A stretch of 63,926 bases of DNA, counting the filler, from Aduncisulcus paluster (lineage: Eukaryota): NCBI GenBank assembly GCA_024181965.1. It is 41 parts of 41 records of this genome, joined end to end, with 100 filler letters (N's around TTAATTAATTAA, not from the genome) between each part and the next. Parts side by side here need not be neighbours in the genome. Positions count along the whole stretch, not along the records: positions 14,037 to 16,146 come from BQXS01001399.1; 40 more parts are not named here. The stretch is one strand, 5' to 3'. Below are positions 1-63,926 of the stretch, in pieces. The notes under the pieces are model-generated. The model was not told the DNA's origin. It ran no database searches and worked only from the letters and a program-made list of their open reading frames with translations. How positions within the stretch are numbered: the first letter of the stretch is position 1; every line of letters starts with the position of its first letter. The position numbers were made by a program, and so were the translations under genes.

Positions 1-243
1 TTATCTTTTAATTATAAAAATAAAAGTACATTAAATCAAAACAAAAATAATGATGATAATTTCTTAAGCATATTGAAAAAAGTCATCTCTAAATCAAAAG
101 ACAAAGAAGGATTTGCATTAATGGCAGAAGTTGGAAAAACATTAAAAATTGAATATCCAACACAATATAATAAACATTTTGATAATAAAAGATGGACACA
201 AATAATAAAAAAACTCAAAACTCTACTACTAAAGTTAGAATAA
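1..243 (+). CDS. C-terminal fragment, probable OST-HTH/LOTUS domain protein (NYN-OST type)
   Basis: Frame 1 open from the contig edge: ...KDKEGFALMAEVGKTLKIEYPTQYNKHFDNKRWTQIIKKL...*, resembling the OST-HTH pattern. Confidence 0.4.
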   Translation, partial: LSFNYKNKSTLNQNKNNDDNFLSILKKVISKSKDKEGFALMAEVGKTLKIEYPTQYNKHFDNKRWTQIIKKLKTLLLKLE

Positions 244-305
244 AACAATACAAATAAATTTCCAACTATTTACCACAATACACCAATACCTCTAAAAATC
301 ATGCA

Positions 306-343
306 TAAAAAAAGGGAAAGCAATAATGCTTTCCCTTTTTTAT
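306..343. terminator. Bidirectional intrinsic terminator
   Basis: AAAAAAGGGAAAGCA-ataa-TGCTTTCCCTTTTTT between convergent genes. Confidence 0.85.
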
Positions 344-358
344 ACCATAGAAATAAAA

Positions 359-1413
359 TTAATTTTTATCGATACAATTTAAATCGTTAAACGCAACTTC
401 TAATCTAGCGATTAAACTATTTTGTCCAGCTCTTAACCAAACTCTAGGGTCATAGTATTTTTTATTTGGTTTATCGTCACCATCAGGGTTTCCAATTTGT
501 CCTTGTAAATAATCATGTTTATCTGCAACAAATTCTCTTACACCATCCCAGTATGCCCATTGAGTATCTGTATCAATGTTCATTTTAATAACACCATATG
601 TGATAGCTTCTCTAATCTCTTCTAAAGTAGATCCACTTCCACCATGAAATACAAAGTTCACTGGTTTAGCAGGTAAATTGTATTTTTCTGAAATAAACTT
701 TTGAGAGTTATCAAGTATTTTTGGAGTAAGTACAACATTACCTGGTTTATAAACACCATGAACATTTCCAAAAGATGCAGCTATGGTAAAGTTTTCACTA
801 ATTGAATTTAATCTTTCATAAGCATAATTTACTTCATCTGGCTGAGTATATAAAAGTGCATTATCGATATCAGAGTTATCTACTCCATCTTNNNNNNNNN
901 NNNNNNNNNNNTCATCATATCAAGTTCATTCATCTTCTTGAAATATTCAACACATGTATCAAGATTTTCTTCAATAGGCTCTTCACTTAAATCCAACATA
1001 TGAGATGTAAACAAAGGACGACCTGTATTTTTAAAATGTTCAGCACTTGCTTCAATTAAACTATCAATCCATGGTAATAGTTTTCTTGCTGCATGATCTG
1101 TATGAAGAACAACAGGTACACCATAAGCTTCTGCCATCATATGAATATGTCTAGCCCCACTAATAGCTCCTAAAGCTGATGCATTTGGTGCTTTACAACC
1201 TTTTCCTGCGAAAAATGTTGAACCACCATTACTAAATTGCAATATTACTGGTGAATTAACTTTTGCAGCTGCTTCTAAAACTCCGTTGATTGATTCTGTG
1301 TTTACAATATTTACAGCTGGTATCGCAAAATTATTCGCTTTTGCATAATCAAATAACTTTTTTGCTTCACTACCTGTTAAAACCCCTGCTTTTACTACAT
1401 CTAATACTGCCAT
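359..1413 (-). CDS. fbaA: Class II fructose-bisphosphate aldolase (Campylobacterota), spans a 20-N gap
   Basis: Motifs VVLHTDH, SHMLDLSEE, FVFHGGSGS, KMNIDTDTQWA, YYDPRVWLR. Confidence 0.97.
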
Positions 1414-1426
1414 ATTTATCTACCTT

Positions 1427-1570
1427 TTATTTATATTCTATTTTTGATTTCTTTTTTAAATCTGCTGCTATATTTTGTACTTTATCTACAAATTTTCTTT
1501 GTAAAACTTCTTGTTTTAATTGTTTTTCAATTTTTTCAAATGACATAGTTGAAGGTTCTTTTTTATCTGA
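1427..1570 (-). CDS. C-terminus of a PEB4/Cbf2-like peptidyl-prolyl isomerase
   Basis: ...MSFEKIEKQLKQEVLQRKFVDKVQNIAADLKKKSKIEYK*; lies upstream of fba, as in Campylobacterales. Confidence 0.65.
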   Translation of the reverse strand, partial: SDKKEPSTMSFEKIEKQLKQEVLQRKFVDKVQNIAADLKKKSKIEYK

Positions 1571-1670
1571 NNNNNNNNNNNNNNNNNNNNNNNNNNNNNN
1601 NNNNNNNNNNNNNNTTAATTAATTAANNNNNNNNNNNNNNNNNNNNNNNNNNNNNNNNNNNNNNNNNNNN
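1571..1670. other. Artificial contig linker (first of 40 in the window)
   Basis: N-run, TTAATTAATTAA, N-run; gives stops in all six frames; base composition often changes abruptly across it. Confidence 0.99.
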
Positions 1671-1846
1671 ACGGCAAGATGAGTTAAAAACTGTTCTATT
1701 TCTATTTTACCCATATCTTTTGGATGCTTTTTATTGTGATAAAGTATATATCTTTTAGCCCATCCGATATAACTTTGCTCTGTTTTGATACTATAGTGGT
1801 TAAATCGTATTTTATCTCTCATGATTTCAAGTAATTTTTTACCCAT
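1671..1846 (-). CDS. intI: Integron integrase, N-terminal fragment (truncated by contig end)
   Basis: MGKKLLEIMRDKIRFNHYSIKTEQSYIGWAKRYILYHNKKHPKDMGKIEIEQFLTHLA is the typical IntI N-terminus; divergent from an attI site and cassette. Confidence 0.92.
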
Positions 1847-2003
1847 AATACACTCCTAATATATTTAACATTTTGATAAACTATTAAGATTTTTAGTCAA
1901 TATCCATATATTTTGATAAGCTATTAAGGATATATCCTAATAATCTAACATAAGAATTGTATAGAAAAATCTGAAATTTTATGAGTAAATTGTATATAAT
2001 ATA

Positions 2004-2026
2004 TAACTAATAAATAGTTATCTTAG
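2004..2026 (+). other. Putative attI recombination site / start of first cassette
   Basis: AACTAATAAATA-GTTATCTTAG resembles attI1 CCCTAAAACAAA-GTT; GTTATCTTAG (2017-2026) is the exact reverse complement of CTAAGATAAC (2600-2609). Confidence 0.75.
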
Positions 2027-2039
2027 GAATTAACATCCC

Positions 2040-2068
2040 TTGACAAACCGTACGATATTTAGTACAAT
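2040..2068 (+). promoter_or_regulatory. Sigma70 promoter of the TA cassette with probable YefM operator
   Basis: TTGACA-17 bp-TACAAT; two GTAC cores (CGTACG, AGTACA) overlap the spacer and -10. Confidence 0.8.
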
Positions 2069-2094
2069 ATAGAAAATAAATTAAAAGGTATCAC

Positions 2095-2340
2095 ATGACA
2101 AAAATTATGTCAGTAAGTCAAGTTAGAGCAGATATTTACAATGTAATGGATGAAACAGCTCAAACACATGAGCCAATACTTATTACAGGAAAAAGAAACA
2201 ATGTTGTAATGCTTTCACAAGAAGATTGGAATGCAATCGAAGAAACATTATATTTAAATTCTATACCAAATATGGTATCTTCAATACAAGAATCAATGAA
2301 TGCACCAGATAGTGAATTTAGTGAAACCATTGAATGGTAG
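2095..2340 (+). CDS. yefM: Phd/YefM family antitoxin
   Basis: EPILITGKRNNVVMLSQEDWNAIEETLYLNSIP. Confidence 0.93.
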   Translation: MTKIMSVSQVRADIYNVMDETAQTHEPILITGKRNNVVMLSQEDWNAIEETLYLNSIPNMVSSIQESMNAPDSEFSETIEW

Positions 2341-2603
2341 AATACAAAATACTTTACAGTAAGTTAGCATTAAAAGATGCTAAAAAACTATCAAGTGCTA
2401 ACTTAGCTGCAAAAGCTAAAGAATTAATTGAGATAATCAGAAAAAAACCATTTCAAAATCCACCACCTTATGAAAAGTTGGTAGGGAATTTGAATGGTTC
2501 ATATTCAAGAAGAATAAATATTAAACATAGAATAGTTTATGAAATAAGAGAGATAGATAAAGTAGTACGAATCTCTAGAATGTGGTCACATTACGGTGAC
2601 TAA
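2334..2603 (+). CDS. yoeB: Txe/YoeB family toxin
   Basis: PFQNPPPYEKLVGNLNGSYSRRINIKHRIVYEI...MWSHY; overlaps the antitoxin gene. Confidence 0.93.
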   Translation: MVEYKILYSKLALKDAKKLSSANLAAKAKELIEIIRKKPFQNPPPYEKLVGNLNGSYSRRINIKHRIVYEIREIDKVVRISRMWSHYGD

Positions 2604-2699
2604 GATAACAAATCAGAGGAGACGAACAAACTAAAACTGCGAAAATATCGAGCTTATAATGTGTCAAGTTAGACATCTTAAAAACCGAATATATCTTGC
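2600..2699 (+). other. attC site, left part (truncated by contig end)
   Basis: R'' box AGATAAC directly at the yoeB stop; GCGAAAATATCG and CGAATATATCTTGC are partly complementary arms. Confidence 0.7.
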
Positions 2700-2800
2700 N
2701 NNNNNNNNNNNNNNNNNNNNNNNNNNNNNNNNNNNNNNNNNNNTTAATTAATTAANNNNNNNNNNNNNNNNNNNNNNNNNNNNNNNNNNNNNNNNNNNNC

Positions 2801-2977
2801 CGCGATGCCAGCCGAAGGCGGTCGGACCGCGCCGTGACAGTACCGTTCGGCCGCCAGGGCACCGGCTGGGAGGTCGCGTATACTGCATTGTTCCTGATTT
2901 CGAACGAATCCTCCTACGTGAACGCGCACACCCTGTTCCTCGATGCCGGTCACATGGGCGGAATCGTGCGTGGCTGA
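2801..2977 (+). CDS. SDR oxidoreductase C-terminal fragment (Bradyrhizobium-like)
   Basis: VPFGRQGTGWEVAYTALFLISNESSYVNAHTLFLDAG. Confidence 0.8.
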   Translation, partial: RDASRRRSDRAVTVPFGRQGTGWEVAYTALFLISNESSYVNAHTLFLDAGHMGGIVRG

Positions 2978-3052
2978 TCTGCGGACGGGCCATTGCGCTC
3001 GTCGCCGCAATGCACAACTGTCCGTCATCCATCATTATCTGGAACATTTCAC

Positions 3053-4140
3053 ATGAGCCAATCGACCAAACTCCTCGAGCCCTACAAGCTTGGCGCGCTG
3101 ACCCTGTCGAACCGCCTGGTAATGGCGCCGCTGACGCGCAACCGCGCGCCGGCGCCGAACTTCGCGCCGGGCCCGCTCGCGGTGGAGTATTACGGCCAGC
3201 GCGCGTCGGCCGGCCTCCTGATCACCGAAGCCAGCCAGGTCTCGCAGCAGGGCCAGGGCTATCAGGACACGCCCGGCATCTATTCCAAGGAGCAAGTCGA
3301 GGGCTGGCGCAAGGTCACCGATCGCGTGCATGAGCGCGGCGGCCGCATCTTCATCCAGCTCTGGCATGTCGGCCGCATCTCGCATGTGGCGCTACAGCCG
3401 AACGGCGGCGCACCGGTGGCGCCGAGCGCGATCCGCGCCAAGACCAAGACCTTCGTCAACGGCACCTTCGCCGATGTCTCCGAGCCGCGCGCGCTGGAGC
3501 TGTCGGAGATCCCCGGCATCATCGACGATTTCAAGCGCGCCACCGCAAACGCGATTGCCGCCGGCTTCGACGGCGTCGAAATCCACGGCGCCAACGGCTA
3601 TCTGCTCGACCAGTTCGCCAAGGATGGCACCAACAAGCGTACCGACGCCTATGNNNNNNNNNNNNNNNNNNNNAAGTGTCCAAGGCAGTGGTGGGCGAAG
3701 CTGGCGGAGACCGCACCGGCATCCGCATCTCGCCGGTGACCCCAGCCAACGATGTTTCCGACAGCAATCCGCAGCCGTTGTTCGACTATATCGTCGATCA
3801 TCTCAATGCGCTGAAGCTGACCTATATCCACGTCATCGAAGGCGCGACCGGCGGCCCGCGCGACAACGCGCCGTTCGACTACGCCTCGCTGCGCAAGCGC
3901 TTCAAGCAAGCCTACATCGCCAACAACGGCTACGACTTCGCGCTGGCGGAGAAGGTGCTGGAGGCCGGCGCTGCCGACCTGATCGCGTTCGGCAAGCCGT
4001 TCATCTCCAATCCTGATCTCGTCGAGCGGCTCAAGGCCGGCGCTCCGCTGAACGAATGGGACAAGGCGACCTTCTACGGCGGCGGCGCCAAGGGCTACAC
4101 GGATTACCCGACGCTGAAGGCAACCGAAGCGGCGGAGTAA
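3053..4140 (+). CDS. nemA: Old yellow enzyme / alkene reductase, spans a 20-N gap
   Basis: NRLVMAPLTRNRA, FIQLWHVGRISH, GFDGVEIHGANGYLLDQF, FISNPDL, GYTDYP. Confidence 0.93.
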
Positions 4141-4158
4141 GATCGGGCTTGGTCTACC

Positions 4159-4275
4159 TCGTCATTTCCCCGGTGCGCAATTGCGCACCTGAGGATGCGG
4201 CGCCAGGTGCAGACCCGGAATCCATTGATCCGCATCATGCGCGTTGGGATGGATTCCGGGCTCGCGCTTCGCAGG
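4159..4275. repeat. Bradyrhizobiaceae-type palindromic intergenic repeat
   Basis: CGTCATT...GGTGCGCAATTGCGCACC...CCCGGAATCCA...TGGATTCCGGG hairpins. Confidence 0.6.
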
Positions 4276-4375
4276 NNNNNNNNNNNNNNNNNNNNNNNNN
4301 NNNNNNNNNNNNNNNNNNNTTAATTAATTAANNNNNNNNNNNNNNNNNNNNNNNNNNNNNNNNNNNNNNNNNNNN

Positions 4376-5379
4376 CATATGGTGAAGAGCATGACCCATC
4401 TCATGAAAAAGTGTCACAACATCACTATGTCTTAAAAGTGATGGTGTATTTTCTGTAGAGATTGGAAAGTTACATACTATATATGCTGTAGCTAATGTTT
4501 CTTTATCGTCGATGATACTATGAGTGTGCCAGTTATTCATCCAAGCCCCACCTCTTTTATCATCTCTAGCTTCTAAATCTATATAGAGTCTTGATATAGT
4601 TTTGTTTGTTATTGAATCACTCAGTTCGTAAACTACTGCTTTGTCATCCCAAGCTGGTGTTTCTACTTTTGTAAATGTGATATTAAAAATAGTATTTAAA
4701 AAATCAAATAATCCATTTAATACACTGTTTTTTTCAAAATATGGTCTATAGTACTCTTCATCTATATCATATTTTTCCTCTTTAAGTTTTTGGCTGTAGT
4801 AGCCTAAATCGTAACTTTGTATATCTTCACAACCATCTTTTGAGCTAAATTCTTTAAGCTCCTCCACCTCTTCTTTTGCTTTATCTTGAGAGTATTTACC
4901 TAGTTCTGATAAAAAGCTCAATACATCATCTTCTGACTTTGCCATTTTTGTAGCAAGTGAAAGCTGTGCATAGTTCTCGAAGCCTAAAAGTTTTGCTTCT
5001 TTTTGTTTGAGTTCTAAAATTTGTTCTATTAGTTTTCCATTTTGAGGAGCTCTTGTACAATACGCTTTGTAAATCTCTTCTCTTTTTTCTCTATTTGTTC
5101 CGTAAGTAATATATGAAATATATGATGGCATTTGTAGTGTAAATTTGTATTTAGTTTTTCCATCTGTTTCATCAATAAATGTAGCTATCTCTAAATCACT
5201 TTTAGGTATCTCTTTTACATCATCAAAATCTTCAAGAATCATCTCCCAATCATTTGTAGCATCAAGTAGATTTTGAGAGAACTCTTTTCCTAGTTCACTT
5301 AACTTTAGATTTAACTCTTCTAGTGTTTTTTTATCTGCATCGTTTAGACCACAACCACCAAGTTTAAAGTCTCTTATCT
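4376..5379 (-). CDS. prlC: M3 family oligopeptidase A, internal fragment
   Basis: KRGGAWM, AYIVCNF, LLRHSDVVTLFHEMGHALHH (HEXXH). Confidence 0.93.
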
Positions 5380-5479
5380 NNNNNNNNNNNNNNNNNNNNN
5401 NNNNNNNNNNNNNNNNNNNNNNNTTAATTAATTAANNNNNNNNNNNNNNNNNNNNNNNNNNNNNNNNNNNNNNNNNNNN

Positions 5480-6031
5480 TAAAATAGATGATTGATATTT
5501 GAAAATTTTTTTATTTTCTTCATCACAAACATATCTTTTAGAAACAAGACTGATGGAGATTTTATTTTTCTTATATAACAACTCTGTGGGTTGATATACT
5601 TCTGTTTCGATGAACTCTTCAAGTGTTCTATTCTCATCAATAACTTGGTAGTTCAGTGACTTTGTAATAAGTGTTATCATAGCTTCTTTAGAACCTTTGA
5701 GATATGCATTGATTGCTACTTGTTCCTCTTCTGTATATTCATCTTCTTTTTCAATAATAAAGTTTGCTAATTCTTGTTCTAGTTTATCAATTGTTTTTAA
5801 ATAAGTATTGTCTGGTGTAGTTTCAACTAAAATTGCATTTACTGGTTGAATATCAATATTTAAAAATTTATATATTTTCAAAGCAGAAAGTTTAGTAATC
5901 TCTTTATTTAGATACTCTTTTCTGAGAGAACCATTATATAAAACTTTATCCCGTGCAATATCGATGAACTCTTGTTCATCAATGATTCTATATTTATGAC
6001 TCGGTGAATATAATTTATATGCATTTGTCAT
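5480..6031 (-). CDS. Hypothetical protein (Campylobacterota-like), 3' truncated
   Basis: Long open frame with ATG and upstream AAGGG; no motif recognised. Confidence 0.6.
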
Positions 6032-6073
6032 AGCAACCCTTTTTCTTTTTTGTAATTATAGCATTTTTATATA

Positions 6074-6937
6074 CTATTTTGGTAAAGAAATTGTAAAAAG
6101 TGCACCTCTATATTGTTTGTTATTATGACTGAATTTGTTGTTTTCTACAAATATTGTTCCATTCATCCCTTCAACAATAAACTTGTATGTCATATGTAGC
6201 CCTATTCCTGTTCCTTGTGCTNNNNNNNNNNNNNNNNNNNNTGCCATTTGCATTATCTAATATTTCAATAATAGTTTTATCTTCTTTAGTATATGTTGAG
6301 ATAATGATAATTTTTTCATCTACTTTATTTTCATCTAATGCGTCTTTTGCATTGTGAAATAAATTGATAAAACATTGAATGAGTTCATTTGGATAACCAT
6401 TCAAATAAATATTTTTTTCTAATTTTAAAATAATTTCTATATGGTGTGATTTGACAGAACCTTCAACTAAGTTCAAAAATGAGTGTATAGTATCTTCTAA
6501 ATTGAAATTTGATTTTTCTCTATCCCCTTTTATAAAATTCTTAAAGTCATCAATTGTTTTTGATAAGTATTGTGCATGTGTATTGATAGCATTACATGTT
6601 TTTTCAAAATCATTGTCATCTAATATACCATATTCTTTTTGGGTTAGCATCCCTGTAGCACCCGTAGATATGATAGATAGTGGTTGTCTCCATTGATGTG
6701 CTATATTACCAAGCATCTCACCCATGGCTGCTAGTTTTGATTGTTCCGCAATCATTTGATCTTTTTGTTTTACTTTGCTTTTATAGTTTTCAAATCTTAT
6801 TTGAATAGCATAAGATAAAGAAAGTGACAATAAAATAATAATAAGTAAAATAAAAAATGAAATTATCATAATAGTATTGAGTTTTTGATGATTTGATTGA
6901 GTTAATTCTTTTTTCTTTTTTTGAATTAATCTCTCTA
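6074..6937 (-). CDS. Sensor histidine kinase, C-terminal part
   Basis: H-box GEMLGNIAHQWRQPL, N-box NLFHNAKDA, DNANG, GTGIGL, GALFTISLPK*. Confidence 0.92.
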
Positions 6938-7037
6938 NNNNNNNNNNNNNNNNNNNNNNNNNNNNNNNNNNNNNNNNNNNNTTAATTAATTAANNNNNNN
7001 NNNNNNNNNNNNNNNNNNNNNNNNNNNNNNNNNNNNN

Positions 7038-7288
7038 GTCGCAAACAGATCATGCCCAATTCAACATCCAGTCAACTGAATGTCATAACCGCTATTTAGC
7101 AGGTATTGGTCTCGTTCGTTATCGCAATAAAGCAGACAGATCACTCCACGAACTAAAAACGGCCATGCACCACTCATCAAACAATCATGAAAGAGCTATC
7201 AATCTGTCAATCCTTCGAATGTCTGGGCCTGGTAAGCTTCCCCGCGTTGAGTCAAATTAAGCCGCAGAATCCACACCTGGTGTAGATC

Positions 7289-7322
<34 letters not shown>

Positions 7323-7334
7323 GTACTCCCCCCA

Positions 7335-7366
<32 letters not shown>

Positions 7367-8327
7367 TGGAAGTGTCATTGTAAAGGTGGACAAAAAGTCC
7401 AATCCCTAGTCGGCATAGTTTATGGCTGGGACTACGGTGGTGTCTAATCGCCTTCGATCCCCCAACTTTCGTTCTTGATTAATGAAAGCGTCCTTGCCAA
7501 ATGCTTTCGCAGTAGTTGGTCTGCCTGCGGTCTAAAAATTTCACCTCTCACGCAAGCATACCAATGGCCCCGACCGCTCCTATTAATCATTACTCTGCCG
7601 TGAAACCAACGAGCCGTGACAAGAGTCATGGTCGATATTCCATGCTTCAGTGGTCAATCGCGAATAATCGCTTGCCTTGAACACTCCAATTTCCTCAAGG
7701 TATCTGGCACGCTCTAACAACCGAAGTTAAAAGAGAGCACAGTGTAGGGCACACGAGGCCTGAACTAAGACAACTCACGAGCCAAATCACCGCCGAAGCG
7801 ACAATCCACCAAGCTAATAACGTCATCACACTAGAAAGCTTCCAGTGGCTCAGCGCCTGGCACCCTGAAGTCCAACTACGAGCGTTTTAACTGCAGCAAC
7901 TTTAATATATGCTACTGGAGCTGGTATTACCGCGGCTGCTGGCACCAGATCTTGCCCTCCAGTAGTTTCTCAAGGGGTATGATTTAACCCCTTCCATTTC
8001 GAAGCTGGAAGATAAAATCTCCCGAGCCTGATATTCTTCGTCACTACCTCCGACAATTGTCGATTGGGTAATTTTCGCGCCTGCTGCCTTCCTTGGAAGT
8101 GTCAGCCGTCTTTAAGGCGGACTCTCCGGAGTCGAACCCTAATCCTCCGTACCCATCAAAACCATTGTTGTCCACTACACAACAATCGAAAGTTAATAGG
8201 TAAGAAAGTGGAAGGGCGCACCGTCTCGAAAGAAACGGTCAGTTGAGTTATCCTTGTTCACATCACAAGCCTCCCAGCCGAAACTGAAAGACAAGGTTGG
8301 TTCCGAGAGCGGATAAATACAGTGGGT
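7038..8327 (-). rRNA. Eukaryotic 18S rRNA, partial and divergent
   Basis: Reverse complement contains GTGCCAGCAGCCGCGGTAA, AAACTTAAAGGAATTGACGG, GGTGCATGGCCG, GATAACGAACGAGACC. Confidence 0.97.
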
Positions 8328-8842
8328 NNNNNNNNNNNNNNNNNNNNNNNNNNNNNNNNNNNNNNNNNNNNTTAATTAATTAANNNNNNNNNNNNNNNNN
8401 NNNNNNNNNNNNNNNNNNNNNNNNNNNAAATGAAATGGAAATATATCCATGTTATTGAATAGCATTGAAATCGTTCATAAATGTTCTTAACACGTGAAAT
8501 GGAACTATATCCAGTCCTGATGGGTTCCAAAAAGCCTGAGATATCGAGAATAAACACCATGGCATGGAAATGTAAATAAAACATGTTTTTATCATTTACC
8601 AGCATTTAACTCGTTTATATGTGTTTTTTAAATTTCCAATCTTATCTATTGAAGGGTTGATTGTTCAGTTTGTTGGCGGCTAAGCACCGATGTCCATTTT
8701 TTCTCGTCGTACAAGCAAATTGTATGTTTACTATATGCCATATCTTTTATTAAATGTATATTAAGAAATATTTTAACCGGATTCATTCATTATTCTGCTT
8801 GTTTTTATTTTTTTTTAGATAAGAAATTCTATCTCTATTCAA

Positions 8843-10556
8843 ATGAGTTCATCCACAGATGTTATTATTCAAACTGTGGAACCTGAGTTTATTCACGAAG
8901 GAGATAAGTATTGCTGTCCAATTCCTAGAGATGTCCCCAATATTAAGAGTGCAGAGTTTCCAACTATCAAAGCAATAGATGGAACCAAAAAAAAACGTGA
9001 TAAAAAGCACGATCAGAGTTCTTGGGCACGAGAGATGATGAAAGGAGAGTGGAATGATGGACATTTTACCCATATTTCCATTCCTTTCTCTCCATCTTCC
9101 CCAATGAAAGGGGCTTATATCTGTCTATATGGTAATTATTGGATGTCACGTCCATCACATCTTATCTTCACTCTCAAATCTTCAAAGGGCGAGAAAACAT
9201 CCAAGAAATTCGAGTTTCCTGGATCTAAAGGCTATCATTGGTATTTCCTTCCTGTTGATCTCCCTGATGTTGTTCTGTGTGAGATTACAGGGAAAGTAAG
9301 ATATAGCAGGTATTTTAGAATCTCATCCCTCGTTTTCATTAGTAGAGAAGAAACTCCTGAAGAAATCAAAGCTCATAAAGCGAGAGAGAAACTATGGTCT
9401 GAAACTCCAGTTGTGAAACCAGAGTTTGTTAAGGAAGGAGATAGAGATTCTATTCCCATTCCACGAGATAATCCAAAGCTTGTTGATCCTTCATTCTCAA
9501 TGGTTAATTGCAAGAATGATGTGTATAGTAAGGAATCTAAGGGGTATGATCAGAGTTCAAAAGCACAAAGAATGTTAAAAGGGGAATGTGGTGTTAGCTT
9601 ATCCCATCTTTCCATCCCTTTCCCATCACCTAGTCCTATGAAAGGTGCTTATATCTGTGTTCATAAGAATACAAGTTCACCCTCTCTTCTCTTTACTTTC
9701 ACTGATTGTGATGGTAAGAAAACATGCAAGAAGTATGAATTTATACAACCAAAACATGATTTTGAATGGCGTTTCCTTCCTATTGATTTGTCAAATGTTG
9801 TATTGTGTGAGATTGAGGGGAAAGGAAGGTGGAGTTGGAAGAATGTGTTGTATAAGAATAGTAGAAATTTCTACATCTCTCCCTTGTTTTCCTTCGAGGT
9901 GATGATATTCCCACCTCTCCTCCTCTTCTTACTCCTGTTCCTGTTCCTTCCAGTTCCTCCAAGACACCCACATCAACTTTGTCTTTGCCATCAAAACGTG
10001 TTAAAGAAGCTGTGAAAGAAGAAGGAGAAGAAATTGTTATTGAAGGAAATGATAAGGATCCAACACCAAAAGACACCAAACAGAAGAAACATAAGGATAA
10101 AAAGAAACATAACCCCAAGGATGGCGAGCCCAAGTCTAACCCCAAGCACGACTCGCTAACCCTGACATCTGCATCCACGCTGACTTCACAGTGCATCATT
10201 GGCAGTGGTGGGTTCGGAGAGGTTCTTCTTGTTCTTATTGATGGCATTCCTTTCCCATGTGTTCTGAAGAAGATGCTTCGGATTGCGGACAAAACTGTTG
10301 TGAAAGGGTGTCGGAAGGAGTTTAAAGTGCAACTCAAGTGGTTTAACAATCCCAAATGTTTCAACCGTATCCCACGTCCTCTGTATATCCTTGACCTGCT
10401 TGATTGCTATATGAAAGGTGTGTATGGCTTCCTGATGGAGTTCTGTGTTGGAGGCAGTGTGAGTGCGTTTGCCAAGCGTTGGTGTGCTGATGGCAAGTAT
10501 GTGAGTGTTGATGATACTGCTGATGATAGTGAACCCTCAGACTCAGACTCGTCTCA
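8843..10556 (+). CDS. Eukaryotic protein: two tandem ~180-aa repeats plus a Ser/Thr kinase domain; 1-nt frameshift near 9879
   Basis: Motif blocks PEF..EGD...PIPRD, H.SIPF...SPMKGAYIC and FLP.DL..VVLCEI.GK each occur twice; kinase IGSGGFGEV, CVLKKM, FLMEFCVGGS. Confidence 0.8.
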
Positions 10557-10667
10557 NNNNNNNNNNNNNNNNNNNNNNNNNNNNNNNNNNNNNNNNNNNN
10601 TTAATTAATTAANNNNNNNNNNNNNNNNNNNNNNNNNNNNNNNNNNNNNNNNNNNNATGTAAGAAGC

Positions 10668-11673
10668 ATGAAACTTGGGGAAAACCTGAGAGGACGCATG
10701 AAGGCGATAGTTTACAGGATGTATGGTCTAGCGGATAAATCCATAAAAGAGATAAACACGAAGACGGAAATGGGACCATATGTAGACGAATTTAAGAAAG
10801 CTAAATGCGAGATAAAACCTGTCGAAAAACTCAAGGAAGCCGTTGAGAAAGGTGATAAGATCGCAGAAAAAGAATGGGACAAGAGGATACAGCGTGAAAC
10901 CAGATGGAACCTGACAAGGGAAGTGGAAGAGAAAACCCCCTTGCTGGCGGGTGACGTGATAAGAATCAAAGAGATAAAGGATAGAGAAGCATATTTCAAG
11001 AAGAAAGATGAAGAGAGGAAAACTGCGGAAGAAACCCAACGGAAAAACGAAAGGAAAATGGTTAAAGAGCTGCGAGCAGCGCTGGATGCAAAGAACAGAA
11101 TATACCCTAAGACACCCTCGAGAAAAGAACGTGCCACAGATGCGAGGTACAGAGCAGTGCTGAACAGGAAGCTGGAGGCTAGAAAAAACCTGAGGGAGGG
11201 AACAGAAACAGTGGAAGACAAAATAGTATTGGAGGGAAGACCATTCTTTGAAATTCAATACCCTACTGACCCTAAACCTGGAAGAAGATCCGCGCCGGAG
11301 GAGGCCGAGACACTTTTGAAAGAAGGCAGCCTGGATAACTTGTCTCGCGTTATGGGCCCCGATCTACTGAAAGGAATGGAGAAGATGGTGGAACTAAAAG
11401 ACCAGATCACACCCGAAGATATTAAGAAATTTTCCATAGTCTGTGCAAAGGAAACAAGTAATCCAGTAAACCCAGATGATGATTACCAGAAGCTTGTAAT
11501 GGCTTTATTCAAATATATGGAAGACCTTTTCGAAGACCTGGACGAAACACCAGCAGCCGTTGAACCCTTTCGAGTGGAACTCGTCGATGAAACCCGCTGT
11601 GTTGCAGAGCAATACAGGCAAATCCGTAGGGACTGGAAAGATGAAATCCAAGAACAACTGATAAAAATGGAAG
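10668..11673 (+). mobile_element. Ty3/gypsy-like polyprotein fragment ending at the RT N-terminus
   Basis: C-terminal LFEDLDETPAAVEPFRVELVDETRCVAEQYRQIRRDWKDEIQEQLIKM parallels the pre-RT region of the element at 31170-32634. Confidence 0.7.
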
Positions 11674-11773
11674 NNNNNNNNNNNNNNNNNNNNNNNNNNN
11701 NNNNNNNNNNNNNNNNNTTAATTAATTAANNNNNNNNNNNNNNNNNNNNNNNNNNNNNNNNNNNNNNNNNNNN

Positions 11774-12822
11774 TTAGAGAGATGTGTAAACCGGAAGAAG
11801 CTCTGGCTAAAAAGAACTCGTTTGCTGACGCGGCACAAGCGAGCTATCTGGAAGACGTACGCAGAGCGCATGCAAATGCAAACAGAAATGGTGGTTCTGG
11901 TGGTAGATACGGCGGACGTGGTGGTTATGGCCGTAGAGATACTGGAAGATCTCGTGGTGGTTATCGAGGTGATCGTGGAGGTCGTGACCGTGGTGGTGAG
12001 CGTAGAGGTCAATCAAAATGGCGTCCAACGCACTGGCAGCCTCGTGAATCGGTAAAATGCATTAAATGTGGGCAATTTGGTCATTACTCACGAAACTGTA
12101 CGAACCCTCCACTCCCTTTGGAAGAACAGCGGAAAATCATGGATGAATTAGCCAAGGGAAGTAAAGAGGTTGATAAGTATTTGGACGAGATCATAGAATC
12201 TTGTGATAATGGTGATTTGACCTTTTACTATCCTGATGGTGTGGCTATGGAGATAAATTCGGATAATTGGTGGAGAGAAGTAATTCGAATGGGTTATATA
12301 CGTCTTTATTCGGCTCGTGGTATTAATGGAATTGTTTGGAGGACGTGTAATAAGCGTCGACATGGTGGTGCTGAATTGGATTATGGAAGACGTGATTTTG
12401 GTAACGGAAAGGATCATTGGAGAAGGAAAAACAATTTTCTGACGCTAAGAAAAGTATTTTTACTATGACAAGTAGTAATCCTGGTGGTATTGGTGGTGAT
12501 TTGAAAAGGTTGTGTCCGTTGGAACGGGAAGTAATTCAATATCGTGATCCTGATGTTGATGAACCTTGGGTGGATGATGCTGATGAAATGAAAGCTGATA
12601 AAAAGGCTAGAGAGACTATGGATGACCTTCGTATGGTGGATGGTTATGGTGAAGCTTTGGATTACATCCGAAAATCGAAAGGTCGTAATATTGGTGTAAC
12701 AGATGAGCAATTCCCGGTAGAAGCTTTGTCTGGTGGTGTTCCCTTCAATGCTGCAAAGCCTTTGGTTGAATCTAATTGGGTTCCTGGAGATAGGAGTTCT
12801 GTGGTGAAGTATAAAGCAGCTG
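11774..12822 (+). mobile_element. Gag-like ORF (RGG-rich, CCHC zinc knuckle) with an overlapping -1 frame ORF
   Basis: CIKCGQFGHYSRNC (CX2CX4HX4C); second frame open from ~12405 to the contig end. Confidence 0.7.
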
Positions 12823-12922
12823 NNNNNNNNNNNNNNNNNNNNNNNNNNNNNNNNNNNNNNNNNNNNTTAATTAATTAANNNNNNNNNNNNNNNNNNNNNN
12901 NNNNNNNNNNNNNNNNNNNNNN

Positions 12923-12943
12923 TCCATTTTCTGGGCAAGTTAA

Positions 12944-12977
<34 letters not shown>

Positions 12978-13936
12978 ATCCCGACTTCCATGGTAACCGT
13001 CCTGCTGTCTTAATCAACCTACACCATTTATGTAATCTGTGAGCGTGGAGTTAGGCACCTTAACTCGAACGTTCGGTTCATCCCGCATTGCCCATCCTGC
13101 TTACCAAGAGGGGCCCACTAACCGTCTTCCGCGATTCAATCCCATTCAAAGGTTCAATTATGCAACCCAGGGTTCATGCCAGTTCAGAGTTTGAGAGTAA
13201 GACAAGGAAGATGCTTCCCCGTTACTTCCAATCATTATCTTTACCCGACATAACTCGTTTCGACGGCAGCTTTGCTTAGGCAAATTTCGGAGGGAACCAG
13301 CTACGAGGCTGTTCGATGGGTATTTCGCCCCTTTGCCCATCTCATGTGACTGGTTCGCAGGCCAAGAACACTCACGACTTCCACCAGGGTTTCCCCTGGC
13401 TTCATCGCGGACAGGCAAAGATCACAGCCTTTCGGGTCCGTACGCTACTGCTCCCCCTCATCAATCAAACCCTTAGGTATAAGATTGCGGGCACTGTTGC
13501 AGTCCATATTTGACGAGGCACGGAGGCCTGGACATCACAGCTTGGAGAAATTTTGTTTTCACTGCGCCAAACAGGGTTTTAACCACCCGCCGACTTGCAG
13601 CAGAGTACGACTCCTTGGTCCGTGTTTCAAGACGGGTCATAGAACACCGCTCACGATGACTCGCTTATAACCCAAGGGAAACAAGCAGTAAGTTCCTCAG
13701 TTCCAATCCTCCCCATGAAAGAAAGACCTATAAGTCCCAAAGATGAACATAATGTTGCAAGCAACGATCACCTCTAGGTACCTTGTCTATCTCCACCGAA
13801 GAAGCTGAAACTCCCATCGTGTTCCCACAAGGTGAGGACGTAAAAAGTCACATCTCCCACCAAGCAGTACAATAATCCCGCACTGTTCTACGCTTCCACC
13901 ATAACGGTTTCAGATTCATTGATGACGCTTTTTTCA
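12923..13936 (-). rRNA. Eukaryotic 28S rRNA, partial (5' half)
   Basis: Reverse complement contains GACCCGTCTTGAAACACGGACCAAGGAG, GTAGCTGGTTCCCTCCGAA, AAGGAGTGTGTAACAACTCACCTGCCGAAT. Confidence 0.96.
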
Positions 13937-14036
13937 NNNNNNNNNNNNNNNNNNNNNNNNNNNNNNNNNNNNNNNNNNNNTTAATTAATTAANNNNNNNN
14001 NNNNNNNNNNNNNNNNNNNNNNNNNNNNNNNNNNNN

Positions 14037-14304
14037 GGAAGTATATTACACCATGTCTCCGTTTATGCACGCCGATAAAATGAAAACACCACTTTTGCTT
14101 ATTCACGGCGAAGCAGATAACAATTCGGGAACATTTCCGATTCAAAGCGAGCGTTATTTTAATGCTTTAAAGGGAATGGGAGCAACCGTTCGTCTGGTAT
14201 TCCTGCCCAAAGAAAGTCATGGATATGCAGCCCGAGAATCCATTCTGCACATGCTTTGGGAACAGGACCAATGGCTGGAAAAATATGTAAAAAACAAAAA
14301 ATAA
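14037..14304 (+). CDS. S9 prolyl oligopeptidase family peptidase, C-terminus (Bacteroidota)
   Basis: TPLLLIHGEADNNSGTFPIQSER...LPKESHGY (catalytic D and H). Confidence 0.9.
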
Positions 14305-14329
14305 TTCTGAAACCGGATTATTAAAAACA

Positions 14330-14362
14330 ATTCAGCGGGTGACTCAGAGTCACCCGCTGAAT
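14330..14362. repeat. Perfect 16-bp-arm inverted repeat between convergent genes (terminator or REP-like)
   Basis: ATTCAGCGGGTGACTC-A-GAGTCACCCGCTGAAT. Confidence 0.8.
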
Positions 14363-14391
14363 ATAAACTCTACTCTCTTTACCGGTCTGTT

Positions 14392-15117
14392 TTATTTCCC
14401 TTCATCGTTTTTTTTCGCACTACGACCCTCGCGCAGCGCCAGTGTATTGTTATATTTTTCTATTCGCTGATTCAATTCATTCACAAAGCCAGAATACGCC
14501 TCTTCTCCATTTACAATTACAAGAGCGCCTATTCGTTCGGTAATGGTTCGGTAGACCTCGTCAACCTGCCTGCGGACATCTTTCATACTCAGTTGCGTCT
14601 TTCCCGAATCTTCAGCATAACGTTCCTTCATCAACGTTTCAAAAGTAGTATTGGCAGTTTGCAGTTCAATCAGCCATTCGCCAATATTTAACTGGCTGAC
14701 ATCCGCGGCATAATCATTCTTGAGGTCGGAAAGCAGGCTGTTAATGGCAGCAGTTTGCTCATCATAAGATTTGACATTGATGTTTCCATAATGATCGATT
14801 GCAATTTCAATGCGGTTGGCAGACACTTTCACTGCGGAGTTATAATGATTGGTGGCTCCTTTTACCGTATCGCATATACCGCGGTAAAGCGAATCGCGAT
14901 AATGGTCGGCTTCGGCCAGCTCGCTGGTAACTGCACTTTTCCTGATTACATTTAGTGCATTGCTTTCATCGGTATATAAAGGTTCGTAAACCGCCCAGGC
15001 CGCTTCAATGCCCAGGGCGGCAGGAGTATATTGCTCCACCAGCCCTTTAAGTTCGGTTTGAAATTGAAAGTGTTCGTCGTTGCGAAGGCTTCTTAGTTTT
15101 ATAGATAAAATACTCAT
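14392..15117 (-). CDS. DUF6261 family protein (HagB/HagC-like, helical), complete
   Basis: LRNDEHFQF, IRKSAVTSELAEADHYRDSLYRG, YDEQTAAINSLL, FVNELNQRI; basic C-terminal tail. Confidence 0.8.
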   Translation of the reverse strand: MSILSIKLRSLRNDEHFQFQTELKGLVEQYTPAALGIEAAWAVYEPLYTDESNALNVIRKSAVTSELAEADHYRDSLYRGICDTVKGATNHYNSAVKVSANRIEIAIDHYGNINVKSYDEQTAAINSLLSDLKNDYAADVSQLNIGEWLIELQTANTTFETLMKERYAEDSGKTQLSMKDVRRQVDEVYRTITERIGALVIVNGEEAYSGFVNELNQRIEKYNNTLALREGRSAKKNDEGK

Positions 15118-15205
15118 AATACGTTTATTTTTAAATTTATATAAATAGAAAAGCTACATTTTTACTCTTTTTTTCAAGAAAAATTCGACCAAAGTATCGC
15201 TGGAA

Positions 15206-15373
15206 CTTTCCCCCACAGCGGAAAGTATGTTTTAGGTCTCGAACAAGGTTTCCTTCATGGGGGAAAGTCTGCCCGAGCCCTCGTTTGAGCTTTCCCCTAA
15301 AGTGGAAACCTTGCGCGAAAGGAAATTTATACTTTCCCCAAAAGGAGAAAAGCTGCGCGAGACATGGCACTGC
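15206..15373. repeat. Array of four 42-bp units, each a 20-nt palindrome plus a 22-nt variable spacer
   Basis: Units start at 15206, 15248, 15290, 15332: CTTTCC-cccacagc-GGAAAG, GTTTCC-ttcatggg-GGAAAG, CTTTCC-cctaaagt-GGAAAC, CTTTCC-ccaaaagg-AGAAAA. Confidence 0.85.
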
Positions 15374-15481
15374 ATTTCGACAAAAATTAATGCTTTATTT
15401 GAGGTGAATGTGTTCAAGTTACAGATACTGATTTGGTTGCTGAAAGAATTAACGGGAAAAGAACAGAAAGGTTACACGGGT

Positions 15482-15505
15482 GATGCGATTTGTAATCGCA
15501 TCTAC
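15482..15505 (-). repeat. GTAG-headed REP-like hairpin
   Basis: Minus strand reads GTAGATGCGATT-ACA-AATCGCATC. Confidence 0.55.
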
Positions 15506-15881
15506 ACCCCATTTTCTGTTTCCAGGATTATTTTATCCATTTCCCTCCAGCCGCATAATGAAATTATGTTTACCTTTAAAAAATAAAAACCAAAAACGTA
15601 TGCACTCACCCGCAAAATACAAGAAGTTTCATTTATAATCCTATTTTATTGGAAAAGATACAATTGTGCATGCGATAGAAAAAATAATGTAGGAAAATGA
15701 GGTGTTAGACGTACGTTAGCAACAATCCCACTACTGGTCGAAAAACAGTTGAGTTTTTGTGTTAACGATAAATTGGAGAAGTAGAAATTAAGTAAGGGTA
15801 AGAAAGATATGAAATCATTAAAGTGCATAATATCAGGAATATAAATTTACCGTTAGTCGGAAGCTAAAAAAATCCGAAGCA

Positions 15882-16146
15882 ATGAATAAAATAGGATTAT
15901 TATTTTTAATATTTTTAAGCTTAACGACTATTAGTAAAGCTCAAAATGAATATGTGAAATTTTTAGAGGACAATAATTGTGAGCCCTCTGCATATATGGA
16001 AAATCTTTTTAAAGAAAAGGACTTAGTCGTTTTGTGTGAAAGAATGCACCCGGAAATGACACAATATGATTTCATTATGGGAATTATCGCACAAAAATGG
16101 TTTATTGACAATATCGGAAATTTAATTATAGAAGTAGCAACCCGGT
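15882..16146 (+). CDS. Secreted hypothetical protein, 3' truncated
   Basis: Signal peptide MNKIGLLFLIFLSLTTISKA-Q. Confidence 0.7.
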
Positions 16147-16313
16147 NNNNNNNNNNNNNNNNNNNNNNNNNNNNNNNNNNNNNNNNNNNNTTAATTAATT
16201 AANNNNNNNNNNNNNNNNNNNNNNNNNNNNNNNNNNNNNNNNNNNNACAAAACATTTGTGAATTATTTTTGATAAATAACATTTTTACAAAAAATACGAT
16301 ACATTTGCATCGA

Positions 16314-16497
16314 TTTTGGTGTTCGATTCATCCTTTCGGGTGATAGAATGAAAAGGGAACCCGGTGAGAATCCGGGACAGTACCCGCTACTGTAATTCTC
16401 ATTTTGCCACGTGCAAAACAGAATTTTTACACCGCAAGCCACTCTCAGAAATGGGGGGAAGGCTGTAAAAATTGAGAAAAGTCAGGAGACCTGCCAA
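16314..16497 (+). ncRNA. Cobalamin riboswitch
   Basis: AAAAGGGAACCCGGTGAGAATCCGGGACAGTACCCGCTACTGTAA...GCCACT...GGGAAGG...AAGTCAGGAGACCTGCC (B12 box); a Bacteroidota -7 element TACATTTG lies at 16300-16307. Confidence 0.95.
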
Positions 16498-16642
16498 GTC
16501 GTAACTAATAAACATTTTGCTTCCGGGAAACGAAGTATATGTATTGAACTATTGTAGGTGTTCGGTATTTATTCCAATTCAATGTCTGTGTTAATATGCA
16601 GCTGGTGGCAATTTGTGATATTAATTTTATAATAACACAATT

Positions 16643-17953
16643 ATGCAACTGAAGCGTCTTTTTCTTATTGTTCTATTGTTTTTGTTTACTCAAACTCTTT
16701 TGGCTCAAACCGCCAGTTTATTTGGTAAAGTTAAGGAAAAAGAGAGTGACAATTCCCTTTGTGGGGCTAGTGTTTATATTGAAGGTAGTACACAAGGATG
16801 CGCGAGTAATTCCAATGGAGATTATCAGATAAAAAACTTGAAAATTGGAGAATATACATTGCTTGTCTCATTTTCAGGATTCAAAACTGCATCTAAAACA
16901 ATAAGCCTGAAAGAAGGTGAGAATAGGATCAACTTTGAATTGGAAGAGAGCCAAAGTGAATTGGGCGAGGTGGTAATTACCGGTACTGGTACACATTACA
17001 AAATTGGGGATGTTCCAGTTCAAACAGAGATAATTACCAAGAAGGATATTGAAGAAATAAATGGGCGAAATCTTGAGGAAATCATTTCGAATATCTCATC
17101 TTCTTTTGACTACACTTCCAGTTCAATGGGGACTAATATTAAAATAAATGGATTGGGTAAGGATTACGTTTTGATATTACTGAATGGAAAAAGATTAACT
17201 GGTGGAGTTGGAGGATACACAGATTTAAGCAGAATTGATTTTGATAATATTAAACAAGTTGAGATCATTAAAGGAGCATCTTCAACTTTGTATGGTTCTG
17301 ATGCAATTGCTGGAGTAATCAATATCATTACAAAGAAAAGCAAGCAAAAATTCGAAGTGAACAGCAATACAAGAGTGGGAGCCCATGGTGAACTGAAGCA
17401 ATTTAATTCACTATCCTTTCGCAAAAATAAATTTCAATCTAAAACAACTTATTCCTATAAGCAAACTGATGGCTGGCAGTTAAATGGTATGGAATACAAC
17501 TCCAAATGGGATAGTAATCATGACTTGCCATATTTAGTTCCAACCTACGATAAACCTGTAAACAAAAGCAGAGCTTATACCATTACTCAGAATTTGGAAT
17601 ATGATGTGAACAGAAAGTTGAACTTAAATGTAGATCTTTCATGGTACGAGAAGACTCTGTACTTTCCTTTTAAGGGAAGAATGCACAACTACTATTACAA
17701 CAATCGAAGTGTTGACTTGTGCGGGAATTACAAGTTGAAAAATAAAAACTATATCGATTTTAATATCAGTTTTGGTGATTATTTATATTACTCGGAATAT
17801 CCATATAAATACAATGAAACCTATATTACCAATACCGATGTAGTTAAGGTGACCTATTATCCTGGAGATAGGTTTAAGAATTCTGAACAAATTACAATCA
17901 ATACGCAGGCTAAGGCTGTTATTCATATGAATAACAATCATAAACTAAGTTTG
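16643..17953 (+). CDS. TonB-dependent receptor, BtuB-like (N-terminal extension, plug, start of barrel), 3' truncated
   Basis: LGEVVITGT, YVLILLNGK, VEIIKGASSTLYGSDAIAGVINIITK; downstream of a B12 riboswitch. Confidence 0.9.
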
Positions 17954-18053
17954 NNNNNNNNNNNNNNNNNNNNNNNNNNNNNNNNNNNNNNNNNNNNTTA
18001 ATTAATTAANNNNNNNNNNNNNNNNNNNNNNNNNNNNNNNNNNNNNNNNNNNN

Positions 18054-18457
18054 CTAATTGCTCTTCTTAAATCAACTGGGATAGAGGTCATTATCCATAC
18101 TCTAAATTTGGTAAATGAAAGAATAACAAAGATAATACCACTTAAAAATACAATCCCTAAAGCGGTTTGCCAAGGCATATTCATACCTAATACTAAACCA
18201 TAACTAAAGTAAGCATTCAGTCCCATACCAACACTCATAGCAATAGGTGTATTTGCCCAAATACCATTGAACATAGTTGCCATTATTGTAATAAGAGCTG
18301 TTGCTGTAATAACAGCTCCCATAGGTAACCCTGCATCATGTAAAATAAAACCATTTACAGGAACAAAATACATCATCGTTAAAAATGTTGTAAGCCCTGC
18401 TAAAAATTCTGTTTTTACTGTTGTATTATTTTCTTGTAATTTAAATCTTGAAAACAT
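18054..18457 (-). CDS. NCS2/AzgA family purine permease, N-terminus
   Basis: TEFLAGLTTFLTMMY, GMGLNAYF. Confidence 0.9.
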
Positions 18458-19564
18458 CTATTGTTTCTTTAGATTTAAAAGTTTATCTAAAGATTTAAAT
18501 ACTTTTTTATTTTGTTCTTTTGTTCCGATTGTAATACGGATAGCATTTTGTCCATATCCTGTCATATCTCGCACAATAATACCTAGTTCTAATAATTTTT
18601 GTGCTATCTCTTTTGAGATAGCTTTACCAGTGTAAATTGTGATAAAATTTGTATAACTTGGTATAAACTTCAAGCTATTGTTTACACAATACTTTTCATA
18701 CCGTTTCATCTCTTTAAAATTCTTTTTAATACACTTTTGTACAAATTTCTCATCTTGAAGTGCTATTTTTCCAGCTTCTAAAGAGAGTGTAGTTACATTA
18801 AAAGGTGGTCTTAATTTATAGAGGTTTTGAATAATATTTATATTTGCAATACCATATCCAACTCTTAATCCACCCAAAGCATACGCTTTAGAAAATGTCC
18901 CAAGATAAATCACATTTGGATATTTTTTTATTACTTTTTTTACATCAATTTTTTTAGCACTATCTTTATAAGAAGCATATTCTTGATACGCTCCATCTAG
19001 TACTACTAAAGTATCTTTATCAATTTCATCTAAAAACTTGTACACATCTTTTGCATCAAGACATTCACCCATAGGATTATTTGGTAAACATAAAAAGATG
19101 ATATCTGCACCCTCTTTTTTATAGATCTTTCTAAACTCATCTAAATTATGTTGGTCTGATGGTGTTTTTAAAATAGTTGCACCTGTTTGTTTTGCATAGA
19201 TTTCATACATAGCAAATGTAGTTTTTGCCATAAGTACTTTCGATTTTTTTGTACATTTTGCATGAACACAAAACTCTATTATTTGGTCACTGCCTGCTCC
19301 AATAATGACATTTTTATCTTCAACTCTAAACCTTTTTGCTAGAGCTTCTTTTAATTCATACATACTATCATCTGGATAAACAAAAGCACTTGATGATTTT
19401 TTTTGTAATGCTTTTATTACTTTTGGACTTGTTCCGTATGGATTTTCATTTGAGGCTAATTTTATAATATCTTTTGGATCTATTCCATAATCTCTTACTA
19501 CTAATTCTATTGGTTTCCCTGCTTCATAGATATTTACATTATCTAAAACACTATTAAATGTCAT
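18458..19564 (-). CDS. hisC: Histidinol-phosphate aminotransferase
   Basis: [34 protein letters not shown]. Confidence 0.96.
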
Positions 19565-19763
19565 CTGCTTCCCTTACATAACTTCCCAAGAATTTTATCT
19601 CTTTTGGATATTTTTTAAATATTGTTTTTACTTTTTCTTCATCTTTGTGAGCATTGAACTCAATAAAAAAAGTAGAAACCCCTTCTACTATATGTGATTT
19701 TATTTTTGTTAAATTTATATTTGCGGTATCAAAATCATTCAAAAATCGTACCAAAGCACCAGA
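19554..19763 (-). CDS. pheA: Chorismate mutase/prephenate dehydratase, C-terminal ACT domain
   Basis: INLTKIKSH...FFIEF...FLGSY; pheA-hisC gene order. Confidence 0.85.
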
Positions 19764-19863
19764 NNNNNNNNNNNNNNNNNNNNNNNNNNNNNNNNNNNNN
19801 NNNNNNNTTAATTAATTAANNNNNNNNNNNNNNNNNNNNNNNNNNNNNNNNNNNNNNNNNNNN

Positions 19864-20404
19864 AAAACAGGAAGATATCAATTCTTTACTTGTAGAGTAT
19901 GGAAAAACACATGAAGTAGTTGTACGACTTAAAGGTGGTACACCATTTGTATTTGGACGAGGATACGAAGAGGTGCGTGCTATTATAGATGCAGGTTTTG
20001 AACCTGAGATTATTAGTGGAGTAAGTGCAACAACAAGTGTACCTGAAAGCTTTATGATTCCATCTATTGATAGAAAATTCAATGACTCATACAGAACGAT
20101 TACAGGGCATGATTTAGAAGTATTTACTGATATTGTTACAACATATCATCCACGCGAAAATTTAGTAATCATGATGGGAATTTATAACTTACAACATATT
20201 ATTAACACACTTATATCAAAAGGATTTCCTTTAGATTTACCTATTGCTATTTTAAGTAAAGGGAGTACAAAAGATGCTTCAAAATTAGTTTCAACTTTAG
20301 AAGAGATTCAAAATAAAGATGATGGTTTTTTTACTGAAATCCGTTCTTTAACACCTGCAATTATTTTTGTAGGTGCTTCAGTTAATAGTAAATATAATAG
20401 TTAA
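19864..20404 (+). CDS. cobA: Uroporphyrinogen-III C-methyltransferase, 5' truncated
   Basis: VVRLKGGTPFVFGRGYEE, ISGVS, TITGH, VIMMG. Confidence 0.85.
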
Positions 20405-20421
20405 AATATAGGTTTATAAAG

Positions 20422-21441
20422 ATGTCTAAAGAGTTAAGAAAAGGATACACAACAGGTGCACACACCTATATGATTTTTAATTCTGCTTTAGACTATTTTT
20501 TATCTACAAAATTAGTATCTATTTCAAAAACAAACAAAATGGATAATGATGATTTAGATGTTACGAAAAACTGTGAAATTGTTGTAACAATTAGTGATAA
20601 AGTTGATGATTTAAGACTAAATGTTACTCCACATAATGCACAAGTATGTGTACAAGGATCAAACAAACTTTCTATTTATGCTGGTCTAGGTGTAGGAGTA
20701 GTTACAAAAAAAGGTTTGAAAATCACACCAGATTTTCCAGCTATCAACCCTACCCCGTTAAATGCTATGTTTGATATCTTTAAAAAACTCTCACTTGATT
20801 ATGAAAATTTAGATTTACATTGTAGTGTGAGTATCACGGATGGAGAAAATATCTCAAAACAAACAGCTAACTCAAAAGTTGGTGTTGTAGGTGGTTTATC
20901 TATTTTAGGAACAACTGGGATTGTTAAACCAGTATCGAGCTCTGCATATATAGATTCTGTTCGTACAGAGATAGAGTTTGCAAAAGAAAATGAGTTTAAT
21001 CCTCTTATATTTACTCTCGGAAACTCTGCTTTTAGAGTTTCTAAAGAGAGTTATGATGAAGCTCAAATAGTAGAAGTAGCAAATTTTGTATACGATTCTA
21101 TAGAAATAGCAACACAAAAAGAGATAAAAAAAGTGATTTTTGTATGTGGTATAGGAAAAATGACAAAAGTCTATCAAGGTTTTAAAAATACACATAACAG
21201 ATTTGGAACTATAGACTTTGTCCAATTAAAAGAAGACATAAAAAATGAAATTGGTTATGAAGTTGATATAGAATCAACATTAACTGTAAAAGGTATCTCT
21301 CAAGAGCTAGAAAAAATAGGACTCGTAAACGATCTTTACACGATGATTGCTAAAAAAGCAAATGAACAAATAAAAGTGTGGTTTCCTACATCAAATGTAG
21401 AAGCCTTAATATTAGAACAAAGTGAGGTAACAGGATGGTAA
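20422..21441 (+). CDS. cbiD: Cobalt-precorrin-5B C1-methyltransferase
   Basis: LRKGYTTG, GVGVVTKKGL, PAINPTP, GVVGGLSILGTTGIVKPVS. Confidence 0.93.
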   Translation: MSKELRKGYTTGAHTYMIFNSALDYFLSTKLVSISKTNKMDNDDLDVTKNCEIVVTISDKVDDLRLNVTPHNAQVCVQGSNKLSIYAGLGVGVVTKKGLKITPDFPAINPTPLNAMFDIFKKLSLDYENLDLHCSVSITDGENISKQTANSKVGVVGGLSILGTTGIVKPVSSSAYIDSVRTEIEFAKENEFNPLIFTLGNSAFRVSKESYDEAQIVEVANFVYDSIEIATQKEIKKVIFVCGIGKMTKVYQGFKNTHNRFGTIDFVQLKEDIKNEIGYEVDIESTLTVKGISQELEKIGLVNDLYTMIAKKANEQIKVWFPTSNVEALILEQSEVTGW

Positions 21442-21583
21442 CAATTATCGGAAATGGTATGGGTGACTATACTTTTGATAATCTTCAAAATAAAGATATT
21501 GATTTATCTTCTTTTGATAAAATTATATGTGATAAAAACTTTAAAGAAGATGGTACACATATAGTAAAAGGTGGTTTTAAAAT
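21435..21583 (+). CDS. Probable CbiE-type precorrin methyltransferase, N-terminus
   Basis: MVTIIGNGMG start overlapping the cbiD stop. Confidence 0.6.
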
Positions 21584-21683
21584 NNNNNNNNNNNNNNNNN
21601 NNNNNNNNNNNNNNNNNNNNNNNNNNNTTAATTAATTAANNNNNNNNNNNNNNNNNNNNNNNNNNNNNNNNNNNNNNNNNNNN

Positions 21684-24600
21684 AGCGCTCCGCTCAAGGC
21701 AGAGTCTCCGGATTCCGTGGTTCCCATCGGCTCACCGGTGCCTGGTGCGGCGCTTTTCGTGCTCGACACCTGGCTGCAACCGGTGCCGGCCGGTGTCGTC
21801 GGCGAACTGTATGTCGCCGGTGACGGCGTCGCATGCGGATATATAGGTCGTTCAGACCTGACGGCCTCACGCTTTGTCGCATGCCCGTTCGGTGAGCCCG
21901 GCTCCCGCATGTATCGCACCGGCGACCTGGTGTTGTGGGGCGACGACGGCCAACTGCAGTACCTGGGCCGCGCCGACGAGCAGGTCAAGATTCGCGGCTA
22001 CCGCATCGAACTCGGTGAAGTCCAGTCCGCGTTGGGTGCCCTCGACGGAGTGGACCAGGCGGCGGCGATCGTGCGCGAGGACCGCCCCGGCGACAAGCGC
22101 CTCGTCGGCTATGTGACGGGCAGCGTGGACCCCATCGAGGTACGCAGCATTCTGGCCAAACGTCTTCCGCCGTACATGGTTCCGGCCGCGGTGATGGTGC
22201 TCGATGCGCTGCCGCTGACGTCCAACAACAAATTGGACATCCGCGCGCTGCCGGCTCCCGAGTACGGCAGTCTCGGCGCTGAATACCGTGCGCCGGGTAC
22301 CGCGGTGGAGGAGATCCTCGCCGGCGTCTACGCGCAGGTCCTCGGTGTTGAGCGAGTGGGCGTCGACGACTCGTTCTTCGATCTGGGCGGCGACAGTATT
22401 CTGTCGATGCAGGTGGTTGCCCGTGCTCGCGCGGCGGGAGTGCTGTGCCGCCCGCGTGATGTCTTCATCGAGCAGACGGTGTCGCGGTTGGCCGTGGTGG
22501 CTGAAATCACCGGCGGGGAAGCCTATGTGGCCGATGAGGGCCTCGGCCCCGTGGCGGCCACCCCGATCATGCGCTGGCTGCGCGACATTGAGGGCCCGAT
22601 CGCCGAGTTCAATCAGACACTCGTCATCCAGGCGCCTTCCGCGGTGACCGAGGACGACGTGGTCGTCGTGTTACAGGCGCTGTTGGACCGGCATGCCACC
22701 CTGCGTCTACGTGCGCAGGACAATTCGGGTGAATGGTCGCTACATGTTCCGGATGTGGGAGCGGTAGATGCCCGCGACCGCCTTCACATCGCCGACGCGT
22801 TGTCGGATGAGGCATTGGTGGCCGCTCGCGCGGGGCTCGATCCGGCTGCCGGCGCGATGCTCAGCGCGGTATGGGTTCCGGCCACCGCGCAACTGGCACT
22901 GGTGATTCATCACCTTGCCGTCGATGGCGTCTCGTGGCGAATCTTGCTGGAAGACTTGAATATTGCGTGGGCGCAGCACCATGGCGGCGCCGGTGTGGAG
23001 CTGCCGGTCGGCGGGACGTCCTTCGCGCGCTGGTCTGCACTGCTGGCAGAACATGCGGTTGCCGCAGATGTGGTCGAGCATGCCGATGCATGGCGGCAAG
23101 TCCTTACGACGCCGGCTCGTGTGCCCGCGGTGCAACCAGCGGTCGACACCTACGCCAACGCCGGGCGGTTGTCCGTCTCGCTGGACTCCGAGACCACCCG
23201 GCAACTGCTGGGTGAGGTACCTGCGGCATTTCACGCTGGAGTGCAAGACATTCTGCTGATCGCGTTCGGACTGGCCTGGAACGAATTCCTCGGCACCCGG
23301 GGCGCCTCCATCGCCTTCGATATCGAAGGTCATGGTCGTCAGGAGGAGGTCGGCGACGCCGTTCATCGCCGTANNNNNNNNNNNNNNNNNNNNNNNNNNN
23401 NNNNNNNNNNNNNNNNNNNNNNNNNNNNNNNNNNNNNNNNNNNNNNNNNNNNNNNNNNNNNNNNNNNNNNNNNNNNNNNNNNNNNNNNNNNNNNNNNNNN
23501 NNNNNNNNNNNNNNNNNNNTTCGATTGCGGTGGGCGAGCTTTCGTGGGCGCAGGTGGCCGCGGGGGAGGCTTCCCTCGGCGACGTGATCAAGTCCGTCAA
23601 GGAACAGTTGCGTGCCTTGCCCGACGGATTGACCTACGGGCTGCTGCGTTACCTGAATCCCGACGTGGAGTTGTCCGGGGCGGAGCCGACCATCGGGTTC
23701 AACTACCTCGGGCGTCTGGGCGCGGGCGCCGCCGAACTCTCTGAGGACTTCTGGCGGATTAGTGACGACAGCTTGTCGATGGCCGATGTGGCTGCGGCTA
23801 TTTCGATGCCGCTGGCGCATTCGGTGGAGCTCAACGCCGGCATCTTCGAGACACATTCGGATGCCTCGACCGGTCCGCAGCTTCGCGCCAACTGGGCGTG
23901 GGCGCCATCAGCGCTGGACGGTGCGCAAGCGGATCGTCTGAGCCAGCTGTGGTTCGAAGCCCTGGTTGGCATCTGCGCCCATGTGCGTTCTGGCGGAGGC
24001 GGTTTGACGCCTTCCGATCTGGCGCCTGCGCGACTGGATCAGCGGCAAATCGATGCGCTGGTACAGCAGTACGAGATTGCCGATGTGCTCCCGCTGACCC
24101 CACTGCAGCNNNNNNNNNNNNNNNNNNNNNNNNNNNNNNNNNNNNNNNNNNNNNNNNNNNNNNNNNNNNNNNNNNNNNNNNNNNNNNNNNNNNNNNNNNN
24201 NNNNNNNNNNNNNNNNNNNNNNNNNNNNNNNNNNNNNNNNNNNNNNNGATTCCACCGAGGACGACGTCTACGCGGTGCAGTTGGCGCTTACCGTGACCGG
24301 TGCACTCGATGCCGTTCGTCTGCGCGACGCCGTGCACACAGTGGTGAAACGCCACCCCAACCTGGCGGTCCGCTTCAGTGAGGAATACGGGGAGCCGGTA
24401 CAGATCATCTCCGCGGAGCCCGTAATCGCCTGGCAGCATGTCGAACTGGCCGGCGAAGCCGATGAGCGGATCGAGGAGCTGTCCGCCTCTGAACGTGCGG
24501 CGGTTTGCCGGTTGTTCACCGAGCCGGTCTTCCGGGCAACGCTCATCTCGGGGGTTGGTGACGCCGAAGACGGTGGAGTAAGCAAGCATCGACTCTTGTT

Positions 24601-25438
24601 GACCGCACATCACATCGTGATCGACGGCTGGTCGTTGCCGATCCTGCTGCAAGAGATCTTCAGCGTCTACTACGGGCAGCGCTTGCCTTCGCCCGCGCCC
24701 TATCGCAACTTCGTCACGTGGCTGGCAGGGCAGGATCGCGTTGCGGCGCAATCGGTATGGGGGAAAGCCCTCGACGGTTTCGAGACCCCCACGCTGGTGG
24801 GCTCGCTCGCCACCGCAGGCCGCAGGGGAGTCGAGTCCTACCGCATCTCCGAGGACGTCACGCAGTCCTTGGCTGAGCTGGCCCGAGCGCAACGCACCAC
24901 CGTCAACACGGTTCTGCAGGCCGGCTGGGCTCAAGTGCTGACCTGGCNNNNNNNNNNNNNNNNNNNNGGCACCGCGGTATCGGGACGCCCCGCCGACTTG
25001 GCGGGAGCCGACTCGATGGTGGGTCTGCTGATCAACACGGTGCCGGTGCGTGCGAACATCACCGCGGCCACCACCGTTGCCGATCTACTGGATCAGTTGC
25101 AGCGGATGCACAACGAGACCGTCGAGCACGAGCACTTGGCGCTCAACGAGATTCATCATGCAATCGGCCTCGACAGGCTTTTCGACACGTTGTTCGTCTA
25201 CGAGAATTACCCGATCGACGCCGACGCGTTGTTGGGTGCGCGAGAACTCGGCATCACCGATTTCAGCAGCCGTGAATACAACCACTACCCGTTGTCGGTC
25301 GTAGCGATGCCGGGCAATGAACTGGGCCTGCGGGTCGAGTTCGATACCGATGTCTTCGAGTTGGCGGATATCGAGACCGTTGTCAACAAGTTCCGTCAGG
25401 TACTGACGGCCATGACCGCGGATCCGGCGACCCGGTTG
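21684..25438 (+). CDS. Mycobacterial NRPS fragment: A(C-term)-T-E-C domains, glycopeptidolipid synthetase-like; three N gaps
   Basis: [28 protein letters not shown] domain [10 protein letters not shown] domain [22 protein letters not shown] domain HHIVIDGWS. Confidence 0.93.
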
Positions 25439-25538
25439 NNNNNNNNNNNNNNNNNNNNNNNNNNNNNNNNNNNNNNNNNNNNTTAATTAATTAANNNNNN
25501 NNNNNNNNNNNNNNNNNNNNNNNNNNNNNNNNNNNNNN

Positions 25539-25617
25539 GCATTGCTTCATCAATTTCATCTTTATATAACTTATATTGATATTGTAAGTTTGCGAAATCT
25601 ATTTTACGACTCGTCAT
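25539..25617 (-). CDS. DegT/DnrJ aminotransferase N-terminus (WbpE-like)
   Basis: MTSRKIDFANLQYQYKLYKDEIDEAM; follows wbpB- and wbpD-like genes. Confidence 0.7.
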
Positions 25618-25664
25618 TTAGTGCCTCGCTTGCATTGTATTTTAATACTTATCAACTTTATTCC

Positions 25665-26246
25665 TTATTTATCTTCTACTAATGTAACTATATCATTTTC
25701 TAATCTGTATTTACTATTATCAAATGAATCTATTGCAATATCATTTTCATCAAATTCTAGTCTATTTCCAGCGATCGAAACCCATCCAATTTGTCGTGCA
25801 GGAACTCCAACCATAAGAGCAAAATCTTTTACATCTTTGTTGATAACTGTTCCAGCTCCTATAAGTGCATATCTTCCTATCGTATTGCCACATACTACTG
25901 TTGCATTTGCACCAATTGAGCATCCTTTTTTAAGAAGCGTAGTTTTAAACTCTTCTTTCCTTACGATAAATGATCTAGGATTGATCACATTTGTAAAAAC
26001 CATCGATGGTCCTAAAAACACATCATCTTCTACAATTACACCTTCATAGATCGATATATTGTTTTGTACTTTCACTCCTGAACCTATAGTTACTTTTGGT
26101 CCCACTACACAGTTCTGTCCAAATGAACAGTTATTTCCTATAGTAGTACCACTTAAGATATGTGAAAAGTGCCATATTTTTGTATCATCACCTATGTTTA
26201 CATTTTCATCTACAAAAGAAGATTCATGATAAAAAAACTTTGCCAT
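25665..26246 (-). CDS. wbpD: Hexapeptide-repeat N-acetyltransferase (WbpD/WlbB-like)
   Basis: TKIWHFSHI, KVQNNISIYEGV, FLGPSMVFTNVINPRS. Confidence 0.85.
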   Translation of the reverse strand: MAKFFYHESSFVDENVNIGDDTKIWHFSHILSGTTIGNNCSFGQNCVVGPKVTIGSGVKVQNNISIYEGVIVEDDVFLGPSMVFTNVINPRSFIVRKEEFKTTLLKKGCSIGANATVVCGNTIGRYALIGAGTVINKDVKDFALMVGVPARQIGWVSIAGNRLEFDENDIAIDSFDNSKYRLENDIVTLVEDK

Positions 26247-26669
26247 TAGATTATCTTTTTACAAAATGGATGATATTCACCTTTTAAGCCTATAGCATCT
26301 GTATTTCGTATCGTTGAAACTGTTCGTATACTTCCATACGCTTCATCTAGTCCAAATCCATTGCCTTTAAGTATCTCTTCGTAGCTTCTTGTATGTAAGT
26401 CTTTAAATCCACCTGAAAACTCTATCTCATCTCCATCTACTGTGATACTTCTAAAAGTGGTTTGTCCTGATGATCTTACATCTTCTGGAAGATAGTCATA
26501 GTTTACAGATAAAAACCATCTTACGGTTGCATGTTTGAGTTTGAAGCTTCCTGCATTTGCATCTGGTGTTTTAAGATGAACTATATTTTCTTCAACATCA
26601 CCAAAAATCCAACAAAGCATATCATAGAAATGAACTCCGATATTTGAAGCTATTCCACCTGATTTTGAT
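26246..26669 (-). CDS. wbpB: Gfo/Idh/MocA oxidoreductase C-terminus (WbpB/WlbA-like)
   Basis: SGGIASNIGVHFYDML, FRSITVDGDEIEFSGGFKDLHTRSY. Confidence 0.85.
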
Positions 26670-26769
26670 NNNNNNNNNNNNNNNNNNNNNNNNNNNNNNN
26701 NNNNNNNNNNNNNTTAATTAATTAANNNNNNNNNNNNNNNNNNNNNNNNNNNNNNNNNNNNNNNNNNNN

Positions 26770-27381
26770 GGTAATTAAGCTTTGCTTATTAATAGCATTT
26801 CTTAAAAATTTGGATAAATTTAAAATAGAGTTTTCAGCTTTTAATGGATCTATATACACCAATTCACTCATTGAATTCAATGCATTAAATAAGAAATGAG
26901 GATTTAATTCATTTTCTAATGCTTTAATTTTACTATTTAATATTTCATTCTTTATCATCTCATTTTTATACTTCATCTCAATAAACTGGTGTAAAACAAG
27001 TCCAACCAAAAATGTTAAACATCCTATTGTTAGACTAAGATGTATACTATAAGCTTCTATCAAATTTGTTATAGCACTATCAAATATATAAAATAAAGAA
27101 AAACTTGTCCAAAATCCTAAAGAACCACTTACAAATGAAAATATAAAACTAATAAAATACCAAAATCTTTTATCAGTATTTGGTAAAATATAATTATTGG
27201 ATACAGTAATAAAAATAGATGAAAATAATGTAATAATAATCGCACTAAAAGTACCAAATAAAATTGTAGATATCTCTTGAAACTGAATATTAAGAAAGTA
27301 AAAAAACAAAGAAATCAACGCACCTATAGAAATAATATAAAGCCAATCTTTGAATGTAATTTTAAGTTCAACTTGTTCCAT
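26770..27381 (-). CDS. LytS-type membrane histidine kinase, 3' truncated
   Basis: Several TM helices, then LENELNPHFLFNALNS. Confidence 0.88.
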
Positions 27382-27462
27382 TGTATGCCTTTTTACTTTG
27401 ACTAATTTTAACTTATATTAATATTGATTTGTATTTGATTTATGTCTGTTTATACCATTATA

Positions 27463-27857
27463 TTATACTTTATTTAATTCTTTGTTTAATACATCAACAC
27501 CTAAAGCAATTCCAGGCCACCCTTGTCCTGCAAAAACTGTATCACCTACATTATAAAGGCCATTAAATGGGGTATTACAACTAGGTAGTTGCATAAAATT
27601 TTTGAAACCTATTGCTTTACCACCACAATTATATCTTCCAATAAATTTATTAAATGTTGTTGATGTTGCGCTAAATAATTGACTAACATCTTCCTTTTTT
27701 ATATCTTCAAAATATTCTAAAAATTTTTCAAAAATAAATGATTCTGTAATATTTTTGCTTTTTACATATTCATCTTTTTGCAATGACTTCCAGTATTTAG
27801 CTGTTGTATGAGTAGATATAGTGATACTATATCCATTTCTTGATAATTTAGTATCAT
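27463..27857 (-). CDS. Phytoene desaturase/carotenoid isomerase family FAD oxidoreductase, C-terminus
   Basis: ATSTTFNKF...TPFNGLYNVGDTVFAGQGWPGIALG. Confidence 0.75.
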
Positions 27858-27958
27858 NNNNNNNNNNNNNNNNNNNNNNNNNNNNNNNNNNNNNNNNNNN
27901 NTTAATTAATTAANNNNNNNNNNNNNNNNNNNNNNNNNNNNNNNNNNNNNNNNNNNNG

Positions 27959-28102
27959 ATGTTTCAAAAGGGCGATCCAGCCCATTTAATGGCCATGGAA
28001 GACATGAAAGAGCTCATGTCAGACTCTGATAAAATGAAGGCCTGGATGGATGAAAAGAGAAGCTTGTTTAATAGCATAGAAGAGGATGACAATATAGAGT
28101 AG
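27959..28102 (+). CDS. DUF1059-like small protein, C-terminus
   Basis: MFQKGDPAHLMAMEDMKELM...MKAWMDEKRSLF. Confidence 0.5.
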   Translation: MFQKGDPAHLMAMEDMKELMSDSDKMKAWMDEKRSLFNSIEEDDNIE

Positions 28103-28260
28103 GATGAAAAAGGGTGATGGACTACTAGAATATTCACCTGCTGGAATGGAATGTAAAGAAAGAATTTCGTTCGGATTTGGAAATGGGTTTCAGGGAATGT
28201 AAGAATGAATTTATAGTAAATAGGAGTAAACTTAAAGCCAAATAAATTCAATGAAAACCC

Positions 28261-28337
28261 AAATCAAAACCAAAGCAAATCAAAACCAAAGCAAATCAAA
28301 ACCAAAGCAAATCAAAACCAAAGCAAATCAAAACCAA
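28261..28337. repeat. 16-bp tandem repeat, ~4.8 copies
   Basis: (AAATCAAAACCAAAGC)x4 plus a partial copy. Confidence 0.95.
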
Positions 28338-28482
28338 TTCAAACAAATTCAATTTTAGTAAAAATCAAATTTGAAGAAAAATCGATTCAAAGCAAATTCA
28401 ATATAAAACAAGTTCGAAGGAAAATTGATGCAGTGTAAAATATACGAATAATAGAATCAATTATAGGAATAAAGTAATAGAA

Positions 28483-28510
28483 AGGGGTGGGTCCCAGTTG
28501 ACCTACCCCT
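28483..28510 (+). terminator. Probable intrinsic terminator
   Basis: AGGGGTGGGTC-ccagtt-GACCTACCCCT followed by GTTTGTT. Confidence 0.6.
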
Positions 28511-28579
28511 GTTTGTTATATCAAAGTTATATTTTGATACTATTATAATGTTATTTTGATGTAAAGAAGCTAATGTGTC

Positions 28580-29322
28580 GGTAGTGTAACAAAGTTTGTG
28601 TAAAATTATAAAATCTTCCACGAAAGTAGTTAGTGTTATAAACTAGACTACAGAGCGGAGGATTTTTTATGAGTCGAAAGAAGAACAACAACAAGATATC
28701 AGAACTAACAGAAGTCCTGATGCAGGACAAGGATATCACCGATGTAGCTGATCTTCAGAGTGTACTGAGGGAAATGCTAAAGTCTGGCGTTGAGAAGCTA
28801 CTCGAAGCAGAGCTAGACGATGAACTGGGTTACGAGCGTTATGATCGTCAAAGTGAAAAGACGAACTACAGAAATGGGAAATCAACTAAACGTGTTAAAA
28901 CAGATCTTGGAGAAATAGATCTTGAGATTCCAAGAGATCGCAATGGTGAGTTTGATCCGCAGATTGTGCCAAAGCACTCCAGTGATATTTCAGCTATCGA
29001 AGACAAAGTGATCTCGATGTATGGTAAAGGAATGTCTCAAAGAGATATTTCGGAGCACATAGAAGATCTATACGGTGTACCACTCTCCGCTCAATCAATC
29101 TCTCGTATGACTGATAAAATCATCCCTCATGTCGAAGAGTGGCAGCACAGGCCGCTTGAAATAGAGTATCCGTTTGTTTTTATGGATGCGATTCATTATA
29201 AAGTTAAGCAGAATAACCGCATTGTATCTAAGGCGGCTTATGTTGTTGTGGGCATAAATCTTGATGGAATGAAGGACGTTCTGGGCATCTGGATTGGTGA
29301 AAATGAGACGAGCAAGTTCTGG
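28580..29322 (+). mobile_element. IS256 family element: left end plus transposase (CDS from 28669), truncated
   Basis: NYRNG, IPRDRNGEFDPQIVPK, MYGKGMSQRDI, FVFMDAIHYKV, DVLGIWIG; IR-like GGTAGTGTAACAAAGTTTGTGTAAA. Confidence 0.92.
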
Positions 29323-29422
29323 NNNNNNNNNNNNNNNNNNNNNNNNNNNNNNNNNNNNNNNNNNNNTTAATTAATTAANNNNNNNNNNNNNNNNNNNNNN
29401 NNNNNNNNNNNNNNNNNNNNNN

Positions 29423-31069
29423 GTCCCCGGTGTACACGTAGCCATCCAGATACGTGCCCAGGTCGAACGAGTCGCCCTTGTTGGGCGCGTTTTTCTCGAA
29501 ACTATCGTTCAACGACTTCTGGTGTGGCACCGGCTGGCCCTTCTCATCGGTGCGGGCCTGCTGTTGAGTGATCCCGACACGATTCAGAGCCGTGGGGTCG
29601 GCCTGCAATGGCTGAGCCGGGTTGTTGGCGTCCGAGCCCGGATTGATGAGGCGTGGGGTAACACCCTGTCCGCCGGGGTTATTCACGGTTTGGGGAAGCC
29701 CCTGAGCCGTGGCGGGGACCTGCTGGGCAGCTGGCGTCGGGGACGGGTCGGCCTGTTGAAGTCCGGACTGCGCACCAGACATCGAAGGGGCCGGTGGAGG
29801 TACCGGGTTCACGCCTTGGGACAGGTCTTGGCTCTGCAATTCCACCGACTGCGCCTGCGGCACATCGGACGACACATTTGTTGCCGTCCCGGCCAGATCC
29901 GAAGCCCCGGAGGTATCCGGCATGCCAGAGGCGCCCAAGCTGGATGCGGTGTTGACGAGCCCGGACGCTTGGGAGACACCACTGGCGACCTGACCGGTCA
30001 GGTCAGAAACTTGTCCGGCGGTCTTAGTCAGTTGCTCCACCTGCTGAGCCTGGGGTTTCAGTTGCGGGTTGGCGTCGGCCGCCAGCTGCGCACCCTGGCC
30101 AGCCTCATTGAGCCAGGTCGAAGCGATCGAGGTGCCCGAGTTCACCGCATCAGCGGTATTGCTGATCCCTCCCGAGATGCCCTGCACCAACGCAACCGCG
30201 TCCATGGGATTGACCGCCCCGGACTGCGCGCTGGAAGCGATCGACGCGCCGGCCTGGGCCGCTGACCCGAAATTCTGCGCCGCCGATCCCGCCGACTGAC
30301 CCAAATTCACACCGTCAGACACGGTGTTGGTGATATCGCCGGGCAACGACTGACCCATCTGCGCACCATCTTGTGTCAGCGCCTGCGTGTCGGGGCCCTG
30401 CGCCTGCTGCTGACCTTGTTCGGGCTGGTCTTGTTCGCCTTGCTTACGGCGGCGAGTAGAAGCCGCACCCAACAACAGCGCGGTCAGATCATTGTCACCG
30501 GACTGCTTATCGCGATCCTGCTGATCGTCCTTCTTCTTGTCCTTGCTGGGCGCCTTGGGCAGCTTCTGATTGCCATTCTGCTTCTGCTGCCCCTGCTGCT
30601 GTTGCAGCTGCTTAGTCATGTCGTCGATGCGCTGACGATCCTGCGTCGACTGCTGCTGCTGGTCCTGCAGCTGCTTGGTCAGGTCATCGATCTTCTGTTG
30701 ATCGGACTGTTGCGGTGGCTGCTGACCTTGGTCTTGATTGGCTGGTGGCTGTTGAGGCGTCTGCTGCTGCGGAGCACCTTGATTGGCTTGCCCGCCTTGC
30801 GATCCCGTGTTCGTGCCCGGGTTGGCTTGCCCACCATTGTAATCCGGGTTCGGGGCACCGGGCCCTTGCGTGTAGGGGGTGGCGGATTGGTAATCCGGGA
30901 TTTGGCTGCCGTGTTGGGGTGTCTGCGAGCCCTGCAGCGACTGCTGTGCGCTTTGACCACTGGTGCTTTGGCTCACCGAGGGCGCTTGGGTGTTGTAGAT
31001 CGAGATTCCCGAATTTTGATCTAACGGGGCTTGGTTGGAGCCGTAGTTGCCGCCCTGGTAGTCCGGCAT
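29423..31069 (-). CDS. Gln/Gly/Pro-rich mycobacterial protein, internal fragment
   Basis: >545-codon open frame with high GC3; QQ-rich coiled segments. Confidence 0.75.
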
Positions 31070-31169
31070 NNNNNNNNNNNNNNNNNNNNNNNNNNNNNNN
31101 NNNNNNNNNNNNNTTAATTAATTAANNNNNNNNNNNNNNNNNNNNNNNNNNNNNNNNNNNNNNNNNNNN

Positions 31170-32634
31170 GCCAGAGCTCAATCAAAGATTTTGGTTAGAA
31201 ACCAAGAGGGACAAGAAGTCTCCATGATTGCATTGATGGACACAGGCTCCAACATCAATCTGCTGTCATCAACAGCAGCTGAGAAGTATCATCTTCTCCC
31301 AAGAGAATTCAAGAAGGACTTGAAGTACAAGATCCTGGGTGTGGCTTCGACAACACTGAAGCCACTGGGAGAAGTCAAGCTACCCGTTGCAATCAAACGG
31401 GTTGGGGAAGAAAAGATGACCCGGAAGACAATTCCGTTTTGGGTGTGTGAGTCTCTCTCCACAGGAGATGATGTGATCCTTGGATTCAAGGCAGCAACAG
31501 CCTTGGGTGCCATTCAGCTGATGGTCACTCCCGAGAAGGGAGAAGAATCAGAGGAGGCAAGCTCCTCTGTGAAAGGACCTGAGGATGATGTTGATGATTG
31601 GATCAGAGAGGCGGAAGAACTCGCCAAGACATTCAAGTGTGCAGCTCTGCACAGCTCACGGCCCAAGAAGGTGGCCGCCCAAGCAAAGGGACTGTCGAAA
31701 GAAGAACTGGGACAGCAAATTGAGGCTGCTTTGAATAGTAAACATAATTATTGTTATCCGTTGATCTTAAAGATACACTGCAGATATGCACATGTGTTCG
31801 ATCTGAGTGAACTGCCACCGGCTAGATACAAGCCGTTCAAGGTCATCTTACAGGATGGCGCAGAGGTGAAGAAGAGTTCACTGAGACAGATACCCTGGAC
31901 GAAAGGTCCCTTGTTAGAGGAAGAACTCAGCAAGTTGAAGAAAATGGGAACGATCATTGAGATCAAACATGAAACACGGTACGTTAGTGCCATTGTCCTG
32001 GCCCCAAAGGGAGATGGAATTCGGTTGTGTGTGGACTATAGACCACTGAATGCAGCAACGGTAACCTTGCACCGAGCAGTGGCTCGTGTTGACGAGGTGG
32101 TAAGAATGCTGCATGGCAAGAAGTTGTTCATCATATTGGACTTGAAGTCAGGATACCACCAGGTACTTGTGGAAGAGGAGAGTCGAGAATTGACTACTTT
32201 TATAACCAAGTTTGGCACCTTTCAATATGTGAGAATGCCATTTGGGTTGAAGAATGCACCAGCATATTTCACGATGATGCTAGAAGATATTCTAGTGGGA
32301 CTGGTAAGAGTCAGTTGTTTAATATATATTGATGATATCATTGTGTTCGGAGAGAATCTCCCAGAACTGATTTCCAACTATGTGAAGGTGTTGGACCGTC
32401 TGTCAAAGGCAAACATGAAGGTCAACGTGTTGAAGATGCAACTCGTTTGTGAAGAGGTCAAGTACCTTGGATATATGATCAGTGGAAAGGGAATTGCCGC
32501 TTCAGAAGAGAAGATAGAGCAATTAGATAAACTGCAGGTGATCACTAACAAAAGTGAATTGAAGTCTCTGTTGGGACTTGCAGCTTACCTTAGCCCCTTT
32601 ATCCCATGTTATGCCGCAAGGACAAAATGCCTGT
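31170..32634 (+). mobile_element. Ty3/gypsy pol fragment: aspartic protease plus reverse transcriptase
   Basis: ALMDTGSNINL; RLCVDYRPLN, LDLKSGYHQV, MPFGLKNAP, YIDDII, YLGY. Confidence 0.96.
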
Positions 32635-32734
32635 NNNNNNNNNNNNNNNNNNNNNNNNNNNNNNNNNNNNNNNNNNNNTTAATTAATTAANNNNNNNNNN
32701 NNNNNNNNNNNNNNNNNNNNNNNNNNNNNNNNNN

Positions 32735-33402
32735 CCCGTGCCACCGGTGAATCCCGGCAGTTTTCCCAGGCACGCGATACTCCCGCCGCTGTACGTCAAG
32801 ATGCTGCACCGCAATCCGCTGGCGACAGTGAACATCCGCTCGATGCCCTTGGGTCCGTGACCGTCATACTCGACCTCGGAGACCACGAAGTCGTATGGGC
32901 GCGGAACGCCATCCGGCAACACCAGTCCCCTATCGCCCAGGACCGTTTTGCCAGAGCCGATGGTCAGCGACTGTTTTCCGTTGTCACAGATGGTGATTGG
33001 CCCCGACTCTGCCCGACAGGCGACCCCGTACTTGGCGACCTTCCGACCAACCTCGAGCCGCTGGGCACCCGTCACCCTCGGATGAGTGTCGAGTACCCGG
33101 TAAAAGCCGGCCGGCTGGCCCGTACCCGCCCCCATCCGAACCCTGACGACACCCGGTTGCACGCCCGGTAGCGCGCCGGCGCAATCCACGCTGCGGTCGC
33201 CGCCGACAGAGCAGGCCAATCCGTCCGGCGTGATGAAGTCGCCGTCGAAACCGGGCGTACCCACCGCCGGTATGTCTGTCGGAGAAGTAACCTGCGGGGT
33301 GCTGACCACCGATGACGATGTCGTTGTTGTCTGCACGAACGGGTGCGTAGGGGTGCAGGCGGCCAACAGCACCGCCAGCACCCCAATCCCGCACGCGCGC
33401 AT
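32735..33402 (-). CDS. Mycobacterial lipoprotein with repeated Cys-containing domains, truncated
   Basis: Lipobox LLAAC; F.TPDGLAC and F.VASGLRC motifs. Confidence 0.75.
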
Positions 33403-33406
33403 GCGA

Positions 33407-34442
33407 TCAGAAATTGATCATGTGTCCCGCGAGCCCGTGGAACGCTTCCTGCAGCGCCTCGGACAGCGTCGGGTGTGTGTGCACATTGCGGGTCAGTTCA
33501 TTGACCGTCAGATCCCACTTCTGTGCCAGCGTGAGCTCGGGCAGCAGCTCGGAAACGTCGGGGCCAATCAGGTGCCCGCCGATCAGCTCACCGTACTTGG
33601 CATCGGCGATCAGCTTCACGAATCCGGTCGGGTCGGCCAGACCGTGCGCCTTGCCGTTCGCCGTGAACGGGAACTTGGCCACCTTGACGTCGTATCCCTC
33701 GGCGCGGGCCTGTTCCTCGGTGAGCCCAAAGCTGGCCACCTGCGGCTGGCAGAAGGTCGCCCGGGGCATCATCCGGTAGTCGCCCAGCTCCAATGTCTCT
33801 GCACCTGCGATGGTTTCGGCAGCGACAACGGCNNNNNNNNNNNNNNNNNNNNGAGCCAGCTGCAGCTTCGACGTGACGTCACCGATCGCGTAGATGTGCG
33901 GCACGTTGGTGCGCATCCGCTCGTCGATGGCAATCGCGCCGCGGTCGGTGAGCGCCACCCCGGTGTTCTCCAGCCCGAAGCCCTGCACGTTCGGCGCAAA
34001 CCCGATGGCCTGCAGCACCTTGTCGGCGACGAGCTCGCTCTCCTGCCCGTCCTTGCTTACCTTGACCGTCACCTGTGAACCACTGTCGGTGATCGACTCG
34101 ACCTTGGTGCCGGTGAGGATCTTGACACCCAGCTTCTTGTACTGCTTCTCGATCTCCTTGGACACCTCGGCGTCCTCGTTGGGCAGTGCCCGCGGCAGGA
34201 ACTCGACGATGGTGACATCCACGCCGTAGTTCTTGAGTACGTAGGCGAACTCCATACCGATGGCGCCCGCGCCGGCGATGATGATCGAGCCGGGCAGCTC
34301 ACGGGTGAGGATCTGCTTTTCGTAGGTGACCACGTTCTCCGAGAGCGCAGTCCCGGGCACCAGCCGCACACTGCTGCCGGTGGCGATGATCACATTGGCG
34401 AAAGTCAGCGTCTCGGTCGAGCCATCAGCCTTCTTGACCGCC
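33407..34442 (-). CDS. lpdA: Dihydrolipoamide dehydrogenase, 5' truncated
   Basis: [28 protein letters not shown]. Confidence 0.96.
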
Positions 34443-34748
34443 NNNNNNNNNNNNNNNNNNNNNNNNNNNNNNNNNNNNNNNNNNNNTTAATTAATTAANN
34501 NNNNNNNNNNNNNNNNNNNNNNNNNNNNNNNNNNNNNNNNNNATCGGACCGTTCGACCGATTCGACATTGATGTTCTCGTCGAGGTGAAGTCGAAGTGGT
34601 TCTCCGATCGGGCCGAGGACCATCAGCGTCGTGCTGAGGCGATCCACGATGCGGTCCGCACCGTCATCGAAGACGGGCAGAGTGCCGGTGTCTATCTGAC
34701 CTTGCCTGTCGCGGCGTGGGACCAGAGCGACCGTGAAGCCCCCGAACA

Positions 34749-36118
34749 GTGAGGACTGCCCTGCCAGATAGCGCCCGCAAGTGGCTCGGCTTGGCCGCCA
34801 TCGCGTTGGGCGTGGCGCTGATCGTCGTCGATACCACGATCGTCAACGTCATCATCCCGTCGATCGTGCGCGACCTCGGCGTCACCTCGGCACAGGCTCA
34901 GTGGGTGCAGGAGTCGTACGCGATCGTGTTCGCGGCGCTGTTGTTGCTCGTTGGGCGCATCTCCGACATTCTGGGCGCCCGCAGCGTTTTCCTCACTGGT
35001 GTAGTGGTTTTCGGCGCAACGAGCCTGCTCGCTGGTATGGCCGCCACCGGAGGGTGGTTGGTACTGGCCCGCTTCCTGCAGGGCGCCGGAGCGGCACTGA
35101 TCCTGCCGACATCACTGGCTCTGCTCAACGCGCAATTCACTGGAAAGGAACGCGGTCAGGCATTCGCCGTGTGGGGATCCACCATTGGTGCCGCCACGGC
35201 TCTGGGCCCCCTACTGGGCGGCTGGCTGTCCGAGCATGCCTCGTGGCGTTGGGCTTTCGGAATCAACATCCCGCTTGTCGCGGTGATCTGCATCGGCGCG
35301 CTGGTGTTCATTCCCCGCTCGCAGCGCACCCAGGCGAAGGTGGATGTGGCCGGGGCTGTGCTGTCGATCATCGGTTTGGGCTTGCTCGCCTTCGGACTCA
35401 TCGACGGTCGCACATACGGATGGATACACAGCACCGAGCCGTTCGAGTTGTTGGGCGTTCGGTGGACGTTCGATCTGTCGCCGGTATTCGNNNNNNNNNN
35501 NNNNNNNNNNNNNNNNNNNNNNNNNNNNNNNNNNNNNNNNNNNNNNNNNNNNNNNNNNNNNNNNNNNNNNNNNNNNNNNNNNNNNNNNNNNNNNNNNNNN
35601 NNNNNNNNNNNNNNNNNNNNNNNNNNNNNNNNNNNNNNNNNNNNNNNNNNNNNNNNNNNNNNNNNNNNNNNNNNNNNNNNNNNNNNNNNNNATTCGTGGC
35701 GCTTGTCCTTGCGGCACTTGCCCTTATCGCCTTCGTGCTCCGGCAGGTGGCGCTGACCCGGGATATCGATCCGGGACAACCGACCAAGGCGTTGATGGAT
35801 GTGCGGCTCTTCTCCATTGGTTCGTTCCGCAACGGCAACATCGCGACATTGATCATCGGGATGGGCGAGTTCGGGATAGTGGCGGTGCTGCCGCTGTGGC
35901 TGCAATTCGCGCAGGGGTACAGCCCCGTCCAAGCCGGACTCGCCTTGGTACCGATAGCGCTCGGCAGCTTCGCGGCCAGCGGCGCCAGTTTCGCGATGAC
36001 GTCACGAATCTCGGCGCTGGGTTTGGTCCGCATAGGTCTGGCGCTGGAAGCACTGGGGCTGGCGGCGGTCGGATTCATCGCGCGGCCCGATACCGCGTGC
36101 TGGATCCTCGCCTTGGCG
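34749..36118 (+). CDS. DHA2 (EmrB/QacA) MFS efflux transporter, truncated
   Basis: VVDTTIVNV, WVQESY, GRISDILGAR, ARFLQGAG, LGPLLGG, WRWAFGINIP. Confidence 0.92.
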
Positions 36119-36218
36119 NNNNNNNNNNNNNNNNNNNNNNNNNNNNNNNNNNNNNNNNNNNNTTAATTAATTAANNNNNNNNNNNNNNNNNNNNNNNNNN
36201 NNNNNNNNNNNNNNNNNN

Positions 36219-36279
36219 CCAGGTGATACCAGCCGTGTGGCGTCACCGGGTTGGCCGGGTAGCGGATCGTCACGGTCAC
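36219..36279 (-). CDS. Start of the prophage gene after the tape measure (probable minor tail protein)
   Basis: GTG start overlaps the TMP stop (GTGA); VTVTIRYPANPVTPHGWYHL. Confidence 0.55.
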
Positions 36280-38958
36280 ATTCCCGGCCCGGAGTTGCGG
36301 GCCTGCTGATGGAAGGCGATGTCGCGGCCGGTGCCGTCCTCGGTGGCACGGTTGTTGGTGACGTGGATATTGGTGTCGCCCGCCTTGACTGGGCCGCCTT
36401 GCGCGTTCGGGTCGCTCTGATTCGGGTTCGGTGGCGCGGTCGCCTTGCCCGCCACATTCGGAATGGCCGGCGCGGCTCCAGCGAGCCCGCCGAGCGCCTT
36501 TGTCAGCCAGCTCTTGTTGGCCAACTCCGAACCGCCGGTAGGCAGAAGCGCGTCCATCGCGCCCATGACGCCAATACCCGCCGCCTGGCCGCCGAACTGA
36601 ATTGCCCTGCTGGCCAGCTTGACGCCGGTCTGCGCGGCCTGGCCAGCGCCGGGGGCGAAGATGTCCGCGGCAGAGGCAGCCATCCCGATCGCGGTATCGA
36701 TGGTGCCGCCCGGCGTAATGCCGACCCCACCCGCACCCGAACCGGTCGCCGGTTCCACACCGCCGATGCGCGTCGATGACGGGCTCCACGCCTGCGCAGG
36801 CCCGGTAGCTCCACCCCAACCGCCGCCAGCGGCCGGAATACCTACCGTCAGAGCGGGATTGGTCAATCCTGGGTCGGACAGGGCGCTATCGGTAAGGGGC
36901 GCATAGCCGGGAGCCGACGGCGTGATCGGTGTTGGAGCAACCCCCAACGTAGGCGCGACAGGGCTGTACCCGCCGGTGGCGGGGCGGTAGTAGCGCGAGG
37001 TGAGTGCCGGATCATTGGCGCCCTGGCCGCCGTCCATGCCGCGTTGCGCCGCAGCGGAGTCACTGCCCCAGTTGATGTTGGTTCCACCGGGCAGCGTGGC
37101 TTNNNNNNNNNNNNNNNNNNNNNNNNNNNNNNNNNNNNNNNNNNNNNNNNNNNNNNNNNNNNNNGCATATGCGAGGGGTTGTACCCAACCTGAAAGTCCC
37201 CCGGCTGACCGACGCCTGGCTGGAAACCATGCTGCGTCAACCACTGCGCAGCATTGCCGGTAGACATCTCCCGGCCCGCAGTCGGGCGGCCGTCCATGAT
37301 GTTGACCAGATCCTCGACAGCACTGGAGCAGTCGCCAAGCCCGCGCGTCAGATCCCAGACGGCAGGGTCCTCGGGCTTCTCGTAGCGCCCCGCTGGGATA
37401 TTGGCCAGCAGCGCCGCATCACCGGGGTACGGCGCGTACCCGCCGCGCGCGGGGTATCCCGGGTACCCGGCGCCGGCAGAACCGGCAGCGTCCGGGAGTC
37501 CGGTGTACTGGGGCCCAAACGCGCCCCGTGCGGCGAGGACGCCCATTGCGCCGTATCCACCCTTGGACGGATTGGCCGCACTGATCGCGTTGAGCTGTCC
37601 CAGCATTGGGGCCGCGCCCAGATTGGCGAGGAACTTGGTCAGGTTCTCAGCCAAGCCGGGTAGGCCCTTGGAGAACCCGAAATCCTTATCGAGTGCGGCG
37701 CCGATCTGGTCCATGCCGTCGACGAGCCCCTTGGTGGAGCCCTCCAGCTTTTTCCACGTACCTTGCTGCGCCTCAGCCAGTTTCATCTGCGAAGAGACAT
37801 ACGAGCGCTCGGCGTCGGCCACCTGATTCCTGGCGCGCAGCAGCGCATCCTGATCAGCATTGCCTTGCTGCTCGAGCCGGATCAGCGCGATACGGTCCTG
37901 CTCAAGGGAGTTCTTGGCCCGAATTGCCGAGGACTCAGCGTCATAGACGCGCATCGGGTCGACCTCGTAGCGGCCCAGGCCGGGGCCGCCCTTGGGTGAC
38001 GCAGCGAGCGCACCGGGAATCCCGGTCGGCACAGTGGCCAATCCTGGCGGCATCGCAACCGGGTTGGCCTCGACCGACCACAGTTTCGGATCGATCGTGG
38101 GCTTGGTCTTGTCGCCCTTGTCGGCTGCCTCGATCTGCTTCTTGGCATCATCGAACGCCATACCGGGGCCGCTCGGATTGATGCCGGGTGCCGGTGGCGG
38201 CGGGGGTGCCAGCGGCGAGTTCGCCGGTACCGGCGCTCCCGGCGTGGGGTTTACCAGGTTGCCCAGGCCTAGCCCAAGCCCATCGCCGACGGCATTGACA
38301 TTGCCACCGGGAGGGGCCACCAGCGCGCCTGGATGATTGGGGTCGAACTGAACTGGAGTCGTCGGCGCATCTAGCTCATTGCCTGCGGCATCTCTACCGC
38401 CGCCCGCACCGTAGTTGAGGGGCCGGGTGAGTTCGGCGGTAAAGAAGTCCGGCAACTTCTGGCTGAAGAACTTCACAAATGCGGTGTCGGCGAGCTTCTT
38501 CTCGNNNNNNNNNNNNNNNNNNNNNNNNNNNNNNNNNNNNNNNNNNNNNNNNNNNNNNNNNNNNNNNNNNNNNNNNNNNNNNNNNNNNGCCACTTGCGTG
38601 TTCCTGCAGGCTTTTACTGGCATCGTCGGTCTTACCCTTGATGTCGTCGAACTGCTGACCGGCCTTCTTGAGGTCCATCGCCTTGATGGCGTCGTTTGCC
38701 TCTTCCCACCGCGTCTTGAACAGTGCCAGACCGATATTGGTGCGTTCTTGCGGGTCCTCAATGGCTGCCATTGCGACCAGAATGGCCGCGAATGCCCGGT
38801 TAGCCTCGTCCCCGCCTGCGGCGAACGACTTGCCCATGGCTGCTGAGTCGAACCCCAAGGCTTTGAACGCCGCGCGAGTGGTGACCGAACCATCGTTGGC
38901 GCTGATTGCGAACTCGCGCAATGAATCAGCCGCCAGGTCGGTGTTGCGGATGTTCGCC
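36276..38958 (-). CDS. Mycobacterial prophage tape measure protein, C-terminal part; two N gaps
   Basis: NIRNTDLAADSLREFAI, LALFKTRWEE, C-terminal GDTNIHVTN; contains a GLGDCSSAV...SHM motif. Confidence 0.85.
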
Positions 38959-39058
38959 NNNNNNNNNNNNNNNNNNNNNNNNNNNNNNNNNNNNNNNNNN
39001 NNTTAATTAATTAANNNNNNNNNNNNNNNNNNNNNNNNNNNNNNNNNNNNNNNNNNNN

Positions 39059-40168
39059 TTTCCTGTTTCAAACGAATTAGATTGCTATTGTTACTATCAA
39101 GAAGGTATCGATACACTTTTGATAAGCTCATTATAAATTTCCGAGCTAGCATTGGTTCTCCATCTACTAAAGCATACAAGGAGTTCAAGGAATTAAAAAG
39201 AAAATGAGGATTGATCTGATTTTTAATATTCTTCAACTGAGCCTTTACCTTCTCCTCCTCTTCATCCAGAGCTTTCTTCCTTAACTGAATCGTTTCACTA
39301 ATATCAAATCTGAAACTAGCCACTCCAACAACATTCCCCTCGGTATCCGAAATGGCATTAAATATTTGCTGATAATCAATTCCATGACGTTGATATTCTA
39401 CTAAAAAGTGCTCTCCTCCCAATGCTCTATCCAGATATTGTTTCATTTTTATGCGGAAATCACCGTAGTAAGTATCCAGAATACTATTTCCTTCTTTTAT
39501 TTGCTCATTCTCAAATTTTAGAATCTCCTTTTTATAGACTGTATTAAAACTGGTATATTTATAATCTCGACCAACTGAAAAAATCATTATTTGATCAGTA
39601 CTCTCCATAATGGATGATAATTTACTTACTTCGTTCAAATGTCTTTTCTCAGCTCGGCGTCTTTTGGTTGATTCATAAAGCCAACGACGTTGGGAAAAAT
39701 AAAGAAAAACCATTAACAAAAGCGCCAATACCAACCCAATTAGTATCGTTAAGTTTCTTATTTCCTGTACAGATTCTTTTACATTAAACATAGGAACGCT
39801 TACAGTAATTAGCCAATAATCTCCCCCATTTGCGATTCGAATAGGCTTATACACCCTCATTACCGGAAGGTTTAAAAATTCGGATTGAACTTCTTTCTTT
39901 TGTTCTGTTCCCGACTGTAATGCCAATTGTACAAAACTGGAATCCTGATGATGACCAATCTGCTTACCAATCAAATTTTCATCGGGATGTGTAATGCAAA
40001 TCCCATTTTTTGAAATGATGCTCACATAAGCTCTTCCCAAGGATTCTTCATCATAAAAAATTTGCTGAAACTTTCTCAAATCAATATCAAAACCAACAAT
40101 TCCATACAAATATGAATCAACAATTACTGGAGTCAAAATGCTAACCAACTCTTTACCTTGATCATTTT
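39059..40168 (-). CDS. LytS-type histidine kinase with a Cache-like sensor (Bacteroidota), fragment
   Basis: GIVGFDI, ITHPD, TM helix, KNQINPHFLFNSLNSL. Confidence 0.88.
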
Positions 40169-40268
40169 NNNNNNNNNNNNNNNNNNNNNNNNNNNNNNNN
40201 NNNNNNNNNNNNTTAATTAATTAANNNNNNNNNNNNNNNNNNNNNNNNNNNNNNNNNNNNNNNNNNNN

Positions 40269-40397
40269 ATATGAGCTGTCATATTATACATATCTTGAGT
40301 AATTTCCCAAATATGAATATCGTGTATATCTAAAACTTGAGGATGTTTTTTTTCTATAAATTTTTTTACTTCATTCAACATCACAACAATATGCCAT
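40269..40397 (-). pseudogene. Remnant of a CDF (CzcD-like) metal transporter: short 5' start joined out of frame to the C-terminal domain
   Basis: RBS and ATG give MAYCCDVE*; another frame gives LNEVKKFIEKKHPQVLDIHDIHIWEITQDMYNMTAH. Confidence 0.55.
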
Positions 40398-40409
40398 TTT
40401 TGTTCCTTT

Positions 40410-40428
40410 TATACTATAGGGGGGTATA
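40410..40428. promoter_or_regulatory. CsoR/RcnR-type operator
   Basis: TATACTATAGGGGGGTATA (TAC...G-tract...GTA) just upstream of a metal-transporter remnant. Confidence 0.65.
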
Positions 40429-40772
40429 CTATTATATTTAAAGTTAATTTGTACTTATACAAAAAATATTGTTGTTAAAGAAGAAGCCTTACTACAACAA
40501 ATGACTTAATGACAATGATATAAGAAGAAATTATGAAAGAATAGTGATTACATTAGTAATCTGAATATCTTTAAATTAGTACCTTTTGGAGAATGTTCCA
40601 AAATTCAACTCTTTTTGGAACAGACTACTTTTTTGTAAAAACTGTTCAAAAAGTAAGAGGTTATTGATAGATTAGTAATTGTCTAGTTTAGAGGGGACAT
40701 TCCAGTCTTTAGAAACTGGAATATGCTTTTTAATTGATTACATATTTTAATAGGAAAGTGCTAATTCCCTAT

Positions 40773-41159
40773 TCATATCTTTAATGTTCCTCTTAATTGT
40801 CTAATGACACCACCATTTCTATTGAATGATACAGTATAATTTGATTCGCCATTTTTAGGTAAATTTATATTAAATGCGTAATTTCCGTTTGTATCTGTTG
40901 AATTACTTTGATATTTAACTACATTATTATCTGATTGATATACTCTAAAAAGAACTTTTGCATTATGTACAACATGTCCTTTATGAGTAATTTTTACATT
41001 GATTTTGTTCTCACCCTTTGTGATTTTATTATCAGATTTAACAGTAATTTTGTATTCATTTTTAGTTATACTTGACTGATAATTATCACTTGCTTGTCCA
41101 TATATTGTTGCTACACTTAGTGCTATTATCATTAGTAAGATTTTGTTTAATTTTTTCAT
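40773..41159 (-). CDS. Secreted YtkA/FixH-like Ig-fold protein, copy A
   Basis: Signal peptide; GENKINVKI, VHNAKV, GNYAFNINLP; downstream of cusA. Confidence 0.55.
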   Translation of the reverse strand: MKKLNKILLMIIALSVATIYGQASDNYQSSITKNEYKITVKSDNKITKGENKINVKITHKGHVVHNAKVLFRVYQSDNNVVKYQSNSTDTNGNYAFNINLPKNGESNYTVSFNRNGGVIRQLRGTLKI

Positions 41160-41296
41160 TTTTGTTTCCTTTAAATTATTTATTGACTTTTCAATCGACT
41201 ATTTACGAATTTTGGATTGTACTTCTTGGTATTTTTTCTTTTTCAGTACAGTGATTATATTTTTTAATAGGAAAGTGTAAATTTCCTATTAATTAT

Positions 41297-41505
41297 TTAT
41301 ATCTTTAATGTTCCTCTTAATTGTCTAATGACACCACCATTTCTATTGAATGATACAGTATAACTTGATTCTCCATTTTCAGGTAAATTTATATTAAATG
41401 CGTAATTTCCATTTGTATCTGTTGTACTACTTTGATATTTAACTACATTATTATCTGATTGATATACTCTAAAAAGAACTTTTGCATTATGTACAACATG
41501 TCCTT
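41297..41505 (-). CDS. YtkA/FixH-like protein, copy B (5' part lies in the gap)
   Basis: Near-identical to the C-terminal half of 40773-41159 (3 aa differences in the visible part). Confidence 0.7.
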
Positions 41506-41525
41506 NNNNNNNNNNNNNNNNNNNN

Positions 41526-41859
41526 GTATTTTTTCTTTTTCGGTGCAATGATTATTTTTATAAAATAAATAATAGGTTGATGGTAAAATTAATAGAGTTA
41601 AGATTGTTGAACTAATAACTCCACCTGTAACAACAACTGCCAATGGATACTGAACTTCACTCCCCACACCTGTTACATACAATAGTGGCAAAATACCAAA
41701 TAATGTTGTAAAAGCTGTCATTAATACCGGTCGAAGTCTTAATAATGTAGCATCCTTAAGTAATATCTTTAAATCTACATGAGGAAATTTTTCACGTAAT
41801 TCATCAATAAAACTCACCAATACTATTCCATTTAAAACTGCAATTGCAAAAATTGCAAT
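41526..41859 (-). CDS. CusA/CzcA heavy-metal RND permease, C-terminus
   Basis: IAVLNGIVLV, RLRPVLMTA, GSEVQYPLAVVVTGGVISSTILTL. Confidence 0.92.
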
Positions 41860-41959
41860 NNNNNNNNNNNNNNNNNNNNNNNNNNNNNNNNNNNNNNNNN
41901 NNNTTAATTAATTAANNNNNNNNNNNNNNNNNNNNNNNNNNNNNNNNNNNNNNNNNNNN

Positions 41960-42386
41960 GAAAAAGAGGAAGAAGCAGAAAGAAAGAGAAAAGAAAGAAG
42001 AAGAAGAGGAAGAAAAAGAGGAAAAGGAAGAAGAAGAGGAAAAGGAAGAAGAAGAGGAAAAGGAAGAAGAAGAGGAAGAAAAGGACGACTCCCACCCAAT
42101 GTTTTCCTTTTGCGGGACTTCTGTGACCGATTGTGACCATGGCCAATGCTACCTTCGTGGATGTAATAAGAAGGGAGCAGATATTGTGTTGAAGACGACA
42201 ACTGGCGAAAAATTCAATATTGAAGTGAAGATATTGAAGGATATTTCACATGAAAAAGTGTGCAAAGGTTGTGACCTGTTTATTTGCTATTCTACACATA
42301 AAAAGATTGCAAAGGAAATGAAGAAAAAAACAAAACACGAATATTGCTGTTTGTATATTCCTTTCCCAAGGGGCTCATTCAAGTAG
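41960..42386 (+). CDS. Hypothetical eukaryotic protein C-terminus (Glu/Lys-rich, then Cys-rich)
   Basis: 18-bp GAGGAAAAGGAAGAAGAA repeats read in frame into ORF 42099-42386. Confidence 0.4.
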
Positions 42387-42945
42387 GAAGTCAAAAAGTT
42401 ACTCCGTTTAAACCTCGTGTAATATAAGTAAATTTGCTACTAGCAGTATGGTAGTGTGGTGGTCTGATATGACACCACGAGTATTTTATAACTCCTTTTA
42501 TTTATTCCAGAGTGTCCAAAGATTTTTGACCCCTTTAAAATAAATAATTATTATCATAATTATATAAATCTTTATATGGATATAATAAATACTAGCTTTA
42601 TTTCTACGAATCAACAAAGATGACCTACTAAGATCATCATTTCAAATGACAAATACTATTTGTCTCCTAGTAGGAGAATATAATTTAAGTTTTATCAAAT
42701 AAATATACTATTTACATGGTGGCGCACTTTACTACAAGGTTACTATTCGAGTAAAATTTGAGTAAAATTTACTTTTAATTTTCGAACTAAAACTTACTCG
42801 TAGATAACTTTGTGGTATCAAGTAGGCTTCCGAAAGGAATTTAATCTAAGCTTGAAGACAATTTACTGAGTTATACGAAGAATCAAGATTATCTAAAAAT
42901 AGAATATTGACTAAGTTGGAACATAATAAATATAATAAATTAAGA

Positions 42946-43200
42946 TGTGGTGTTACCTTAGTTATAAGAATAAAACCAATCTTAGCAAGACTATGCTTGA
43001 AGACAATTTACTGTTTAAGATGAATCAGAATCTCGTTGAAGAAATCAATTAATCAATAATCGAATCAACAATGAAATATAAATAAAATAAATATAAATTA
43101 AATAAAATAAATAAAATATAATTATAAAACAAATAAATAAACAATAATATATCAAAGATTGAGAAAAATTAGAACATCACCACACTCACCCCTTACTTTC
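42946..43200 (-). mobile_element. Probable 3' LTR (42946-43184, 239 bp) with polypurine tract (43185-43200)
   Basis: Inverted termini TGTGGTG...CACCACA; on the minus strand GAAAGTAAGGGGTGAG directly precedes TGTGGTG. Confidence 0.7.
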
Positions 43201-43511
43201 TGAGGGGTTGTTCACAAGCACTCACACGCAAACACACCTCAGCCACACTTCCAACAGCTCACACACAAGTTCTAACTTTATCGCGACAATCTTCGAACAA
43301 TTATCACTCATAAATCTGCTATCCTGATCAAAATGCTTATTTTGATTCTTCTTTCAACAGTTCGAAACGGATCGGACAAGGGACATCTCACAACTCAATA
43401 CGTAAACTCTCNNNNNNNNNNNNNNNNNNNNNNNNNNNNNNNNNNNNNNNNNNNNTTAATTAATTAANNNNNNNNNNNNNNNNNNNNNNNNNNNNNNNNN
43501 NNNNNNNNNNN

Positions 43512-44271
43512 GTTCAACACTCTTTGTTGAGCGAGTTGTGGTTGATCCACGGGGAGTGCTCTTGCTTCGGCGAGCATCTGGACGATCTTGTTTGGGGAGA
43601 TCCCTGGAAGACGAGCGGACGACAGATTTTCCACTTTCTTTCCTTTGATAACGAGCACTTTGGGCCTCAGGAACTTCAAGCTTTCTGCCTTTTGGGGTTC
43701 TGGATTTCTCAGCAGATTCCTTGGAAGATGCGATTAAAGCAGCGGATGAAGGATTCTTAGAACCGACAGAAAGAGAGCGTTTGTGACGTCTTTCGCGTGG
43801 TTGAGATGGAGATCTACGAGAGTGACTTTTGCTACGACGAGAAGAAGCTGATTGAGTTGACGCAGCAGGTTGAGGTTGTTGCTGAGACCAATGTTGGTTG
43901 ACGGTCTCAGAATATTCACTTCCACCATTGATAAGACATTCGACAGAAGCTGGGGATTGCAAAAATGTGGCTAAGGAAGTTGAGACGGGGAAAGAAAAAT
44001 CGGCCGAAAATGAGAGATCTATCATCAAATGGTATAAAAAATAAAGCATGACAGCAAAATTATAGCATGAATGTTCTTCTCCTCTTCGGATATTTGGATT
44101 CAGAATCTCTAAAGGAATAGAACTATCAGACATTACAGATCTAACGACTTCCCAATTTTGTGTAACTTGTGGATCTTTTTCTACATCATAATATGATGGG
44201 TTCCAAAAAACTTTTGATGAATATGGTTCAAATACTTTTGGAAATTGTTGTGTGTTGTGTGTGTGTAACAA
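43512..44271 (-). CDS. Hypothetical eukaryotic protein fragment with a Ser/Arg-rich region
   Basis: >250-codon open frame. Confidence 0.5.
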
Positions 44272-44812
44272 ACGGACGACTCGAAGATCTCAGATGATGC
44301 TCTGGTCATATTAGGTTGTCCTTTTGGAAAGTCTGAAGAAGTGGTTAAGAAGTATAGGGAGAGGTGTGAATACGAACTCAAATGTGTTCAAGAAGCCAAT
44401 ATCCTCCCCATGCACGAATATTACAAATATGTCGAAGTGTCTGTCCTTGGCAGGAACAGCTATCTACGAGAGGTCTCGCAGGTGGCCAGGGCTGTATCTC
44501 GTGAATATCAAGACAAAATCATTGATGAAATAATGAACAAGTTCACTTTAAAAGGCGTGTCCCCTGAAGTGTTGGCTCTGGCCAGATCTGAAGGAGGATT
44601 AGGTCTTAGACTTGCTGATTATGATCATGAGGATGCCTTGATGAGAGGTCTTATTCGCCTGCTCAATGACTCCCCTCGCTGGTTCGCTGACAATGCAGCT
44701 GCCTTCATTGACTCATTGGAAGCAGATGCAAATGACAGATACCTCGAATACAAAAAGATTATTTCTGAAATTGATGGATGGAAAGAACTAACACTCTCGC
44801 AGTTGATAGTAC
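44269..44812 (+). mobile_element. Non-LTR retrotransposon RT fragment (end of RT plus thumb), apparently 5'-truncated
   Basis: LVILGCPFG and LARSEGGLGLR motifs; frame closed by TAA at 44266-44268. Confidence 0.65.
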
Positions 44813-44912
44813 NNNNNNNNNNNNNNNNNNNNNNNNNNNNNNNNNNNNNNNNNNNNTTAATTAATTAANNNNNNNNNNNNNNNNNNNNNNNNNNNNNNNN
44901 NNNNNNNNNNNN

Positions 44913-46056
44913 CTGGGTCCTGACTATAGTGTGCTAAAAGTCTTAACTCAATTTGTGAATAATCTATACCTACTAGTTTATATCCTGATGATGCTATGAA
45001 ACCTTCTCTTATGGCTCTTCCTGATTCTGTTCGTACAGGTATGTTCTGTAAGTTTGGATTTTTACTACTTAATCTTCCTGTCGCTGTTCCAGTTTGTAGA
45101 AATGATGTATAGATTTTATTTTCATCATTTTGTTTTGCCAATTCTAAAAGAGGTTCTATATAAGTTGAGTGCAATTTAAAAGCTTCTCTATATTCTAAAA
45201 TCTTACGAACAACTTCATGTTCATCTTTTATTTTTTGTAGAACTGACTCATTTGTACTATATCCTGTTTTTGTTTTCTTTGAAGCTGTTAATTGTAATGT
45301 TTCAAATAAAACTTCTCCTAATTGTTTAGGAGAGTTAATATTGAATTCAACTCCTGCTAAAGTAAATATAGATTGTGTAAGTTCTAATAAGTTATTTTTA
45401 CTTTTTTCTTTAAGGTTTTCAAAAAATGTGATATCTATTTTGATACCTTTATTTTCCATATTATTTAAAACATTTATAAAAGGAAACTCAACTTGGTTTG
45501 CAATTTTCATAAGATATTCTTCATCATTTTCTTTAAAGGCTTCTAGTATTTTAAAGTAAAGTTTAAAAGTAATAAATGCATCTTCAGCGGCATAAGCACA
45601 AGCATCTGTAATATTTACATTTGAAAAGTCTTCACCTTTTTTAACAACATCTTTAAAAGCTATAGTTTTATAACCATCGAGAAGTCGAAGAGCTAACTTA
45701 TCCATTCCTACAGGTTTGTCACTATCTAAAAGCCACGCCATAATCATAGTATCTGCATAGAGTTTTATATCAATTCCAAAATTATTTTGAACCACTTCTA
45801 AATCATATTTAAAGTTTTGTAAAATAAGTTTATGGGTATTTAGTAACTCTATTGCTCTTTTAGCATCATTTAAAGATATTTGTTCTTCAACCCCTAAATA
45901 GAAATGTGCTATTGGTACATAATATGCTTTTGAGTTTTCCCAACAAAAAGAAAATCCTACTATATTGGCTTTTTTAGCATCTATTCCTGTCGTTTCTGTA
46001 TCAAAAGCAACTAGAGAATTTTTTGGAATAGTATTGAGTACTTCAAAAAGTTTTGA
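44913..46056 (-). CDS. polA: DNA polymerase I, internal fragment
   Basis: VAFDTETTG, YAAEDA, FNINSPKQLG, TATGRLSSKNPNLQNIP, DYSQIELRLLAH. Confidence 0.97.
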
Positions 46057-46156
46057 NNNNNNNNNNNNNNNNNNNNNNNNNNNNNNNNNNNNNNNNNNNN
46101 TTAATTAATTAANNNNNNNNNNNNNNNNNNNNNNNNNNNNNNNNNNNNNNNNNNNN

Positions 46157-47526
46157 CCATGAAGTTTTTGCGTGACAATCCCGATGCGTTGGAGACAGAC
46201 GATGGTCGCAAGGTATTGCGTCGTTACCGCCGTTTGTCCGAGACATTCAAGAAGTTTGAGGTTCTGTGGCACAAACAATGGGTCACCGTTGCCCACACTG
46301 CCCGCCAAGGATTGCAAGCCACCCTTCTCATCCAGGATCCCAGTAACAAGAGTGATCTCTATGTGAACTTTGACCGCAATGTGATCCAGTTATGTCGTGA
46401 AGCATACCACATGGAACGTCTCGGTCTCGTCGTGCCTGATGCTGCCAAGTCCATTGCCTTGCACGAGAAGATCCTTCTTCGTCACTACGATGCCCTCTCT
46501 CTCCTCCTGAAGGAGCGTTTCCGTGTGCTTGGGAAGATTCCCGAGCTTCTCCAACCCATCATGAAACCATTCACCGACCTTCTTGCCCGTAAGGTCTCCC
46601 CCGGTCTGACGACTTTGACGTGGAGTAGTTTGAATGTTGACCACTTTTTGCGAACCCTCTTCAAGCTTTTGTCCCAGCTCGAGGAGACTGTTGATGCAGC
46701 CATTGATATCCTCAGTGTACGTATCAAGCGGAATATCATGGCCATCTCCAACACTTGTTTCGTGTACTTGCCCTCTGTTGAGAAGGCTGCCGAACCCAGT
46801 ACAACTGGCGTTGAAGACGAGGATGCGGACGTTAAGGTTGAGCCCGAGGTTGTGTACAGTCCAACCATTGAGGAATTCACTACTCTCCAGACCAAGCATG
46901 TTAGTGTTGCTGCTGAGAAAGTGCGTCTTCTCTCCCAACGTGTTGAGCTTGCCACGAGCGATCTTACTGACATGGTCTCGTCCAAATACAGCATCAAGGC
47001 CAATTTGAAGGCCAAGAATGCCATTGATGATCTGCATGAGTTTATCCACGAACAGATTGGTGCTGCTGTTTTCCTTGCCACAGAACGTTCCCTGACAGCC
47101 ATGTCCTTCCGTCTTCCACCTTTGATTGGTCAACGTCGTGCCGTGTCTACCAGCACTGTGACTGATGGGACTGTGTTTGTCGCTGCCCCCTTGTTCCGTG
47201 TCCAAGTCGAGCTGTCAGTCCCCACGATCAAGATGCACCCTGGCTGGGACAAGATCTACAGTGCCATCAACGACACTGTGCAGAGCATCTTGGATGTTGC
47301 TTCCCACATCCCTCAATGGGAGTCCATGGACACTGACATTGGCACAGCCCGTAGTGTTGTGTCTCCCCACCCTCGCACCCTTCGTTCCGTCTCCCCGAGC
47401 ACAGCCACCCTTGCCAATGCCCGTGCAGGTGTCATTTCGTCCTGTGAGAACATCCACAACTTCACTGGCGTTATCTCTTTCGCCCACACCATTGTCCGTA
47501 GCCGTCACATGCTGAAGCTTGTCGCG
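46157..47526 (+). CDS. Dynein heavy chain tail region (axonemal-like), intronless fragment
   Basis: FEVLWHKQW, GLQATLL, LYVNFD...LCREAYHMERLGL, SPGLTTLTWSSLNVD, PLFRVQVEL. Confidence 0.85.
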
Positions 47527-48827
47527 NNNNNNNNNNNNNNNNNNNNNNNNNNNNNNNNNNNNNNNNNNNNTTAATTAATTAANNNNNNNNNNNNNNNNNN
47601 NNNNNNNNNNNNNNNNNNNNNNNNNNAATTTATTCGTTTTTATAGGAGAAAGAGGAAAGGATAGATATATTAGATATAGAACAACTCTCGAACTGATTGG
47701 ATGTTGAATCAAACACTTGAAGATATCCTGAATTACCAGATATACCAATATATTGGTTTGAATCAACACGAATAAAGGGATATACTTTCTCGATCACAGA
47801 TTGTCGCTCAAGTTTAAGGTTTAGAAACGAAATATACCTAATAAAATGATCAAGGTCATCAACAGCCTGTTGCTCTGAGAACCATCAAGTGTAAGCTTGG
47901 TGCAACTGAAGGACAAACGACTCCAGTGAGATGCAAGTAGCTAGCAGGTTCGGTCAAGGTCGTAGAGTTGAGAATCAGGCTCAATCAACGTCAAGGAACC
48001 ACCAACAGTCAAAATCTCGCCTGCAGCATTCCCAGCAAGTTGAGTGCATTGTCACCCATAGTCATGGTTGATCCGGACACAGCAAGTGCATTGGAGGCTA
48101 TCTTTGTACAATTCAATACCTGAATTCCTTGGATTTCTTTGATCTATGTTTGTAAAGACCGGCCAATTGAAGGAGTTTGTCAATATTTAACAGACTCAGT
48201 TCACGACCAATGGAGTCTCATGAAAGTAGATTTTCCAGCACTATTTCTACCAAGAACCACACATTGCCAGGCTTGACATACATACTGATTCATTTCACGG
48301 AATGGATATTTCCATTTTGATAAATGATATGTGTATCTTCTTGGACATGATAAATAATACAAAAAGTATATTGGATAGTATCTAATATCATGATTACTTT
48401 GATTTTTTTTTAATATAATCTATTATTTTTGACAAAAACAAACACTTCGAATCAGCTACTTTTTGGAATGAGAATAAAGTACAAAATATCTCCGGAACTA
48501 ATAAGCAATTTAACTTAATATATATATATTTTATTTAGTTTTGATATTACCTTAATAAATACCGACCTCCTGAGTAGTGCTCAAAAACGGCATTAGAATT
48601 GCTCTACGACGATGTTTACTTTTTTTTGTCGGTTNNNNNNNNNNNNNNNNNNNNNNNNNNNNNNNNNNNNNNNNNNNNTTAATTAATTAANNNNNNNNNN
48701 NNNNNNNNNNNNNNNNNNNNNNNNNNNNNNNNNNTTATCTTTATGTTTAGGTTTTACCTTAGCTTCATTTTCTGTTTCTATAGCTATCTCTTCGTTTGTA
48801 TTTTTGTTTTCCATAAAATTTAGTTTC

Positions 48828-49445
48828 TTATTTTATATATGTACAACAATAATCTGTTGGTTCATTTACTTTTATATCAAAACTTGAGTTTGCAGGTACT
48901 TCAAAATATTCACCACCTTTAATATACTCAACATTACCCTCTTCGCCTTTGATCTCTACTTCAACATTTCCAGCGATAATTTCCATATGTTCTGCATCGT
49001 CTGTACTAAAAGTATAACTTCCTGGCATCATGATACCTAGTGTTTTTCTCTCTCCATTTGATTCATATACTGTTCTACTTGTAACATTTCCTTCAAAATA
49101 GATATTTGCTTTTTTGATGATACTTGCATTTCCAAACTCTTTACTTGGCTGCTCTTTTTCAATCTCATAGTCAACCACTTTTGTATGCGTATCTAACGAT
49201 TTTACAAAAGTTACAAACTCTACATGTTTTTCATGGCTAGCATAGTCCTGAAGTGCTTCCTTACTATCAACGATAACTGTTAATGCAATATCAAAAGCTC
49301 TCTCTTCTTCTGCAAAGTTCACACCAACTTCTAATGCTCTTACAAAATCAATCTCTTCTTTAAGATTGTTTAGTTTTTCAACTATTAAATCTTGTTGTTC
49401 CATACCCTCTTCTGATAACTTAAAAAATACTAAATGTTTAACCAT
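48828..49445 (-). CDS. ppnP: Fusion of a Dabb (stress-responsive A/B barrel) domain and pyrimidine/purine nucleoside phosphorylase
   Basis: N-terminal MVKHLVFFKL...YASHEKH...VVDYE; C-terminal KANIYFEGNVTSRT, KTLGIMMPG, FEVPANSSF, DYCCTY. Confidence 0.85.
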   Translation of the reverse strand: MVKHLVFFKLSEEGMEQQDLIVEKLNNLKEEIDFVRALEVGVNFAEEERAFDIALTVIVDSKEALQDYASHEKHVEFVTFVKSLDTHTKVVDYEIEKEQPSKEFGNASIIKKANIYFEGNVTSRTVYESNGERKTLGIMMPGSYTFSTDDAEHMEIIAGNVEVEIKGEEGNVEYIKGGEYFEVPANSSFDIKVNEPTDYCCTYIK

Positions 49446-49565
49446 TTTATCTCCTTATTTACTTTTTGGAGTATATCAATTTATCACTTAATATATGAAT
49501 TATTGCTGTATTTTACTGGAAATTTTTGAGAAATTTTTTATCTTACTCCTATATGCTTTGCTTCT

Positions 49566-49746
49566 TTATCTATAGTTTGGCTCTCTATTAAGTTGCATAA
49601 CAGCTAAAATAACTATTTTATTATCTCTTTGATAATAAATTATTCCAAATGGAAATCTATTTGTTAAACACCTCATATGAAAACTCCAAAAATTTAAATT
49701 TGCAAATTTACTTTTATAAATAGGCATATTCAAAATTAGAGTATTG
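49566..49746 (-). pseudogene. RelE/ParE toxin-like C-terminal fragment, possibly degenerate
   Basis: RCLTNRFPFGIIYYQRDNKIVILAVMQLNREPNY. Confidence 0.55.
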
Positions 49747-49846
49747 NNNNNNNNNNNNNNNNNNNNNNNNNNNNNNNNNNNNNNNNNNNNTTAATTAATT
49801 AANNNNNNNNNNNNNNNNNNNNNNNNNNNNNNNNNNNNNNNNNNNN

Positions 49847-50668
49847 ATTCATCAAGCAGATGATGTGATCAGTATGAATGATCATGCTACAGATGCTTTA
49901 AAAAGAAAAGACAGCACAGCATATCAAGCAATTGAACTTGTAAGAACAGGTGAAGCTAATGCCTATGTAAGTGCTGGTCATAGTGGCGCATCTATGAGTT
50001 TAGCAACACTTAGAATAGGAAGAATTAAAGGTGTAAGTAGACCTGCTATTGCTACATTGATGCCAACTGTAAGTGGAACTACTTTAGTTTTAGATGTTGG
50101 GGCAAATGTTGATTGTGACTCTAAAAACCTATGTGAATTTGCAATTATGGGGCAAGTATATGCTGAAGATGTTTTAGCAGTTGAAAATCCTATGACAGGA
50201 TTATTAAGTAACGGTGAAGAAGAGTCAAAAGGAAACGAAGTTTCAAAAGAAGCATTTAAAATGCTAGAAAATCTTCCAAACTTTATAGGTAATGTTGAGG
50301 GAAATGATATCTTCAATGGTACAGTTGATGTAGTTGCTTGTGATGGTTTTATAGGTAATATTATGTTAAAAACAGCAGAAGGTGTAGCTGATACTATTGG
50401 AAAAATTATCAAAGATAATTTAAGAAGATCTTTAGTTTCTATTGCAGGTGCAGTCTTAATGAGAAAAGTTTTTAAGAAATTGAAACTAAAAGTTGATTAT
50501 GCTGAATATGGAGGTGCTCCACTAATTGGGGTAAAAGCTCCTGTAATTATTGCACATGGAAAATCTAATGCTAAAGCTATGCAAAACGCTATTTTCCAAG
50601 CTATAGCTGCTGCTGATTCAAATCTAAATCAAGATATAGAAGATAAATTAAAACAATTTAAGGATTAA
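49847..50668 (+). CDS. plsX: Phosphate acyltransferase, 5' truncated
   Basis: [40 protein letters not shown]. Confidence 0.96.
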
Positions 50669-50671
50669 ATT

Positions 50672-51277
50672 ATGTATGCTTCATTTAAATCTATAGGGGC
50701 ATATTTGCCTAAAGAAGTTAGAACAAACCAATGGTTTGCTGATAAAATTGATACGACAGATGAATGGATTTTTAAAAGAACAGGGATTAAAGAACGGTTA
50801 ATAGCTGCTCCTGATGAAAATACAAGTGATTTGGGTGTTAAAGCTTCTAGAGTTGCTATTGAGCGTGCTTGTATAGATGTGAGTGAAATAGATTTAGTAA
50901 TTTGTGCAACATTAAGTCCAGACTTTAGTGCAATGCCTGCAACAGCTTGTTTGATAGCTGATAAATTAGGTATTAAAAATGTTATGGCATTTGATATTAG
51001 TGCAGCTTGTACAGGTTTTGTTTATGCTGTAAGTGTTGCAAAAGCATTTGTAGAATCAGGTATGAAAAAAAATGTACTGATTGTTGGTGCAGAAAAAGCT
51101 AGTAATGTTATGGACTATACTGATAGAAGTATTTGTATGTTATTTGGAGATGGTGCAGGTGCTGCTATTATCTCAACTACAGATGATAAAGAAAAATCTA
51201 TAGTTGATGTTCAGTGTAGTGCTGATGGTGCATTGAGTGATATTCTTTATATTCCTGGTGTTGGAAGCGCAGATGAA
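50672..51277 (+). CDS. fabH: Beta-ketoacyl-ACP synthase III, truncated
   Basis: [34 protein letters not shown]. Confidence 0.96.
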
Positions 51278-51377
51278 NNNNNNNNNNNNNNNNNNNNNNN
51301 NNNNNNNNNNNNNNNNNNNNNTTAATTAATTAANNNNNNNNNNNNNNNNNNNNNNNNNNNNNNNNNNNNNNNNNNNN

Positions 51378-52446
51378 CCAATACTTGTCTATCAAATCTA
51401 CCTGGTCTTAATAAAGCAGGATCTAATATTTCAGGTCTATTCGTAGCAGCCAAAATAATAACAGGCGCACCATCTCCACTAAATCCATCCATCTCAGCTA
51501 GTAATTGATTTAGAGTTTGTTCTCTCTCATCATTACCACCCATTCCGCCAGATGCTCTACTTTTACCAATAGCATCAATCTCATCTATAAAAATAATCGC
51601 TGGAGCATTTTTCTTAGCTTGTTCAAATAGATCTCGTACACGACTTGCACCAACACCTACAAACATCTCAATAAAGCTAGATCCAGTCACACTTAAAAAC
51701 TCAACATCAGCTTCACCAGCAACTGCTTTAGCAAGTAAAGTTTTACCCGTACCTGGAGGTCCTACTAAAAGTACACCTTTTGGAATTTGAGCTCCAAGAT
51801 TTACATATCTATCTGGATTTCTTAAGAATTCAACTATTTCTGATACTTCTTCTTTTGCTTCTTTATTTCCCGCCATATCTGAAAATTTTACTTTTGGTTT
51901 TTCAGAATTAATCATTTTTTTAGCGCCACCCATACCAAGAATTCCACCGGCACCACCACCCATAGACTTTGACATTCTTCTTGCTAAAAACATCCAAATT
52001 GCGAAAAAGAAAAATAATGGTAAAACCCAACCAAAAAGCATATCAGCCAATAGATTTTGTTCATTTACTCCACCATAATTGATTCCCTGTTTTTCTAATA
52101 CAGGAATTAGAGTATCATCAACACCAACTTTTCTTGCTGTATAAGTTGTTACAACTCCACCAATTGGTTTTGTAATAGCTTTAATATTTGTTTCACCAAT
52201 ACCAACATATTCTATTTGACCATTGTTAATCATTTTTTTCACTTCAGAATATGCAATTGTTTTATTTACACTTTTGCCATATACTGATGTTCCTGTATTT
52301 GTTCCCATCTCATTTTCTGGGAAAAAACTTTTAAAAGCCATTATTGTTACTATTGAAAATACAATAAATACTACTAATGGATTCTTATCAAAAAAGCCAT
52401 TTGGATTTTTATTATCGTTCTTATTATTGTTATTTTTATTACTCAT
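51378..52446 (-). CDS. ftsH: ATP-dependent zinc metalloprotease FtsH, truncated
   Basis: Two TM helices, [37 protein letters not shown]. Confidence 0.97.
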
Positions 52447-52969
52447 TATTTCCCTTTTCTAACTATTAAAGTTATCCATTCATTTTGCTGTAACTCTTCT
52501 ACAATTTTGCAATCTTTAAATTTATTTAAAACTTTTTGTTTATGCTGTTCCATAATTCCAGATAATATAATAATACCATCTTCTTTTGATATCTTTTTAA
52601 GATCTGAAGCTATCATTGCTAAAACATCGGCTACTATATTAGCAATTACAACATCATATTGCTTTTTAGTTCCATTTGCAGAACCTTCCCAGAAATGATT
52701 AATTGTTGCATTATTTGCTTTAAAATTTTTAATAGCATCATCAACAGCAACTATATCAGTATCACAGATATCAACTGAAGCTCCAGATTTAGATGCTGCT
52801 ATTGCTAATATACCACTTCCTGTACCAATATCAGCAACCGTAGATCCATTTTCAACATATTTTTCAATAGCTTTTAAACAACAATTTGTTGTTTCATGAT
52901 GTCCTGAACCAAATGCAAGTGTTGGGTCAATGAGAATATTAACCATATCATTCATAGGCTCACTCCAAC
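52446..52969 (-). CDS. prmA: Ribosomal protein L11 methyltransferase, 5' truncated
   Basis: [37 protein letters not shown]. Confidence 0.96.
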
Positions 52970-53069
52970 NNNNNNNNNNNNNNNNNNNNNNNNNNNNNNN
53001 NNNNNNNNNNNNNTTAATTAATTAANNNNNNNNNNNNNNNNNNNNNNNNNNNNNNNNNNNNNNNNNNNN

Positions 53070-54017
53070 AAAAAACTCAAAAAAGAGCAGTGTTTTTCAC
53101 CAAAAGCTTCGATGCTTGTCAATGGATATTCTAGACTACATCAAGAATTTGAGTCTACACTTTGTAAACTCAATAGATTTGAAAGCGGAATTGTTGTGGG
53201 AAGTGGCTTTTTGGCTAATATATCTTTAATAGAGAGTTTAATACGAAAAAGAGATATATTATTTATCGATGAACAGTATCACGCAAGTGGTATGTTAGCT
53301 ACAAAATTAGTTCAAGGTGAAGTTATAATTTTTAAACACAATGATACAGAAGATTTAAAAAGGAAGATAAGCGCATTATCGTATATCCCAAATAGAATTA
53401 TTATAGCTATAGAGGGTGTGTACTCAATGGCTGGAGATATTGCACCAAAAGAGTTCAATGATATTGCTACTAAAAACAATGCAATACTTTTAGTAGACGA
53501 AGCGCATAGTTCAGGAGTGATAGGGAAAAACCTCTTAGGTTGGTTTGATTATCATGATATAGTACCACAACAAAATCATATAAAAATGGGAACACTAGGT
53601 AAAGCCTATGCAAGTTATGGGGCTTATATTTTGGCTTCTGATAGTATCATCTCTTTTTTAGAAAATAGGGCAAAACCTATTATTTATGGTACTGCACCAT
53701 CATTGTTTGATATCGCTTTAGCTTTAACAAATTTAAAGTATTTGCAAAAAAATAAAAACAAGATTAGAAAAAAAATACAAGGAAATCAAAATATAGTAAA
53801 AAAATATTTACACATTGATCCAAAATCGTTAATTGTTCCTATCGAAATAGCAGATAACATAAAAGTGATGCAGATCCAAGAAAATCTCATATCCAAAGGT
53901 TATTTAGTTGGGGCTATTCGTCAACCAACAGTACAAAAAGCAATTATTCGATTGATTATAAAGTTAGATATAAAAAAGAAAGATTTAAAAGAAGTGTTAA
54001 GATACCTAAAAGTTTAG
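53070..54017 (+). CDS. bioF: 8-amino-7-oxononanoate synthase, 5' truncated
   Basis: SGFLAN, FKHND, EGVYSMAGD, VDEAH, GTLGKAY, AIRQPTV. Confidence 0.88.
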   Translation, partial: KKLKKEQCFSPKASMLVNGYSRLHQEFESTLCKLNRFESGIVVGSGFLANISLIESLIRKRDILFIDEQYHASGMLATKLVQGEVIIFKHNDTEDLKRKISALSYIPNRIIIAIEGVYSMAGDIAPKEFNDIATKNNAILLVDEAHSSGVIGKNLLGWFDYHDIVPQQNHIKMGTLGKAYASYGAYILASDSIISFLENRAKPIIYGTAPSLFDIALALTNLKYLQKNKNKIRKKIQGNQNIVKKYLHIDPKSLIVPIEIADNIKVMQIQENLISKGYLVGAIRQPTVQKAIIRLIIKLDIKKKDLKEVLRYLKV

Positions 54018-54029
54018 GTATCTTGTTAT

Positions 54030-54156
54030 TTATTCTACTTCTTTTCTTGGCTGTGGCAAGATAAGATTTAGAAAAATCCCCATAATAGCACCAAGACCAA
54101 TACCAGAAAAAGATACTGCTCCAAAATTAAAAGTCATTCCACCAATTGCAAATACT
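54030..54156 (-). CDS. Uracil/xanthine permease C-terminus
   Basis: VFAIGGMTFNFGAVSFSGIGLGAIMGIFLNLILP. Confidence 0.7.
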
Positions 54157-54256
54157 NNNNNNNNNNNNNNNNNNNNNNNNNNNNNNNNNNNNNNNNNNNN
54201 TTAATTAATTAANNNNNNNNNNNNNNNNNNNNNNNNNNNNNNNNNNNNNNNNNNNN

Positions 54257-54540
54257 CCCCAGAATATAATGGAGTGATGCCTCCTGTTTTAAACAATGCT
54301 ATGGCATGGACTTCTCGATCAACAGATTGTTGGAGAGATGCTTTTAATGATAAAACAGTAGGACTAGCAACTCACAGTGGTGGAGGTGGAGAAAAAGGTC
54401 TTCAAGCTATGAGATTGATGTACCAACACTTGGGTGCTAATATTTTAGCAAGAGAACTACTAACAACTTATGAAAAACCACTCAACCAAGAAACTGCAAA
54501 CCTAATGATTGAGCAATTAGTAAAACTTTCTAAAGACTAA
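54257..54540 (+). CDS. NADPH-dependent FMN reductase C-terminus
   Basis: PEYNGVMPPVLNNAMAWTSR, ATHSGGGG. Confidence 0.85.
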
Positions 54541-54625
54541 TAGTTTTGTCTTTAGAACTAAGACACAATTTTAGGATTTTTTAACAATACATCTAGTACC
54601 ATCTTAAAAAGAATTAAGGTAAGAG

Positions 54626-55331
54626 ATGTCAAAAAAGAACTCTGTAATTTTCGCTATATCATCTTTATTTTTTTCCATTAGTTTTCTCTCGATTGGCTAT
54701 GGAATGATCATGACATTTGTTGGTATTTTTCTTAAAGAAAATGGCTCAACAGATATGGTTATCGGGATTATCAATGCTGCATTTTTTTTAGGTGCTATGG
54801 CATCTTCTATTTTTAGCCAAAAAATAATCTCTAGTGTTGGTCATATACGAAGTTTTGTGACCTTTGCTTCTTTGATGGTTATAACATTTTTACTTCATGC
54901 TTTATTTCTAAACGAATTTTTTTGGACGATTCTACGGTTTGTTTCAGGTTTTGCTTACTATGGGTTACTTATCATTCTAGAAAGCTGGCTCAATGAAAAA
55001 AGTACCAATGAACAAAGAGGTCAGATACTAGCAATTTATACAACGATTTTCTATTTAGCAACAGCTCTTGGTCAGTTACTTCTAAATATTAATGAAGATT
55101 TTAAACATATGATTTTTTCTATAGGTGCTATTTTAGTTCTTTTTTCTGTTATATTTATAGCAATGACAAAAATAAAAGAACCTGTTTTACAACCATTTGA
55201 AAGATATAGTTTTCCAAAACTTTATAATATTGTTCCATTATCAGTAACAGGAAGTTTCATCGGTGGTTTTTTAATTGGTGGTTTTTTTACAATGATCCCT
55301 TTATATATATTAAACACTTTTGACTCAAAAG
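54626..55331 (+). CDS. MFS transporter (YcaD-like), truncated
   Basis: VGHIRSF, ESWLN, RGQILAIY. Confidence 0.85.
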
Positions 55332-55431
55332 NNNNNNNNNNNNNNNNNNNNNNNNNNNNNNNNNNNNNNNNNNNNTTAATTAATTAANNNNNNNNNNNNN
55401 NNNNNNNNNNNNNNNNNNNNNNNNNNNNNNN

Positions 55432-56970
55432 GAGTTTTTCATAAAGGTTTGTCAATAACTCATTCACATATTGGGTTCCACGATCAGATCGAACTCTGTT
55501 TGGTAATCCGAATCGTCCAAATATTCCAGATATCAAAGCGTCGGCAGCATCGGTGGCTTTTGCTCTCTTCGTTGGAACTATTTCAGTCCATCTAGTAAAA
55601 CAATCGACCATCACGATCAGGTATCTCGAACCGGCTTTGCTCGGCATAATCGGCCCAACGGTGTCAATTGCAACGGTATCAAACGGTGTACTCACGGTGG
55701 TGTCTTTCATCATGAGTTTTACAAGTCGTCTGGCTTTCATCTTTTGACAAATTCCACATTTCAGAATGTAGGATCGAGCTTCTTCTTTTGCATTTCTCAG
55801 GTATAGCTTTTTGTCTTTCAGATGGTCTATCATTTGTCCAATTCCCACATGACCAGCGAATGCATTGTCATGGGCATCACTTAAGACTTCTTTAACAAGG
55901 GCTTTATCTTCTGAAGGTATAATCGCACAACCTCTTCTCACATAAAGGCCGTTTCTTTTGTCAAGGTTTTCAGTATCTTTCAGGTATGCAGTTTGACTGG
56001 TTTTCAGGCGAGCGAGCCATTTCTCGTGCCGTTTCTTCGTTAAAATCCTTCGGCTGGTTTCTGTTTCTTCGGTTTGTACCAGATGTACAGCCGGGAGTTT
56101 CGGTTTGTCGGTCACGCCGTCAATATACACAGGCGGACAATCTTTCGAGGGTTTCAACGGTTTCTTGAAGGTTTTCACATGGTTCGGTCTATGACGTATC
56201 AGGTCTGCATCATGTTCATCATTTGGTATCTGGTCTACTTTCACCACTTGATGTCCAAGCCTTGATAGAGCATCTGCCAGCTGGTTTTGTCTTCCTTTCA
56301 CATGAACTGAATCAAATGTGAAATCGGCAAGGAATGTTCTCCATCGTTCAACTTTTGCTGAACTTCTGGTGTGAATGTACAAAAGGTTTTGATGGTCTGT
56401 ATGTAATGTGAATTTTCTTCCTCTCAGATGGTATTCAGCCTTTGAGATACAATAAAAGATTGCATAAGCTTCTTTTTCTGTTGTGGTGTGCTTCGCTTCT
56501 TGAGATGTTAAGGTTTTGCTCATAAATGTGATCACTCCAGGTCTTTCTAATTTCTCATCATCCTTATCAAACTGTAATAAAGCACCACCGATTCCAACGT
56601 CCGAGGCGTCCGTGAAAAGGTGTAAATCTTTGTTCTCTCTCACGTGCTCAAGTCTTGTATTAAGTTCGAGAACCTCAATCACCCGCTTAGCAGCTGATTG
56701 CGCTCTATCGGACCAGACGAACTTCGATTTTGAGGGTAACATCGATGTTAATGGTTTCAATATTTCAGCATAATAAGGGATATAGTCTTTCAGGTATGTC
56801 ACAGAGCCAATAAAACTCCGAAGGTCTTTCTTGGATTTCAAAGCTTTCATTCTTTTTAGCACAGCGAGTTTCTTCGGGCATCGTCTTATTCCCAGACCAG
56901 AGATTCTGAATCCTAAGAATTCAACTTCTTCTGCTCCCACGATGGTTTTGTCAAGGTTTACCTTCATATT
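55432..56970 (-). mobile_element. Ty3/gypsy pol fragment: RT end, RNase H, integrase
   Basis: FLGF; FTDASDVGIGG, EKEAYAI, HTDHQNL, ADALSR; HHCC (AHDNAFAGH...CGIC); IDTVGP, SDRGTQY. Confidence 0.96.
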
Positions 56971-57070
56971 NNNNNNNNNNNNNNNNNNNNNNNNNNNNNN
57001 NNNNNNNNNNNNNNTTAATTAATTAANNNNNNNNNNNNNNNNNNNNNNNNNNNNNNNNNNNNNNNNNNNN

Positions 57071-58787
57071 TTCAAAAAAGTGTTTACATACTTATCTGTT
57101 GCATTTATGGCATGTGCTTCAATCATACCATTTTGTATTGTTGCTATAACTTTTGTATCATCTTTTATCATTTTAAATTTCAAATCATTTTTATCTGTTT
57201 GGAGGCGTAAATTTTCAAAGTCAAGTGTGTATGAATTGTAGTTTAAAATACTATTATTGTACGATACTTCTAGTTTAGGAAAAACTGGCAGTTCAAACTT
57301 TTCTTTTGTATTTAAAAATGATTGAAAATAACTATTATTGATGTCAAGGTTTATATTATTTATAGCAATTATAGTATCATTTAGATCTGTAGAGTGTACC
57401 TCAATAGTACCCTTTTTTTTGGAATCATGATCGACAAATGTGAAAGCATCGATTAACCTATTTGGGTTATTTATTTTTAGAGTGTGTCTGTTGTTTTGTT
57501 TATCTTTAAAATAATAAAGTTCTAATTCTGGAACTATTATTGATGTGTTGTGTTCAAAACCCATATCATAAGAGATGTTTTTGTGACTAACATCTAAAAG
57601 ATTATCATATTTTAAACTGTTTATTTTTACAATTCCAAAAGAGGTATTTGAATCAAAATCTGTCTTATTTGTAAATTTTAAATCTATAGAATCAGTTTCA
57701 TTAGTATCCGTAATATTACCTTTAAGACTCATATTTAAGTCTTCAAAATTAGCATTTAAACTATTCAATTTTAACTCAATATCATCATATTTTAGATTCA
57801 TAGCTTCTGTGAATATATTGGTAGTGATTGTTTCATCAAAAAGTACATTGTAGCCAATTTGAGAATTTGTAAAATTTATATCTTTATATTTGTAATTATT
57901 AAGATAAAAATCTCCTTTGAGAATATTTTCATTGATATCATAATGTAAAAGAAGATTTGTTACATCAAATTTGTGTCCATATGATTCTATGATAGTGTCT
58001 TTACTTTTTACATCGGTTTCTATAAAAAATTTACCTTGAGAAAATGGAATAAAAATATTGGTTGAGAGTTGATTTTTTCCACTATGTTGTATAATCGGTA
58101 TATCTATATCGTATCGCAATAATATATTTTTGAGAGAATCATTAAACAAGCTAGTTGTTTTGAGGTATAGCTTTAGCGTATTTGTATCTAAAAGATAACT
58201 TACTTCACTATTTGTCATATCTATAGTATCGTAAAATGGTTTTTCAAAAGTTAAATCTATTTNNNNNNNNNNNNNNNNNNNNNNNNNNNNNNNNNNNNNN
58301 NNNNNNNNNNNNNNNNNNNNNNNNNNNNNNNNNNNNNNNNNNNNNNNNNNNNNNNNNNNNNNNNNNNNNNNNNNNNNNNNNNNNNNNNNNNNNNNNNNNN
58401 NNNNNNNNNNNNNNNNNNNNNNNNNNNNNNNNNNNNNNNNNNNNNNNNTTCTAAATCAATAGTATCTAAATCTAAAAATACAGTTCCTTGAACTTCTAAA
58501 TCAGTACCTACTAATTCAAAATGTTTAACATCAATTGTAAAAATATTGTTTAGATAATTAAGAGTGAAATCTGCTTTCATCTGGGCAATGCTTTTTGAAT
58601 CTTTGTCTAAAATAGAAATTTTAGAAGTAGAAATATTTAGCTTTTTATTATATTTTAGATACAATTTTTCTATATTTATATTTTTATATGAGATATTTTC
58701 AATCTCTATTCCAATAAATAAAGAGGCCATAACTATCAAACTAATTCCACTAAGTAAAATTAAGTTAAATTTTATGATTTTAAACAT
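57071..58787 (-). CDS. Large AsmA/YhdP-like envelope protein (Campylobacterota), gapped and truncated
   Basis: N-terminal TM, GIEIENIS...IEKLYLKYNKKL; divergent from mltG. Confidence 0.7.
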
Positions 58788-58888
58788 TCTTGAATTGTTC
58801 CTTGTAGTTATTGTTGTCTTGTTTTTTTATTTTACGCAAGATGTAAAAACATCAAGAGTTATCTTTATACCGCAAGGCACTTCTAATT
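58774..58888 (+). CDS. mltG: Endolytic transglycosylase N-terminus
   Basis: TM helix, then FYFTQDVKTSRVIFIPQGT. Confidence 0.65.
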
Positions 58889-58988
58889 NNNNNNNNNNNN
58901 NNNNNNNNNNNNNNNNNNNNNNNNNNNNNNNNTTAATTAATTAANNNNNNNNNNNNNNNNNNNNNNNNNNNNNNNNNNNNNNNNNNNN

Positions 58989-59294
58989 CATTCCACACAG
59001 CAAGCATTTATGCAACAGCAACAACAAGCAATGTTGAGACAGCAACATGCTGCAGCAATCGCTAAACAACAGCGTGATCTTGCTATTCTCCAAGGACCCT
59101 CCACTGGAATGCCAACGGCTCCATACGTCCATCAAGAAATGCCAGCTTCAACCAGTGATATCACATTGCCAGCCTCAACTACTCTTCCAATTATGCCTAC
59201 TCCCACAGTTGGAATGGTTCCCACTCCAACTGGGATTTCGGGAAGCACCCCAGAAATTCATTCAATGCCCGTGGCTACCTATGATTCAGTGTAA
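58989..59294 (+). CDS. Gln/Pro-rich eukaryotic protein C-terminus
   Basis: Open frame to TAA, followed by an AT-rich 3' region. Confidence 0.5.
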   Translation, partial: HSTQQAFMQQQQQAMLRQQHAAAIAKQQRDLAILQGPSTGMPTAPYVHQEMPASTSDITLPASTTLPIMPTPTVGMVPTPTGISGSTPEIHSMPVATYDSV

Positions 59295-59613
59295 TAATTA
59301 CATATCAAAGGTAATTATTGTAGATTGGTTGTAAAAAAATGGTGTGTGTGTTAGATTTCCTCAAAAATAATATTTGGTCTTACCCATCTCATTGGAAACT
59401 TTGTTATTTGATAATAAATACAATTTAAAGAAGAAACATATGTTATATTTAAAATTATGTTAATAGAGTGAAGATAAACTTTTCATAACGTCAAGAAAAT
59501 GGAATCGACATTCCAGAAGAGATGTTGCATAATATTACAACATAAGTTTCAAAAATAGACTTGAATATCTCAATAATTCCAAGAACTATTATTATTTATT
59601 TGTGAAATTTTTC

Positions 59614-60168
59614 CTACAAGGAAGAAAAGACTCCTTTTACATCATCAAGCATTCTCTTCAATTCCAATTTGATCTCATCAACTCCATGTTCCTTTATATC
59701 GCAATTTATACTCCCTGAAAGGATATTAATCACAATATTTTCAACTTTAATACAAGGAAACTCGAGTTTCGAGACCAAGGGGTATCGTAAAGTGGCAAAA
59801 TCAAAGAATAATTCGTATATATCTTGATTACGATCATTTTCAACCATTTTAGTGATTGATATTTGCGATGCTTCATGTTTTGGATGTTCAGAAGATGATA
59901 ATTCCACTGGATCCTTTTCCTCTTCTTTCTCCTCTTTTTCTTCCTCTTTTTCTTCCTTTTTCACAATTCCATCTGCATATTTATCCCCAATATCAGTATT
60001 TTCAAGTTTAATTTCGTCCATCGTGAGAATATCGGTTTTTCCGGCATTCTCATCTCCTTCGGGCTCCTTCTTACCATCGGACACTACTATTCCTTCCTCA
60101 ATTGAAGATAATGATGTCTTTGAGACCTTTTCCTCAGAAGAAAACATTTCACAAACACTCTCTCCAAC
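59614..60168 (-). CDS. Glu-rich eukaryotic protein C-terminus
   Basis: Open frame of >175 codons. Confidence 0.5.
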   Translation of the reverse strand, partial: VGESVCEMFSSEEKVSKTSLSSIEEGIVVSDGKKEPEGDENAGKTDILTMDEIKLENTDIGDKYADGIVKKEEKEEEKEEKEEEKDPVELSSSEHPKHEASQISITKMVENDRNQDIYELFFDFATLRYPLVSKLEFPCIKVENIVINILSGSINCDIKEHGVDEIKLELKRMLDDVKGVFSSL

Positions 60169-60268
60169 NNNNNNNNNNNNNNNNNNNNNNNNNNNNNNNN
60201 NNNNNNNNNNNNTTAATTAATTAANNNNNNNNNNNNNNNNNNNNNNNNNNNNNNNNNNNNNNNNNNNN

Positions 60269-60526
60269 GTGGCAAAGGTGGAAGGAGAGCATACTCTTGA
60301 AGAAATGAAGAGGATTGCTGCCAGTGGAGAAAACGAATTTCTGGTAGATTGCCTCTTAGATCACAGAGGCAAGTCCAAGAAGGACTTGGAATTCCTGGTT
60401 TCCTGGAGTGGTTACGAACCTGAGGAGAGTACATGGGAACCCCTCAGAGAGCTGAAGGATACTATTGCCTTAGACGAATACCTTGAAGAACATGAAGAGC
60501 TGAAACATGTTATCGGTCACATCTGA
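60269..60526 (+). mobile_element. Chromodomain C-terminus, probably of a chromovirus-type integrase
   Basis: FLVDCLLDHR...EFLVSWSGYEPEESTWEPLREL. Confidence 0.75.
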
Positions 60527-60943
60527 TACAGATGGAGGTAAAGAATGCAGGGAATATTGAAAATCCTTGAGGTGAACATTAGTAAAACAGTGACTTTATG
60601 TGAACAATATGAAAATTGAAACTCGCTGTGTGAACATTATGAAAACTAATTGTGTGAACATAAATAAAAATATAAATATAAAACAAAAATCTGCACTAGA
60701 GAGATACGAGGTTATTTCTCTCTAGTAAGTGCCCTAGTGGTATGACTGGTCGAGGCGATATCGCTATCGTCACGACATGAGTCGGCGCAACATTTGCGCC
60801 AGGATCGGTGACAGAGGGAAAAGTACAGTGATCCACCGAAAAAACGGGGGGGGGCTCTATAATCTAAGAGCCCCCCGTCGGATACCGGACTAACTTTCCT
60901 CTATATTGCGACCCTGGTAAGTTGTGGGCGTCCATGGAATTCA

Positions 60944-61026
60944 TGGAAGATCGCGGATTCGAACTTGGAACCCGGATGTGGCCAATGCTGCAAAACCAGA
61001 GTGCATACCCGCTGAGCTATGACTCC
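60944..61026 (-). pseudogene. tRNA-like sequence (Gln-TTG-like pseudogene or SINE head)
   Basis: A box TAGCTCAGCGG, B box GTTCGAATCC, arm TCTGG-TTTTG-[13 nt]-AT-CCGGG; acceptor and T stems mismatched. Confidence 0.6.
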
Positions 61027-61350
61027 TTAATAATATAAAATTGCATTTTTCACAAAAAGAGGTCAATCTGGGAACATAAGCTCATTTTTCGATATCTGTC
61101 GTCAGAATTGACTTTTGTTGACTTCGATGTTTTTGAGGTCTTCAAGGGAAATTGAGTATAACCTTGATAATAGATTATCTGGTTATGGAAGGCAGAGTGT
61201 ATTAGACTTGAAATAAATTATAACAGCTTATAATTTATTTCTATAATTATATTTTATCTACTTTTATTATCGTTTTACTTCTTTCTCGATGTTCTATTTA
61301 TAGATGAACGCTGTTGAAATATTTCTAATAAATTTGACTCAAGCATTACT

Positions 61351-61587
61351 GGCACAGAATCAACTACTGCTCATGAAGCTGCAACAACTCTTATGGACAA
61401 GGTTGTTGCTCGATTTGGAGTCCCAGAATCAGTAATCTCAGATGGTGGTGGCCAGTATGCTTGCTATCTTATGGACCATCTCTGGGATACCTTTGGCACG
61501 AAACACCATGTAACCACAGCGGGCCACTCCAACTCAAATGGTGCCATTGAAAGAGTCAACAGAGAGGTAAAGAGGCACCTTTACGCT
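61351..61587 (+). mobile_element. Retrotransposon integrase core fragment, 5'-truncated
   Basis: RFGVPESVISDGGGQY...HSNSNGAIERVNR. Confidence 0.85.
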
Positions 61588-61687
61588 NNNNNNNNNNNNN
61601 NNNNNNNNNNNNNNNNNNNNNNNNNNNNNNNTTAATTAATTAANNNNNNNNNNNNNNNNNNNNNNNNNNNNNNNNNNNNNNNNNNNN

Positions 61688-62611
61688 TGGTGGCCGGTGG
61701 GGTTTGTCTTTTCGTCCATGCGGGACGGCCTCCCGGCAAAAGTCAAAATCCGGCTACCAAAGCCGTTACCTTGGCTGGATGAAGATCTGCGTTACTGGCA
61801 GGTCCCCGCCGGTGATGTTCCGCGTGGTTATCTGGCTCCGTATCTGATTGCCGGGAATCATAATTTTAAAATATGGGTCCTCGTGGAGACCGACCGGGAC
61901 GCTTATCTGGTTTGGTCCGCCTGTCGTGGGCTTCCTGTCGGAGCTATGGCTGTGGGCGCAGCCGGTGGGCGTCCCGATGCTTATGCCGCAAAAATTCTGC
62001 GCAATTCTGAATTGATTCTGGATGCGCTTGATAATGATTTTGCTGGCCGAAAGGCTTCGTGGGATTTCTGGCATAAGGAATTTCCCAATTCACGCCGCTG
62101 GCCCGTGCCGCCTCGGTTGGGCAAGGACGTCGGTGATGTTGTTCGTCCGCTCTGGCTGGAGCGCTACCAGTTCGCGCTTGATGATTTTTACAACATAGCC
62201 CTCGATGCATTTTATCTCGATATCCGCAGCTGGATACTCGCCGGGATTCCCGCGCGGGTCAAACGGGCGGTGAATCAAAGTATGGCTGCTGCCAAGCCTG
62301 CCCCAGCTCCGGTCAAGCCGCCACCACCTCCACCAAAGCCGAAAAGCCGAATGGAAAAGGTCATGGAAGAGGTTGCAAAGTTCCCGGATTACTTCGAGCC
62401 CTTCAAGGAATTCTGTGACCTGATCAAGGGTAAGCCGGTCGGGTTCTACCGTAACGAGTTCGGCGGGATTTACGTGGACAGCCTCAAGCCTGAATGGGGC
62501 CAGAAACATCATGAAACCATGCAAGCCATCTGGAAAATGTGGGTAGATCACGAATGTTTGCAAGAAATTATCGAATACTATTTCCCGGATCGGATTAAGG
62601 AGCGGATATGA
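61688..62611 (+). CDS. Phage-type primase: TOPRIM domain plus C-terminal domain, 5' truncated
   Basis: VLVETDRDA and ALDNDFAG (E...DxD), GKDVGD. Confidence 0.7.
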   Translation, partial: WWPVGFVFSSMRDGLPAKVKIRLPKPLPWLDEDLRYWQVPAGDVPRGYLAPYLIAGNHNFKIWVLVETDRDAYLVWSACRGLPVGAMAVGAAGGRPDAYAAKILRNSELILDALDNDFAGRKASWDFWHKEFPNSRRWPVPPRLGKDVGDVVRPLWLERYQFALDDFYNIALDAFYLDIRSWILAGIPARVKRAVNQSMAAAKPAPAPVKPPPPPPKPKSRMEKVMEEVAKFPDYFEPFKEFCDLIKGKPVGFYRNEFGGIYVDSLKPEWGQKHHETMQAIWKMWVDHECLQEIIEYYFPDRIKERI

Positions 62612-62820
62612 TCGAAAATGCAAATGAACTATATAAATTTTTGAAGAAAAACGGGTATCTCGGGTCTCGTTCAACTGTTTATAATCAGTGCGATTTTGGC
62701 GGGAAGCTTCAACCGACATGNNNNNNNNNNNNNNNNNNNNNNNNNNNNNNNNNNNNNNNNNNNNTTAATTAATTAANNNNNNNNNNNNNNNNNNNNNNNN
62801 NNNNNNNNNNNNNNNNNNNN

Positions 62821-63414
62821 TCTTCTATTTTTCATACTTACTATGATATGCCTTTACAACATATCTCTTCAAGCGTTTTAAAAACGATGAAACGAGGTAA
62901 AGGTTCTGAACAACTTAAAGATTTGATGCAACATATGAAAAATCAAGAAAATAGTTTTACAAGATCAACATTTATTGTTGGACATCCAGGCGAAACACAA
63001 GAAGATTTTGATGAACTTTGTGAATATTTAGAATCATACAGATTTGACAGAGTAAATGTATTTTCTTATAGTGATGAAGATGGAACAGGTGCTTATGATT
63101 TTGAAAATAAAGTTGAACAAGAGCTTATTGATGAGCGAGCTGAAATTTTAGGTGATATTATCTCTAAAATCACTCAAGAGAAACTAGAAGAGGAAGTAGG
63201 TAAAACTTTTGAAGTTGTTGTTGATGGAGAAAGTAGTGAACATGAGTATCTTTTAAGTGCAAGAAAATTATCATGGGCACCAGATATCGATGGTGAAATA
63301 TATATCAATGACAATGAGTTAAATGAAGAGATCAAATTTGGTGTAGTGTATAGTGCTAAAGTTACAGAGTTAAGTGGTGATAAGCTCATTGCAACAATCA
63401 TAAAAAAAGTATAG
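62821..63414 (+). CDS. rimO: Ribosomal protein S12 methylthiotransferase, C-terminal part
   Basis: DMPLQH, RSTFIVGHPGE, FSYSDEDGT, WAPDIDG. Confidence 0.95.
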   Translation, partial: SSIFHTYYDMPLQHISSSVLKTMKRGKGSEQLKDLMQHMKNQENSFTRSTFIVGHPGETQEDFDELCEYLESYRFDRVNVFSYSDEDGTGAYDFENKVEQELIDERAEILGDIISKITQEKLEEEVGKTFEVVVDGESSEHEYLLSARKLSWAPDIDGEIYINDNELNEEIKFGVVYSAKVTELSGDKLIATIIKKV

Positions 63415-63433
63415 TTATTTAACTATACTTTTT
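63404..63433. terminator. Hairpin between convergent genes
   Basis: AAAAAGTATAGTT-attt-AACTATACTTTTT. Confidence 0.6.
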
Positions 63434-63450
63434 ATTTTTATAGAAACAAT

Positions 63451-63926
63451 TTAAACATCTTTAAACTGTTCTCTCACCTTTAGAAACTCATCTAAATTAT
63501 CAAAAAAGATATCAATAAGTTTAGGATCAAAATGTTTTCCTCTCTCTTCTTTAAAGAGATTAAAAATGCGTGCATCATCCCATGCTTTTTTATATACACG
63601 GTCACTGCCTAAAGCATCAAATACATCTGCAACAGCAGTAATACGCCCAGCAATATGAATATCTTCACCTTGTAGCTTTCTAGGGTACCCACTTCCATCC
63701 CATTTTTCATGATGTTCATACGCTACAGTTGCGGCTAATTGAAGAAGTGGTCTATGTGAATTTTTTAACATCTCATAGCCTAGTTTTGCATGAGTATCCA
63801 TAACTCGTCTTTCCTCTTCATCAAATCGTCCTGGTTTATTTAAAATAGCATCTGGAATTGCAACTTTACCAATATCATGCATTGGGCTTGCTTGCTTTAA
63901 TAGCTCTGCTTTCTCTTCTGATAATC
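63451..63926 (-). CDS. HD-GYP phosphodiesterase domain, C-terminus
   Basis: MHDIGK, HHEKWDGSGYP, ADVFDAL, GKHFDP. Confidence 0.95.
   Translation of the reverse strand, partial: LSEEKAELLKQASPMHDIGKVAIPDAILNKPGRFDEEERRVMDTHAKLGYEMLKNSHRPLLQLAATVAYEHHEKWDGSGYPRKLQGEDIHIAGRITAVADVFDALGSDRVYKKAWDDARIFNLFKEERGKHFDPKLIDIFFDNLDEFLKVREQFKDV

Follow-up and report, generated by a model that had tools for sequence, protein, structure and literature searches.

The window analysed here, a 63.9-kb stretch of DNA, consists of many short contigs chained by N linkers, and the contig of interest is a 2.1-kb bacterial segment at positions 14037-16146. It carries a DUF6261 gene preceded by a tandem array and followed by a fragment of a convergent gene, with the following features:

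14053-14304, convergent to the DUF6261 gene: fragment of a Peptidase_S9 gene (Pfam)
14330..14362, no strand: perfect 16-bp inverted repeat (arms 100% complementary, 1 nt between them), then a T run on the gene strand
14392..15117, minus strand: DUF6261 gene, 241 aa, all-helical body (Pfam PF19775, E = 2.1e-44)
15088..15105, minus strand: codons 5-10 (S-I-K-L-R-S), proposed base-reading segment, from the covariation of residues 7 and 9
15118..15193, minus strand: A/T-rich segment of ~76 nt between array and start codon, with an A-rich stretch before the ATG
15175-15178 and 15149-15156, minus strand: weak promoter-like match in this gap, CTTG (-33-like) and TAGCTTTT (-7-like), 8 of 10 consensus positions
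15194..15373, minus strand: array of four 42-bp units (repeat finding, motif matches, TRF)
15208-15223, 15250-15265, 15292-15307 and 15334-15349, minus strand: 16-bp dyad cores, half-sites read by eye from the sequence
15414..15445, minus strand: weak candidate upstream promoter, TTTC (-33-like) at 15442-15445, a 20-nt spacer and TAACTTGA (-7-like) at 15414-15421, 7 of 10 consensus positions

The assignment of the gene to DUF6261, made in an earlier note on this DNA, was confirmed by Pfam with 151.6 bits against a curated cut-off of 27 bits; the match covers residues 64-216, and the N-terminal 63 residues fall outside the PF19775 model. The protein has 116 homologues (best non-self identity 70%), in a family that, according to the earlier note, includes Porphyromonas HagB/HagC. 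Its AlphaFold2 model (mean pLDDT 88.6) has ten helices, with residues 1-7 extended and the helices following, and in the sequence the polar residues 7 and 9 (K7, R9) alternate with the hydrophobic residues 6 and 8. On inspection of the sequence, the protein looks acidic and a signal peptide is not evident. Sequence and fold searches brought out no recognisable DNA-binding domain or fold: residues 1-62 of five DUF6261 members had no Pfam match, ribbon-helix-helix (RHH) families included, and PDB sequence profile, NCBIfam, PADLOC and PHROGs searches returned nothing useful. The structural comparison that the earlier note had proposed was likewise unproductive, as Foldseek found nothing at E <= 0.001 (best E 0.084 in PDB and 0.11 among viral models), and the ESM Atlas, queried via the homologue P0005, gave unnamed clusters only, below 0.9. 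Judging from its sequence, the inverted repeat at 14330..14362 is likely a bidirectional terminator shared by the DUF6261 gene and the convergent S9-peptidase gene fragment. An RNA run on the contig yielded a single 367-nt contig (15590-15956), which lies off the array and is uninformative on expression.

Distribution and conservation of the array

Repeat finding on the contig recovered one four-copy family, with starts at 15206, 15248, 15290 and 15332 and copy spacings of 42, 42 and 42, exactly the period that the earlier note had described. The array lies 77-260 nt upstream of the DUF6261 gene, and its copies are 62-79% identical to the reference copy. The motif STTTCC-N8-GGAAAS matches exactly at 15206, 15248 and 15290, and the fourth unit had rightly been called degenerate; with at most one mismatch, the 63.9-kb window holds 4 matches against 0.62 expected, a count reached by 0 of 100 shuffles. 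TRF at default settings did not report the array, and at a laxer setting it gave 4.0 copies of period 42 with 59% matches, from -244 to -77 relative to the ATG. Each unit follows a 16-bp dyad frame, TTC-n1n2n3-N4-n3'n2'n1'-GAA (window consensus TTCCCC..GGGGAA), and reading of the sequence indicates that every window unit retains one good half-site (TTCCCC or GGGGAA) and a decayed partner.

The array is widespread and tied to DUF6261 genes. The earlier note had proposed examining the flanks of homologues, allowing that they might lack such arrays; 119 of the 131 DUF6261 loci with enough upstream DNA, including 57 of 59 metagenome loci, proved to have an array, with 3-9 units and a period of 41 or 42 bp. 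A 40-43-bp array lies no more than 700 nt upstream at 68 of 81 loci, and only four other such arrays occurred in 471 kb, so that 68 of the 72 arrays of this period are placed before a DUF6261 start. A further seven of seven divergent paralogues, from five genomes, have an array, as does a Prevotella nigrescens locus at 27% protein identity. The window array belongs to the class as we define it (at least three tandem 41-42-bp units, no more than ~700 nt upstream of a DUF6261 start, co-oriented). Among 100 neighbour proteins of 54 loci, no conserved neighbour gene was found. DUF6261 itself is present in 7 of 401 sampled Bacteroidota genomes, with 2-7 copies in five carrier genomes; no relative was found on viral contigs, and a phage collection gave one partial match, which has no array. 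DUF6261 appears in print as incidental mentions in the literature searched; published mentions place DUF6261 genes in Streptococcus. Searches on DUF6261, on hagB/hagC repeats or promoters and on 41- or 42-bp repeats of Bacteroid genomes, a scope that stops short of older hagB papers and supplements, found no published description of the array, and the class is apparently undescribed.

Units are 52-98% identical within arrays, and relatives have younger arrays in which repetition extends over the entire unit, the 'spacer' with it, at up to 97% identity. The earlier note had seen two independently variable windows in each unit, an 8-nt loop and a 22-nt spacer; the units, loop and spacer included, are instead copies of each other, whose arms remain closest to the array consensus: over 69 arrays, identity to it is 0.914 in the arms, 0.755 in the spacer and 0.732 in the centre. 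Purifying selection acts on the arms; in diverged arrays they are more conserved than the spacer in 30 of 32 cases, and centre and spacer drift in sequence and keep their length. The period stays at 41 or 42 despite unrelated unit sequences, and in 27 of 70 arrays the last site is centred 86-90 nt from the ATG. Several elements are common to arrays of very different loci, among them the outer TTC/GAA ends and spacer motifs such as CAAAC and GGCA. Some spacers contain a further short palindrome, whose stem varies around a conserved, one-sided CCCC centre. The dyad frame fits 70 of 112 arrays, and its symmetry weakens toward the centre (n3 in 63/70, n4 in 37/70, n5 in 21/70). A reading of the array as a co-oriented 14-aa-repeat peptide, offered in the earlier note, is rejected because the period is 41 nt in 39 of 128 arrays; the corresponding ORF (15137-15370) matches no family. 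A sigma-54 or ECF promoter within each unit was also discarded, the GG-N10-GC spacing being inconsistent across arrays by eye.

Covariation between N-terminal residues and array bases

The covariation of protein residues with array bases is the new element of this analysis. Its basis is the set of 70 arrays, out of 112, with a fit to the TC...GA frame; divergent paralogues with other N-termini are outside this set. Bases n1-n3 co-vary with DUF6261 residues 7, 9 and 10. When 372 column-by-base tests were run as an unbiased scan, the four strongest associations all involved residues 7 and 9 (p from 1e-21 to 2e-12), and the next best column reaches p = 1.6e-7; a further covariation test gave no association for residues 5, 6 and 8. 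Asn goes with A and Lys/Arg with G. Counted over independent 60% clusters, N10 is found with n1 = A eight times and with C twice, K10 with G in 5/5 and R10 with G in 5/7, K/R7 with n3 = C in 9/9 (the window protein has K7 and the site TTCCCC), and H7 with n2 = C and n3 = A in 4/4.

Sharing of the 5-nt half-site grows with the likeness of residues 4-10 in every band of body identity. For pairs of proteins less than 50% identical with at least four of seven N-terminal residues alike, the half-site is common to 57 of 195, a number reached in 0 of 2000 permutations (mean 15.0, maximum 31). Because of shared ancestry, p-values based on pairs are inflated, and the fair tests are the ranking, the cluster counts and disjoint pairs. 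In 25 disjoint sister pairs, the site was the same in 12 of 14 where residues 7 and 9 were unchanged, and different in 10 of 11 where they had changed. Neighbouring residues showed a weaker association (p = 0.017 for residues 4/5 and p = 0.03 for 6/8), implying some block inheritance of the 5' end.

Individual loci illustrate both sides of this relationship. The proteins of L070 and L073 are only 31.5% identical, and both have K-I-N-S-N-N and TCAGAA; those of L070 and L071 are 90% identical, differ in residues 4-11 and have unrelated palindromes. More generally, proteins 31-45% identical, whose spacer and leader DNA are unrelated, can have both hexapeptide and palindrome in common. A copy of the operator hidden in codons 1-15, which would be a trivial cause of covariation, was discarded, as it occurred in 7 of 70 cases against 6 of 70 for control sites. 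The covariation suggests that the DUF6261 protein reads its own palindromes with a few N-terminal residues.

A candidate self-binding operator array and its alternatives

From the linkage of array and gene, the selection on the arms and the covariation, we consider it somewhat probable that the DUF6261 protein recognises its own phased operator array in a sequence-specific manner, with double-stranded DNA as the likeliest substrate, and that it is autoregulatory. The array would be a row of sites physically bound by the product of the downstream gene, with TTC/GAA ends that most of the family shares and inner bases n1-n3 that are specific to the individual locus. In an extended N-terminal segment, where exposed polar residues would alternate with buried hydrophobic ones, the side chains at positions 7, 9 and 10 would recognise these bases through pairings of the usual major-groove type (such as Asn-A and Lys/Arg-G). 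The target would most likely be double-stranded DNA held by a symmetric dimer. With sites exactly 41-42 bp, or four helical turns, apart, bound proteins would share one face of the helix and could cooperate. The array would have a consensus promoter on its upstream side, clear in about one third of the loci and presumed to set the transcription start, and the start codon on its downstream side, to which its distance is fixed. As a likely result, expression of the gene would be controlled cooperatively by its own product, the direction of regulation being conjectural. Cooperative operators four helical turns apart had been one of three models in the earlier note, and this is the reading that the data support best, with binding still presumed.

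The alternative that survives best, although we regard it as rather unlikely, places the array in a 300-450-nt 5' leader RNA, where each unit would form one or two hairpins, bound by DUF6261 or a host factor so as to affect translation, stability or processing of the mRNA. The Bacteroidota promoter consensus is TTTG, 18-21 nt and TAnnTTTG. Scored on its ten positions, a match of at least 9/10 occurs in the 160 nt that precede the array at 22 of 63 loci on the gene strand and at 4 of 63 on the opposite strand, and in the array-ATG gap at 3 of 63. Given a consensus promoter upstream, transcription of the array is probable, and an RNA target thus stays in play; in the window, the weak candidate promoter stands 60 nt before the array. 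The low count in the gap weakens the candidate of a promoter placed there, which the fixed distance of 86-90 nt would suit, and the segment at 15118..15193 may be either promoter or untranslated leader.

A hairpin leader would also agree with the covariation of the inner stem between arrays, where, for pairs 1-5 counted from the loop, 240 of 255 cells of the array consensus hold a Watson-Crick pair, of varying identity, and with the second hairpin of some spacers and its conserved CCCC loop, which looks more like a hairpin than like a dimer site; the residue-base covariation is equally compatible with a protein on a double-stranded RNA stem. The compensatory changes that the earlier note had proposed to look for gave a divided answer: compensated double changes (14) exceed the ~4 expected by chance, but stand beside 167 single-arm changes. 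In contrast to what RNA stems would lead one to expect, G.U is not in excess over A.C in four counts (173:145, 106:90 and 29:37 for stem mismatches, and 48 G.T to 42 A.C among single-arm changes), and 77 of the 167 single-arm changes are of neither kind. Palindromes often extend to within 2 nt of their own centre, which an RNA loop could not use, and a strict 41/42-nt period is unexpected for hairpins on flexible linkers. Rfam offered no plausible match for the contig at E up to 10 and no match at gathering score for the arrays of 12 loci. For steric reasons, moreover, a protein is unlikely to read n1-n3 in the deep groove when the RNA stem is fully paired. The lack of G.U preference, the excess of single-arm changes, the dyad fading toward its centre and the fixed period thus favour DNA over RNA as the target.

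Less probable still is a second alternative, in which the array would provide sites for another host factor, or tune the promoter through cruciform or bent DNA, and its link with the N-terminus would reflect block inheritance of the 5' end. The TTC/GAA ends and the CAAAC and GGCA motifs are common across loci, as a common factor would need, and the residues beside 7 and 9 are weakly associated in the sister pairs. Block inheritance, however, predicts equal association over residues 4-11, whereas residues 7 and 9 lead by at least five orders of magnitude; nor does it sit with the same hexapeptide and palindrome in proteins 31-45% identical amid unrelated spacer and leader DNA, or with the chemically sensible pairings. 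A single host factor, moreover, cannot account for 2-7 private palindromes per genome. As for a neutral slippage minisatellite or MITE-like mobile repeat with no function connected to the gene, variation in copy number (3-9) and unit identity (52-98%) does indicate rapid array turnover and tandem-repeat MITEs are present in Porphyromonas gingivalis (PMC2575886; PMC4596501), but this reading is disfavoured as highly improbable by the placement of 68 of 72 arrays before a DUF6261 start, the persistence of the association at 27% protein identity, the selection on the arms, the conserved period and ATG distance and the covariation with the protein.

Comparison with known systems and implications

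Two types of system offer parallels to the proposed self-binding operator array. The sopC site of plasmid F is built of 43-bp tandem units, and a SopB dimer binds the short inverted repeat in each of them; the site resembles the DUF6261 arrays in period, in one dyad per unit, in unit number and in the gene of the binder adjoining the array. However, DUF6261 has no partition ATPase or ParB-type companion gene (the 100 neighbour proteins from 54 loci included one Mrp/NBP35-type P-loop protein, at L005, and no ParB) and its protein has no ParB similarity; its loci are chromosomal, 2-7 per genome, with the array upstream of the gene, whereas sopC is downstream. Ribbon-helix-helix autoregulators (ParR-parC, ParG, omega, MetJ, Arc) read bases with alternate side chains of an N-terminal strand, and their dimers regulate the operon that encodes them by cooperative binding to repeats lined up at its promoter. 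DUF6261 residues 5-10 similarly alternate between exposed and buried, with residues 7 and 9 in the putative reading role, but the protein has ~240 residues and a large helical body, against 45-120 residues for these RHH proteins, and the period is 41-42 bp rather than 7-20 bp.

The likeness to CRISPR and TIGR-Tas arrays lies in regularly spaced, palindrome-bearing repeats adjoining a gene. In contrast to these, DUF6261 arrays have no unique spacers and only 3-9 units, and their conserved part is a protein-sized dyad with bases that track the neighbouring protein. The earlier note had set CRISPR aside, and this judgement stands, since similarity between units, spacers included, is 59% in the window and reaches 97% in relatives. 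Its remark that the contig holds no cas genes covers only 2.1 kb, as the window is made of joined short contigs; the 100 neighbour proteins from 54 loci include no Cas or Nop-domain family. The same note had envisaged a transcribed array processed into RNAs bound by the adjacent protein, reminiscent of TIGR-Tas. Binding of the array by that protein is the part upheld by the covariation, whereas acquired spacers and a TIGR-like array are not, because the whole unit is repeated at up to 97% in younger arrays; there is no Nop-domain Tas protein, DUF6261 being the sole family on the adjacent protein.

Among repeats of Bacteroidota, two articles describe MITEPgRS (MITE464) 'Repeat C' and BrickBuilt in P. 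gingivalis as intergenic tandem arrays of short units, up to 14 for Repeat C and of 23 nt for BrickBuilt, the latter with reported promoter activity (PMC2575886; PMC4596501). As described there, these elements have terminal inverted repeats resembling those of the IS5 family, the sequences of which are given in the second article, and are scattered as mobile elements (PMC2575886; PMC4596501). DUF6261 arrays are alike in being intergenic tandem rows of short units with variable copy number in Bacteroidota, but differ in being tied to one gene family, private in sequence and covarying with the protein.

With self-binding, a family of unassigned function gains a candidate activity, the binding of phased palindromes before its own genes, and the covariation names the residues (7, 9 and 10) and bases (n1-n3) involved, so that a few point mutants and gel shifts would suffice as a test. 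If true, DUF6261 would provide a DNA-recognition module for which solved structures show no detectable relative, and natural specificity switches between 90%-identical paralogues. A bolder reading, which we hold as doubtful, would make it a new class of DNA binder with a re-programmable code, in which two to three N-terminal side chains specify three half-site base pairs, each paralogue forms a private phased filament, the size of the protein is the ruler that sets the unit, the arrays act as locus landmarks or bistable switches instead of serving simple autoregulation, and codes diverge against cross-talk. The arrays are also of use for annotation, as the starts of DUF6261 genes are sometimes called within them; in Prevotella nigrescens, for example, the annotated protein has 318 aa and the start lies ~46 codons further down.

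The contig and its array

Rather than one stretch of a genome, the window comprises about 50 short contigs strung together with N44-TTAATTAATTAA-N44 linkers; in composition these contigs differ widely, with AT-rich pieces beside very GC-rich ones. The array lies on a contig with the following features:

14037-16146: contig carrying the array, 2110 bp
on this contig: S9 peptidase gene, 3' end
14392-15117, minus strand: DUF6261 gene, convergent with the S9 peptidase gene (Pfam E = 2.1e-44)
15206, 15248, 15290 and 15332: four copies of the repeat unit, at spacings of 42, 42 and 42
on this contig: divergent gene, start only, matching no known family

A protein identical to the window DUF6261 protein is recorded as hypothetical under the name of the eukaryote assembly. 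Because the relatives of this protein (up to 70% identity) come from Draconibacterium and Prolixibacteraceae (Bacteroidota), the contig probably consists of bacterial DNA that was assembled together with that of the eukaryote.

The four phased 42-bp units that an earlier note had described upstream of DUF6261 were confirmed by repeat finding and by motif statistics, the palindrome motif matching 4 times against 0.62 expected, a count reached in 0 of 100 shuffles. TRF did not detect the window array at default settings; a laxer setting returned a period of 42, 4.0 copies and 59% matches. In every window unit one half-site is well preserved, reading either TTCCCC or, on the other arm, GGGGAA, and its partner has decayed. 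The array is an old one, in which the arms are kept and the remainder drifts with its length alone held; this combination of conserved arms with drifting centres and spacers explains the repeat pattern that had first drawn attention.

Linkage of array and DUF6261 family

We compared 80 DUF6261 loci from species genomes and the window, and found an array (period 40-43, at least 2.5 copies, no more than 700 nt upstream of the start) in 68 of these 81 loci. Only four other arrays of the same kind occurred in the 471 kb examined, and two of them are cut off from their own DUF6261 gene by an inserted gene, the DUF6261 frame being open in both cases: a DUF772 transposase gene in L015 (region 1219-2930) and a GxxExxY / PD-(D/E)XK_3 gene in L027 (region 556-1538). 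Five carrier genomes hold 2-7 family matches each, and all seven newly seen divergent paralogues have an array of 41/42 (or 82) bp; a Prevotella nigrescens member with 27% identity has one of 41 bp. Arrays were also present in 57/59 metagenome loci for which 350 nt or more of upstream sequence were available, and in 10 of 14 further loci from an even sample of the phylum, where the family occurs in 7/401 genomes. The earlier note would have been refuted by other DUF6261 loci lacking arrays; overall, of 131 loci with sufficient upstream sequence, 119 carry one. The period is 42 in 89 arrays and 41 in 39, and copies mostly number 3-6. No conserved gene neighbourhood emerged from the 100 neighbour proteins of 54 loci that were scanned (44 more were left out), and the unit of inheritance is therefore the array plus the gene.

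Several loci have features of their own. A Por_Secre_tail domain (type IX secretion C-terminal sorting domain) occurs in 6 of the 100 neighbour proteins scanned, at L002, L003, L007, L008, L038 and L047, and an IS200-type Y1 transposase adjoins L010, L023 and L050. Two truncated DUF6261 frames of 175 aa with identical scores (L188 and L189), both in genome G001 and both without an array, may be duplicated remnants. In the P. nigrescens locus (L081, 2199-2469), the annotated DUF6261 CDS start at 2330 falls within the 41-bp array, and the conserved N-terminus and an A-rich pre-start box favour the ATG at 2469; if that start is correct, about 46 residues of the deposited 318-aa protein would be translated array. 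Just upstream of this array lies a 120-bp repeat (1680-2075, 3.3 copies, 98% matches), which overlaps an annotated hypothetical CDS. In L075, the DUF6261 gene is followed at a distance of about 200 nt by a DUF805b RNA motif (Rfam RF02914, 3951-3985; 42.3 bits, above the gathering score).

Covariation of the dyad with the DUF6261 N-terminus

Once consensus units had been rotated onto their best palindrome, 70 of 112 arrays shared a common frame: TTC and three variable bases (n1-n3), a centre of four bases, then the complement of n1-n3 and GAA. The inner pairs vary in identity between arrays with complementarity kept, pairs 1-5 from the centre being Watson-Crick in 240/255 consensus cells. Within arrays, identity to the consensus is 0.914 for arms, 0.732 for the four central bases and 0.755 for the spacer, with arms above spacer in 30 of 32 diverged arrays. 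Arm deviations are asymmetric (left 114, right 53), and the decayed partner arms of the window units fit this general asymmetry. In L022, the site in one unit is of the type found in the sister paralogue clade, ATCC..GGAT in place of CGTAC..GTACG; it may mark an intermediate in a change of specificity or serve cross-regulation.

Proteins that are 82-90% identical may differ completely in their palindromes (L070, L071 and L063 being examples), which taken alone would speak against the protein as reader, but such close proteins differ mainly at residues 4-11. The reverse is also seen, where unrelated proteins agree both in their N-terminal hexapeptide and in their palindrome: at 31.5% identity, L070 and L073 have K-I-N-S-N-N and TCAGAA in common. 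When half-site sharing was stratified by identity of the remaining protein, each stratum showed a steep increase in sharing of the 5-nt half-site as the N-termini became more alike. Where body identity was at least 90%, the half-site was common to 39/39 pairs with identical N-termini and to 0/9 pairs alike at no more than 5/7 residues; among pairs less than 50% identical with at least 4/7 N-terminal residues alike, it was common to 57 of 195 (permutation mean 15.0, maximum 31; 57 reached in 0/2000).

Pairings of protein residues with half-site bases, each 60%-identity cluster counted once
N10: n1 = A, 8 clusters (2 with C)
K10: n1 = G, 5/5
R10: n1 = G, 5/7
K/R7: n3 = C (G on the other strand), 9/9
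H7: n2 = C and n3 = A, 4/4

Fisher tests on the cluster counts gave p = 1.6e-4 for N10 with A and p = 5.7e-5 for K/R10 with G. We also scanned every alignment column against n1, n2 and n3 (372 tests, 118 close pairs). Residues 7 and 9 rank first to fourth (p = 1e-21 to 2e-12; next column 1.6e-7), absolute values being inflated by shared ancestry and the ranking being fair because every column is subject to the same phylogeny. Among 25 disjoint sister pairs, the site was unchanged in 12/14 where residues 7/9 were unchanged and changed in 10/11 where they were changed (p = 2e-4), neighbouring residues showing weaker links (p = 0.017-0.04). Covariation arising trivially from a site copy within codons 1-15 was rejected (7/70, against 6/70 for random sites). 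These data support the neighbouring DUF6261 protein as the putative binder of its own array, and the N-terminal segment around residues 7 and 9 would be the reading head for the dyads.

The Pfam model spans residues 64-216 only and does not reach this proposed reading head. Residues 5, 7 and 9, which are exposed and variable, alternate with hydrophobic residues 6 and 8, the pattern of an extended strand that rests on the protein body. In its AlphaFold2 model DUF6261 is all-helical (mean pLDDT 88.6, pTM 0.56), with residues 1-7 extended (mean pLDDT 89 over residues 1-10). Searches by fold and by sequence found no relatives of the protein.

Nature of the target and comparison with known systems

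The operator model of the earlier note is supported, and four points favour duplex DNA as the putative target. G.U pairs are not favoured over A.C pairs among stem mismatches (173:145, 106:90, 29:37 and 48:42 in four counts); most deviations, 167, affect one arm only and 14 are compensated, and 77 of the single-arm changes are of neither the G.T nor the A.C type. Dyad symmetry weakens towards the centre (n3 63/70, n4 37/70, n5 21/70), and the period is kept at 41-42 bp, four helical turns, despite unrelated unit sequences. Asn-A and Lys/Arg-G are standard major-groove contacts.

Three points speak for an RNA target. Compensated changes are more frequent than expected by chance (14, where about 4 would be expected), some spacers contain a second small palindrome whose centre is a one-sided CCCC, and in 22/63 loci the array is preceded, on the gene strand, by a promoter matching the Bacteroidota consensus (controls 1-7/63). 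The second palindrome, about 21 bp from the main dyad, keeps this centre and varies in its arms (CCGA/TCGG, CTGA/TCAG, CGCA/TGCG, TGCA/TGCA); it is present in L040, L041, L047, L051, L053, L054, L057, L058, L175 and L176. Rfam searches of the contig and of the arrays of 12 loci matched no known RNA family. In the earlier suggestion of a processed array RNA bound by the adjacent protein, covariation supports the binder, and the processed RNA found no support.

A promoter in the gap between array and ATG is contradicted by the promoters upstream of the array in 22 loci, yet a weak one there would suit the last site lying 86-90 nt from the ATG in 27/70 arrays; the window candidates, upstream of the array and in the gap, are both weak (7 and 8 of 10 positions). 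The one RNA run examined gave a 367-nt contig at 15590-15956, which is off the array. A repeat peptide was rejected, since a coding repeat is incompatible with a 41-nt period and no family matches the 77-aa ORF that covers the array, as was a CRISPR- or TIGR-like array, younger arrays repeating the entire unit (up to 97%) and no cas or Nop gene occurring on the contig or among the scanned neighbour proteins.

In mechanism, the closest known systems would be arrays bound by the product of the adjacent gene. The DUF6261 array resembles sopC-SopB in period and dyads, and the DUF6261 N-terminus is likened to the N-terminal reading strand of ParR-parC and other ribbon-helix-helix autoregulators, a likeness of mechanism that does not establish membership in either family. 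No published description of a DUF6261-linked array was found in the literature searched on DUF6261, hagB/hagC and Bacteroid* 41/42-bp repeats. Among published repeats, the nearest are the mobile elements MITEPgRS Repeat C and BrickBuilt (PMC2575886, PMC4596501), whose build differs from that of the DUF6261 arrays.

Five Paludibacter-type loci (L050, L051, L053, L057 and L072) have a direct repeat, GTTCACTAT(x2), in the roughly 100 nt before the array, followed by a GC-rich, terminator-like hairpin that, with its T run, stops only about 10-15 nt short of the first unit; a small transcript and an attenuator are possible identities of this pre-array element.
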